Source of the DNA: Podarcis melisellensis | Taxonomy: Eukaryota | Strand: one strand, 5' to 3' | NCBI GenBank assembly: GCA_964234715.1 | Contig: OZ174281.1 | Length of the DNA: 64,000 nt | Shown: one piece after another, positions 1-64,000 of the stretch | Layout of the letters: every line of letters starts with the position of its first letter | Numbering within the stretch: the first letter of the stretch is position 1 | The notes under the pieces: model-generated | The model's database searches: none | Told to the model about the DNA's origin: nothing | The model's input: only the letters and a program-made list of their open reading frames with translations | Made by a program: the position numbers and the translations under genes

Positions 1-1319
1 CATCAGTGGATGCTAAGCTGGATCTACAGCCTTCCCGTTAATAGCAATAATAATGAACAAATAATTTAATAATGTTCACAAATGAAGTACACTCCTTCTG
101 GGATCCAGTACTTCCTTAAATCAGTGTTTCCCAACCTTTTTTGGGCAAAGGCACACTTGTTTCATGAAAAAAATCTCGAGGCACACCACCATGCCAGATG
201 GGGAAAGGTCACTTTTTACTTATGTAAAAAAAAATAAAAAAAATAGTAACAGCATAGAAGGTAATGGTTAGGCTAGCATCCCTCTTCCAAATATGCTAGG
301 TTTTTATTTGCAGGGACTGTTCTACATGGGAAAGCATTCAGTTGCTCCGAAGTTTGGGGGGCCGCGGGGGTGGGCGCGCGTCCCAGGAGGCGGAGGCCAG
401 CCCGGGCTGGGAGCCGCGCCGCAGCCCGGGGGCGGTAGGCGGACCGCGGCTCCTAGGATGTGGAAAGGGGACGGCGGCGCAGGGGGAGGAGACCCGCACG
501 GCTAGGGCAGCGCGCAGGGGGAGGGGAGCGGGCCGGAGGCGGGCGAGGGGGGCCGCGATCCCGCGCGCCGCGAACATGGCCCCCTTCCCCGCGGGCCCCG
601 CCGAGCCCCCCGGCTGCCCCCAACAGACAACCAGGCCTGCAAGCTTCCTCTTCTGACATCGCCCAGGCCCCCACGCAGCCCCCCACCAGCAAAACGCCCA
701 GGAGTTTGAAGGGACCCGAGGGCCACGCAGCCAAGGGGTCTAACTCTGCAGGGAAAAGCTTCCTGTCTTTCCTCTGCCCCCTCCCCACTGGAAAGGGATG
801 GTGGCTGCAGGCTCTGCCCCCCCCCTTAACATCTGCAAAATGATTAAGGCTGATACATTGTGTTACAGGATTTTATCTAGGTAACTTCCCTGAGCTGTCA
901 AGTTGAAAGGGTACATTCAGGCATAATATTTGCAACATTTAACAACTTTAAATATGTGCCCCCCCTGTAATTTCCATAACAGTTGGAAGGTCAAAAATAT
1001 AACCTCCTATGACAACTCCTGCAACCCATGAGCTTTCAGACAAAGATCATGCATGGACAAATGTAAAGATCTTTGGAAAGTATTGATCGAAACCACAGTA
1101 ACAAACGAATCAATGTATCTTCAAGGGAAAGAATAAGTAGATCCATTTGCATATATAGCTCTGTAGGCTTAATTATATTCCATTGCTATTTTGTTATTGC
1201 TCGTTTACTCTGCTTCTATTTATTTTTAGTGCGTGTAACCTTTTTATTCCCCCTCCCCCCCCCGCCAATTTAACTCCTTGTAATACTCTCAATAAAATAT
1301 AAGGAAACAAGAAAGGAGA

Positions 1320-1497
1320 TTCCCACAAAACATTAGGAAGGCCTTTCTGGTGGTGAGAGCAGTCAGACAGGGGAAGGGGCTTTTAGGGAGAGGTCGGGGG
1401 GGGGGCATCTGCCAGGGATGCTTTAGCTGTGAGTCCTGAATTGCTGGGGGTTGGACTGGATGACCTTTGGGTTCCTTCCACCTCTATGATTCCATGA
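1320..1497 (+). mobile_element. CR1 LINE 3' remnant inside the hAT element
   Basis: ACATTAGGAAGGCCTTTCTGGTGGTGAGAGCAGTCAGACAG and GGGTTGGACTGGATGACCTTTGGGTTCCTTCCACCTCTATGATTCCATGA resemble the CR1 ORF2 end and tail. Confidence 0.65.
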
Positions 1498-1964
1498 CCT
1501 TTAAGTGAAGTCACCTCCATCTTCCTCTCAGAGCAGATGCCCACAAGCCCTGGGCGGGAAGAGCCAGAGAGAGAGAGAGAGAGAGAGGAGGACATTCCTA
1601 AGAACCGGCAGCTCAGCTCTCGCCTCCCTCCAGGAACCAGAAAAGCCAGTTTAGGGCTCAGATCTTTCCCACAGGCCTTTCTGAGTTCTTCTCCGGGGAC
1701 ACCCCAGGATGGCCAGAGCGTCACAAGAACCGCACCAGACATTCACCAGACCCCAAATCTTTCCCCCTTCCTGGCCTGAGAGGCTGCAAATTCTACCTGC
1801 CTTCCCCCCTCCAGTTGATCAACACACAGAGATGCAGGTGGCCAGGGACCCACCTGTGCACACCTGAGCCTGCAAGGGGCAGCCAAGCCCCCTTCACCGC
1901 CTGCCCCCCCCCGCCAGCCCCCTCTCCCCTCCTCCCTAGGCGGCAGCTCCGCCATGACCACAAA

Positions 1965-2305
1965 CGGCGGCGGCAGCAGCAGCCGCGCGCGGCCCAGGCT
2001 CCCCTCGCCGCCCGCGGGAGCCAAGGCGCGCGACGAGGGAGCCAAGGCGCGCGATAATTTTCTTAAATTATGTCAGCGGCGCCCGGCAGAGCAGCCCTCT
2101 CGGCCACGGCAGCCCGGCTCTCCCAGCCCCCGGGGGCCGCCCTCCTCCCTCGCGCACCCGCAGCGTTCCCGCCCGGGGAGGCGGCGCCCCCAGGAGAGGC
2201 GGCGGCGGCGGCAGCTGCTGCGCGCGGCCCGGGCTCCCCTCGCCGGCCGCGGGAGCCAAGGCGCGCGACGAGGGAGCCAAGGCGCGCGATAATTTTTTTA
2301 ATTAT
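1965..2305 (+). repeat. ~105-bp GC-rich direct repeat (about 1965-2070 and 2200-2305), each copy with an internal GGGAGCCAAGGCGCGCGA doublet
   Basis: Direct comparison of the two stretches. Confidence 0.85.
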
Positions 2306-2401
2306 TGGGGGGCAGAGCCCCCCCAATAAAATTTTTGAGGGGGCTCAGGCCCCCTCAGGCCCCATGGTGTCGGCGCCTATGCGCCCGCCCCGTCGCCGCA
2401 G

Positions 2402-2743
2402 GCTCCTCCCGGCCGAGAGCCAGAGGACGGCGGCGGAGCAGGAGGAGGAGGATCGGGTTTGGCGACAGCTGCTGCGTCCTCTCCAAGCGCGGGGCTGGCC
2501 TCCGCCGCGCCCGATCCTCCGCAGTCGCCGCGCTTCTCGGCGGAGCAGGTCTCGTGCGTGTGCGAGGCGCTGCTGCAGGCGGGCGACCCCGGCCGGCTGG
2601 GCCGCTTCCTGGGCTCGCTGCCGCCTGATGCCGAGGCGCCGTGCCTGGAGGCGCAGGCAGGCGAGAGCCTGGCCAAGGCGCGCGCGCTGCTGGCCTTCCA
2701 GCGTGGCGACTTCGCCGAGCTCTACCGCCTGGTGCAGAGCCGG
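2402..2743 (+). pseudogene. SIX5: Captured 5' fragment of SIX5 (N-terminus and first ~70 aa of the SIX domain; no homeodomain; one frameshift)
   Basis: 2534-2743 reads FSAEQVSCVCEALLQAGDPGRLGRFLGSLPP...KARALLAFQRGDFAELYRLVQSR, matching recalled SIX5 (FSPEQVACVCEALLQAGHAGRLSRFLGALPP...RARALVAFQRGEYAELYRLLESR) better than SIX4. Another frame upstream gives LPAE...AAEQEEEDRVWRQLLRPLQA, like SIX5 LPAE...EEEEEEARQLLQTLQA. Confidence 0.85.
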
Positions 2744-5184
2744 CGATGGGATGTGGGAGGGAGCTCGCTCGCCGCCCCGCGTGTGCCGCCCGACTCGCCC
2801 GCCTCCCTCCCACGGCACACCAGGCAACCTCTCGCGGCACACTAGTGTGCCGCGGAACACCGGTTGGGAAACACTGCCTTAAATCGATATGCTCTTTATA
2901 TCATTCACATGATCAAGCAGAAGGTGATTAAAAAAAACAAAAACCCAACTCAGATTCTGTTCAGGATGAGGGAGAACTGTAGATGTAATGTTTGGAAGTA
3001 GCCAAAGATAGAATTCCTACTTTCTTCAATTCAGGAAACAAAAACTGGATGGTAAGCGCGTGTGTGTGTGTAACAAGTTATGATTTTATCCAACAAGCTG
3101 GCCTCTGCTGGGGGAGGGTATTCAGAGGCTTTGGGAAAGAGAGCAGAGAATTACCAACATGGCCCTTTTTGTAATTTCTCTACACATGCACACGCACACA
3201 CAGTGTTCAGGAAGCTTCATAAATCAATTAACAGCATACTAATGAGAAGCGGGAGAATTTGGACTACCTTCAAAAGTGTAATAGAAACTTAGGCAATAGA
3301 AACTTTTATGCTGTCTTGATCTGCTCTCCACTTGCATTTGTTTATTTGGAAAAAATCCTGGAGCATCCTGTTCTGGAATGATTCTTATCTGTTGTTCTTA
3401 TTTATAGTTTCAGCTGAATGACCTGCAATTGCATCTGTGTTCTTCCAGCTCTGTTTCCCTTTAACTTTGACAGAAAATTGAGTCCCCTGTGTATTTAAAC
3501 AAACAATGGGCTGGTTTTCAGACATCTGATTTCCGAGCGGGTAAAATGAGTTTACGGTCTTTACCTCTTCAATTTCTGTGTGCTTGTGTGGAGCAGGGCA
3601 ACCCAGTGCCACATGCAGAAGCCGGAAGTTTCCGGCAACTAGAGAGAACCATCAGCCTCTCTGTCACGATGAGCCATTATTTCATGCCTGTGCGAGGCAA
3701 ACATTTTCCCACACAAAACTGAATAGTGAAATAACCAAGTTGGAAGAGCTTTAACGGCCTCAGAAATCATCACAAAAAAAGGAAAGAAAGAAAAGAAAGA
3801 AATCATCACTGAGACTTGGATCTCACATATATTTTACCACAGGGTGCTGCCAAAAACAGCATGGTTTGGTAAATTACCCATTTCTCATATTGTAGTCTAA
3901 TACAAAACTCTTACTATGCAGAGTGAAGCTGTCATACAATGAGTTCCCCAACCCCATGAATGCACAACATGATTCCTGCACTCCAGCTTAATAAGTACAT
4001 TAAAATGGCCGCCTCTGAGGAGTGCTGCTTTCTGAGGTCAGCACTGGCCCAGATATTTGAAGCTGCCATTCCTCTCCAGGACTTTGGTAACTGTAGCTCT
4101 GCTACAGCTTCCAATATTTTTTGGGGGAAGTAGCATGCTTTCAAGTGCTTTAAAATGTATGGTGTGTACTCAGCCTTCATTTCCTCAAAAAGGACTGAAT
4201 GTTATGCTTTGTCTTGTATCTGTCGGTCAAAATGCATATTAAAATAAGAGGGGACAAAATGAAGGCAAAGCTTTGTCAAGATGCAGGATCTATTGGCGTA
4301 CATATTTATTTGTAAACAGAATAACTTTGCCATCCAAACCAGCGCTTAAAATGACTTACAACCAAAGACTTAAAAACAACAGTACTAATCTCATAAAAGT
4401 CACAATAAACATAAAAAAAAACTCAAACACATTTTTTTAAATTTTTCAAAAAGGATGATTTTAAACGGTTAAGAACTCCTGCGGCATAAGAACACACGCA
4501 GAATGTTTTAGGAAAATTGGTTTAACTTTGTGTAATGTTGGGCATGCTCCAAAATGAAAGGCAGATCAGAAACCAGGCTCCGGGCTAAACTGGCGGCCGT
4601 CTCTTCATGGAAGGCGCATGTTAAAATAGCTATTTTATTTCCAGCGCTACTGATGAAACGAGATCCTGATCCTGCACTTGCAGGGTTGGGCACGTGGCCA
4701 GAGAAAACTCTCTTTAAAAAAAAGGCGTTCCAAATAGGATGTGTGTCAGATCATCTGCGCTGCAAAGAATGGAATGCAGACCTCCGGGCCTCCTAAAGGA
4801 GCGGCAGGATTAAGTGGACCCACATTGCAAAATGCAGACAAATAAACATCCACAGGAGCCACTCCGGGACTCTGCAACTTGTGACCCACCAAGAAGAATG
4901 AAGTCAGCCGGCTATGTCCGCAGCCTGCCATGTTGCGGCCAGTCCCTCTGGTTTCAAAGTCCCAAGCAGGCACCAAAAGCTGCGCATTTATAGAGAGCCA
5001 TACAGTCACCGGGGAACATATGCAGGAGAGTGGGCTTCCCACTGCCATCTTGTTGGCCACCCTCAGTACAGAATGTAGGGCTAAATGGGCCTTTGGCCTG
5101 ATCCAGCAGGTCTCTTCTTATGTTATGTGCCTATGATGAGACTGGCATCAGTTGCTAGTTTCTAGTTCCTTAATCCTACTTCAC

Positions 5185-5370
5185 AAGGGACCACAGGAAC
5201 ACAGTTCCTTATACCAACCCATACCAGTGGTCCATCTAGATTAGTATTGTCTACCCCGACTGGCAGCGACTATCCAGGGTTTCAAGCAAGGGACATTCCC
5301 AGTCCTACCTGAAGATGCCAGGGGTTGAACCCAATACCATCTGCATACAAAGCAGGTGCTCTGTGACCCT
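5185..5370 (-). mobile_element. tRNA-derived SINE (Squam3-like), degenerate
   Basis: Reverse B-box region GATGCCAGGGGTTGAACCC...TGCATACAAAGCAGGTGCTCT, shared with other copies in the window. Confidence 0.6.
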
Positions 5371-5377
5371 TCCCAAC

Positions 5378-5458
5378 AGTAATAGTAGTAGTAGTTTATA
5401 TTGCTTGTACCCCGTCCATCTGACTGGGTTGCCCCAACCACTCTGGGAGGCTTTCTGA
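5378..5458 (-). mobile_element. L2 LINE 3' tail remnant
   Basis: ACCCCGTCCATCTGACTGGGTTGCCCCAACCACTCTGGGAGGCT next to a trinucleotide run; similar copy at about 13410-13500. Confidence 0.55.
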
Positions 5459-6030
5459 GCAGTAGAAGGGAGGATATTATTTGTGCTGGGCAAGGATTTC
5501 TATGAGCAGAGAAGAGCCAGCAGGAATGTGTGGGAAGACATTAAAAATTGTCTTCAAAATAATTTTATTATTAGGGAAAAGAAGAAAAACAAACAGAACA
5601 AAAACAAAACAAAACAAAACAACAACAACCAAAAAACCATCCTCCAAGATTAGACCAAAGCCAAACCTGAACTGCTTCCAAAACACTATGAAGAGAAAAA
5701 CGTCCAAATTTGTCCATGCTTATCGAGTTTGTCTTGTTTTCTATAAACTGTTCTTTCTTTACTGATAAACCAGCTATTTGCAGTAGCCACTCTTGAGCTG
5801 CTGGAATGTAGTATGGACATTTCCATTCGCTAAAGAGCAACCTCTTAGCAACCAGCAGAGCAGTTTAGGATACAAATACCTTCTGCCTTTGTTAAAAGGC
5901 CCCGTAAAAATGGTACAAAACCTAGCCAGTGCTGAATTACAAAGGTGTCTGTTGGTTTTAAACCTAGTTTGCATCTTGGCAATGGGAAAAAACCACCACC
6001 ATACTACCCTCCTGTTTCTTGTTTCTCATT

Positions 6031-6285
6031 AATAGAATCATAGAGATGGAAGAGACCACAAGGGCCATCGAGTCCAACCCCCTGCCAAGCAGGAAACACC
6101 ATCAGAGCACTCCTGACATATGGCTGTCAAGCCTCTGCTTAAAGACCTCCAAAGAAGGAGACTCCACCACACTCCTTGGCAGTAAATTCCACTGTCGAAC
6201 AGCTCTTACTGTCAGGAAGTTCTTCCTAATGTTTAGGTGGAATCTTCTTTCTTGTAGTTTGGAACCATTGCTCCGTGTCCGCTTC
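6031..6285 (-). mobile_element. CR1 LINE 3' end (part 1, split by an L2 insertion)
   Basis: Minus [55 protein letters not shown] is the CR1 ORF2 C-terminus; tail TCTATGATTCTAT on the minus strand. Confidence 0.92.
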
Positions 6286-7459
6286 ATCGCGCCACTCCTT
6301 GGTGTGTGGAGTGCCTCAGGGTGCGATTCTCTCCCCGATGCTTTTTAACATCTTTATGCGCCCTCTCGCCCAGCTTGTCCGGAGTTTTGGGCTGGGTTGC
6401 CATCAGTATGCCGATAACACCCAACTCTATCTGTTGATGGACGGCCATCCTGACTCGGCCCCAGATACACTGACCAGATGTCTGGAAGCTGTGGCTGGAT
6501 GGTTACGTGGGAGCCGGTTGAAGTTAAATCCTTCGAAGACAGAGGCCCTCTGGCTGGGACAGAGCGATATGGGATTGAGGGGGCAACTCCCATCTCTTGC
6601 GGGGGTGCAATTAGTGCCGGCATCGTCCGTTAAGAGTTTGGGTGTAATCTTTGATACCTCCCTCTCTATGGAGGCGCAGATTACAGCTATAACAAAGGCG
6701 GCATTTTTTCATCTCCGCCAAGCTAAGCAGTTGGCTCCTTATCTCTCTCGCCCTGACCTAGCCACTGTGATCCACGCAACGGTCACCTCCAGACTGGATT
6801 ATTGTAACTCGCTCTACGTGGGGCTGCCCTTGAGACTGACCCTGAAACTCCAGCGGGTGCAGAATGCCGCGGCGAGACTCCTTATGGGGTCTTCGCTGCA
6901 AGATCATATTCATCCGGTACTATACCAGCTGCACTGGCTCCCGGTGGAGTACAGGATCAGGTTTAAGGTGCTGGTTTTAACCTTTAAAGCCCTATACAGC
7001 CTAGGACCCTCGTACCTACGGGACCACCTCTCCTGGTATGTCCCACAGAGAAATTTACGGTCTGCAAATAAAAACATCCTGAAGATCCCAGGCCACAGAG
7101 AGGTTAGGCTGGCCTCAACTAGAGCCAGGGCTTTCTCGGCCACGGCTCCAATCTGGTGGAACTCTCTGTCACAATAGACTAGGGCCCTGCGGGACCTGAC
7201 ATTTTTCCTCAGGGCCTGCAAGACAGAGCTGTTCCACCAGGCCTTTGGTCAGGGCGCAGCCTGACCCCCTCCTCTGGCAATCTGCACAGAATTTTGCTTG
7301 ATGGTTGCCATCAATTTGATTTTAATTTGATTTTAACGAATTTTATAATGAATGTTTTTAGAATGTTGGATTATTTTGATTGTTGTTAGCCGCCCTGAAC
7401 CCAGCTTTGGCTGGGGAGGGCGGGATATAAATAAAATTTATTATTATTAAAATTTATTA
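6286..7459 (+). mobile_element. 5'-truncated young L2-clade LINE (RT C-terminal half and 3' UTR)
   Basis: 300-aa open frame with [53 protein letters not shown] and LHWLPV; ends in AATAAA and a (TTA)n tail. Confidence 0.93.
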
Positions 7460-7736
7460 TTCTCTGGAGCAGCAGAAAACAACCTTTCTCCCTCCTCTAT
7501 GTGACATCCTTTTATATATTTGAACATGGCTATCATATCACCCTTTAACCTCCTCTTCTCCAGGCTAAACATGCCCAGCTCCCTTAGCCGTTCCTCATAA
7601 GGCATCGTTTCCAGGCCTTTGACCATTTTGGTTGCCCTCCTCTGGACACGTTCCAGTTTGTCAGTGTCCTTCTTGAACTGTGGTGCCCAGAACTGGACAC
7701 AGTACTCCAGGTGAGGTCTGACCAGAGCAGAATACA
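7460..7736 (-). mobile_element. CR1 LINE (part 2, 5'-truncated)
   Basis: [43 protein letters not shown]...FSAAPE joins in frame to KRTRSNG of part 1. Confidence 0.92.
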
Positions 7737-9898
7737 GAATACAATAATGTCTCTTAATTATTCCTGATTTTCCCATATATGGATTCTGAGTTCCTATTAT
7801 AGGAAAGGAAGGGTGAATAAGGTAATTAGGATTTAATAGTGTCCAACTTTTTCTTAACAGAAATTGGGACACACATCGGGTCACATGCCCCGCTTTTTTG
7901 GGGGTGAGAATAAGGCATGGGTTGAGAGAGCACAGCACTGGTGCTCTGGGCTTGTCAGAGGGTCGCTCCAGCTAGATTGCTGTATCTTCAGCACTCTGCT
8001 GCGAACCTGCTCACGAGTGCCAGACTGAGAGTCTTTTGGTCCCATGGTGCAAGGACTCACACTTGAGCGCCGGACCAAAAAAATGGGACACCCAGGAATT
8101 GAACAGAAGCTGGGATTGGCTTCTATGATTCTGGGGTGTCCTGCTTAAAACAGGGAAGTTGGTGGGTAAGTGATTTGCGTCCTTCCAGTGTTGAAGGCAG
8201 TATGTCTCTGAATCCCAGTTGCTGGGAGTCACACATGGGGAAAGTGCAGGCTTCTCAGAGGCCATTGCGAGAACAGAATACTGGGCTAGAGAGGCCTTTT
8301 TGTCTGACCCAGCCAGCCTCTTCTTACGGTTATATGATTTTGACTTTTTAAAACATGGTTAGAGTTGGGAGACTCTGAGTCTAGCCTTGGCATGCGGTGT
8401 TTCTCACCCTAGCTAGACAAGAATGGGTTTGTTAGATTGCTTACGTATGCAGTGAGGGGTTATGATCCCCCCCCCCAATGAATGCATACATTGGTGCCCT
8501 CCATTCCGCTTATTTGGAAATCTTGTCAAGCTGGAGCTTGAATGTTAACGGAAATGTTAAAAATAGTCTATTGTTGCTGGGCAACTACAGTGAATATTAA
8601 GTTGTAAACTGAGCTGAACGCAATAATGTCCTGTGGTATGTTTAGCAACTTTTACCCAGTATGATAAGGGCCTATGGATCTAAGGATTATGTGATGCAGC
8701 AAGAAGTAATGGGGGAAAATCAACAAAAATGTCAAGCTTATACATCATCTTAAACATGGAGCCGGTAGTAAAACAACAACAACAACCCTCATTTGTGTGT
8801 ACCCTGAAGAAATTAAAACTACACACCAAGGAAACCCAATTTGTGACTGAATGAATAATAAGTGAGTTCTGAATGTATATAAATGGTGCGAATGAGGCAT
8901 GTTCTCTATTTTGCTTATTCTCCACCTTGTGAGATTTCTCACTTCTGATAACTAAGGAAAAGGGCAAGAAGACTGCAGCCTTGGGCCTGAATGTCTAGAA
9001 TTCCTGCTGAAGTCACTTCTAGTTTTGACTATTTCATCAGATGTTGCTAAACCTATTTCAATCCCACCTTCCAGTGACGAAGGCTGGAAACATTCTTTTT
9101 AAAAAAATCAAAAACCACTGAGATTTCTGAGAACATCGGGTTTTGCACTCCTTGCCAAGTTCCACATGACTTTTGTGCTTGTGTAGAATCGTAGCATGCA
9201 CCCACCACAGCATTGCTAAGGCTACATGCCTTCACTTGTTCAGCAGGTAATATTCTTGAATGTCCACTGTGGGCAGAAGATGGGAAAGACTGCCAACTCA
9301 TTTTGGACCTGAATCAAACTTCCCACTGTATTTATCTAATGAAACTCACATTTTGCAGTTTACACAGCCCTGTGATCTGTTATTACTAAGTTTTATGAGC
9401 TTGTGTGTGGCCAAGCTATTCATGAGACACACAGTACATATTTGGGGAACTATCCTCAGCCTTACATTCCACCACGAGTTGAGTCACTGCAAGGCGCTGA
9501 ACCCGTTCCACAGCCTGGAAAGGATATTTGCAATTAACTGTGTAGCCACCCAGCCCCAGCAGGGTGGTGACTACAGGAACACTTTAACCCTGGCATTAGA
9601 GCATCCTGAGGACATGCACCCATAGGGTTCTGGTTGGGATGGCACAGGGGCACAAGGGGCATTATTTCTATCAAGGGAATCAAAAGCTTAAAACAATAGG
9701 AGGCTAGAAGGATGTAAACATGAATGTGAAATGCAGTTGGTTAAGTGATTCAGCTTTTACTCAATTCTGCCCCAGTCCTATTTGTATAGATGTTACAGAA
9801 AGCTCCAGTAGGCAAGTGGTGTTTATTGCAGAAATGTTGCTTCAACTGATACACACACACTCACTATTTTGATAAAGAAAAGGTGAAGGGGAGCTTTC

Positions 9899-10250
9899 TG
9901 AGCCACTTGGGCTTGCTGATCGGAAGGTCAGTGGTTCAAATCCCTGTGATGGGGTGAGCTCCCGTTGCTCTGCCCCAGCTCCTGCCAACCTAGCAGTTCG
10001 AAAGCACACCAGTGCAAGTAGATAAATAGGTACCGCTGCGGCGGGAAGGTAAACGGTGTTTCTGTGTGTTCTGGCTTCCGTCACAGTGTTTCATTGTGCC
10101 AGAAGCGGTTTAGTCATGGCCACATGACCCAGAAAGCTGTCTGTGGACAAACACTGGCTTCCTTGGCCTGAAAGCGAGATGAGCACCACAACCCCATAGT
10201 CACCTTTGACTGGACTTAACCATCTAGGGGTCCTTTACCTTTTACCTTTT
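9899..10250 (+). mobile_element. Sauria SINE
   Basis: GGGGTGAGCTCCCGTTGCTC, GTGCAAGTAGATAAATAGGTACCGCT and a (TTTACC)n-type tail. Confidence 0.9.
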
Positions 10251-11135
10251 TTTTAAGATCCTGACAAATCATTCTACTGTCCCTACTTTATCATGGGCTG
10301 AGGCTGCAATCCAAAAAAGCAGATGAGAATATCTTCCAGGCTGAAACTGAGTACTTGTTTCCAGTTCCTTATTCCCATAAAAGTTCAAAACTGGACTGAA
10401 TGGGCAATCTGAATAAAGAACTGGAGTTGATACATATGTGTCCCTGGGCTGCAAAATGAGCTTCCTTGACTGAGAAACAGTTTCCTTCAAGGTCCACAAG
10501 AATTCTCTCCAATCCAAACAGCTAGGCTTGGCGTGTTTGTTGTTTCACAATGCTCTTGACCATTGCAAAGAAGGAACTGAGGGGTGGGGTGCAAATTCTA
10601 AACTAAGCTTTGGGCTACCAAATATAATACCCACCTCCAGAAAACTCCTCACGTCAGCTGGCTCAGTGGACTCACACCTCCTATCAAAACCGAATTTCAA
10701 GATACATGAGGATTTCCTGGGCAAACTGTTTTGCTGTGCTGGCTGGTGTGGGTTGTCTGCCTGCTTGTGGGGTAAAAAGGTTGAATTGTGCAGAAATGTT
10801 GACGAGGAGTGTGCTTGTTGATAGCCCATGTCTCTGTAGTCAAGCTACAACAGATAGAAGGTCAACATAACACTGAGTCGCCAAGCCATAGATAAGCCTC
10901 CTGTTGACCACGACTGACACCCCATATTTCCACATTGTGAAAATGAAGGAGATAATAGTACAGCAAACACTGCTTTGACTCCCTGCATGCAGTGATAAGG
11001 CCAGGAACGCAGGTCAAAGCTGCCCACCAGGCCTGACTCATCTCCTGTGCAGGGAAGTGTTGTGTGCAAGGCACATAAAGCAACAATAAGGCAAAGCCTG
11101 TCTGTTCAGGCTCCATTATGCACTGAGTTACAGTA

Positions 11136-11565
11136 CAGTGGTACCTCGGGTTACAGACGCTTCAGGTTACAGACTTCGCTAACCCAGAAATACAGTGGTA
11201 CCTTGGGTTAAGTACTTAATTCGTTCCAGAGGTCTGTTCTTAACCTGAAACTGTTCTTAACCTGAAGCACCACTTTAGCTAATGGGGCCTCCTCCTGCTG
11301 CTGCACCACTGGAGCACGATTTCTGTTCTTGTCCTGAAGCAAAGTTCTTAACCTGAGGTACTATTTCTGGGTTAGCGGAGTCTGTAACCTGAAGCGTATG
11401 TAACCCAAGGTACAGTGGTACCTTGGGTTAAGAAATTTACCTCAGGATAAGAACAGAAATTGCATGGCGGCGGCATTAGCTAAAGTGGTACCTCAGGTTA
11501 AGAATGGTTTCAGGTTAAGAACAGACCTCCAGAACCAATTAAGTTCTTAACCCGAGGTACCACTG
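11136..11565. mobile_element. Tc1/mariner-superfamily MITE containing an inverted second copy of itself (11193-11413)
   Basis: TA|CAGTGGTACCTCGGGTTA ... TAACCCGAGGTACCACTG|TA; the internal segment is the reverse complement of the family copies at 28553 and 35976. Confidence 0.88.
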
Positions 11566-12762
11566 TATTGGATTTAGTCCAATTTTATTGTAAGCTTATT
11601 TCACTGTACTTCCCAATTCCTAGAATTTCTTTTACTGTACTTTCCAATTCCTAGAATCCTCTGTAAAGGATTCCTCACAATGCTTCTCCAGGGCATGATG
11701 GCCCTTGGTGAGTTGTGAGACCTGCCCACGATACAGCTTTTCCCAAGGCATCGTGGGAAATTTAAATGGCAGCTCTCAGATTCAACTGATCAGAGTCTTC
11801 CTTCTGTTGCCTGACAAGCCTGATGAGGTTGGGAACTGATGCTGAACAGCCAGAACCCAAATAAAGGAAGGTTTATATGGTATTAAACATTAAATAAAAT
11901 AATGTCAAATGTCCTAAAGGTTAAGAATAAGGGCCTAGCGCTTTGTGAGTAATCACACTGCCTCATTTGTACTCACTGGGCAAAATACTGTGAGCAAGTT
12001 TTGGCGCAACAAAAAAGCCAAGAGACAAAAGTTTTCTTTTTGTTTTCTAAATGAAAACTGAAAATTCACAGAGGGTGGACTGAGCTACGGGACCGACCCC
12101 CCATGGGCCTCCAAGTGTTTACAGTCCAGAGTTTAGTCCTGTCCCTAACACAAGAGGGAAAATTGATAAAAATTAAGTTGTTTATTTAAAGGAAGTAAAC
12201 ATCAACTTGTCCATTTTTTCACCCACCAGTGCCTAACATGGACGTGCTGAATATCTACATCTTGCTAGAGCAACTCCATTTCTATTATTCCCAGTCCTGG
12301 CAATGCCATGAGGAATGGCTCATTGCTTGCGCTTTGCTTCCTGCTGTGCTGTCTTCCTTTAGCAAGCCCTTTCCTCAATGACTTGCGATTAGTTTGAGAA
12401 ATCAGGGGTGTTTTACAAAACCAGGGCACTCTTGATGGGCTATCGATTGAGGACAAGCATGCCTGATAGTCTACTCAATGGGGATGAAAGAGAAAGAGGA
12501 TCCGGACATAGGAAATTCTGGGTGGCCTTGTTTGCGTCTGGGTACTTAGAAAGATAGCTAGAAATTGTCCCTGCATAATTAAATCTTTTGTCCCTTCCTC
12601 CACCAATCAATTTCCCAATGAGAACAAATCCTCCACAGCTGTCACAGCAGCGACTTCCTAGATTCTTGAAGGAGAATCGCTCAATATCGTATTTAAATAG
12701 TAAAACAAATGACATGAGAAGCAGCCTATAGCAGCTCTGTATGTTGGGAAATGCTCTCCTTA

Positions 12763-12836
12763 CAGAATCATAGAATTGCAGAGTTGGAAGGGGTCCTCGG
12801 GGTCATCTAGTCCAACCTCCTGCAATGCAGGAATCT
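12763..12836 (-). mobile_element. CR1-type tail of a SINE/LINE
   Basis: AGAATCATAGAATTGCAGAGTTGGAAGGGGTCCTCGGGGTCATCTAGTCCAACC; reverse complement of the tail at about 15800-15848. Confidence 0.7.
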
Positions 12837-13769
12837 CAGCTTGAGCCCAGCCAGGCTGTACAACCTCAAATGCCAAGTGGAGGCTGAATAGTTGACTTCA
12901 TATAGTACATATGGAGGTTTCCCCCTGCAAAGCGGGGCACTTGCCCCTAGGAGCAAGCAATCAGAAATTTGAGAGAGGAAAGAGAAGCAATGGTAGCAGT
13001 AAGAGAAAATATTTTTTAAAAATAATTATGTTTATATTCTGCCTTTTGTCGTCAAAGGAACGCAAGGTGGTGTACAGAGTTCTCCTCCCCGTTGTATTCT
13101 CACCACAATCCTGTGAGGTAAGTTAAGCCGAGACTGCATGAGTGGCCCAAGGTCGCCCAGTGACCTTTATTGCTGCCTGTGTTATGCACACTTAGGCTTT
13201 GTTTTACCCTGGAGGGTAGGATTGGATATGTGTGGAATTTACCCATCATTTTTAGCAACAGAGAGAGCCTGGGTGGTGAAGCTACTAGAACAGGTGTGGC
13301 TCGCCTTTTGCAATGCCTTCAGGGCAACCACTGAAGGGTCATGTGCCAATGGTGAGCAGGGCCAGCAGCCAAAACCGGCAGAACAACAGAAGCAAACAAC
13401 AACAACAACTTTATAATTGATATGCTGCCCATCTGACTGTGTTGCCCCGGCCACTCTGGCCGGCTCCCAGCAAAATAGTAAAAACACAATCAAACATTAA
13501 AAACTTCCCTAGTCAGGGCTTCACTATACATGCCCACACCTCCCACTCTCTGTATCCTCCCTCTAAGACAAGCGAGAAACAGTACCAGAACTCAAGGACA
13601 TATTCCAGCCAGGCATGAACACCCAAGGACTGTGTGAAGCAGGGCCGGTGAGAGGGAGAGTCCTGAGGACCAGACAGAAAACACCCACATTTGGCTCTCG
13701 GGCCTGTGATTAGCCACCCCTGAGTTAGAATGTAGAGCAGCATTAGGAGACACATGTTACATTTCAGAT

Positions 13770-14222
13770 GCCATCAGCATGGCCAATGGTGGTTGATGAT
13801 GGTTGCTGTCACTGTTGGCATCCGTCTGTCTTAGGAGACAAAAAGGAGGAGTGCACCTTTGGCTGGAGAGTTACAGCAACTGCTGTGCTGTAGGGACTGA
13901 TACGGGAGAGACATGTTTTGTTGCAGCTGGGGCAGATGAAGGAATCTGGTTGTGCCACTGCAGGTGCACCATGGCCTTTCTTCTCTCTGTGCTCCTCCCA
14001 GTGGTCGTTCCTCCCCAAGTCACTGCTATAGAAGCATGACCCGACTGTCTGTCTCCAGGCACTGCAGCCGGCTCCAGGGCTTCCCACATAGCACGGCTAA
14101 TGTTGCCAGCCTTCATGTCTTGTTTGCAGACATCTTTGCAACGTAGAGTTGGTCTGCCAATGGACCTGGTGCCTGAAGCCAGCTCCCCAAAGAGCAAACC
14201 GTCTTCCATTCTGTGGACATGT
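13770..14222 (-). mobile_element. RTE-clade LINE 3' fragment, degenerate
   Basis: MEDG..LLFGELASGTRSIGRPTLRCKDVCKQDMK and, after a frameshift, FICPSCNKTCLSRI (RTE ORF C-terminus with zinc-finger-like end). Confidence 0.8.
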
Positions 14223-14239
14223 CAACATGATGGAAGTTG

Positions 14240-14450
14240 AAACAAACTAAAAAAATTCCTTCCAGTAGCACCTTAGAGACCAACTAAGTTTGTTATTGGT
14301 ATGAGCTTTTGTGTGCATGCACACTTCTTCAGATGCACAAGAAAGCTCATACCAATAACAAACTTAGTTGGTCTCTAAGGTGCTACTGGAAGGAATTTTT
14401 TTAGTTTGTTTTGACTACAGCAGACCAACACAGCTCTACCTGTAACTAGA
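14240..14450. mobile_element. Penelope-like element remnant with inverted terminal duplication
   Basis: Perfect 70-bp inverted repeat (14240-14309 / 14342-14411); 13-bp flanking direct repeat ATGATGGAAGTTG (14227-14239, 14451-14463); TTAGTTGGTCTCTAAGGTGCTAC motif typical of reptile PLE termini. Confidence 0.8.
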
Positions 14451-15707
14451 ATGATGGAAGTTGTAATCTAGCAACATCCAGAGATAAATGGGCAATCCAG
14501 GTTCACAGAGTTGTTGTAATGATGGGGGCATTGCGTGAACATTGCGTGAACATTGCCATGAGCTCCTGAGAGAAAAGGTTTAAAAGCATTTAAAAAATAA
14601 TCAAACCCTGCTTAGCTGTGGTGAGGCCGGCTCTCAACCTAACCAATCTCACAGGGTTGTTATCAGGCTAAAACAGGGCTCTTTTGTCCTTGGAGAAAGG
14701 GTGAGATACAACTGTGGCAAATATTTTCAGATGCTGAGAGCTGGGGATATATTAAGCTGTAAAAAGTTAATTCATGCAATCTCTGTTAATGTAGTTAATC
14801 GGATAATGCACACAATCTCTCCCTGATGTTTACAGTACTCTTCCAAATCTCACCGAAGATCTATCCTGTAATGAGCTTGTCTGGGTTTCTCATCAAACTT
14901 TATTATGAGTAGACACATGTACAATGCACCCTTTCCTTGGTTTGATTTTTAATCATGTGAGCTACTTGCAAGAGAATCCCCTTGGCTTACAGCCAATTGT
15001 GAAAAGCAGCCCTTGTTAAACCAGTCCTGCAGACTGGAGACTGTCTTTGGTATTCAACTGGGCAGAAAGAGTTCTTAGTTAACTGGAGTGAAACCAGATA
15101 TTTTGGAGAAGGAAGTGATAAAGTGGGGAACTTTGGAACAGAAGGTCACATTCTAGTCTCCTATTAGAAACCAGAACAACCTGTCACATATTTTCTTAAT
15201 TATCATACAGTGGAAATATTAACAGGCTAGTTCGGCAAAGAGGCACTCTTATTCTTTCTAAAATGAATGTTCAAGTCAATGATAGCTCTCGCTCATGTTC
15301 AGATCCAGTGGAGAGCTGCTTGGCAGTAGGTTCTGAGCTGACAAAGGGAAGTACTTTCCCCACACACTAAAAGTTATGAGGGTGCCTCCAGACTGTCAGT
15401 ATTTTGCAAGAGGGATTCAAGCACATTCGACAACTTTAGGATTTAATGTTTAAAGTGGATTAAAGTGCTCTGTTGCCTTAGCACAAAAATGAACCCACTT
15501 TTTTTTTAAAGACTTTTTTTGCAGTTTGGAAAGTGATAGGGGAAAGTGTGGGATGAATGACTGGTTAATGGGGAGATGTGTAAACACCCTGCAAGCATTT
15601 CAGGATATGAAATTCAATTTTAGTTCTGTAATTATATTTCAGCTTTCAAATTGCTTTGCAGTTGGAGTCTTTTAGAAGTTTCTGCTTGCAAGCTTCCCAC
15701 AGGCAGG

Positions 15708-15848
15708 TGTGGGTAGCTCAGTCGGTAGAACACAAGGCTCTTAGCCTCAGGGTTGCGAGTTTGAGCCCCACGTCGGGCAAAAGCTTTCTGCATTTCACGG
15801 AGTTGGGCTAGATAACCCTTCCAAGTCTACAATTCTGTGATTCTATGA
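15708..15848 (+). mobile_element. tRNA-Lys-derived SINE with CR1-like tail
   Basis: A box TAGCTCAGTCGGTAGA, CTCTTAGCCTCAGGGTTGCGAGTTTGAGCCCCACGTCGGGC (tRNA-Lys-like), tail ACAATTCTGTGATTCTATGA. Confidence 0.8.
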
Positions 15849-16117
15849 CTCATTGTCATAGAACCACCCTGTAAACAAGTCAGAATGCATGCTCAATAAA
15901 TACTAGACATAGGCTGTGTATATACACCCATTTACTCTGAATGCATTGCACTCCCATCACTGGTTTGAGAAGTGGTGTATAAATAACATTAGCTGCAATC
16001 CATAGCTATAATGTTATTTCTTATGCAGTCCTGCATGCCCACCCTCAAAAAAACTAGCTTTGATCTGAATTGTTTTAAAAGTTGTACACTGTCTTGATAT
16101 CTTTTGATAAAGGGTGG

Positions 16118-16118
<1 letters not shown>

Positions 16119-16167
<49 letters not shown>
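16119..16167. repeat. (AAT)n microsatellite, probably a LINE tail
   Basis: About 16 AAT units. Confidence 0.95.
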
Positions 16168-16171
<4 letters not shown>

Positions 16172-16285
16172 CAACTCTGGAATTCCCTCCCACAGGAAGT
16201 AGTGATGGTCATAAACTTGGATGGCTTTAAAAGGCTTATCTTCCATCTATCTGAATGGGTCATGTGGATGTTGTGTGCAGGGCAT

Positions 16286-16629
16286 AAAGGTAAAGGGACC
16301 CCTGACCATTAGGTCCAGTCGTGGCCGACTCTGGGGTTGCGGCGCTCATCTCGCTTTACTGGCTGAGGGAGCCGGCGTAGAGCTTCCGGGTCATGTGGCC
16401 AGCAGGACTAAGCCACTTCTGGCGAACCAGAGCAGCACACAGAAACGCCGTTTACCTTCCCACCGGAGGGGTACCTATTTATCTACTTGCACTTTGACGT
16501 GCTTTTGAACTGCCAGGTTGGCAGGAGCTGGGACCGAGCAACGGGAGCTCACCCTGTCGCAGGGATTCGAACCGCCGACCTTCTGATCGGCAAGCCCTAG
16601 GCTCTGTGGTTTAACCCACAGCGCCACCC
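16286..16629 (-). mobile_element. Sauria SINE, near full length
   Basis: AAAGGTAAAGGGACCCCTGACC...TACCTATTTATCTACTTGCAC...GGGATTCGAACCGCCGACC...CACAGCGCCACC. Confidence 0.92.
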
Positions 16630-17854
16630 ATTTTGCATTGGCTCCTCCTGCACATTGCTGGCATGCAGCCCCAGGAAATTTAGCCATAAGGGAATGCAGT
16701 GCAGCCCTTGTATTAAACCACTTAAAGTCTCCACTGTAGATATGCATATTCTCTTATTAAAATCACCCCAGAGCCGCTCGTAATTCTTTGAAATATCCAT
16801 CAGTCGCTAACAGATGAAAGATGGCCCTCCCAGAACAGCAGGCTTATTTTCATTTCCAGTGAAACACTTCTGCATTCTCAGGCTGACTCATCTCTCCTTA
16901 CTTCATCTGCAAAAGAACTCTTTCAAAGGGAGCTAATTGTCACTCTGTGATGAGGGTCTGCCACCTTGCCTGTGCCTGGTGGATTGGCAGAGAGTAAAAT
17001 GTTCCCATTGTCATCTCTGTCAATACATAGTTCCCTCATAACCTGCAAGGAAATATTCTGATGGGTCCCTGTTAAATACTCCAGACTGGGGTCTGCATTG
17101 TGCTGATAGATGAAAGGCAGGGACGTTGATGTGCCTTTTTCAGAGGGAAGAGACAGAGAAGGGAAAGCGCTGCAAGCCATTTCATTCATTCTCAGCAAAG
17201 GAACTGTGTACACCAGGAAGAAAGGTTGCCCGCTGTAGCCCAAAGCCAAACAAAATATAAAAAAGTACACAGCTGGCAGTGTGCTAGAAAAAAAGAAAAT
17301 ATATATAGAAGCACTTAGCATTTGTATTTCACATTTACAGTGCACCAAGTGCTTCAGAATGCATACACTGGTGCAATGCGCATGCCACAATAAACCAATT
17401 TCAAACAAATGATGGTTTTAATGTGAACAAGCAGCACAGTGCACCCTGACAAAAGATTATGCAGTGATCTTTTTCTGCTTCTCCTCACTCTGCAGCTGCA
17501 CTGTTGATGAAACAAGCCAGTGTTTGGCATATTGTGTCATCTGAATCCAGGTTTTGATTTGCCTCTCCAAAACAAAGCGAGAACAAACCTTTGTTGCTGG
17601 TTGTGATTTGTCTGGAGGAAACAAACCATGGGCCCTGGGTTCAGATGAAACATCAATTTCAATTCAGGCTTGTTTCAACCATGGCACAACAGGAGTTGGA
17701 GACTTTCTTTCTCCCGCTTTGAAACCATCCCATTTCCTTCAAACTCATTTTTCTCCCTCATTTCACACATTGGCGAAGATAACGTGTGTCTCTTTGCATC
17801 AAAGAACAGTGTCAGGCTTGACCTTTGGGCAAGGACCATAGCTCAATGGTAGTA

Positions 17855-19040
17855 CAGTGGTACCTCGGGTTACAAACGCTTCAGGTTACAGACTCTGCTA
17901 ACCCGGAAGTAGTACCTTGGGTTAAGAACTTTGCTTCAGGATGAGAACAGAAATCGCGCGGCGGTGGTGCAGCGGGAGGCCCCACTAGCTAAAATGGTTA
18001 AGAACAGTTTCAGGTTAAGAACGGGCCTCCAGAACAAATTAAGTTCTTTTTAAAAAAAAAAATATTTATTGAAATTTTTAAGTTACAATATAAAAAACAA
18101 ACAAAGTTATAACATAACATGACATATTTTCTTATCTTCTTGGGACCTCCTCACATCCCCCACCCCTACCTTCCACGTTAATAAATTAATCCAGCAAATT
18201 ATCACCTTACTTCCATCCTTACTGTCTGATTTAGATTTAGCCAAATAACTATCCAAAAAATTTGTTTTTTCTTACGTTTTAACTTATCTTCCTACTTCAC
18301 TTCATCTATTTTAATGGTGCCAAATTGTTTATAATCAAGCATCCTGCTTAACATTCATACAACTTACAATGTTTTTGCAAATAAATCTTAAATTTTTTCC
18401 AATCTTCTTCTACCGTCTCCTCTCCCAGGTCTCGGATTCTGCCGGTCATCTTAGCCAGTTCCATATAGTCCATCAGTTGCATCTGCCATTCTTCAGTGTG
18501 GGTAGATCTTGAGTTTTCCAATGCTTCGCGAGAAGTATCCTTGCTGCTGTTGTTGCGTACATGAAAAATGTTCGGTCCTTCTTTACCATCCCTTGGCCGA
18601 CAATACCCAAAAGGAAGGCCTCTGGTTTCTTAGAGAAGGTATACTTAAATACCTTTTTCAGTTCATTATATATCATTTCCCAGAAAGCCTTCACTTTAGG
18701 ACAGGTCCACCAGAGGTGAAAGAATGTTCCTTCATTTTCTTTACATTTCCAATATTTATTATCAGACAAGTGGTATATTTTTGCAAGTTTGACTGGGGTC
18801 ATATACCATCTGTATATCATTTTCACTACATTTTCTTTCAAAGCATTGCATGCAGTGAAATTCAACCCAGTAGTCCACAACCTTTCCCAGTCCTCAAACA
18901 TGATATTGTGCCCAATGTCCTGTGCCCACTTTATCATAGCCGATTTTACTGTTTCATCTTGTGTGTTCCATTTTAACAGCAAGTTGTACATTCTTGAAAG
19001 TACCCAGAACAAATTAAGTTCTTAACCAGAGGTACCACTG
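17855..19040. mobile_element. Tc1/mariner MITE interrupted by an L1
   Basis: TA|CAGTGGTACCTC ... GAGGTACCACTG|TA. Confidence 0.88.
18049..19003 (-). mobile_element. 5'-truncated L1-clade LINE (ORF2 C-terminus and 3' UTR)
   Basis: KMIYRWYMTPVKLAKIY...YWKCKENEGTFFHLWWTCPKVKAFW (cysteine-rich domain); minus-strand AATAAA; 20-bp TSD CCAGAACAAATTAAGTTCTT at 18029-18048 and 19004-19023. Confidence 0.88.
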
Positions 19041-20943
19041 TATAGCGCATGCTCTGCATGCAAAAGATCGTTGGTTCAATCCCTGGCATCTCCACATAAT
19101 TCTGGGTAAGACTCCTTTCAAAACATCCTGGAAAGCCACTGCCAGTCAGTGTACAATGCACTGCACCAAACATATTAACTGATAATGAATGTCCTGAAGT
19201 TCAGATTCAAAGAATACATGGGTTTTTCTATTCTTTTTAACTTTACAACCATTGGAAAAACCACAGGCTGCTTGATATATATATAAATATAGTGATTAGC
19301 ACCTTCTCAATCGCTCAATAAGCAGAGTGGTTTTGATGTAATCTTTGGATGGTATCCAAAACACCTATATAAACTGCTGTTGCTAAGGCCTGGCAGCATT
19401 TATTGCTTGAGAGATAGCCTTGTGTCTGCTCCAGCTTTTAGAAAGCCTTAGCAAAGAATTTAATAGTCATTGGAAATGCGCATCTAGATTAGATGCGGCC
19501 AGTTAAGGTACCTAAAAGGGAAAAACCACGAAAGTACTTGTCCAGTTTGTTGATTTAGTATATACAAAGCAGATTGGACAGGAGTCAAAAATGACTGCTC
19601 TTTTTCTTTGCTTGTTTCTACAAGATCAGCTGGCTTCTTGTGCCTCAATATTCTCAGGAAGAATGTTTGTGATGTACACTGTCAAATACAGAACAAACAT
19701 ATGCTGCATAGATGTATAGACATATAGATATAGATATCTTTTTTAAGGCCCCCGCTAAAAAAGTTTTTGAAGCGTATTCTTTCTTAGCAAGAAATAAACT
19801 CAAGAGTATGCAATCCAGTTTGGCTTGGCTTTTTTATTTTTTAACGAAAGCAAAAAATAAATTCAGTTAATTCCAGGAGGAATGTCTGTAGTTTAAAGGT
19901 TGTCATCTTTGTTACATCCTCAGCCCTATGCTTTTAAGAGCAGCCATTTTGCAAAGTGTGGTGATTAATAAGTGGTAAGACCTCACTCTGCAGCTTCTGC
20001 TACCAAGACACAGGATGCAGGTGAGATCCTTCTTGTTTTATCTTTATGCCTCAAAAGCATTTCCTCTATCATTATTGTAAACTGCTTGGAGCAATCTATA
20101 AATTTTGTTAAATAATAAATACATACAATGGTTTGCATAAAGGACAGTGGCAGGGCTTTAAAAAAAATTAAAGATTGCAAGTCGGATGTCAGATCACATA
20201 CCTTTCAACATATCAAGGTGAATAAAAGGACACTGCTTTGTGTGGTTTTATCATATGACCCACATGAGATGAAGTGAGATCACGGTGCCCAAAATGGCCG
20301 CCATGCAATCCCAATGGAGGGGGCTGTTTTTGCCCATTAACTTTTTCCTTCCAAGCCCCAATTTTATCAGCTCCAATCTTTCAGAAGCAAGCAGAAGGCC
20401 AAAAGTTCAATCTCCAGGTAGGCCCGGAACAGATTCCCTGTCTAAAATCAAAGAAAGCTGCCATTTGGCATAGTAGACAATACTGAGCCAGGTGGACCAG
20501 TGGCCTGCCTTAATATAAGTTTAGAATCAGAATAAATGAGTTGGAAGGACCCTGGTCTTCATCCAATCCAACCTCCCAGGCTTAAAACAGTCATAAGAAA
20601 TAAACAACCCACCCATTAAGCATTGAAGGCTACAGGCAAAAGAGTCTCCCTGCTGGTGGCGTCCGTCTGTGAAATGCGTTCCCCGCGAGAGGCTTGCAGG
20701 GTGTCAGGTATTTTCTCAGACTTTTTAATAATATGTACATTGCCTCGGTGTTGTAATTCAAGTTTTAGTGTTTGCTTTTAATTCTGCTGATGCATTTATA
20801 CTGTTTTGTGCGTGCTTTTATACTGTGATTGGCTGCTCAGAGGCACCTGTCAATTATCTGGGTCAAGAGCGCTGAAAAAATGTAACATTGCCAGCATTTC
20901 TTCACCCATCCCTCATCCCTCTGATCATCCAGGATGCTGTGTG

Positions 20944-20945
<2 letters not shown>

Positions 20946-20977
<32 letters not shown>
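20946..20977. repeat. (GT)n microsatellite
   Basis: About 16 GT units. Confidence 0.95.
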
Positions 20978-20981
<4 letters not shown>

Positions 20982-21577
20982 GCAGCTGCAGAGGGCAGGT
21001 AAACTTGAAAAGTTTATTTGCTTTCATGCACTGATCTGCCTTTCCCCCCTTGCTCTCTTAAAACCATGCTCTTAATAAAAACTCTTAAAATAGGCTGCTG
21101 GGGTTTGCTCTGTGTTTGTGACCGCTCATGGGAGATTGTGTTCTCCCCGCTGTGCTTAGATCCCTTGAACTCACACTGCACATTTGTGTCTAGGGAGAAT
21201 TGGAGGAAAGCATGCTGCCTTGTGTCCCAGAAGAGGAAGAGCAGCAGGCTAGATGCTCCTCATCTCCCTGACTAATATAAATATTTTGTTGCCTTGAGAG
21301 CCCTCTGGGAAGGGCTGGTGACAGCATACCTAATGGTCGGAGATGTGAGCTACTCCTGATCCTATGTGGGGAGAAGGGAACTCTCAAGGTCTCTGCTGAG
21401 AGTACTTTCAGAGGGATGGGATGTGTTCATGCATGAAGGTGTTTCTTTTCTTCTTTTTGCAATGTTCACATGACATCAGCATCAAAAGTTAATCTTATCA
21501 GGAATCCAAATTACCCATTTGTGACATTAAGCTCCTGTCAGGGAGTAGCCTTCATCAGGCCATTGGTCTATCTAGCC

Positions 21578-21833
21578 CAGGGGTCAGCAAACTTTTTCAG
21601 CAGGGGGCCGGTCCACTGTCCCTCAGACCATGTGGGGGGCTGGACTATTTTTTTGGGGGGGAGTGAATGAATTCCTATGCCCCACAAATAACCCAGAAAT
21701 CAGAAATGTGTTTTAAATGAAAGGACACATTCTACTCATGTAAAAACACGCTGATTCCCGGACTGTCCGCGGGCCAGATTGAGAAGGCGATTGGGCCGGA
21801 TCTGGCCCCCGGGCCTTAGTTTGCCTACCCATG
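21578..21833 (+). mobile_element. hAT MITE inserted into a minus-strand tRNA-SINE
   Basis: CAGGGGTCAGCAAAC ... GTTTGCCTACCCATG; perfect TSD ATCTAGCC (21570-21577, 21834-21841). Confidence 0.88.
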
Positions 21834-22562
21834 ATCTAGCCCTATACTGTATTCTTTTACAGTGACAGATAACAGGTTTGGGGCTGGAGTCCTTCCCAGA
21901 TGTATTCAAAGATAATAAGAAATAAAACCGGGACCTTTTACATGCAAGGCATGTACTCTGTAACTGACCCACAGCCCCTTTTCTTTTGTGACTACATAAT
22001 GTACCTTTGTTAGAGAAAGTACTTTGAGAAGGGGCTCTGTGGAAGATCTTGAGGCACAGGCGGTCTGGAATGGGAAGAGGTGTTACCCATGTGGTGGTTT
22101 GTGGATTCCAGGCCATTTTAATATGTTGCAGTGTAATTTTTAATATTTTGTAAACTGCTCTTAGGAGCATTGAAGACAAACAAATAAAAATATAGCATCA
22201 GAAATGGGAAGTTCTGAAAACTGGAGGGAAAACATTTTAGCCTCCTAGATCACTCTGTGGCTGCATTCACATGATAGTTAATTCCATTTCCCTAACTTTT
22301 AATTTTTTCCATTATATTTCACACAATGTAAAAACCAGTGTTCGAAACTTCCCTTATTCTAGGCACATTTTGTGACAAGGAATTTCATTAGAGCGAGCAG
22401 TTTCTGAGCTCTGGGCACAGTACTAGTCTAAGATTTCAGATTAAAACTGTGGAGTGGAAGGAAAGGAGGACCTTTTTATGCCTCCCCACTTCCAGCTACT
22501 CTCTGAAAACTGGAGAAGAAACCCTAAAGAGTGGTAGCGGGTGGGCAGGGGAAGGACTAGAT

Positions 22563-22689
22563 CAGCATAGGCAAACTCTGGCCCTCCAGATGTTTGGGAC
22601 TACAATTCCCACCATCCGTGACCACTGGTCCTGTTAGCTCGGGATGATGGGAATTGTAGTCCCAAACATCTGGAGTTTGCCTATGCTTG
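22563..22689. mobile_element. Palindromic hAT MITE
   Basis: CAGCATAGGCAAACT...CTCCAGATGTTTGGGACTACAATTCCCA / TGGGAATTGTAGTCCCAAACATCTGGAG...GTTTGCCTATGCTTG; imperfect TSD GACTAGAT/GATTAGAC. Confidence 0.8.
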
Positions 22690-23164
22690 GATTAGACCAT
22701 GTGAAAAATGAACATAATATTTTAGCTGCAGTTCATTCATTATCAGCTTTGTATTCTTGTTATTAAAAGTGTGCCTAGATATTCCGTTGTCATATCTCAG
22801 TTTCTAACACTGGTAAAAAGCCCTTCCAGAAATGTAGCACAAGTTTAGTGCTCATTATTTGCTTCCAGGAAAAGGCCATTTGCAAATAACACGGAAATTG
22901 GGTTGCACTATTGGGTTGGGGTTTTTTGGGGGGTGGGAAGCGGTTGGCATCCGCCTGGAAGTGGTGTTTACATCATGTAGCTCAAATACTGTGTGGAAAT
23001 TAACAATTGGGGGAAAGTCAGGGAGATGGAATAAACTACTGTGTGAATGCAGCCTGCGATTTCCTTTCAAGCCACCATTCTCAAAGGGCAACCAAAAGGA
23101 TCCCGAAGATAGAGCATCTCTATTAGTTCAAGGGGGGGGGGGCAGGAAACGCAAGTAAGAAGGG

Positions 23165-23597
23165 ACACGGAAGAGGTTATAAGATTATCCATGGTATGAA
23201 GAGAGTCACTAGAGTTCTTCTCCTTTTCTCGTAATACTGAAACCAGGCTTCAGCCAATTAAGCTGAAAGTTGGGAGATTCCCGACAGACAAAAGGAAGAG
23301 TGCTTTTTCACACAGCTGTAGACTTGGCCCCCACAACGTGGATGGCTTTAAAGGGGGATTAGATGGATTCATCTTGGATAAGGCTGTCAATGGCCATTGA
23401 CCGTGATGCCTATATTACCCCCAGTAGTGGAAGTAATGTGCTTCTGAATACCAGTCGCTTGGGATCGCAACCAGGTTGAGTGCTGTTGGGCTCGTCTCCT
23501 TGCTTCCCATAGGCATTGGGGTGGCCACTGAGAGAAAAGAAATGCCATGCTACAGGGGTCTTTGGTCTGATCCAGCAAGAGATCCTCTTATATTCTA
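23165..23597 (+). mobile_element. Old CR1 LINE 3' end
   Basis: Degenerate GAGATTCCCGACAGACAAAAGGAAG, GATGGCTTTAAAGGGGGATTAGA and tail TTGGTCTGATCCAGCA...CTCTTATATTCT; similar remnant at about 31862-32135. Confidence 0.6.
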
Positions 23598-24489
23598 ATG
23601 AACAATGGAACATCAAAGAGAGAGTGCCCTGGGAAACCACTGAATCACAATTCATCAAAAGGCTCAGTTGCACTTTTTTGGCTTGACACTAGAGAATGAT
23701 TTTTTTTCATTGCACTACATGTGTTAATTAAATGCCAAGGTGCCTGTGTTATCACCAACAACTGTTTCGTGAATGGCTACTGTTAATAACTTAATTATCA
23801 CTCTCTCTGCTTTCTGCATTTCATTTTCTCTGATTGCACAATAAATTTGTAACGGGAGAGAGATACATTCCTATGAAATTCAGCTCCAGGGCAAGGATTT
23901 TTCTGTCTGGAATGATCTTCCTTTTGCCACATACAGTATGTGCTTCAGTTTTGTGTTTTCAACACCAAAGTCTGCAACATGATTAAAATTCAGGAGAGTA
24001 ACAAAGTTAGATTTAAGTAATAAAGGGTAAATTGTCCCAGGAATGCCTGAATCCTACTTATATTCTTCTCTTGGTTTGTGTATGCTGTTGCTCCCTCCAC
24101 CCATACTGCCAGTTATAGCCCCGAAAACTGTGGATTATCTTTCTGCCTGTATGCTTGTTTCGTCCTTCGCAGATTTTGCATTAATGCTGTTAAAAGTATT
24201 TACATGAACTGCTTGCTCCTGGCTGCTGAGAGTAAAGCACTTGCGTCGTCTTTAAAGCCTCTGTTTTAAATCTGAAGCAAAGAGCTTTTCCTCCCCTCTG
24301 CTATTTTTTGCTACAAAGCACATCAAATAATCTCTTCCTGTTCCGGGGGGGTGGGGGTGGGAATGCAATCATTAATTTCTCTTTCTGTAGACCTCGTCAT
24401 GTGCTAACATCTTGTACGTGCAAAACAGCATTTGGCTTAGGCTTACTTCACATCATTTCCCTCTGAGCAACATCTGACTTGGAAGCTGC

Positions 24490-24642
24490 TATAGGTCCAT
24501 CTAGTTTAGAATTGCCTACACTGGTTGGCAGCAGCTCTTCAGTGTTTGAGGCAGGAGTCTCCCCAGCACTGACTGGAGATGCCTGGGATTGAATTTGGGG
24601 TCTTCTGTGTGCAAAGCATGTGATGTGCCATTGAGCTATGGT
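24490..24642 (-). mobile_element. tRNA-derived SINE (Squam3-like)
   Basis: GGAGATGCCTGGGATTGAATTTGGGGTCTTCTGTGTGCAAAGCATGTGATGTGCCATTGAGCTATGG (reverse B and A boxes). Confidence 0.7.
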
Positions 24643-26498
24643 CTCTTCCTGTTAGAAGTAGTTGTCTCGAGAAATGGTCAAGTGAGGTTTTCACTATAAT
24701 GCTAATAGCACAGTTACATATGATGCAGCTGTTCTGATTTTCCAGAAGTGGCCCCTGTTTCCCTGCTGTCTTGATTCTGGTGTCTCTTTTGTCTCTGTTT
24801 TGCCTTTCCAGGGATGTTTTTGGGGTACCTGTTAACACTTTTGTTAGTATGCACACTGGCACATCAAGCTTGTGGTCATTTTGCTTCGATCTCCCCATAA
24901 CTATCAATTGAGGTAGTAAATGTGTTTGGTGTTGCTGCCATTCTGCAGTCAGTACAACCGGATCTGCTTCGTGATTAAATAGGCAATTGAAAATTCCTAG
25001 GTGGTTGGGTTTTTTTAAATAAAAGGAAACTGTTATGCTTCAGAATCCAGCAAAAGATGGGTTATTTCAGAGTCAATAAATACAGGGAAGAACATTCAGC
25101 AATTCATAGTAGCTGGGTGTGCGGAGTTAAGTGGTGGTTTGGACACAGGTATGTTACAGGCATACATGGCTAACCTTTTTTCGTCTCTGAAATGTGGTGG
25201 TGAATATGTAATCACAAGCCATATGATCCTCTTCTTAGGTAGACCGATGGTGACCTGTTATCCCAAATCTCTGGGTGGATTGTGCAGTGAGTGGCATGTG
25301 ATTAAGTCAACCATGTGGTTTCCATATGCTCACTTTCACATCTGAGCTGTTTCAGTGCACAGCCAAAGTCATTATTCCTGGTCTGTTTCCTCTAAAGAGT
25401 CAGCAGAAAACTGTAAAGTAAAGCCCTATGTGGGTGTCCTCCCCTATATGACTAACAGGATCGTAAATCACAAGGTTGTAAATCACGGAGAGCCTGTGTG
25501 CCGTACAGCAGGTGTGTCCTTCCAGTGTGAGTAGCAGGGACATGATGTTTCAGCAACACATCAGGGCCGGCAGGTGCTGCCTCCGCTCTCGCCCCCCCCT
25601 CCCCGCTTACATGTTTGTTAATTGTGAGACGGAGAATGCCCAAATAGGGATAATATGGGAACTGACTGTCGGACTGGGAAGAGGTGGCAAAAGAAGGCAA
25701 TGTGAATATTGGGTGGAACCCTGAGGAAACGAATGCTTGATTGGCAAACTACATTATATGGAAATATGAGCAACAAAGCCCTGATATTTAAAAGAATGAA
25801 AAGCAGATTTGGGAGTTTGAGATTCTGAAAGAGAAAGTGCACTTAACCCTTTCCCCCTTTCAGTCATTTTCCTGCCCAAAATCATTTCCCCAAAGTTGTT
25901 TTCACTTGTTTCACTTTTTAATATATATTTTTAAAGGCACATCGTTTGCTCTTTAATAACTTGAGATAGGAGGCTAACTGTATGTCTGTAGGGCTCTATG
26001 CACATCTGTAGCTGAACATGTGGAGGCCAAGGGTGGATGAAACTCGGGGCATCACCCTGATCCCCTCCCTGCTCCACATATTAGCTGCATGCATGATTTT
26101 CACATGAAGAGGGCTTGGATGTCAGAGGGTGGAGGTGGGGGGAGAATAAATATCCCTGACAGCTAGTTTTCTATGCAGGGGGCTTGTTTGTCTGTCTTGA
26201 GGAAGCCAGAACTCAGACACAACCAAGGTGGAAGGAGGGTTGGTCAGTCGACTGGCTGCTGGAGATAACTGGGATCAGCAAACCAGACAGTTCAGCAAGG
26301 GTAGCAAGCAGGCAGGCATGTCCAGGGCCTGGAAAATAAGGATGATCAGACATAACACTTGCAGGATCACGCACAGATAATGGGGAGTGAGAAGTGAGTT
26401 GTTCTAATCGAGGCCTTTCATCTCTCTTGCCCCAGGCTGCCATGCCAGGGTTTGACACCCTTGCTGAGAAATGGAGTTCCTTGAAAGCATAGTCAGAC

Positions 26499-26739
26499 CG
26501 TGGGTAGGCAAACTAAGGCCCGGGGGCCGGATCCGGCCCAATCGCCTTCTAAATCTGGCACGCAGATGGTCCAGGAATCAGTGTGTTTTTACATGAGTAG
26601 AATGTGTCCTTTTATTTAAAATGCATCTCTGGGTTATTTGTGGGGGCATAGGAATTCATTCATTATTATTTTTTTCAAAATATAGTCCGGCCCCCCACAA
26701 GGGGACTGGCCCCCTGCTGAAAAAGTTTACTGACCCCTG
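26499..26739 (-). mobile_element. hAT MITE, same family as 21578
   Basis: CGTGGGTAGGCAAACTAAGGCCCGGGGGCC ... AAAGTTTACTGACCCCTG; reverse complement of the 21578 copy. Confidence 0.85.
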
Positions 26740-28552
26740 CTCTAGATTCTCTCATCTCTTTACTGCTTCCCACCTGGTGGCTCTTTGCACTGACTATTGC
26801 AGATAGGATAACCAGATGTAAAGGAGGGCAGGGCTACTGCAATTTTAACACAATTTTTAATGCAACTACTGTATTAGAAGTGCAGGAGCCCTGCCCCCCT
26901 TTTTTTGCATCTGATCCCCCAGGTCTGACTTAAGATCCCACCAGCTCATCCAGCTCCTTCACCTCCATCATGCTGGTTGAATCCTGGCTGCTACTTTGAT
27001 GCTGGAATTGTGGCAGAAGCTCATTTGGTCTTGTAACTTCCGACCAGCAGTCTAAAGTGGCAGAGACCAGACACAGCTTTACGCCCTCCATGAGAGCTAG
27101 GCCATAAAGATGGTCGCAAGTGTAGCTGCTGCAGATCCATCTCTTGCATCGTACGCAGCTGACGAAAGACATTTCAATTCTTATATGGCAAACCGAACTA
27201 TGTTAGGCCACATTTTGAAAATGCCTCTTTAGCTTTTTGACATTGTACTGCTATATGCGTTCTGTGACATGGGATATCCTCTTTCATTGCCGGCTAAAGA
27301 GGATGACATGGTGGCGCAGATGTTGGGGCCCTGAGGCCAATGGGAGGCGCACTGAGTGGGCTGAAGGCTTGGCAGCAGAGGGTTGGTGGCACAGGCCTGA
27401 AGAATACTTACATACCCCTTCTTTGGTGAGCAATGAGAAATTCCAGGTCTGCAGTACTTATTTACTTTCAGATAGACAGGTTGACTATAGGTAGAGGCAA
27501 AGCGTACACACCTCTGTAGACAAACATCTGGACATTGCACCCATATAAGATTCCAGCCAGACCCTTACAGATCCCTGCTCAGCTCCCTGTCTCTTTGTTT
27601 TTGACTCATACCACACACACAGCCTGCCCTTTGTACACAGACACCTGGACTGCATCAACCTTTCCTGGAAAGTGGAAATGTCTGCTCATTTTGAATATTC
27701 AAAACATTCCCCAAAATATCATGTATCAAGAGGCAGTTGACTAACTGTTTGGATCCAGTGGTGATGTTATCACCTGTAGTTTACCTAACCAAAGGATGCA
27801 ATCAGCCAAATGTGGCCCCTTGTCCACATCCCTAGGCTCACAGCAATATTTTAATGTGCTCCCCATGTTAAGCACACCTGATCCCACCTGCTTTTTGCCA
27901 CTCTCTTAAAAGGGTGATAGTGAATAAGGTATATAACTTCCAGCTTGACATTTGATATCCCCTTCCTAAGAAGAAGAAGAAAACATCCATGAGCTGCCAT
28001 CAGTGGAATAAAATGGACCCCTGGAAAATTACCACGATGCAGTTACATCTCTGAAACTGTATGGTTGAAAGGAATTCAACTTCTGTGGACCTGCCACAGA
28101 AAGGACTTGAGTTTCTAGTGTGCTTTTGCAAGCCCTCAAAAACTGCATCAGACTGGTCACGTGTGCCCAGTAGGTTGCTTTGAAAACCACAGATTTCAAT
28201 GGGTCGATTCTGAGCACGACTCAGGGTGCAACCCTAACTCCTACCTGCCACCAACAGGGGGGGCTTTTCCACATTTGTAGCCCTTCCACATTTGTAGCCC
28301 TTTTGCTCACAGTGGCTGCAATAGAAGATGCAGGACGATCAGGCCTGATCTGTACCCAATCAGTTAGATTGGGCCTGATGCCATTGTATGGCAGCTGTGA
28401 AACTGGGATCCTGCAAATCCTGGGCCACCTCAGGCCCACCCTGTCCTCCCTCAAATCACCCCATTGCAGGACTTCTTTCTGCTAACACCTATTCCTGTAT
28501 TCAGGGAGAATCAGGAGGCTGGAAGGGCTTGGCAGAGGGATACCACCACCTA

Positions 28553-28786
28553 CAGTGGTACCTTGGGTTACATATGCTTCAGGTTACATACGCTTCAGGT
28601 TACAGACTCCGCTAACCCAGAAATAGTACCTCAGCTTAAGAACTTTGCTTCAGGATGAGAACAGAAATCGGGCTCCGGCGGCGCGGCAGCAGTGGGAGGC
28701 CCCATTAGCTAAAGTGGTGCTTCAGGTTAAGAACAGTTTCAGGTTAAGAACGGACCTCCGGAACGAATTAACCTGAGGTACCACTG
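28553..28786. mobile_element. Tc1/mariner MITE
   Basis: TA|CAGTGGTACCTT ... GAGGTACCACTG|TA. Confidence 0.9.
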
Positions 28787-30289
28787 TATTTCAACACACA
28801 CAGCATCCCAGGCTAAGGGAAGGGGGGTTGGACTGTGGTGCCCGCCAGATACTACAACCCACACTGTGTGTTACAGAATTGCTGACCTTCCCAGGTGCCC
28901 CCCCTTTTTGCCGCTGTAAGCATCTATACAAGAGCAACAGTATCATTTATTCATTGAGAGAGAATCTAGTGAACTTTGAAATAATTGTAGGAGAATGCAG
29001 CAGCCTACTGAAATAGCATTTCAAAAAGACTCTAATCTGTGGAGTGATAACCTGTCCACGAAGGATCAGCAGCAGCAGGTACAGTGAGGATTATCAGAAT
29101 TTCAGTGCTTCAGCTCCCTCGACATTAGAAAGAGAGAGGGGGGAAATCCGTGGAAACATCTGTGATAAGCAGATTATTCGGACCTGTGTCATATATAACC
29201 AACATGGTTTTCGAGTATGTTAACTCCTTCAAGAGAGGTAAATGCTCCCAGGTGGTTCAAAGAGTGTCCATTCTGCCATCTGCGTCTGCTTTAGAAATGC
29301 ATTTCTGCTGTTTTCTGTGGTTGCTGAGTGCTTTTTTTGTTTGCTGTTGTTATTGGACGTTGGCTTGTTTTTGCCGTTGGCTTGCTTTTACATTTAAATT
29401 AGACCTGTAATGTGAACATGGTTTGTTGTATTTATTTTTGGAACATTTTACTGTTGAGACGCGGGTGATTTTTATAGAGGAAGTTCACACAGCAATTAAT
29501 AGAGGGGGAGCTTTGAGCAAATGCATATTCTCGCTATGCACGAAGAACTCGGAAAATCTAGTGACGTGCCCCATGTGGCTATTATTTCAAGCACTCTGCT
29601 TGGAAGCTGCTGGCATGGAGAGCATTTGTTTAAAGAGAGAGGCTCTGATGCAACCACCAGCGGTTATTATACCCGGGTGATACTCTTCTTGCATTACTTT
29701 TCCAGGTCATCGCTCTCCAGAAGTCATCTTCTCCCTTTCTGTCCACTGTTCTACAGTAACTAGGAGCAGGGGTTTCAGAGCAGCTGGCCCCATTTTGCGA
29801 AACAGCGTCCCTGTTGAGATATGACAGACACTCACTATTTGTCCTTTCTGAGAATGACTGAAGGCCTTTTTGTTTGGACACACTTTCCAAGCTGGATGAA
29901 ATGGCCTTGGGTGTTATTTTTGTACTGTTTTAAGACCTATCTTTGGTTGTTGCATCTGCACTGTTTTAAAAACTATTTTATCTGTTTTGATAATGTATTT
30001 GTCAATGGCCTTGAGACACATGTAAAAGGTTTCTCATCCTCACCAGTAGTGAAGGAGAAGAAGACAGGCCTGTGTTTCTGCTCTAAATATGGGGATACAT
30101 TCTGCTTCCACCTGCATGTGCTTTGCAAGAACTGATAGTGGGTGTCAGCATCTAATTTACCAGCCCCTTTGCTGTGCATTGTGGGTGGGGAGTTCAGTAA
30201 AGATTTTGAAGAGCTGCCCAACTAAGAGCACTCCAAGGACCACTATCTGCTAAAAATGGGCTTCTTTCTTATACACACTCTCTTAAATA

Positions 30290-30815
30290 CCCAGCCTACA
30301 TTACTGTCATAATCTCTATGTGGGGTTGCCTTAAAAGACAGTCTGCAAACTTGAGCTGGTGCAAAATGCAAGCCTGTTTGATTATATCACACCAATTTTG
30401 CATCAGCTGCATTGGTCACCCATTCATTTCTGGGCTTAGTTTAAAGTACTAGTAACTAACCTTTAAAACCCTGAATGTTTGGGAACCACATGTTTCCCTA
30501 CACCCATATGAATCTGCCCAGGTCCTCAGATTGGTCTTAAGAGTGCCCTCCTATCTGTTGTGTGCCTCTGATAAAGCGATCAGCTTAGCAGGAACAAGGC
30601 CTTTTTCAGTGGTGGCCCCCACACGTGTGGAATTCCATTCCTTGAGAATTCTGCTTAGCTCCCTCTCTTTCAGGCTTTAAGTGGACCTGAAAGAATGGTT
30701 GACCCTGCTAAGCACATATATATATTTGATAAAGTTTTAATTAGTATGTTCGTCCATTGTCTTCTAACATTTTTTGTGAGCTGCCTGAACAGTTGGGTAG
30801 AAATAAATTAAATAA
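30290..30815 (+). mobile_element. Degenerate L2 LINE fragment
   Basis: TTACTGTCATAATCTCTATGTGGGGTTGCC...GAGCTGGTGCAAAATGC...CAGCTGCATTGG...ACCTTTAAAACCCT parallels the young L2 at 6800-7000; an older piece is likely at about 29600-30040. Confidence 0.65.
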
Positions 30816-31761
30816 CTAAACAGTATGCAAAACACTTTGAGTCCCTTGAAGCACTAATAGGATATAAATATACCTTGTATGTCTTGATAGACATATACCT
30901 TATAAAGCTACCCTGGTATGTATGCACATCTACCTGCAATCTCACTTCTCTGATGCCGGATGCACTTGCTCAAAGAGGGTGTTCCCACAATGGTCCTCTA
31001 TCAAGTTGCCACCCAATATGACATGAGATGAGCAGAACTTCATTATATATGTTGGGAGTCAGGGTGGCGAGCCTGTAACTCTCCACATGCTGCTGGATTA
31101 TACCTCCCATCAACTCAACTAAGCTAACAGGCCCATTGGTCAAGGATGATGTGAGCAGTGGCAGAGGAACCCTCTCCTGCACCCGGGGCGGCGCAGCCTG
31201 TACGGACTGTGCATGTGCGGCATTCCATATGGAGTCCATATGGAAGTCCATACTTCCATAATGTGTGGCAGTCCATACCACACATTTTTATCTAGCGGTG
31301 TGAGCGGGGGCGGGGTGCTCCTGCACATTACAATACTGCATTGCTATTAGGGAGTACTTTTTATTCTAGTTGCCTTATTTCTTAAAAGATGTTCTTCAAT
31401 ACAACGAAGCACTCAGCAATGGAGCCATTTGGAGCAGAGGCATCTGAGCCAAGGTCCTGCTCCTGCTGGCCTTATCATTTATTGATCACGGGGGTTGTTT
31501 TTAATACATAGCATTTCTCGAAGAGCAGCTTGTGTGGGGCTTCCAGGAAGTCTCCTATCCCGGTGGCAGGTGCCAATATGAGATATGCTTATGCAATAAC
31601 AACGTGCCCTTGGAAACTCTCCCTCTCATCTTCTTCTGGCTTATACTAACTCAAACATTATGCTACAGAGGCATCCTCCATCGGTGCTGTCCTGACCCCA
31701 GTGCATAGTGCAGTGGCATAACCAGAGATGCACCAGAGAACCACATACTCATTCCTTTCAC

Positions 31762-31764
<3 letters not shown>

Positions 31765-31806
<42 letters not shown>
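31765..31806. repeat. (CT)n microsatellite
   Basis: About 21 CT units. Confidence 0.95.
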
Positions 31807-31809
<3 letters not shown>

Positions 31810-34800
31810 GCATGCTGAGAAATGAGCATGCTTTTCTAGTGCACAGAGAGGAAATGCAACAAGAAGCCCACAGGAAGCAGTGATTGCCACCAACCTAGAA
31901 GGCTTCAAAGGAGGATTAAACAAATCCATGGAGGAGAGAGCTATCATTGGCTACTAGCTATGATGGCTATGCTCTGCCTTTCCGGCTGCCTTTCCACTAA
32001 TGCTAACAAAATTCAGTTGCTGGAAACCACAGGAGGGGAGAGGGCTCTTATGCTCAGATTCTTCTTGTGGGTTTTCCCAGGCATCTGGCTGGCCACTGTG
32101 AGAACAAGCTGAACTACATGGGCCACCATCCTTGGCTGGTGATGATGGAAGAGATGGTCCTCACCACCAAACTCCACTCCTTCCAAAGGACTGTTCTCAG
32201 CTGAAAAGCAGGAGCAGCAGAGGAGATGGTGCTTATGAAGAGGCTGGCAGCATACATGTCAAGTGGAAGGGGGAACAGTTGCACGCGTGTGCACTCCAGA
32301 TGATCCACACCCCCTCCCTAATTCTCAGCTTTTATTTAGAGGAGAAACCCCAACCCAAGTCTCTAGCCCTTGTAGAATGCAAGTTATGAGACACACATTG
32401 TGCAAGTACTATTCACCAAATTTGTTTTGGGAAAAACTAAGCTATACCTGCCTGTCTGCATTTTTAGTCAATGAGTGAAGTCTGAGCAATGGCTGACATT
32501 TAGGAAAGCAGCTAATTAGACAAAGAAAAGGTTAGAGTGGAACACCCAGACTCTAGAGAAGGAACTTCCTGGTTTGTTTTTAAGCTTTCTGTGCTGGTGG
32601 AGAAGTGATTGCCACCCCACGGAAAACTGAGGGTTTCAGTTGTGACTGGAAAGATGTCTAGATGCCAGAGCTACGCATAGATGGGCAGCAGGTCTACCCA
32701 CTAAGAAACTATGTAAGGGTAGATCTGGAATACAAGTTTCTCAAAGGCCATGTTTAGCCAAGGCCTTGGAACTGCCCATTCACCAAATACACTGCTCTCT
32801 GGTGCTTATTATTAATGTATGGATGTCTGTATATTTCTCTATTAGCAATATATACTTAGCCCCCACCATCAGGGCAGGGAGGGGAGATCTTGTGGGTGCT
32901 CATAGCTGGCAGTCCAGATTGGTGAGGCCTGGCAGGCCAGCTTTGACCAGCAGTCAAGAATTCCCCACCCTTGTCTTGGCTTAGGAACTCGGTGGGGGGA
33001 CGGACGAATGGACAGCAATGCTAGAGTTTTTGAAACCACCAGTTGATCTACTCTGAGTAGGGCTAACATAAAATGCCTCTCAAAGATGTTGATAATAGAC
33101 AATTGCATAATACTGCACATTTCTAAAATGTTTGAAATAACAGATGATAAACAAACGTGTTTTGTATTCCCCAGCACAGCTGATTTTCTCACTTATTTGA
33201 GGTCCAAGAATCTCCAAGTGCGAAACAGGCTAGTAGCAGATAGGTGTAAAATTCTGTAAATGTGAATCATGTGCTAGGATCAGGGTTATGACCCAAACTG
33301 GGGGTTTCTGAAGCTGGCATAGGAGTAACCACATGACCCAGACAATCCACATGATTAGTGCTTTCACATTTTATCAGTGATGTAGGAGCCTGGCCATGGG
33401 ACGGCATCTCCTTGTTAGCTACTGCATCACAAAATAAATTAACTGGGCCCCAGTAGCATGACGGCATTCTTAATCACATCAGGCTGGAATCTAGACATCT
33501 TGGCTTAGCTGCACATCAGCACATAGCCAACACGCAATTGTCTCATGATTTGGTGCAGCTTACGAAGGTTGGCTGAGTGCTGGCATTCGGCCAGTATTTA
33601 ACAATTCCTTCCAGCATTTTTAAGCGGGCGCAGACAGAGCCCAAGAGCACTAATCCATGTTGTTCACAGCAAGAGCTGTTGTAGAGGAGTCAAAGCTGTC
33701 ACCACTCTCAAGGCTCCTTCCTACAGAATCCCCACCACCACAGAACTTGTATTGTTCTTTGCTCTCTTAATTACAGCCCTGTTGCCAAACTTACCGTTAC
33801 CTTTCGTGACAGTTCCGTACTTCTCCTTTTGTGCTTAAAAGGAAGAAGAATAAGTCCTTACTCTCTTCTGCCAGCAGGAATGTTTTGGCATTTGCTTGCA
33901 ACAGAATTTGTTTAAAGTGCATTTAAAAGGAACAGAACAGACAACTTACTACTAGACCCTGGACCTGATGGTGCAGTTGGAAACAAGCAATGTGAACTAC
34001 AGAAAAGAAATGATCTAGACAGAACCTACTTCAAACTCCATCTCATTATAGTCTTTATAAGCTGACCCAATTTTTTTGAACATTTCAGGTCAGAAGGACT
34101 GGGCATCCCAGGGTAGGCGATTCAGCCATGCCATTAAGCACAGCAAACTCTCATGGCAACCTCTCCTGGCAACCTCTGACAGACTGAAATAAGCAGATGG
34201 CATAAATTATCCTTGAGTGCCAGTCTCCTCCTTCACCGCTATCATTTTTACATTATCATTTTTACAAAGCTTCAAAAATGTGTATTTTCCAATGAAGTTC
34301 AAAGTTCCAAACTGAACAAAGGGGAGATACTAATAGTTTCAGCTGATTGTTTTGGATGCAAAGTTGTTTTAACTCGTGTGTGGAATCTGGATCAAGAAAT
34401 TTGTACCTTTTATACTCTATGGGAAACGTAGCTTCATGGGCCAAATCAGACCACCTGGTGGGCCAGGATTTGTTTGCAAGCCAGAAGTTCTCCACCCCTG
34501 TTTTATAGAGAAGTGACCAGAAAAATCTGCTCTAAAGGGCATCACTCAGCCAAAACAATAATTTGACAAAATTTAGCTCAGCAACTTAGGCTATTATTAC
34601 ATTTCATTTTGGAAAGTTTTCAGATGAAGAATCACCATAGCAGCTGAAACCAACTTTAATGTAATTGTGGGTAAATTGGTAATACAAATCCAAGTTTGTG
34701 CACAGCAAACCCTGGCAATTTACATTTCATTTCTCTCTTTACAAAGGTACAGTTCAGGTCTAAATCTGGTTTCACAATTCATGGGAATGTCAAGCAAGTT

Positions 34801-35257
34801 CCATTGCCTTTGTTGGATTATTAATAAGTTCCTTATATTCTTCAAGATTTCTGCCTTTTATATCTTTAGTAAATTGAGTTAATCTAGAAATCATTCTTTT
34901 TAGGAGCTTTCATCTATAGGGGTAAAAAGCAGCCAGAAGGATGAAATCTCTGGTAATGAACTATCTGAATTCTTTTTTTAAAAAGGATACATTTATTAAT
35001 AGAAGAAATATATGAATTCTTCTGAGTTACTTATTTTTCTGCTTGTGCTTGCTACAACACAAATTTGTGGAGCTGAATGACAAAGCTGAAACAGCGGGTG
35101 AATAAAACATATAGCTTATAGGTTTGTGTGTGTCTGAAATTAGCAGTTTGTTGTTAACAAATGTTAAGAGTTGAGACAATAAGCAGAGCCCACTCTAACT
35201 TCAGTGATTATAAAACCCTTAACAGTGCCAGGATTTCCATGTTTGGTACCATTAGAC

Positions 35258-35587
35258 CAGGGGTCAGCAACCTTTTTCAGCTGTGGGCCGGTCTACTGTC
35301 CCTCAGACCATGTGGTGGGCCGGACTATATATTTTTTTTTTGGGGGGGGGGAATGAACAAATTCTTATGCCCCACAAATAACCGAGAGATGCATTTTAAA
35401 TAAAAGCACATATTCTACTCATGTAAAAACACCAGGCAGGCCCCACAAATAACCCAGAGATGCATTTTAAATAAAAGGACACATTCTACTCATGTAAAAA
35501 CATGCTGATTCCTGGACCATCCGCGGGCCAGATTGAGAAGGCGATTGGGCTGCATCCGGCCCCCGGGCCTTAGGTTGCCTACCCCTG
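35258..35587 (+). mobile_element. hAT MITE with an internal ~65-bp duplication
   Basis: CAGGGGTCAGCAACC ... GGTTGCCTACCCCTG; perfect TSD CATTAGAC (35250-35257, 35588-35595); GCCCCACAAATAAC...CATGTAAAAACA occurs twice. Confidence 0.9.
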
Positions 35588-35975
35588 CATTAGACCAACA
35601 GTTCCTCTACATTAGCACTCTTTCTCATGGCAAAGTGCTAGCCAGATTCATCAAGGAAGTTCAGAAGCAGGGGGTAGTTTTTCCTGAAAGATAGTTTAAG
35701 CAAAATAAGCATTCCTCAGCACCTTGTAGTCTGGGGTTTACTGATGCTGAACAGAAAGGTTCTGGTTTTTGCTTTCATAGCAAGCAGTTCATGCTAGTCT
35801 TACTACTAGCTAGTGAAAGGTACCAGAATGCACACAATTCGTTTCAGGTTGAGTCCCCATGCTAGTATTGGGAGCAATCCCATCTGAAATTCTGGAGAGC
35901 AACTGCCAGTCAGAGTAGACAATACTGACCTTGATGGACTAGTAGTCTGACTCAGTATGAGGCAACTTCCCTGTA

Positions 35976-36233
35976 CAGTGGTACCTCAGGTTACATACGC
36001 TTCAGTTTACATATGCTTCAGGTTACATACGCTTCAGGTTACAGACTCTGCTAACCCAGAAATAGTGCTTCAGGTTAAGAACTTTGCTTCAGGATGAGAA
36101 CAGAAATCATGCTTCGGCGGCGCGGCAGCAGCAGGAGGCCTCATTAGCTAATGTGGTGCTTCAGGTTAAGAACAGTTTCAGGTTCAGTACGGACCTCCGG
36201 AACGAATTAAGTACTTAACCCAAGGTACCACTG
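35976..36233. mobile_element. Tc1/mariner MITE
   Basis: TA|CAGTGGTACCTC ... AAGGTACCACTG|TA; internal GGTTACATACGCTTCA repeats. Confidence 0.9.
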
Positions 36234-36718
36234 TATTCACCTACTGACCATCATGGCATTTGTGTCAATTTGTTCTAAAGGTTAATGGTGTTATGTGAAA
36301 AACATGAGGTTTACACGCAAGGTAAGTAAGTACAGAATTGCAGCTATGAGTTTGCAGTCTCCTCCTATATTACATTTTAAGACTCTGGCTACATGTAGAC
36401 TTTGTGACTTCAACATCAAGCCAGCTCACCCTTCATTTAGCTCATAATCCAGCCTCTGTGATTACTAGTCAATCCAGTTTAATGGTTTGCCTTCACAGAG
36501 GCATTTCTACAAATCTGGTCTGCAAATTCTATAGATTTTGCATTCCTATGAACGTTTCATAGGCCCATAACTATTCCTTCAATGGAGTGTTCTCCCTTGG
36601 AGAAAAAATATTTCATCAACCTTGGTCCTTGCTGGTGATCTGTTTCTGTACTTCATCATGCCCAGGAAAAAACCTAGAGGACCAAACTTTCAAGCTACAT
36701 TTTGAAGCATGATAGTTA

Positions 36719-37091
36719 CATTGGTACCTCGGGTTACAGCAGTGGTGTAGCGTGCGTTGTCAGCACCCGGGGCAAGGCAAGTAATTTGCGCCCCCTAACC
36801 CGCGGATTTGCGCCCCCTAACCCTAACCCCCAGATGTTGCGTCCAGCCCCCCCTGCACCACCCCACGCTACGCCACTGGGTTACAAACGCTTCAGGTTAC
36901 AGACTCCACTAACCCAGAAATAGTACCTCCGGTTAAGAACTTTGCTTCAGGATGAGAACAGAAATCGTGCGGCGACGGTGTGGCAGCAGCAGGAGGCCCC
37001 AATAGCTAAAGTTGTGCCTCAGGTTAAGAACAGTTTCAGATTAAGAACAGGCCTCCGGAACGAATTAAGTTCTTAACCCAAGGTACCACTG
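36719..37091. mobile_element. Tc1/mariner MITE with a nested hAT MITE
   Basis: TA|CATTGGTACCTC ... AAGGTACCACTG|TA. Confidence 0.87.
36740..36878 (+). mobile_element. Short hAT-like MITE with CCCTAA units
   Basis: TIR CAGTGGTGTAGCGTG / CACGCTACGCCACTG (14/15); TSD GGTTACAG/GGTTACAA. Confidence 0.85.
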
Positions 37092-39399
37092 TATTTGTGA
37101 AGCAAAAGGTGTGGCATGAAAACTAAGGAAAATTGTGTTTTGGCATGTATGGTTGTGAGTTTTTCTCTGTTTTTTTGTTTTATCTCTTTGTAAACCACTC
37201 TGAGGTTATTTTTACAATCAACCAGTGTATAAATGTTATGAAATAAATAAATGTAATAAAAATCCAATTAGCAGGTCAACAAGTACATAAAAATATTGCT
37301 TTATTCAAGTATTAATCTTTCTTCTGTACTTTTACTTATCAGTGAACATGAGGTCCAAAAGTAATCTAACTACTTTGAATAATGTTGTAATCCTTATAAA
37401 GTCAATATGATACAAGAAAAATATAAATCTGACTGCACAGCCATACATATGGCATGGCTATACAGCCTGTGTTTTTATTACACAGTTGCATCCCCAACTC
37501 TTCTTTAGGGTTGCATTCCATGTATGCAAACTTACGTTTGGTGTATTGATTGGTAAGGAACAACAGAAGGCCTGTGGAGGGTCATACAGCTTTCGGTATG
37601 AACATATGGTTAATGCCACATGTAACAAAGGAAAGTAAATTTAATTCAAAGGGTAGTTCTAAGAAATATGACTAATTCAATGATACAGTGATTACTATTA
37701 AAATTATGCATTATCAGTCACATATCACACTATATGTTACAGTACTTAGAAATGAATAGGCATACAGTATAAATGTAGCTTTTCCTATTGGAGGAAATTA
37801 TGGAAAGGCAGTTGTCAAAGAACAAAGGCATTAAGATTTGAACATGTATTAAACAGGGTCACTGTGTGGTGTCATTGTGCACATGCAGGAAATACAAAAA
37901 GCAATGAACACAGGCTGTTCAAAAAGCAATGAACATAGGAAATACAAAAAGCAATGAACACACCAAGTGTCCAGCTTCACTGGGGAAGCTTCACACACCT
38001 TCCAAGGATGTGTGCAAAGAGTCAGGATTAGCTGTTCATAAATAATATGTGTGTATGTGTGTAATTTTAATATTTAGTCCTCTCTACTGGAAGTTGACTT
38101 TAATTTAGAATGGAAATTCTCCATCATGCATTTACTGAGGAAACACAATGTGTGTGAACAAGTGGAACAACTTTACAAAATATTTTTGAGATACTTTCAG
38201 TGTGGGCGTGAAGTAGTATGGCCTGTTTGGAAGTGTAAAAGAAAATTATTCTGAGATTTACTCATAAATTATGAGTGTGGAGACCAATAATAAATACACT
38301 TACTACTGGTTTATAAACTAATTAAAGTGCACTTCTGAGAAAATGTGGGTGTGAGGAGGTGGTTTATGGATGATGGAACTACTGGGTTTTCTGTTGCCTC
38401 ACCCACATTGACACTCAGTCTTGCAGAGAGGAGAGTAATTAATTATAGTTGTGTGATTGAGAAAGAAAAGAGACATATACAGTATTTCAAACTATATGCA
38501 TACCAGCATTTCCAGTTTCCCCATAGCAACCATGGAACACCATTCAAGAAAACTGAAGGGCATTTTCCAAAAGTTGTAAGGTCCAGTAAAATCCATCCAG
38601 TAGAATCCAGTGACTAGTACTTGCTGGGAAAAACAGGTAGAAGTTGACTTGCTTGAATGCTCTTCTTTAAAACAAAACTCCCTTGTGTGGAGAATGCCTC
38701 AGTTCAGCTTTCTCCCTGGCATGTTATCTTTTTCTTTGTGGAGCTGTATTGAAACATAGGAACACCTATCTGCATCCTGGAACACTCTATAATCTGGGTA
38801 TAAACCAGTGGAGTAGGAAAGTGCCTATTTCTTTTTAGATGTTTAAAAACCAAAGTTTAACCTTTGTGAAAATGTCCAATTCAACATTTTACTAGAAAAT
38901 AGGAAGATAAGTTTTCTTTTATTCTTCTAATTCAATGTATTATAGGACATTTTATACTTTACTAGGTTGTTTTACATTGGATTAGATTGCTAAATCCTCC
39001 TTCCCCAGAAATACTATAAAAGTTACATACCAAGCAAAAATTCAGCCTTTCCCATGGATGCCTAAGCCCACCTATTAGGGGAAGACGTCTAACTCTGAAT
39101 AAACATGTTTAGGAGAGCACTCCCCCCCCCCCCATGTTTTTAAAAGTGCACTAATTTTCAGCTGACATAATGCCGGAGGCAATAAATAAAGCCTAAATAA
39201 AGAACAGGTATTACTATGTAAATAACTAAAAATAATAATTTGGGGGCACCTACCGTCAAGGCTAAAAGACTGTGACAGGAGTGGGTTCCAGTGCCAAAAA
39301 AAGGGGGTGGGTGGGCCACACGCCGCAATAAAACCTCTTGCAGAGCAATCCTACTCAGAAGTAAACCCCACTGAATTCAATGGAGCTTACTGGCAGAGA

Positions 39400-40650
39400 C
39401 GTGGAGGAGCTTGCAGCCCTAGTCCTTGAGACTCCGGGTGTGCGAGCGTCAGGTGAGCTTAATCCCCTGGCAGAGCAGCGCGGCTGCTACCTCTCAGGTG
39501 TCGGCGAGGTAAAGGAACCGGGAGCAGCTTCCGCCCTCCAAGGCGCGGGGATAAAAATGCCGCCGCCTCCTGCCCCTTTCTCCCCCCACATCCACGAGAC
39601 TTCCCTCCTCCCCCGCCGGACGGACACCGGGTTCAACCGCTCGGCGGCCCCGCCTCGTCTGTGATCTCAGCAGGGGGAGAAAAGAGAGGCGGAAAGAAGC
39701 CTCCTCCCGGCCGGGCAAAGCCCAACCCGAGCCCTGCCTGGGGCCTGGTAGCTTCGCTTCGCCTTGCGCCTCCCCCGCCTGCCCGCCCGCCTCCCTCACA
39801 CGCTCCGCTTTCTTTTTCCTCCTCACAGGCACTTCCTGCGCGGGGCCGGGCCGGGCCCAGTCGGGTGGAGAGGGGGAGACTGCTGCTGCTGCCGCCTCGG
39901 CGGAGTTAAAAAGGTATTGGGGAAGGGAAGGGACAGGCGGGCGTCCGTTGACGTTCTGAGGGCCTCTGCCGTGAGGGCTCGAGGTGTTGTCGGCAGTTGG
40001 TCGCGGGGGGGGGGCGGAGGGGTCCCCGAAGAAGCCGCCCGTCAGGGAAGCGGGCGGGCGGGAGTGGCTCCCCGAGCGAACTGGCGCCTGAAGGTGCGGG
40101 GGGGGGGGAGGCTTCCACCGAGGGGTCCCTCCCAGGCCGCCGCTCACGGGCGCTCCGAGGGGATTAGTCGGCGGCGGCCGTTGCTGCTGCTGCTCCTCGC
40201 ATTGCTGGAGGGTGAAGTCATCGTGGCCATTGTCTCCCCTCAGCTCCCCGGCTGGGCCGCCAGAGGGGGGAGGCCAGCAACCAGCCGTGGGGCCCGCCTT
40301 GTTCTCCGAAGCCGCCGGGTAAATTCTCTTTCCCACCCCACCCCCGGGGGGGGGGGCAATACTGGACAGACTTTGAAACCCTCATCCACTCCGCGGGCAA
40401 AGTCCGAGGAGAAACTCGGGGTGGGGTTCGGGGGGTGGAAACTCCATATTCGATCGCTTCCACACCCCAATAAGTTATTTTATTTTTTTCTGAGGGAAGG
40501 ACTTTGGAAAAACGCCCTCTCCTTTCTCTCATACAGCTTCGGAGCGTCTCTATTTGCACTTCCTTCTTGTAAAACAAAGGTACATTCTCCGCCTTGGGGT
40601 GGGGTGGGGGGCGGAATCTGTGAAAAAAATAGTAATTTTTATTAAAGGCC
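39400..40650 (+). promoter_or_regulatory. RNF19A: CpG island / main promoter of RNF19A
   Basis: Sharp GC/CpG-rich block in AT-rich flanks with GC boxes (GCCCCGCC, CCCGCC) and an ETS core CACTTCCTG; the nearest island upstream of the first coding exon. Confidence 0.85.
39829..39913 (+). other. RNF19A: Probable 5'-UTR exon of RNF19A
   Basis: Pyrimidine tract and CAG acceptor (TTTCTTTTTCCTCCTCACAG, ending 39828); donor AAG|GTATTG after 39913. A further donor CAG|GTGAGC lies after 39452. Confidence 0.55.
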
Positions 40651-42063
40651 CCTTTTAGAAGTTGTGACATAGAAGCGTTTTCTGTCAGAAATGGGGCTTT
40701 CTGTAAAACCGAAAGCGTTAGAAAGACACAGTAACATACGCACAGCCGAAACTACGAGGAAGTTCACTCCCAGGGGAGGGGGAAATTTTCCACATCCACT
40801 CCAAATTGGGGCGAGACTAGCTAACTTTTGTCCTATAAAGGCTGCAGTGCTGCTACTGCTGCTGCTGCTACTTCTTCCCTTTCCCCTCGGATTACAGTTT
40901 ATTGGGAATGTGGATATTCCGTCGTCCTCCCCTATCCTGCCTTTTGGGGCGGTTGAATAAGCTGGGTAGCCTTAAATGTAATCTCTTTAAAGAAGCTTGT
41001 GTTCAAAGGGCAGTCTGACATATTTAAATACTTCATTGAACTGTACAGTATTTCTCAGTGGAGGAGTATTGAATTTAAAAAAACGAAAAAGGCAACTACA
41101 ATGCAACTCACCCTGTAGGTGGTCACTGGCATTTCACTACTTATGCCAGGAACTCCTTTGAGGCTGACTTGGGTGATACCAGTGTCTGAAAAGTTTTTAA
41201 TGAATAACAGCACAGCTTAGTAGCTTGCAGAAGTGGGATCCTTTTCATACAAGTGGACATGGGAGCTTTAACAATAAGCCCTGAGAGCTACATAGGCATC
41301 AGAAGTACATCTAAAAAGCTTAGGTCTAATGAAAGGAGAGCTGTTGCTGATCAAATGAACTGCACCGAGAGTTCAGTATGAAGTAATGTGGAATTTCCCC
41401 ATAGTATTTCACCGGCAACCACAACTGTACTGCCTGAGGGATCTTTTTGCTAGTTTCTTGGTTTGAAACCAAAACTTCAGTGTGTGCTTTCAGTGCCCAG
41501 ATTGGAATGCTGCTGATTGTAAAAGAGTGGGGGAAGACTGACAATAGTATAACTTCTACCACAATCCACCTTTTATTTCCACTTGGACACAGAATTTGCT
41601 AATTTAAAACATTTTTGTAGGCACTGGTGTGTCACATCAGTGCAGTTAAAGTCACTGAGAGTTGCACAAAGGTCAGAGGGTGCTTGTGGAGGGGACTGTG
41701 GAATTGTAGGACTAAATGTGCTAATCACACATAGCCACAGAACCTTATTGAAGTTCTCTTAGTCTCTCTTTAAAATAAAAACTGTTGTTTTTAAAAAGTG
41801 CAAGTAGAAAGACTGGTATTTGAGTTCTTACTTTTACCCACTATAAAGTATTTAGGGTCCATGATAAGCAGATTCTGACTAAACAGATTAACTGTCTTAA
41901 TTAGCATGTTAAGAAAGATGGAATAGTGAATGAGGACACTTCATTCAATCACAATTTCAGTGAATTTGTCCAAACTAGGCTTAGTTTAGAAGTCCAGCTT
42001 TAGTCTTATGAATTTGAAATTAATTAAAATGAATGATCATAGGCACTGGCATTTGAAGGGGAA

Positions 42064-42240
42064 GGGATATAGCTCAGTAGTAGAGCACCTGATTTGATAT
42101 AGAAGGCCCCAGGTTCAATTCCTGCATCTCTAGGTAGGGTTAGGGGAGACCTCTGCCTAAAATGCAGAAGAGCTGTTGCAGCCAGTCAGTGTGTATAAAA
42201 GAGCCGGATATACCAAAGTTTGACATAATAAAAGGCAGCT
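42064..42240 (+). mobile_element. tRNA-derived SINE (Squam3-like)
   Basis: TAGCTCAGTAGTAGAGCAC (A box) and AGGTTCAATTCC (B box). Confidence 0.75.
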
Positions 42241-42358
42241 CAGTATTGTCTACACCCTGAGGTTTTAGGCAGCAGTTTTAATAGCTCTGCCTGGAGATGC
42301 TAGTGATTGAACCTGGGGCCTGCTGCATGCAAATAAGATGCTCGACCACTGAGCTATA
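42241..42358 (-). mobile_element. tRNA-derived SINE (Squam3-like), opposite orientation
   Basis: GATTGAACCTGGGGCC...TGCTCGACCACTGAGCTATA. Confidence 0.75.
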
Positions 42359-44731
42359 ACTTTTCTCTTTTAAATACTAGGTTGAAAACAGAGAGAGGTC
42401 TATGATCACTGGTCATCAGTTCAAATTCATAAAAGTAAAGTTAGAATTCTGAACTAAGCCTGTTAAGATAGATTTACTTAAACAGTGAAAGAACAAAGTG
42501 TTCTCATTAGCTATTCACTGTACTCCTCGAATTATTTTTTGCATCACTATTGTCTGCTTTCATTTCTTTTGTCAAAGTTCATGTTCCCTTTTGTTCTCAT
42601 TTGGAGGGGGCTTCCATTTTCTGAAGAAAGTCTTCTTGCCTCTTAAAAGCTTCCTTGACTCTGCTCATTAATTATGGTGACATCCCTTTGGCCTTGATGG
42701 TGCCTTTCCTTGTTTGCGGTACCACATACCGTACATTCTAGCCACTTGTAGCTTGAATAACCCTAGGTGCTCTGGAAAGATGTGATGGCCTTCACATTTC
42801 CTTTTACCTTCCTTTTTACAAAGCCTCTTTTTAAAAGAAGTTTCCTCTTTTGAAGTCAGGTGTGACTGTTGGATTTTTTTGGCAATTGTCCACTTACATA
42901 TATATAGAATTTGAAAGCACTGTGTAGTTGCTGTGGCCAGTTGGTTTGACAACACATTGCATCGAGTCTTGAGCACTACGTAAAAGTCCAGGCTTGTTGC
43001 CCCTCTGGTTCATTCGATGACCAACTATTTTAGGGTATTTTAGGTACAGTCATTTTTGACAATGGAGTGTGTCTCCAGGGGTAAAGTCAAACTTCTGGAC
43101 AATCACCGCACCTGCTACGGCTGCAGAGACTGGTAACTTAAAACTGCTGCCTCACACGTTGTTTTTGCTGCACTAGTGACCTCTACAGGGCCCCCTCTCA
43201 GCATTGTGGATGTGTCACATGCTGACAGCTTCTGGGAGCCACAAAGGTACTACTCTTCTGCTGACATCCCAGACACCCCACATTACACCTATACACAGAC
43301 ATTTAGGGATCTAGAAATTCTACCTCTTTGTCATAAGTGGAACATGCATGTATCCAGTCTTTAGAAGTAATTGAAGTTTCCTGTTACTACAGCAAGGTCG
43401 TCTTTTAGGGACATTCTTGATTTATTAGCCACCTGAAGATCATTGTGGGCATTTTGGTCAGGGTTATCATAGTACGTCCCCAGTATTGAATCACACTTTC
43501 GGCCTTGGTATTGCTACCCATATTGGTTCTGTGAAGGTGGCCACCCTTTTTGGGGATATCTAGCTTGGTCTCCTTGATGTATAAAATTACACCATCTCCA
43601 GTCCACCCTTCCCTTCCTTCCTATGGAATTTTCATCTACTGCTTAAGACATTTTTTGTGTATTGTTAGAGGGGATTCCTTCTACTGTTCATGGCTTAATG
43701 CTGTTTTCTCCTTTTGTTTGTATTTCAGCTCTTAAGTTCCACTTTCACTTAGTTGGCAAAATATATAATGGACTAATTCAACAGATGACAGCATTACAAG
43801 ATTGAGCATGATCTTTAAGGTTCCCCGGCTTAATATGTACATCTGACTGGCACATGGAGGTTGATTTCCTCCAAGAAGGTAATGACTCTTGAGTTGTATT
43901 GTATATATCACTCCATTTTTCCATAAAATAATAAATTTTATTTTCTGTATTGAAAACACATAAACTGTGTTAAATAAATGCCAAGCTTTGCAGCTATATC
44001 TTGACATGTATCATTCTTTTGAGATACGATTCCTATTTAAGATACTGTATGATTCCTAAGCCACCTGCATTTTGTTCTTTTTCTAGCTGTTCTGCTTTCT
44101 TTCACTTTTAACTTCTCAAGACCAAAAACCTCTTATGTCTTTATAGCTCAGTTTTTGCACAGCATTAATGCAATAAACATAATTCCTTAAATTGCAAGTT
44201 GCAAGATAAATATGTAAGCTGCTACCTTTTCAAGACTTTTGCTAATCTGTCATTAGGCAATCTGACCTGGCATAGAATTATTTTATGACCTACAAATGGA
44301 CATTCTTAACATGAAGCAAAACCATGTGGCATATATCACCAAAAGGAAATATTGTATGGATATAGAAGTCTCTCCCATCCAGTATTCTGTGTCCTTACTT
44401 ATGGCAGTGTCAGATTCTGCTGTAGAAGGCGGAAAGTCCTGTTCACATAGGTGAAAGAAAACAGAACTGAACTCACTCTTACCCTTGTGTAGCCATAACC
44501 CTGGAAATGTAAGATGCTTGCAAATCAGACTAATTTTTAATAAACATATTTAAATACACAATTCTGTCTTGTAAGTAACTTAGTAGGGGCTTTAATAACA
44601 CCTTTTCATATGGTGGGTTTATTTGCTTCCTTGTGTTAGTATCTTTTCTCCAGGGAAGGAAGTTATACAGTCTTGAAGAGATCCTCAGCAAAAAGACTGG
44701 ATGACTTCCTTTAGGAATTGGGAAATGGCAG

Positions 44732-45050
44732 CAGAGCCTAGGACTTGCCGATCAGAAGGTCGGCAGTTTGAATCCCTGCGACGGGGTGAGCTGCCGTTAC
44801 TCGGTCCCTGCTCTTGACAACCTAGCAGTTCAAAAACACGTTAAAGTGCAAGTAGATAAATAGGTACCGCTCCGGCGGGAAGATAAACGGCGTTTCCGTG
44901 TGCTGCTCTGGTTCGCCAGAAGCGGCTTAGTCATGCTGGCCGCATGACCCAGAAGCTGTACGCTGGCTCCCTCAGCCAATAAAGTGAGATGAGCGCCGCA
45001 ACCCCAGAGTCAGCCATGACTGGACCTAATGGCTAGGGGTCCCTTTACCT
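44732..45050 (+). mobile_element. Sauria SINE
   Basis: Reverse complement of the 16286 copy. Confidence 0.92.
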
Positions 45051-45126
45051 GTTAATCATATTTAACTTTCGTATACATTTCCATAGGAAAAATTTCTAGA
45101 TAGCAGCTTATTTTATCTACATAGTA

Positions 45127-45290
45127 CAGTGGTGCCCCGCAAGACGAAAAACCCGCTAGACGAAAGGGTTTTCCGTTTTGGAGGCACTTTGCAAAACGAA
45201 TTACCCTATGGGCTTGCTTCGCAAGACGAAAAAACCGCTAGACGAAGAGAATCGCGGAACGGATTCTTTTCGTCTAGCGAGGCACCACTG
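45127..45290. mobile_element. Tc1/mariner MITE (second family)
   Basis: TA|CAGTGGTGCCCCGCAAGACGAAAA ... TTTTCGTCTAGCGAGGCACCACTG|TA. Confidence 0.88.
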
Positions 45291-45438
45291 TATAGAGCTA
45301 TTCTACCAAACTCTTCCTACCTTTTTGGCAGGTATAACACAACGTAAGCATGCCTTTTTAAAAACTGTCATTATTATGGCCACCTTGCTCCTGTTCCATC
45401 CCTTCAATAATTGTACATTTAAAGGATGTGCCCTGGAG

Positions 45439-45579
45439 CAGTGGCGTAGCGTGGGTTGTCAGCACCCGGGGCAAGGCAAGTAATTTGCGCCCCCTAACCC
45501 GTGGATTTGCGCACCCTAACCCCCAGATGTTGCGCCCGGTGTGGCTGGCCCCCCCCTACACCTCCCCCGCTACGCACTG
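45439..45579 (+). mobile_element. Short hAT-like MITE with CCCTAA units (second copy)
   Basis: CAGTGGCGTAGCG ... CGCTACGCACTG; perfect TSD CCCTGGAG (45431-45438, 45580-45587). Confidence 0.88.
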
Positions 45580-48358
45580 CCCTGGAGGCTGCTTTGGAGA
45601 GAAAAGGGGTTGTTTTTCTGAAATAGACACTGCACAGTAAAAGCTACATGTTACGGTAGAAATGTGATGGCAGTATTTTGAGTTGAATGCATCCAGGTTA
45701 GATGATATAAATTCCTACCTCCATTTTATCACAACAATAGAAGTACAGTTACGTCATTTATTTTACACTAGAAAAAACTGAGGCATTCAGATATTTAAAA
45801 ATTACTCTAGCCTAATGTATTGGACAACCAACAGACAAAATTGTCTAGAATTTTAAAAAATGGGTGCAACAATGGAATGTCTAGGCACACTTTTTTAATA
45901 ACAAGAATACGAAGCTGAAAATGAATAAACTGCAGCTTAAATATTATGTTCATTTTTCACATGGTCTGGACTCTGGTCCTTCCCCTGCCCCGCCCCCCTG
46001 ATATTCTTTAGAGGGTCTCCAGTCTTCAGAGAGTAGCTGGAAGTGGGGAGGCAGAAAAAGGTCCTCCTTTCCTTCCACTTTGCAGTTTTAATCTATGCTT
46101 TTTAGCATATCAGTAATTAGCTTATTAAAAAAATTGTTTCTTGCATCCAGTTATATTATTCAGTTTTGCTTTAACAATTATCACTACTCTCGCAGTAAAA
46201 ATGGGTTTGTATTTCATTGTTTATGCTCTGAGAGTCACTGCACTTTAAGTGAAATATTTTGCCTTTCCCTAACCCCGTAAGGATGCTTCAGTTGTTTATT
46301 TTTATTATGCTTGTATTTACATATGAAATACTATTATTGAGGGAAGTCTCTGGAATGGTGTTTTTCTCTTTTTATTGACACTGAAGGCTGTAATCCTATA
46401 CACTTACCTGGGAGTAACTTGGTGGGACTTAAATTTCGAGTAGACATGTATAGGGTTGTCATGCAAACTTGCTTGACTAATTGGTATCCATAAGGACTCA
46501 CTAGCAAGTCCTTAATGTCCTTAGAGGTTATTTTTTCCAGATGTTGTACATGGCGTTCATGTGGAAGTTCCCTAATGACCCTGTAATGAATGTAAAATTA
46601 CATGTATGCTTCTAATGGCCATGTGTGTAGTACTGTTTCTGTACCATCTTATCTTGGAATATAATGTGCTTATGTGGGGGCAGGGGGATCATTTGGGGAA
46701 GGAAGAAGCAACTTTGGGAGGAAGCTATACATAAATGAAATGTTGTATGGAGGGCACTGCACATTCTGGAAACAGGCTGGATTGGTTTTTAAATCAAGTT
46801 TTCCATTTTGAAATTTTACATTTCCTGAACAAACATCTTGGTTAGCTTGTGTTCTTGATATGGCATTTCATTTAATTTTTGGAGCCTCTAGAGAACATGT
46901 TGGGCAGTCAAACAAATATAGCAAGTTAATAAATATGGTTGCTATAGCAATTAAAATATATAGAGCTTTTATACAAGCTAGGAACATAACCCGAACCTTC
47001 AGTCATGTAGTTTGCACACACTGCAGAATTATATTTGCTTAGAGGCAGGCAGATTTTTGGTTTGGCTGTCTTTGTGCAGGAATATTAGGCAAGATTATTT
47101 GGTTAAAGATTGGGCCCAGAACTTTTTTTCATAAGCCATATCAGTTACTGTACAAACTGTCATTACTTCATGAGTTGGGAAGTAAATGTTCATTTTTTCT
47201 GGTTAGTAGAATCAAACAACAAATTGCAGAGGTCAGCTAGTTGAAGGACCTGAAATAAGAATACAGTTGTTCATTGGATTATTCTAGAAATATATGGATG
47301 CTGTCTCCTGGATCCCAGCACCTGTTACTATTTGCTAGTCAGTGGGTCCTATATGAAGCCCACAGTAATACCATACAAAGATTTGGTTCATTTATGCATG
47401 TGCTAGTGTGGTTCTGTTAATTGTTGATTTAAATATTTGCCCATGATGCCGTATGTTCAAAGGTTTTGGAAATGGGAGTTCCAAACTTGAATCTCCAAGG
47501 GCTTACTGAGTCTAAATATTAAGCAAATTTTAGATTTTCATCAATATCTCATTTCACTTGAGGTTTATAACACATTTAGTATCAGTGTGTTTATATTATC
47601 AACATCCAGAAAGTCCCCTAAAGCCGCTAGGAAAATCATGAATAAAATATTTAACTGTAGGAAGCATATATCCTTACAATAATTGATACTGTGTTGCTGT
47701 TGCCCTGCAAAAAAGTTGCAAGAAGTTTTTTAGGGCACTTTAGTTCGAAAAATTTCAAATGCCTTGAATAGACTGGGATCTGACTTGCCATAGTTGGATT
47801 ATTTAGACATTTAGTTTTTCTATCCCATCCCATTTCCAGAAATGGGCTGGAGATATGGGTACGCAGGCATGCACAAGGATAGGCAGGCTGTGATTCCTAG
47901 GAACCTAAAATATTAAACTGCATGTTTGAAACTGCAACTTTACTGTTATTGTATTAGTTCATTATGTTAAAACAATTTTATGGAAAAAATGTACTTTTAG
48001 AAATGGAACATTTTTTTAAATGGAAAAATATAGTAGTAGAAAACTTCCTGCGGAAAATCCCCCCCCCCATATTACTACATGTTGGTCATAGGTGCCAAGG
48101 CATTTTGGGCTTCAGAATTGCATGTGTCTGCTGCTTTGCTCTGATCCCCCAATAGGCCATTTATCCCTTCCGAAGGGTTTGAGCCTTTAGCCATTAATTT
48201 ATCAGCTGCTTGATAACAAAGTTTCTCTTGGGTGTTGTACATATTTGAAACATTCAGGTCAAAATTTTAAACCAGTCAATGGCAACACAAATACACCATA
48301 AAACACAACTTCAGCAGCAATCATAACATAGAGAGCCATAAGAACAATATTTCTAGAA

Positions 48359-48591
48359 CAGGAGTAGGGAACCTCAGGCCCAGGAGAATACCCTCAAGAG
48401 GTTCCCTCTCAAGATGGATGATAGCGAAGGGCATAAGTTGTGTGTAGAAACTAGCCTACTGTAAAGAGGTAAAAATTACACTAGTTGTCCATCCACATTC
48501 ACCTCTGGCCCCATCCACCAGTGGTATGTAGGCACTGGAAAGTTGCCTAGAACAGTGCTGCCCTTAAGCTGAAAAAGGTTCCCCACCCCTA
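48359..48591. mobile_element. Old hAT MITE
   Basis: CAGGAGTAGGGAACCT ... AGGTTCCCCACCCCTA imperfect TIRs. Confidence 0.6.
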
Positions 48592-51303
48592 TCAAGGAGC
48601 ATCTGTGTTATCTAGGAGGTTACCTTCTATGCAAGTTGGGGCTTTTGATGAACTGGAAGTCTTTGGAATAAATGAATGATGTTTTGTATCATTTGGTCTA
48701 GTATTCTTAGGAAATCTATGTATTTAGAGCTTCCTTGGCTCTGTCTCCTGCCATGTTGCTAACATCCACGGAGCTGATGCACCCATTGACTGCCTCAATG
48801 GTAGTCACTTTATAATGTCAATAGTGCATTGTAATTACTAGTGTTATACATGTGAGGATTTAAGTAGGTACTAAAATAGTGTTCAAAGTTCACCGATCAC
48901 ACATAACCCAATATACACTTCTTAAAAGATTAAAGGAATTTGTATGAGCTGGTGGATGACATTCCCTTCCTATTCCTTAGGACTTTCCAAAGTGGCACCA
49001 ATTGTTTCCAGATAAACTGGAATCCACTTATCTAAAAATATTTAACTTCAGAGCAAAAATATAAAAAAGGAAATGTATCTCTTCCAGTAATAGAAATTGA
49101 ATTGTAGCAAACTTTTATTCACTTTGGGCAAACTAGTATTGGCTACTTCTTCCTTATCTTTTCCATATTAGCAACTTGATATTTTTAGTTGTCAGCTTAG
49201 CAGCATATATTTGACTCTAGAAGTAATTCTGTTCTACTGACTTGCTTATATTCTTTCTCATATTCAACACTTGAAGATGAAATTTATAGCACTTCCCATA
49301 ATAAAATCATTTCTTTTCATGGCTGAATCACATGCTTTCCAATGCATGTGTTTTAACTTTAACAGTTGTTTTTGTAGTCTGAACCATTTCCTGTTATTCA
49401 GCTATTATGCTGCCAAAAGCAGAAACCAGCTATTTTTCAGCCATTTTTAAATATATTACAAGTAGTTATAAAGGTCTGTTGATTGTAGGGAAAAATTCTG
49501 TCCCTTTTTTGTTTTCCAATTTTCAAATTCTAAAAGCACTGGAGCTATGAACCTACCACTCTGAAAATGGTGAGATGAGTGCAAGTAAGGAGGCCTGATC
49601 TTTGTTCATCCTTAAGTATTCATTTAACTCCTGGGCTATGAGTCTCCCTTATTGGTTCTGCAGCAGTGTGTCTCAAATTTTAGATGCTTTCTTCTAGAAG
49701 CTATTCATACGTGAATAGTTGCATAGTCTTGTGTACATAGTCACAGGTAGCAACAGGCTATCTCTGGATTCGGACATTAGTCCTGTACAGCATTAGAAGA
49801 GAACAGGATATTACTCACCTGCTTCAAAAGTCATGCACCAGAAAATATATAAGAACAAAGTAGCAGTTTAAAATATCTTGGTAGATAATTATCTCTTCGT
49901 ATTGTGATCCCATTTCATGTTTCAGACGGTCCTCTTTCTCAGAGAGCCTTAGCACAATTGTTTGGCTTTAGTAATAAATAAATACTTACAAAGCATCTTA
50001 TAATGTTTTCTGTTAGATTATTTCTATTTTAATCTAATACTGTTTTCTGATAGTGTTAACAGATTTGTTTTGTGCTCTGGAGATTTAAACGGATTATGGA
50101 TGGTCAAAAGACCACTGCCACATCTCCCAGGCATCTATTTACCTTGGCCCTTGACACCCTCTCTCTGAATTGTAATTCGTTATTTTAAAATATTGTATCT
50201 TTGAATTATTGCAACCAACCCTAGAACCTCATGTAGAAATCTAACAATTTGCATCAAACTTTAAAGAAGACTATTAAATAAGGCACATTAAATATAATTT
50301 CATATCATGTCAGCTGTAATGTTCAAATACAATGGGCAGAAATGGTTAACCAGTTTCTATATCTTGTACTACATAAGCAGATGCATAGCCAGCAATGGAA
50401 CACAACTACCCATGACTCTATTTAATTGGATATTTTTAAAAATTATTGGACTTAGTTAGTCTATGGAGAGGTAACTTTTTTCCATCTCATGGCCACATTC
50501 AAGATTGGTCAGTCCTCTGTGAACAGCATGCCAGCAGTCATAATGGCCAAAGTGGCCATCAAACATGTGTGCATACTGCACACAAACGTACACACACAGT
50601 GCACATATCTTATACACACAAACACATGCTGGGACAAGCCATGCTCATTCTCCTCATAGCACTGGGTTGAGAACAGAGGTTTAAAGCTGGATTTGGAGGT
50701 TTAAGCCCCTCCTTTCAGCCCAGCCCTGCTATGGAGTAAGTTCCTCATCACAGCACTAAGCTAGCTGGGAGAGGTTTGTCTTCACAGGCCCCAGAACTGT
50801 AATGGGCAGAATACTTTCCCTCCTTCCCTGCTGTGTGAGATTTCCTCCACCAGGCATTCCTGGGAGTGCCTTTGCACCCACTGTTAACTCGCCTAGGATG
50901 AGGAAACAATCTCGGTTAACTTGTGTGGCACAGGTGGGTGAAAAATCCCCCTGGGCTAGTGCCCTAATGCTGAGTAAAATGAGGGTTTGTGCACCATTTA
51001 AAATGGCTTTGTGTGCCTGACCTGGGCTGTGGTTGTTACCCCTGATTTAGTTGAATTGTTGAAGAGGTTTCCTGTTTAGTCCTTTAAAACAAGCCTGAAT
51101 CAACGACTCAGGAATATATATTTTTAAATCAACAGTCAAGCTAACTCTTCTAGAAATTACACATATATGCACTTTGTTAGCTACCCTAATTAATGGAAAG
51201 CTGAGATGGAAATGTTTTAAATGGTTTCTAATTATATAAAACAATTTCCCCTGGAAATACAAAACAATTTCCCCTGGAAAGTTCTTTTTCTGTTTTTCAG
51301 CAT

Positions 51304-51522
51304 AAGGTAAAGGTAAAGGGATCCCTGACCATTAGAGCCAGTCGTGGTAAACGGCGTTTCCGTGCGCTGCCCTGGTTCGCCAGAAGCACCTTAGTCATGC
51401 TGGCCGCATGACCTGGAAGCTGTATGCCAGCTCCCTTGGCCAATAAAGTGAGATGAGTGCTGCAACCCCAGAGTCTGTCACGACTGGACCTAATGGTCAG
51501 GGGTCCCTTTACCTTTACCTTT
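51304..51522. mobile_element. Sauria SINE 3' half (+) fused to an inverted SINE tail (-)
   Basis: 51304-51346 is the near reverse complement of 51479-51522. Confidence 0.85.
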
Positions 51523-54500
51523 AAGTGGTTTAAAGCTTTCAATGAAGATGTATGATAACCAGTTTTTACCTATAGTGTTGTAGGTTCTTATATATAATTC
51601 CCCAGGAAAATAGGAAATCCAAAACAGGACATGCTGCAATTGTGGAAAAACCAGTTCTTCCCACACAACTTCATTTAGATGCTTTCTCCTCTTCTTTGCT
51701 TTTTTTTTTTAACAACAAAAGCCTTAAGTTAAAGTTTTATTTATGATTTATCCACTGAAAAAGGGCACTTTATCCCTTTCTTTTTATGAGACTGCATTTA
51801 ATTTTATTGTTTTATAAATATGTATGCTTGCTATTTTCCCTCTCTATTGAGATAGTTATATGAAATGCAAGCAGTTCGAAGACAAGATTGCTAATATGGC
51901 CTACATTTTACCCGTTTGCTGGAAATAATTTCTCAATAACACATATTTTCTTGGTAAGACTTGCTGTATCTTTCAAACATGAACAATTGTCAGGTTCTTC
52001 CAAAACCTTAAAAGCTGTTAGGCACTCGCATCTTTTTGGAAATGTGAGGAGGGTTAAGAGGACTGACTCTTCTGTTGACTCAACGTCTTTCACTTTGAAA
52101 TACACAATGTCACAATGCAGAGTCAAACAAAATTAATTGTAACTGTAAAAGACTACATTAACTGTGTGTGAGAGAGACAATATTATTACAAAGTGAATGG
52201 AAGAAATTGTAGGCTCCTGAGAGTTGGGCAATTCACTGGCTCTGTCTCCTGCCGGGTTAGCAAAAACAAACTTTCTTTACCCAAGCTGTATGTTGCAGCT
52301 TTATTCAGCTCACATTACTCAGCAGGCAAGACCCCCCAAAATAAATTAATTGTAGCTATTGATTGTGTGCTACCTACAGTAGTAATGACCAGAGGTGTAT
52401 GCATTACTAGATAACAGTGGCAGTGTTCACATCAATCAGTGTTTGGTCATACATGGAATCCTAATGAAAGTGCTTGACAACGTTTGAAATTCTGTGCTCA
52501 TTCTTTAATACATCGTAAGTTCACACACACATTGTTTTTTGTATTCTCTGAGTTTATGGCCTCTCAGTTAAAACCTATAAAAATACTGTTCAGGGTAAAG
52601 ATTAAATTCAGCAAACATAGTATAGAAAATATAAGCTAAGGGTCTGGTGATTTCAGTATTGACTTCCAAATATGTAGTAACTTTTATGGTGACCTCCTGA
52701 AGATTGTTCGAAATTTTCCATGTTGAAAACCTGTTTTCATTCAGCCATTTTCTAGTGCTGCTTAGTTTACATTTTAAAAAATTTCAACAAATCAGCTAGA
52801 ATGTGATATCTAATATTTAGCTCAATTAAATATCAACAAGGCGTTCTATCTTTCCCCATCCTTGGGTTTAAAATGTATATTTCACAGACCTGTAGAGTGC
52901 AAATTAGGTGGGGCTGTTTTGTCAGTTTCTCTTCCCCTTTCTGTGCTAATTTTCTTTTCTGTATGAAGTTGGATAATGCCTTTTGTTTCCTGTACTCTTG
53001 TATTCCCTGATGCTTAAATTGATTTGGAGTCCTAGTTTCCTGCCTGGAATACTGTATGCAGATGCTGAAACTAGCAAGGTTAAAAGTTTCAGTTGAGTTC
53101 CACCCCCCCCCCCCAAAAATCCTACATTCCTTTGAGAGGCTCTGTAGCAGTTTGTCTGCAATTTGGAAGTCTTAATCCACTCTGGAGGGGCTCCTTTGTA
53201 TATAAATTTCATCCACTTCAGCCAAAAGGGAGGATTATGAGCATTTTATAGATTCCACATTATAGTGAATGGGAAAACACAGAACTTCATTTCATTCAGA
53301 GTGGCTCAGGAGCTGAACTACAGAACAAAGTGTGACTCAAAAAAAATCAGACTACAAATGCAGAGATGATGATATATAGGGCAGATTTGAAGCCCTTGCA
53401 TACACCCTAATATCTACTGCTGTCCCTGCCTTTTCTGGGCCTTTTGACCCTCTGTAAACACTATTTTTGCCCCCCCCCCATCTGTACCCAGGTGCCCACA
53501 TGTCTATTTTAAGAGATCATTTCATGCATCAGCCAAAGTGGACTCCAGATTGTAAAAGCTTTTGTTACACTGTACTAAAATTTGCTACTCTTTATGCTGC
53601 CCTGACTCTTAATGTTTTTATTGTTCATGCCAGTGTTGTTATAGTTGGGCAGCATTTAAAAGCTTCTAGGTTTTGGAACTGTGGCCTATTTCTGCAGGAT
53701 ATATGATGGCGGGAGGGGGGAGATTCATATTTCACATCATTGAAATAGGTGCAAATTAAGTTTTAATATGTGCTAGTTCATACTATATTGTATGAAGTAA
53801 TAAATAAAAGTGAACCTATTGGAATTGCTAACAACAACAACAACAACAACATCGGCTAGTTGATGATGCATAAATAGTGGAACTTTTAAGTGCCTTGAAG
53901 GATTGTTAATCACAGTTCATGTAAATCATGTTACATATTTGCATGCATTGTAAAACATTGATTTCATTTTTGCTGAAGCATTAAAAGTGAAAACAAATGC
54001 TGTATCTGTAGTAATGCTAATGCCAACAATAACTTTGATACATACATTTACTTTACTAATTTTGTACATCATTTACCGTACATTTCCAGCTAAATTAAAT
54101 AGCCACATTTATTCATTTCAGCTCCATTATTAGATATGGGGGTGGACAGTTAGATGGAATAACTTGGGAAAGGAAATATCAATACTTAAGAGGGGCTTAT
54201 TTTAAAAAGAAAAACGTTCTAGGCCTATGCCCTATTAATTTACAACACTCCTGTTCAACTGCTTTTACAGAAAGAAAAAATGAATGTCAGACTTTAAATG
54301 TACAGCCAGCTAATTGAAAGTTTTAAATATATGCTTCTGCTTTAAGTAAAGTATGTTTCTGTATCAGCTGGGAATGAGCTCTCTGAGAGGAAGTGTGAAG
54401 TTGCCAAATAATTAGTGATGACTGGCAAATGAACTTGTCTAACAGCAACTTCTCAGCTCCTTTGTAGCTGTTGCCTAAGGAATATATAGCACATTGGTGA

Positions 54501-55044
54501 ACCATAGAATAATTTGAGAGAGAGAATTTGGGCCAAGTCCCAATTTAGATTTCTCTGGGCCTTTCCCACTGCAGCACTTTTATTTGGAAAATGCCACTAC
54601 TAGACCATTTGTTAGTGACAACTGATCTCTTAATAAGAAACTCAATTTTCTTCAGATTTTAAACATTACTTTCCAATGATTTAACAGAATTTTAAAATGT
54701 TAATATGTATGACAACAAACCATGTGGGTTTGAGTACAGTCTTTCTGGTATTACCAGCCCACTTCAACTGCTTGAAGAATTTCTTTCCATTACCATGTAT
54801 TCCTCAAATATACAAAGGTAACTTGGGTTGTTGCTATGGCAGCTGTTAGCCTTGAGAATAAAAAACGTGGGAACTGCGTTTGTCCAAGGCATAAATTCTC
54901 CTTTTTAACTAACAATAACAAATTTGTATCATTGTGCACAAAAGTCAACCAAGCTAAAGAGATAATCAAAACAACAAACAAAGCACTGTGCTCTAAATTT
55001 ATAGTATTTAATTTTGCATTGCAGTCATTCTTCGGTTTAAATAT

Positions 55045-55258
55045 GGTTCGGGATGAATATTCTCGGGTTGCGCTCCGCAGCGACCCGGAAGTAACGGAGC
55101 ACGTTACTTCCAGGTTTTGCCGCTCTCACATGCACAGATGCTCAAAATGACGTCACGCGCATGCGAGCAAGTGGCGACCTGCGTTCGCGGGTTGCGTTCG
55201 CTTCAGGATGCGAACGGGGCTCCGGAATAGATCCCGTTCACATCCAGAGGTACCATTG
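55045..55258. mobile_element. Partial Tc1/mariner-like MITE
   Basis: CpG-rich; ends GAGGTACCATTG|TA; left TIR not seen. Confidence 0.6.
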
Positions 55259-55350
55259 TATTTTTATGCTGAACTGCTAGACGTTAGTCACTTTAGTTAC
55301 AGGAGTGTTTCTTTCCTAGGATGTCCCCCTTTTCCTTCACCCCCCTAAAC

Positions 55351-55555
55351 CAGAGCTTTCCAAACTTTACATGTTGGTGACACACTTTTTAGACATGCAT
55401 CATTTTGCGACACAGTAATTTAGTTTTACTAGCAAACTGAAGGTTAAACTAACCCCTTTCCAGTCCTGGGAGGAGCGTGGGGAACGTTCATACTATACAC
55501 CTAACACTGCAGCCAACACACTAACATGTCACAACACACAGTTTGGAAAGCTGTG
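55351..55555. mobile_element. hAT MITE with termini related to the Pack element
   Basis: CAGAGCTTTCCAAAC / GTTTGGAAAGCTGTG; perfect TSD CCCTAAAC (55343-55350, 55556-55563). Confidence 0.85.
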
Positions 55556-55737
55556 CCCTAAACTGAATCTTCTGTTGCATTCCAACTGTCAATATGCTTC
55601 CAGAAGTCCATTGCTTAGTCCTACATCAGGAAAGAAGCCTTATCATCATTCATTGCAGGGGGTTGGACTAGCTGACCCTTGGGGTCCCTTCCAACACTTA
55701 AGATTCTATGATCTTGATGTTCTATTATGGTCACAGC

Positions 55738-55869
55738 CAGTGCTATTTTTTAGAAAAAGAGGTGCTGGAACTCACCATGAACGCCTCTTTTGCTCTTTCA
55801 GTGGCAACGGTGTTTACCTGAGAGGTGCTGGAATTGAGTTCTGGTGAGTTCTGACTCAAAAAAGCCCTG
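55738..55869. mobile_element. Short hAT-like MITE
   Basis: CAGTGCTATTTT / AAAAAAGCCCTG; TSD GTCACAGC/GTCTTAGC (6/8); internal GAGGTGCTGGAA repeat. Confidence 0.55.
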
Positions 55870-57526
55870 GTCTTAGCTGTTGTAAACAAATGCCTCCATT
55901 CTTCCCTAATAACCAGCATTTTGTCTTCTGATTCCTGTTCAGTTATGTGAGTGCTGTTGCTTATGTGGCCAAAACGGTAATGTTTAAGAGGGAAGTATTG
56001 GAAAATATGAAGCTGTGTGTCTCCTCTTTTTGGATTGCAAGTTTTTATTTGATAAGAGTTATATGCCATTTTATACCAAGAAAGTGTCTTAAGGGGGTTA
56101 CAAAAGTAACAAATATATTTATAAACAATGAAACTGAAGAACTAGAATACAAAATAAAATAATAACTTTTTCCCCTAAAGCAAAATATAGTAGTACCTTT
56201 TTTTGGAAACAATTTCACTCTTATTACCAAGGGACACATTTACTCATAATAAGCAAAACTCATCCCAGTAATACATGCATATTCCCCTCCAGATTCTATT
56301 TTAAATGTATTCTCTTTCAATGTATTGCCTTCTACAGAAATACAAATAATGTACTACCACCTACCCATCCGTATCACTCGTCCCATTTCACTTCCACAAC
56401 TCACACACATCCATCATTAAAAATACATTATCCACTCCGTTACTCCAATATCTCCCTCTCATTCGTCACATTGCTGTTTCCAATCATTCTACTGTTTCTG
56501 CTAAAAATGTATGCAGAACCAGGAGTTGACTATGCACTGTCACAACTGTAAACTATCAAAAGAAATGCATAGCAATCTGGCTCTCACCCATTTTGTTATT
56601 TCTCACCCAAGGATAGGTGGAACTGCACACACCCTTCCCTGGTACTCCTTCCTCTCACCAAAGAATAACCTCAGACATTTTCTACCCACATCATGGACAC
56701 ACCACAGGAAATAGAAACCCAACCAGCAGGAGGGCACCCTTGTTGCAACCCCGAATGCACAGGCCAAAGGGGAGAGTTCCCTTTCGGTGTCTCCCTATCT
56801 GGGGTGCCCTGCCAGTGACACCCACTGCAGCTTGCCTGTGCTGGTTTTGTAACTGGATGTCCATTATTAGCTACAGCTGGTTATACTCACTTTCTCCATG
56901 GTTCTGCCTGAACAAGACGACACTCAGGGTCAGTTGGGCTATCTAACTGGGCAGTATGGTTGTTCTTATCTTTCTCCTTTGCTCTTTATCAGCTTTAGCA
57001 ATAACAGTGTCTCCCTTGTAAGAGTTCAATAAAATACTGGATTTAAATGCATCTATAACTTGGGGGGATTGTCAGTGTGATTAACAACCATTTTCCAGTT
57101 CTCCCCCCCCCCGCCTTTTGTGCACTTCTACCATTTTTTTAGGATATCGCCTTTTGGCATATTCGGCATTTGTGTCCCTTTGTCTTACATCCCCCCAACT
57201 CAAAGCATATTAAGCTGCTACGATAATAAATGGATTCTAGCTTGCCATGAAGTTATCATGTTGCTTTTTTTCCTTAGTTCTTAAATAATGCATCAATTTC
57301 ACAAGAATGGAAAACTCCCAAGCAATTCTCCTTGTTAGATTATTTCTTTTTGTTGTATATATCTCATATAGTATAATCATTAAACTGTAACAAAAAAAGG
57401 TGGAGGTTTAGTTGATGAGGTAGCTGTAATAGGAGTTAGCAGAGTAATACAAGTCCTTTGAAAACAACAAAGAACCTGAATATATGTGATGCTAATCTGT
57501 CTCTTGTCTTTCCCTTTCATTTGTAG

Positions 57527-57727
57527 AATTGCTGTGAAAGAGTTTCCTGGAATTGTATGTCGTGAAGAATTTTGTATGTGAAGAAGACAGACCAGACCAT
57601 GTATAACATGACTTAGCCCCCTCCCCAACATGACCTCTAAGTTTGCTGCTTCTCGATAGGCATTTTTTCCTTAAAGTGATCAGTGTTGTACACATGCTTT
57701 GATCCATTTCTGATGAATGTTTTAGCC
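57527..57727 (+). other. RNF19A: 5'-UTR portion of the first coding exon of RNF19A
   Basis: Branch-like GCTAAT (57491), pyrimidine tract and TTGTAG| acceptor ending 57526; in-frame TGA at 57677. Confidence 0.7.
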
Positions 57728-58308
57728 ATGAGTTTACATCGGCAAATGGGATCTGATAGAGACTTGCAATCTTCTGCCTCCTCTGTAAGCTTGCCTTCAA
57801 TTAAAAAGGCACCAAAGAAAAGAAGGATTTCACTGGGGTCTCTCTTTCGAAGAAAAAGGGATACAAAACGCAAGTCCAGAGATATAAACGGAGGTGTGGA
57901 TGGCATTGCAAGTATTGAAAGCATACATTCAGAAATGTGTATGGACAAGAACTCTATTTTCTCTGCCTATATGTCTTCTGACAATGGAACAACCATCATC
58001 AGCAAACAGAGCGGAGACTTCATGGAGTGTCCCTTGTGCCTTTTGCGACACTCCAAGGAGAGGTTTCCGGAAATAATGACTTGTCACCATAGATCTTGTG
58101 TGGATTGCTTACGTCAGTATCTTCGGATAGAAATCTCTGAGAGCAGAGTTAATATCAGCTGTCCAGAGTGCTCTGAGCGATTCAATCCCCATGATATTCG
58201 ATTGATATTAAATGATGACATATTGATGGAAAAATATGAAGAATTTATGCTTAGAAGATGGCTTGTGGCAGACCCTGATTGTAGGTGGTGTCCTGCTCCT
58301 GATTGTGG
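57728..58308 (+). CDS. RNF19A: RNF19A (Dorfin) first coding exon: basic N-terminus, RING1, start of IBR
   Basis: [24 protein letters not shown]...[49 protein letters not shown]...[13 protein letters not shown]; start gccATG at 57728 (alternative in-frame ATG at 57713); donor GG|GTAAGT, phase 2. Confidence 0.96.
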
Positions 58309-59600
58309 GTAAGTTATTATCTCCACTCCCCTTCCTACCCATTCTAATGAAGCACATGGATCTTGTCGCCATTCTGAAATATATTATTCAGCTCATTAAA
58401 TTGCTCTAATTGTCTACTAATTTGTAACTATTTTAACATTTGAAGTTTTGTGCCTCCCTCATATTGCTCAGGTTGTGCTAAGTAGTCCTTATTGTTTCAT
58501 GGCATAGATGAAACAAAGTAAAAGAACAGACAGGCAGATATATTCTGGTAAACACTGTTATTTCACACTGTAGAGTGTTTAAAGGAGTGACTTTAGTTCC
58601 TTTAAAATAAAATAGAAATATTTTAATACACTTTGAAAAGAAACCTAGCAGTTTCTTGAGTGTAAATTGTGAAAGTTTTTATAAAATAAAGAAGTTAACT
58701 TTGTAGTTACACATCCTGGCAATGGCAGTTTTAATACCCCAAATATTGGCGGCCAGTAGAAATTCAGTATAAGAGAGCATAAACCAGTTTGTTGCTGCTG
58801 CTTGATGCTAGAATACTTTTTCCTAAGCTGCAAATGTTTTAATATTCAAGGAAACACATTTGATTGTCATCATTAAGCCAGAACAAGTGTACCCTTTGTC
58901 ATATTCTTCCCTTTCCAAGCCCACTACTTGGGAGGAGCAAGAGGGTACTTTTCATTCTAATCACTTGTTTTGCTTGGTAAAGCTCCTCTCACCACTCTCC
59001 CTGCCTTCGGTTGCCTTGTTCGGTTCCTAGCTCTGGGTTCTCAAACTTCAAGCAATCTCCTAACTGCTGTTATTCTGCTGCTATCATATAAACACCTATC
59101 TCTGACTTATTTTGTCATAGCTGTGATAACTTGGCCAAATATGAAATGTGATTGGAACAAACAAAACTTCATTAGTATAGTAAAAGCTGAATATAAAGGG
59201 TTTTTATGGGATTTGCTTTAATAATGGTGTTCATTTATTTTATGTTTTAACATGTGCTTATACCTCTATTCCTAACTGTATCCTATCCAACCTACTCTAC
59301 CCCTTACTCCTCAGCACCCACACCAGCTACTCTCACTTCCTCCAAAACCCAACTGTCATTCCCCAGACACATACCTATTCTGTCATAAGCTACCCTGTCA
59401 TTCAGCACACAACACACACAAACATTCCATCCCTCTTTCACTCCCCCCTGAACTTGCCTTACCTTAAATCATACAAACCTTCCTACACAAAATTTACACA
59501 ACAGTATGCCAACCAGCACAAATAAGATACAATGACAAATACCACGTCCTCTGCTGATTTTTAGATGATTTTAATCCTTAGCAAAACAATAACTTCAGCT

Positions 59601-59892
59601 TAAAGGTAAACGTAAAGGGACCTCAAGTCCAGTCGCGGACTCTGGGGTTGCGGTGCTCATCTCGCTTTACTAGCCGAGGAAGCCGGCGTTTGTCCACAGA
59701 AAGCTTCTTGGTCATGTGGCCAGCATGACTAAGCCGCTTCAGGCAAACCAAAGCCGCACACAGAAACGCCGTTTACCTTCCTGCCGGGAAGGTTGGCAGG
59801 AGCAGGGACTGAACAACAGGAGCTCACCCCGTTGTGGGGATTCAAACCGCCAACCTTCTGATTGGCAAGCCCTAGGCTCTGTGGTTTAGACC
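59601..59892 (-). mobile_element. Sauria SINE with internal deletion
   Basis: Matches the 16286 copy but lacks the TACCTATTTATCTACTTGCAC segment. Confidence 0.88.
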
Positions 59893-62756
59893 AATTTAAG
59901 TGTTCGTGTTTATCGTATACATGGCATTAGTATCCATGAAGTCATTAAGCCAAGCACTTTTTGCATTAAAAGTATATACTTATTCTGTGCCCTGAAGTGC
60001 TGCATTATCATGTTAGCAAGAAGATTGTGTGTAGCTAGGAACAGGTGGCTGGTGAGAAAAAGTATAGTGATGTTGTAAATAAAATAGCATGGAAAATGAG
60101 CTGGTAGTAGGGAAGTAATTGGTTTTCCATGGAGAATAACAGATGAGTATGTTTTTTCACTTCTGCATATGTTGGATAGTAATTACTAAATATCTATTGA
60201 TTGACTGAATAACTAAAAAAAAAAAATTCAGTTCTTCAGTAGTTCAAATGACAGTAATTGCATGTTCTCCAATATTGGCTTTGAATCAAATTTGGATTGT
60301 GGTCCTATTTAGAAAGAACCATTGCAGAAGCATGGTTTGCTTTTCTTGCTTTGCACTTATCATCTTGTTCTTATCAGTCCAATCCTAGACCAAAAGTATG
60401 GAGCATAAAATTCTTTTAATTTGAGATGTTGCCAGTTTTCTGGACAACGTTGTAGCTATTTTGAATGTCCTTCTCTGCCCCACTACAGCATTTATGAACT
60501 TGGAAACCTATAGATTCCAAACCATGTGTTGGAACATGTTCCAAGAGAAGACTACACATCTTCAAGAAAATACTAAAATTATAGGAGGCTAGATTTTGGT
60601 TAAACAGTAAGAGGAACTCCTTGAGAAATAGAATTGATTGACCATGGAACCAGTTACCAGATTATTGAATCAGTACAATACAATAGGTTTTTGTTCACCA
60701 CCCCTTTCCTTGATTCACAATGCTATGGATTTATTTGAGTGACTTTTCATTTTAAATGATTTTTTGTTGATTGTACCTTTTATTTTATTTTTTAATCTAC
60801 TGAGTCCTGTGTAATGTTCAGATTCAGTTTTGTGTCCTAGGTTGAGGCTTCAGTCTTGCATACACTTTTCTGGTAGGTAGCTTCATTGAACACACTTGTA
60901 TTTACTTCTCAGTGACCTTGCATATAGATTCCATTGTTAGAAATGATTCATGTGTTACAAGAGTGGTGAGGGAGCTGTTTTTGCATGGCTGGGTTGCATG
61001 TCACTCTGGTCAAGCCTGTAATTAAAGGGCTCTGCATCATTATTGTTGTTGTTATTATTAAGCCACTTCCTGTGAAACATCTCAATGCTATTTCACAATA
61101 CAATAAAAACATATATAAAACACTTGCACATATAAGAACAATTACATATCCAATACAGATTGGGATAAAAATATCCACTTTCCTTCTTGAAAGAGGAATG
61201 CCGAAAAGACAATACATGCATTAAAAACAAAAAACTGCCAAGTCTAAAAATATTTTAAGATATAAAGCAAGATATTATATGACAAATAAAGCAATAATAT
61301 AAACCAGGGATGGGGAGCATTTTGCATTGTGAGGGCTACTATATGGTGACCTTCTGAGGGAAGCATGTAATTGGTGGGCCAGAGACAAAACATGGATGTG
61401 GCTATGGATGACTCTTACTTCTTTGAGCTCAGCTACATTCCAACCACACAAAAACCAGCCAGGCAAAAGGTATCAAGGTAGCCATAGAGTAGGGTTGGTA
61501 TAGTCTGGGGAGGTGGCATGAGCTGGGCCTTAGTCCCAAGTGTCAGATAGAAATGCTTGGAGGGCTGCATTTAGCTCCTGGACCTGAGGTCCCCCCCCCC
61601 CCCGATATAAACAGTCTGCACCCAGAAGTGTGCTGATTTTTAATATATGGTGCATCAGTTCTCTTTTGTTGACTAGCAAGTTCTGTGAGTGGCCTGCTTC
61701 ATATGTCATGCTAAGCCAAACCATGGCTTGGCACAATTGCACAGGCTCCCAGGGCAAAGATCAGAGAACTTTGCTCCTCCCCGTTGTTGTTGTGCTGTGC
61801 TGTTGCTTAGTATGTTGAATCTGGGAATGACACAGCCCCACAGACCTTTCACACTGGCCCTTGGGACTCTCCTTAGGCTATTCCTCCTCTCCAAGTTAAA
61901 GTTTTCATCAGCCCTGCTCTGCATCCTCCTTGATTGCTGTTGCCTGGCTGGAGGATGGGGTATGTGTGTGTGGTCTGTGGAATCCTGAAGTATCTGTGTA
62001 GCTGGAATGTAGCCTAAAGTACAAAAGTGCCACTGTCCCTCCTCCTCCCCCCCCCATATATCTTTAAACAGCCTGAGGCTTGATGCTTCTAGATACTGAG
62101 AATTAGTTTCTAAGCATGTGAGAAGACTGAAATGCAGACGCCTAATGTTTTATACCTCTGTTCTCTGATTCTGCCAGCAAAGCCCCTATTTCTACACAAA
62201 AGGGCAGAATCCCTGTTGGTCTATTGAACATGCCTTCCCTTCTACAAATGGCATTATTGCATTACTATTATTGATTAGAGAATGTTCATGGGGGAAAGCT
62301 GGGATTAACAGCTTAATTTCAGAGTCAAGCCTCTTGTGTATTATAAGAGACACTGTTAACTCTACAGTGCTCACTGATTTTCTGTCACATATGCACTATG
62401 TCTGTTTGATACAATGTGCCCCACTTCTCTCTGGTAGTTGTTGGGTTGGAATATGAAAATTAAGATTACCTTCAACTTTGGGTTCTCAGAAATATTATTT
62501 GAATCTAAGCTTGTTTTCAGCTGGACCTGGGCCCCTGGGATTTTACAGATTGTGGAATTCAGAGCAAACCTTGGGCCTCCACATTCCTCCCAATGCTTCC
62601 ACACCACGGAGGGAACGTAAAGGGTGAACCAGGAGATAACATTTTGAATGCAGGACCAGAGACTGCATTTTAGTGGGATCTTCTGTTCCAGGCATTGGCT
62701 GCCACTGTGATGATGAGGAAGCCTGAGATGGTCCTTATTATATTAATCGTATTTTA

Positions 62757-62925
62757 CCGTATTTTTCGCTCTATAACACGCACCCGACCATAACACACAC
62801 GTAGTTTTTAGAGGAGGAAAATCCATAGGCATGCCACCCGTAGGCATTTCCTCCATAACACGCACAGACATTTCCCCTTTCTTTCTAGGAGGAAAAAAGT
62901 GAGTGTTATGGTGCAAAAAATACAG
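62757..62925. mobile_element. Tc1/mariner (Tigger/pogo-like) MITE
   Basis: TA|CCGTATTTTTCGCTCTATAACACGCAC ... GTGAGTGTTATGGTGCAAAAAATACAG|TA. Confidence 0.8.
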
Positions 62926-63633
62926 TATATAGTAGACAAGTCACAGGATTGGAAGTAGTTTTTTTTAAAGTTATATTAGTTCATGCTATACAACATTGAC
63001 CTTTTGTTGCTTTTGAGGATAGTAGTTCCCTAGAGTTTGGCTTTAAGAGGTTTTAACAATAACTAATTTTATTCCCACAACTCAAGTTATTATATAAAAT
63101 GGCTGCAAGCAACTGGTGGGTACTCCTTTTTGCCTTAGTTTGATGAGGTGGTTTGGGGAATTTAAGATTAGACCTATTGATTACTTATTTGTCATTTGTA
63201 GTGTCTACTGTGGGCTTCACTGAACACAAGCAACTACAAGCAACTGCAATTACATAGTCTATTTGGGCTAACTCTTAACCACTAAAATGTGTGCAACTTT
63301 GAAAGACCTTAAAAAATAACACAATTATTATAGATGGCTTGAGGTCAGCACCAAGCATTTAGAATTGTGGGAATCTGGAATGTACCATTCTCATTGTTGA
63401 AACTTGGGACTTGGATCAAAGAGTACATGCTACACAGACTGTGAAATACAAGGACTTAGATTGTTAGGTTCAGGTCTTCAAAGTTTTGTTAGCTAGATCA
63501 CAATGACAATGGAGTTTTGTTTTCAGAATAAGGGATATTTCTTAATTTTCCTCTGAAAGTCAGTTTTACTGCTTGCCACTGTGCAATACTGAGAATAACA
63601 ATCTTCCTCCTACTTATTCTTGAACATTTTAAG

Positions 63634-63842
63634 GTATGCTGTAATCGCTTTTGGCTGTGCAAGCTGTCCTAAACTTACATGTGGACGTGAAGGCTGTGGA
63701 ACTGAATTTTGCTATCATTGTAAACAAATTTGGCATCCCAACCAGACTTGTGATGCTGCTCGCCAGGAGAGAGCCCAGAGTCTACGCTTGCGAACAATTC
63801 GTTCTTCGTCCATTAGCTACAGCCAGGAGTCTGGAGCAGCAG
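63634..63842 (+). CDS. RNF19A: RNF19A second coding exon (IBR domain), 209 bp
   Basis: Acceptor TTTTAAG|G completes the Gly codon; [69 protein letters not shown]; donor G|GTATTT, phase 1. Confidence 0.96.
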
Positions 63843-64000
63843 GTATTTATTACCTGAAATACTAGGTGTCTTTAAAACATTTTAAACTATCAGATAACTG
63901 TTTTGTTCACTGATTATTGATGTTTATTAAGAAAGGAGCGCTGAGTCCAGTAGCCCTTATTTCAGCATTATGCAAATGGTGCAAACTTTCATAATCAGAT

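Follow-up and report, generated by a model that had tools for sequence, protein, structure and literature searches.

A probable multicopy, insertion-polymorphic Pack-hAT carrying the 5' end of SIX5 in wall lizards

Introduction

Cut-and-paste transposons that capture gene fragments are well known from plants, whereas the cases described in animals are mostly single-copy and immobile. MULEs, among the plant elements, have long terminal inverted repeats (TIRs) and generate target site duplications (TSDs) of 9-11 bp. The Pack-MULEs of rice and other Pack-TYPE elements capture GC-rich fragments of genes, often as mosaics assembled from several loci, and amplify them (PMC8903248, PMC5861414). A survey of 100 animal genomes recovered 370 Pack-TIRs, four of them multicopy, three in frog and one in alligator (Tan et al. 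2021, Nat Commun, PMC8277862); no lizard is named in the text of that survey (PMC8277862). Pack-hAT-N8_XT of Xenopus tropicalis, for instance, carries the 5'UTR of CAPSL (PMC8277862). This kind of element is therefore already known in animals, and multicopy, recently mobile vertebrate examples are rare.

Here we describe an element of this kind in a 64-kb stretch of Podarcis DNA (the window, which contains no N). Like the animal Pack-hATs it is non-autonomous, lacks a transposase, carries cargo from the 5' end of a gene with an identifiable parent, and is multicopy with distinct flanks. It is unlike the cases of Tan et al. in its lacertid host, in having an empty allele that indicates recent mobility, and in a second internal replacement that also appears to have multiplied. 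It works like a Pack-MULE but belongs to another superfamily and is not a member of that group, as its TIR is 15 bp long and its TSD 8 bp.

The closest described ends come from other hAT elements. The TIRs of hAT-N3_AC and SPIN_NA1_AC in Anolis carolinensis, CAGTGGTTCCCAACCT and CAGTGKTTCTCAACCT, each agree with the Podarcis TIR at 15 of 16 positions, in a comparison confined to TIR and TSD (PMC3014272). The Anolis hAT TSD consensus is NYYTARRN (Novick et al. 2010, PMC3014272), and CCTTAAAT, the TSD of the Podarcis element, meets it exactly; unlike the Podarcis element, however, neither Anolis family is described as gene-carrying (PMC3014272). The insect hAT2_NA MITEs of Bombyx, Rhodnius and Manduca have an 8-bp TSD with TA at +4/+5, and the TIR of the Manduca element, CAGTGTTTCCCAAC, the sole sequence compared, is identical over 14 nt (PMC3845634); relatedness or horizontal transfer might lie behind this likeness. 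Taken with the evidence below, we consider it very probable that 122-2876 is a non-autonomous hAT, namely a multicopy, insertion-polymorphic Pack-hAT derived from a Podarcis MITE family.

The ends of the element

A blind scan for TIRs accompanied by TSDs returned 122-2876 as the sole clean case (Table 1). The 15-nt TIR has two matches in the whole 64-kb window even when up to 2 mismatches are allowed, and by chance a window would be expected to hold about 1e-5 exact 15-nt inverted pairs that lie no more than 8 kb apart and are directly flanked by an exact 8-nt duplication. The features of hAT elements are present: an 8-bp TSD, a short TIR of the CAG... type combined with a TSD that fits NYYTARRN / nnnTAnnn, and mobility, visible as presence and absence at one site and as ends found in many copies. 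No transposase was found in 122-2876, where the ORFs have no Pfam match of any kind except SIX1_SD. An earlier note on this DNA had proposed exact 15-bp TIRs, an exact 8-bp TSD, the lack of a transposase and membership of the hAT superfamily; sequence reading and Pfam bear out the first three, and the fit to NYYTARRN and the likeness to the Anolis TIRs support the last. No other member of the family was found in the 64-kb window.

Table 1. Parts of the element and its target site, in positions of the window; L001 is the SIX5 locus of P. raffonei
Feature	Positions	Strand	Basis
Left TSD copy CCTTAAAT	114-121	.	Direct reading; single copy kept in empty allele
Left TIR CAGTGTTTCCCAACC	122-136	+	Exact 15-nt inverted repeat with 2862-2876
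hAT 5' backbone	122-341	+	122-192 very high-copy terminal part; 193-341 lower-copy subfamily part
GGCACAC motifs, 5' backbone	150, 180	.	Motif search
SIX5 cargo piece 1	340-614	+	Matches L001:5764-6039, 98.5% excluding gaps
Mosaic filler, 1766 bp	615-2380	.	Stands in place of 99 bp of SIX5 (L001:6040-6138)
SIX5 cargo piece 2	2381-2744	+	Matches L001:6139-6517, 96.2% excluding indels of 12 and 3 nt
hAT 3' backbone	2741-2876	+	Relatives join from other DNA at 2741; A0A670I980 has same stretch translated
GGCACAC/GTGTGCC motifs, 3' backbone	2781, 2814, 2836, 2845	.	Motif search
Right TIR	2862-2876	-	Exact reverse complement of 122-136
Right TSD copy CCTTAAAT	2877-2884	.	Direct reading

A SIX5 interior split by a filler

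The cargo consists of two pieces of SIX5. Piece 1 covers -237 to +39 around the SIX5 start codon, that is, 237 bp 5' of the ATG (5'UTR and CpG island) and the first 13 codons, with the ATG at 576; it reads MAPFPAGPAEPPG where Podarcis SIX5 has MASFPAGPAEPPG. Piece 2, whose protein was aligned with Podarcis and Zootoca SIX5, corresponds to a part of exon 1 that begins near residue 47 and ends near residue 170, and the ORF at 2459-2845 matches positions 1-70 of the 113 in Pfam SIX1_SD (E 8.8e-15). Homology to SIX5 stops at 2744, 132 bp short of the right end. This right-hand piece is the segment that the earlier note had placed about 130 bp from the right TIR, correctly, while overlooking the piece at 340-614. 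Because this second piece sits near the left end, SIX5 is, as judged from the sequence, the primary cargo, into which a filler of 1.77 kb came later.

Aligned with the SIX5 locus of P. raffonei, the cargo has sharp boundaries at L001 positions 5764, 6039, 6139 and 6517. The interior is host-derived, with its parent copy at a different locus. Full-length SIX5 proteins, apart from the element, are present in P. muralis, P. raffonei and Zootoca, as expected if an intact SIX5 locus existed separately. The 22-kb P. raffonei locus contains no member of the family, and read-through from a neighboring element was therefore rejected as the route of capture; the 6-kb upstream flank of SIX5 in this locus, inspected for DMPK, has LINE-like ORFs only.

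The filler is of a different nature. Its ORFs have no Pfam match, and some CR1-like bits are all that it has in common with the SIX5 locus of P. raffonei. It contains high-copy sub-repeats at 877-943, 1307-1501 (CR1-like) and 2307-2380; an Rfam search of 1-3200 gave no RNA family match, so these cannot be recognized as SINEs of the tRNA or 7SL type. Further copies of the filler repeats occur elsewhere in the 64-kb window. The filler also holds a second CpG island, at about 1900-2300, and a direct repeat in which a 102-nt block stands at 1965-2066 and again at 2200-2301. Some copies lack the 142-nt segment 1174-1315 (variant joint 1173 to 1316), and a second variant joint, 2071 to 2307, is found in read contigs.

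Coding state and possible function

The element is not a functional SIX5 paralogue: only the above part of the SD is present, there is no homeodomain, and the frame from the native ATG is broken, with a stop after 26 codons. An in-frame ATG for the SD piece is absent. The earlier note had described the CpGs as largely undecayed, and the observed/expected ratio is indeed about 1.0 over 300-600 and 1900-2880, but individual sites tell otherwise: 9 of the 18 mismatches to the parent SIX5 lie at parental CpG sites, and 7 of those 9 are C-to-T or G-to-A. These changes point to germline methylation. The early stop, the lack of an in-frame ATG for the SD piece and the CpG-to-TpG changes make it most likely that the window copy is non-functional, and the analysis brought no sign of a function to light.

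Could the cargo have been co-opted nevertheless, with the SIX5 CpG island serving as a promoter near RNF19A, or a truncated SD peptide or regulatory RNA being expressed? The gene in question is probably RNF19A, as identified solely by a RING+IBR exon at 57683-58312. The CpG ratio, still about 1, would favor co-option, as would the SD-coding stretch, where all 5 differences from the parent are at third codon positions and leave the peptide unchanged. However, selection on the SD piece was rejected as an explanation for this pattern, as most of the 5 synonymous differences are CpG transitions at third positions and replacements do occur in other copies, among them the V-to-G and R-to-W changes in the P. 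muralis gene model A0A670I980 discussed below. The broken frame, the missing ATG and the indicated methylation also speak against co-option, and so does transcription: in the one true RNA run, of raw reads, 97% of the mapped reads continue into unlike sequence and therefore derive from other family members, and the letters of the parent are seen in the few reads that fall on 2462-2782. A contig run tentatively labelled RNA is indistinguishable from low-coverage DNA, its ratio of end to interior depth resembling that of the DNA run, and was discarded as proof of expression. The insertion, moreover, is not fixed. Together, these observations make co-option quite improbable.

Copies elsewhere

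The ends of the element belong to a very large family. Summed contig depth reaches 5.9e5 in bin 108-214 and 7.6e5 in bin 2783-2889, against about 118 in unique flank; the termini thus stand at about 5000-6400 times flank depth, which places them in thousands of copies, although contig depth is a rough proxy only for copy number. Short MITE forms, in which 141-144 is joined to 2792-2811, are present in the reads. Most relatives diverge past 192, those of the subfamily continue differently past 341 (loose contig ends in runs X4 and X15), and hAT relatives enter from other DNA at 2741 (loose contig ends in run X4).

The SIX5-carrying form is itself multicopy. In the public run whose flanks are those of the window, cargo contigs have 3.9-13.2 times unique depth, and a contig at 585-758 that bridges the SIX5/filler junction at 614/615 shows 0 differences at a depth of 1040, or 8.8 times unique depth. 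A second copy is visible in P. muralis, in the gene model A0A670I980 (a gene model, not DNA), which is 95% identical and has the same SIX5/hAT 3' breakpoint (...LVQSR followed by RWDVGGSS). Its flank switches exactly at the TIR end and differs from that of the window. On the upstream side its cargo exceeds that of the window copy by at least 105 nt, which means that the left boundary is not common to both copies. The V-to-G variant, at 2559, is found in 34 contigs of run X4 as well as in A0A670I980. A protein homology search with A0A670I980 found no further gene models on other copies. The 'SIX1 SD domain-containing protein' that UniProt/Ensembl lists under this accession is thus most likely an artefact of annotating a transposon copy. 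A cargo junction shared between separate sites, together with the raised contig depth, argues indirectly for the multicopy SIX5-carrying family that had been suspected.

An alternative is that a resident hAT was filled in place with SIX5 DNA and never moved. Such one-off gap filling accounts for most Pack-TIRs of animals, which exist as single copies (Tan et al. 2021, PMC8277862), and the microhomology at the junctions (see below) is compatible with it too. Against it, the empty allele described below lacks the whole element including its ends and not the cargo alone. Nor does filling in place account for the common breakpoint and other flank of A0A670I980, or for the depth of cargo and junction contigs, 4-13 times that of unique sequence, and the structural variants of the element that coexist within one run. 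We therefore give in situ filling very little credence and retain a transposed, multicopy element as the preferred reading.

An empty site

Evidence of mobility comes from run X1, where a contig joins 113 to 2877. This is a precise empty site, with a single CCTTAAAT and 9 letters common to both sides of the joint, and its right flank is identical to the window over 310 nt. The element is missing from its site on some chromosomes, as the earlier note had envisaged for relatives or other individuals. For the filled allele, no assembly-independent read or contig bridging flank to TIR was seen in the public runs, and the private letters of the window copy (1996, 2467 and 2523-2524) were not seen in run X1. 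This is weak counter-evidence, because contigs are interrupted within the high-copy ends, and rare variants are lost from them.

That gap in read-level support for the two filled junctions, and ends abundant enough to make two neighbors conceivable, are what favors a misassembly, or two independent MITEs of the same family around a segmental SIX5 duplicate, but we see next to no chance of either, because neither gives both an exact 8-bp duplication around the unit and an empty allele that removes exactly 122-2884 and leaves one CCTTAAAT, no further family member lies within the 64 kb, and the same cargo/hAT junction recurs in P. muralis.

A model for origin and spread

How could an abundant MITE have come to carry a developmental gene? 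The point at which relatives diverge, exactly at 341 and 2741, reveals microhomologies of 2-4 nt with the parent gene, AG at 340-341 and CGGC at 2741-2744. We suggest that the interior of an abundant wall-lizard (Podarcis) hAT MITE was swapped for a copy of about 750-860 bp of the SIX5 5' end, comprising the 5'UTR/CpG island, the start codon and the first ~170 codons. The cargo may have been gained when repair or replication switched templates at sites of microhomology, a mechanism proposed from these 2-4 nt microhomologies only. A hAT transposase that recognizes the subterminal GGCACAC repeats as well as the 15-bp TIR would then have moved the chimera in trans. A second event of this type, in the line leading to the window copy, would have put 1766 bp of other DNA where 99 bp of SIX5 had stood, and the filler-bearing variant presumably multiplied as well. 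The window copy itself would have inserted recently; the probable RNF19A promoter lies about 36 kb downstream of it.

Implications

The element offers a useful combination of a known parent gene, sharp microhomology junctions, a second internal replacement, several copies and an empty allele, and so a natural series for how capture occurs and how chimeras spread in a vertebrate. A broader idea, which we put forward tentatively and hold to be somewhat short of an even chance, is that a wall-lizard hAT family, active now or very recently, repeatedly captures and amplifies CpG-island 5' ends. If so, the burst of Pack-MULEs in rice would have a counterpart in a vertebrate, with the SIX5 element as one of many chimeras, some of them still polymorphic. 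The genome would contain dozens of orphan promoters and first exons dispersed in the vicinity of other genes, and gene capture by a DNA transposon would be observable in progress in an amniote.

Ends and cargo of the element

The 122-2876 element is a hAT that lacks a transposase. Its ends are intact, a target-site duplication (TSD) flanks it, its cargo comes from a host gene, it is present in several copies, and an allele empty of it exists. Its terminal inverted repeats (TIRs) and TSD are exact, as the earlier note had read them. Exact 15-nt inverted pairs at most 8 kb apart with an exact adjoining 8-nt duplication are expected about 1e-5 times at the base composition of the window, a blind TIR and TSD scan returned the element as its sole clean case, and the TIR 15-mer has no further matches in the 64-kb window at up to two mismatches. 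GGCACAC or its complement occurs 12 times in the whole window, six of them no farther than about 160 bp from an end, a clustering that resembles putative subterminal transposase-binding repeats. In a Pfam search, the ORFs inside the element matched the single family SIX1_SD and no transposase, again as first proposed.

The cargo was identified by this match, by the reptile SIX5 proteins recovered in an exhaustive protein search, and by comparison with L001, the Podarcis raffonei SIX5 locus (22 kb, gene at 6001-16412). The peptide of the SD stretch equals Podarcis SIX5 without differences. The proposed SIX5 identity therefore stands, but the extent had to be revised: there are two pieces, the additional one lying to the left, with secondary filler between them. 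Homology to L001 ends abruptly at both outer borders of the cargo, and between the pieces 99 bp of SIX5 are absent, with 1766 bp of other DNA (615-2380) instead.

This filler is a mosaic. Read depth over its two additional high-copy pieces is hundreds- to thousands-fold that of unique DNA, and sharp loose ends mark where they begin and end; the right one includes two GC-rich hairpins, and neither matched Rfam. Against L001, the filler gave no match beyond CR1-like bits. A 945-nt contig of sequencing run X15 matches 613-906, and to the left of this match its sequence is other DNA, so the filler probably has a separate donor.

Features of the element and of the window, with depths of run X1 relative to unique flank
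Feature	Position	Remark
TSD	114-121 and 2877-2884	CCTTAAAT
Left TIR	122-136	CAGTGTTTCCCAACC
Right TIR	2862-2876	exact reverse complement of left TIR
SIX5 piece 1	340-614	L001 5764-6039; 98.5% identity; 237 bp 5' of ATG to codon 13
SIX5 piece 2	2381-2744	L001 6139-6517; 96.2% identity excluding 12- and 3-nt indels; exon 1 to about residue 170
SIX1_SD ORF	2459-2845	Pfam positions 1-70 of 113; E 8.8e-15
Filler, AT-rich stretch		
Filler, CR1-like fragment	1307-1501	relatives elsewhere in window
Filler, second CpG-island-like block		CpG observed/expected about 1
Filler, (GA)n microsatellite	1560-1587	
Filler, repeated 102-nt block	1965-2066 and 2200-2301	
Filler, two more high-copy pieces	877-943 and 2307-2380	from read depth
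X1 depth, ends	terminal ~70 nt left, ~90 nt right	about 5000-6400 times
X1 depth	585-758	8.8 times; spans SIX5/filler junction, no differences
X1 depth	992-1173	13.2 times
X1 depth	1144-1345	7.5 times
X1 depth	1596-1908	5.0 times
X1 depth	2473-2625	9.7 times
CR1-like 3' fragments	6032-6255, 12768-12841, 55652-55715	related to 1307-1501
LINE reverse-transcriptase ORF	6275-7177 (+)	Pfam RVT_1
Short element	11193-11431	inverted ends GTACCTTGGGTTA / TAACCCAAGGTAC; 20-mer CAGTGGTACCTTGGGTTAAG directly repeated on both sides
(GA)n microsatellite	31765-31807	outside element
CpG island	39401-40300	window's only other; element ~36 kb upstream
RING+IBR coding exon	57683-58312 (+)	element ~55 kb upstream

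Among the other repeats of the window, the one at 11193-11431 probably represents either a partial tandem or a MITE from a different family.

Copies and empty site

Four public runs were aligned to window 1-3200 at 90% likeness, and X1 ratios were computed against unique-flank contigs at depth 110-127. The right-flank contig (2891-3200) equals the window over 310 nt, and 1-113 has no listed differences. Contig depth is not copy number, and the internal values of 5.0-13.2 times flank are read as several copies, not one. The SIX5-bearing element thus exists in several copies, and these depths, with a P. muralis copy, bear out the multi-copy family that had been suspected. In short MITE forms, 141-144 is joined to 2792-2811, and in X1 the form seen in the window coexists with structural variants that lack 1174-1315 or about 235 nt at 2072-2306. 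X4, a run labelled as a different species, has 34 contigs with G at 2559, a V-to-G change where the parent gene has V. Since the change is found in nearly all SIX5-like contigs of this run and is missing from the parent gene, Pack copies there far outnumber the SIX5 gene. The family is common to at least two Podarcis labels.

The P. muralis copy surfaces as protein model P0001 (UniProt A0A670I980, [quoted passage not shown]), 95% identical to the window ORF and also carrying V-to-G. It is composed of SIX5 5'UTR DNA in the wrong frame, part of exon 1, the hAT 3' end and flanking DNA: it crosses the same SIX5/hAT breakpoint (...LVQSR then RWDVGGSS...), continues into the translated 3' hAT end and diverges from the window precisely where the TIR ends. 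The shared breakpoint, the different flank and the presence of a normal 927-residue SIX5 (P0176) in the same species mark it as a gene model on another element copy, most likely an annotation artefact. P0176 and L001 also supply a separate full-length SIX5, as the earlier note proposed. The SIX5 part of P0001 is uninterrupted by filler and extends upstream beyond that of the window by 105 nt or more (L001 5659 vs 5764), which indicates that either the window lineage is a rearranged, shortened derivative or its left junction has a separate origin.

One X1 contig joins 113 to 2877, skipping 2763 nt, with 9 letters that fit either side: a single CCTTAAAT plus a C that by chance comes after each of the two copies. 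This is the look of a chromosome without the insertion, the empty site that the earlier note had named as support. No X1 contig runs from flank into TIR, and the private letters of the window copy (1996, 2467, 2523-2524) are unseen in this run, so that the filled allele is known from the assembly. This gap is no argument against the filled allele, because contigs break in high-copy ends and lose rare variants. Overall, either the species is polymorphic at this site or the assembled animal is heterozygous for it, and under either reading the insertion is recent.

Acquisition, decay and function

How was the cargo gained? Relatives of the hAT backbone part from the window right after 341 and right before 2741, as loose ends, whereas SIX5 homology spans 340 to 2744, which leaves junction overlaps of AG and CGGC. 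Microhomology of this length, 2-4 nt, fits the mechanism proposed for animal Pack-TIRs (PMC8277862), in which the template is switched while a double-strand break is repaired or DNA is replicated. Read-through capture from an element adjoining SIX5 is unlikely, since no family member lies beside SIX5 in the 22 kb of the P. raffonei locus. Template switching in a later round probably also brought in the filler, with a GC overlap at 613-614, and spread would have relied on hAT transposase supplied in trans.

The CpGs, first described as largely undecayed, show some decay: the cargo has 18 mismatches to the parent gene, of which 9 fall at parental CpG sites, and seven of these 9 are C-to-T or G-to-A, as expected from germline methylation. 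Nothing points to a function. The frame from the native ATG at 576 stops after 26 codons, and within the SD piece no ATG is in frame. Of the reads placed from the true RNA run, 97% extend into dissimilar sequence, and the few that cover the SIX5 piece have the letters of the parent rather than of the copy. Downstream, the CpG island and the RING+IBR exon probably belong to the gene of an RBR E3 ligase, as its promoter and first coding exon respectively; RNF19A, the name given by the earlier note, is a candidate with which the exon is consistent.

Relation to known elements

Comparing TIR strings alone, Anolis hAT-N3_AC and SPIN_NA1_AC agree with the element at 15/16 positions (PMC3014272), and the TIR of the Manduca hAT2_NA MITE equals its first 14 nt (PMC3845634). 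The TSD also follows the NYYTARRN consensus of the two Anolis elements (PMC3014272). Tan et al. 2021 surveyed 100 animal genomes and described 370 Pack-TIRs, of which 208 were hAT and only four multicopy; by their definition the element is a Pack-TIR (Pack-hAT), a kind already known (PMC8277862). The original observation and interpretation are supported, with corrections on cargo, filler, CpG decay and function. The element is of moderate interest as a multicopy, still polymorphic case in an amniote, and may be part of a genome-wide burst.
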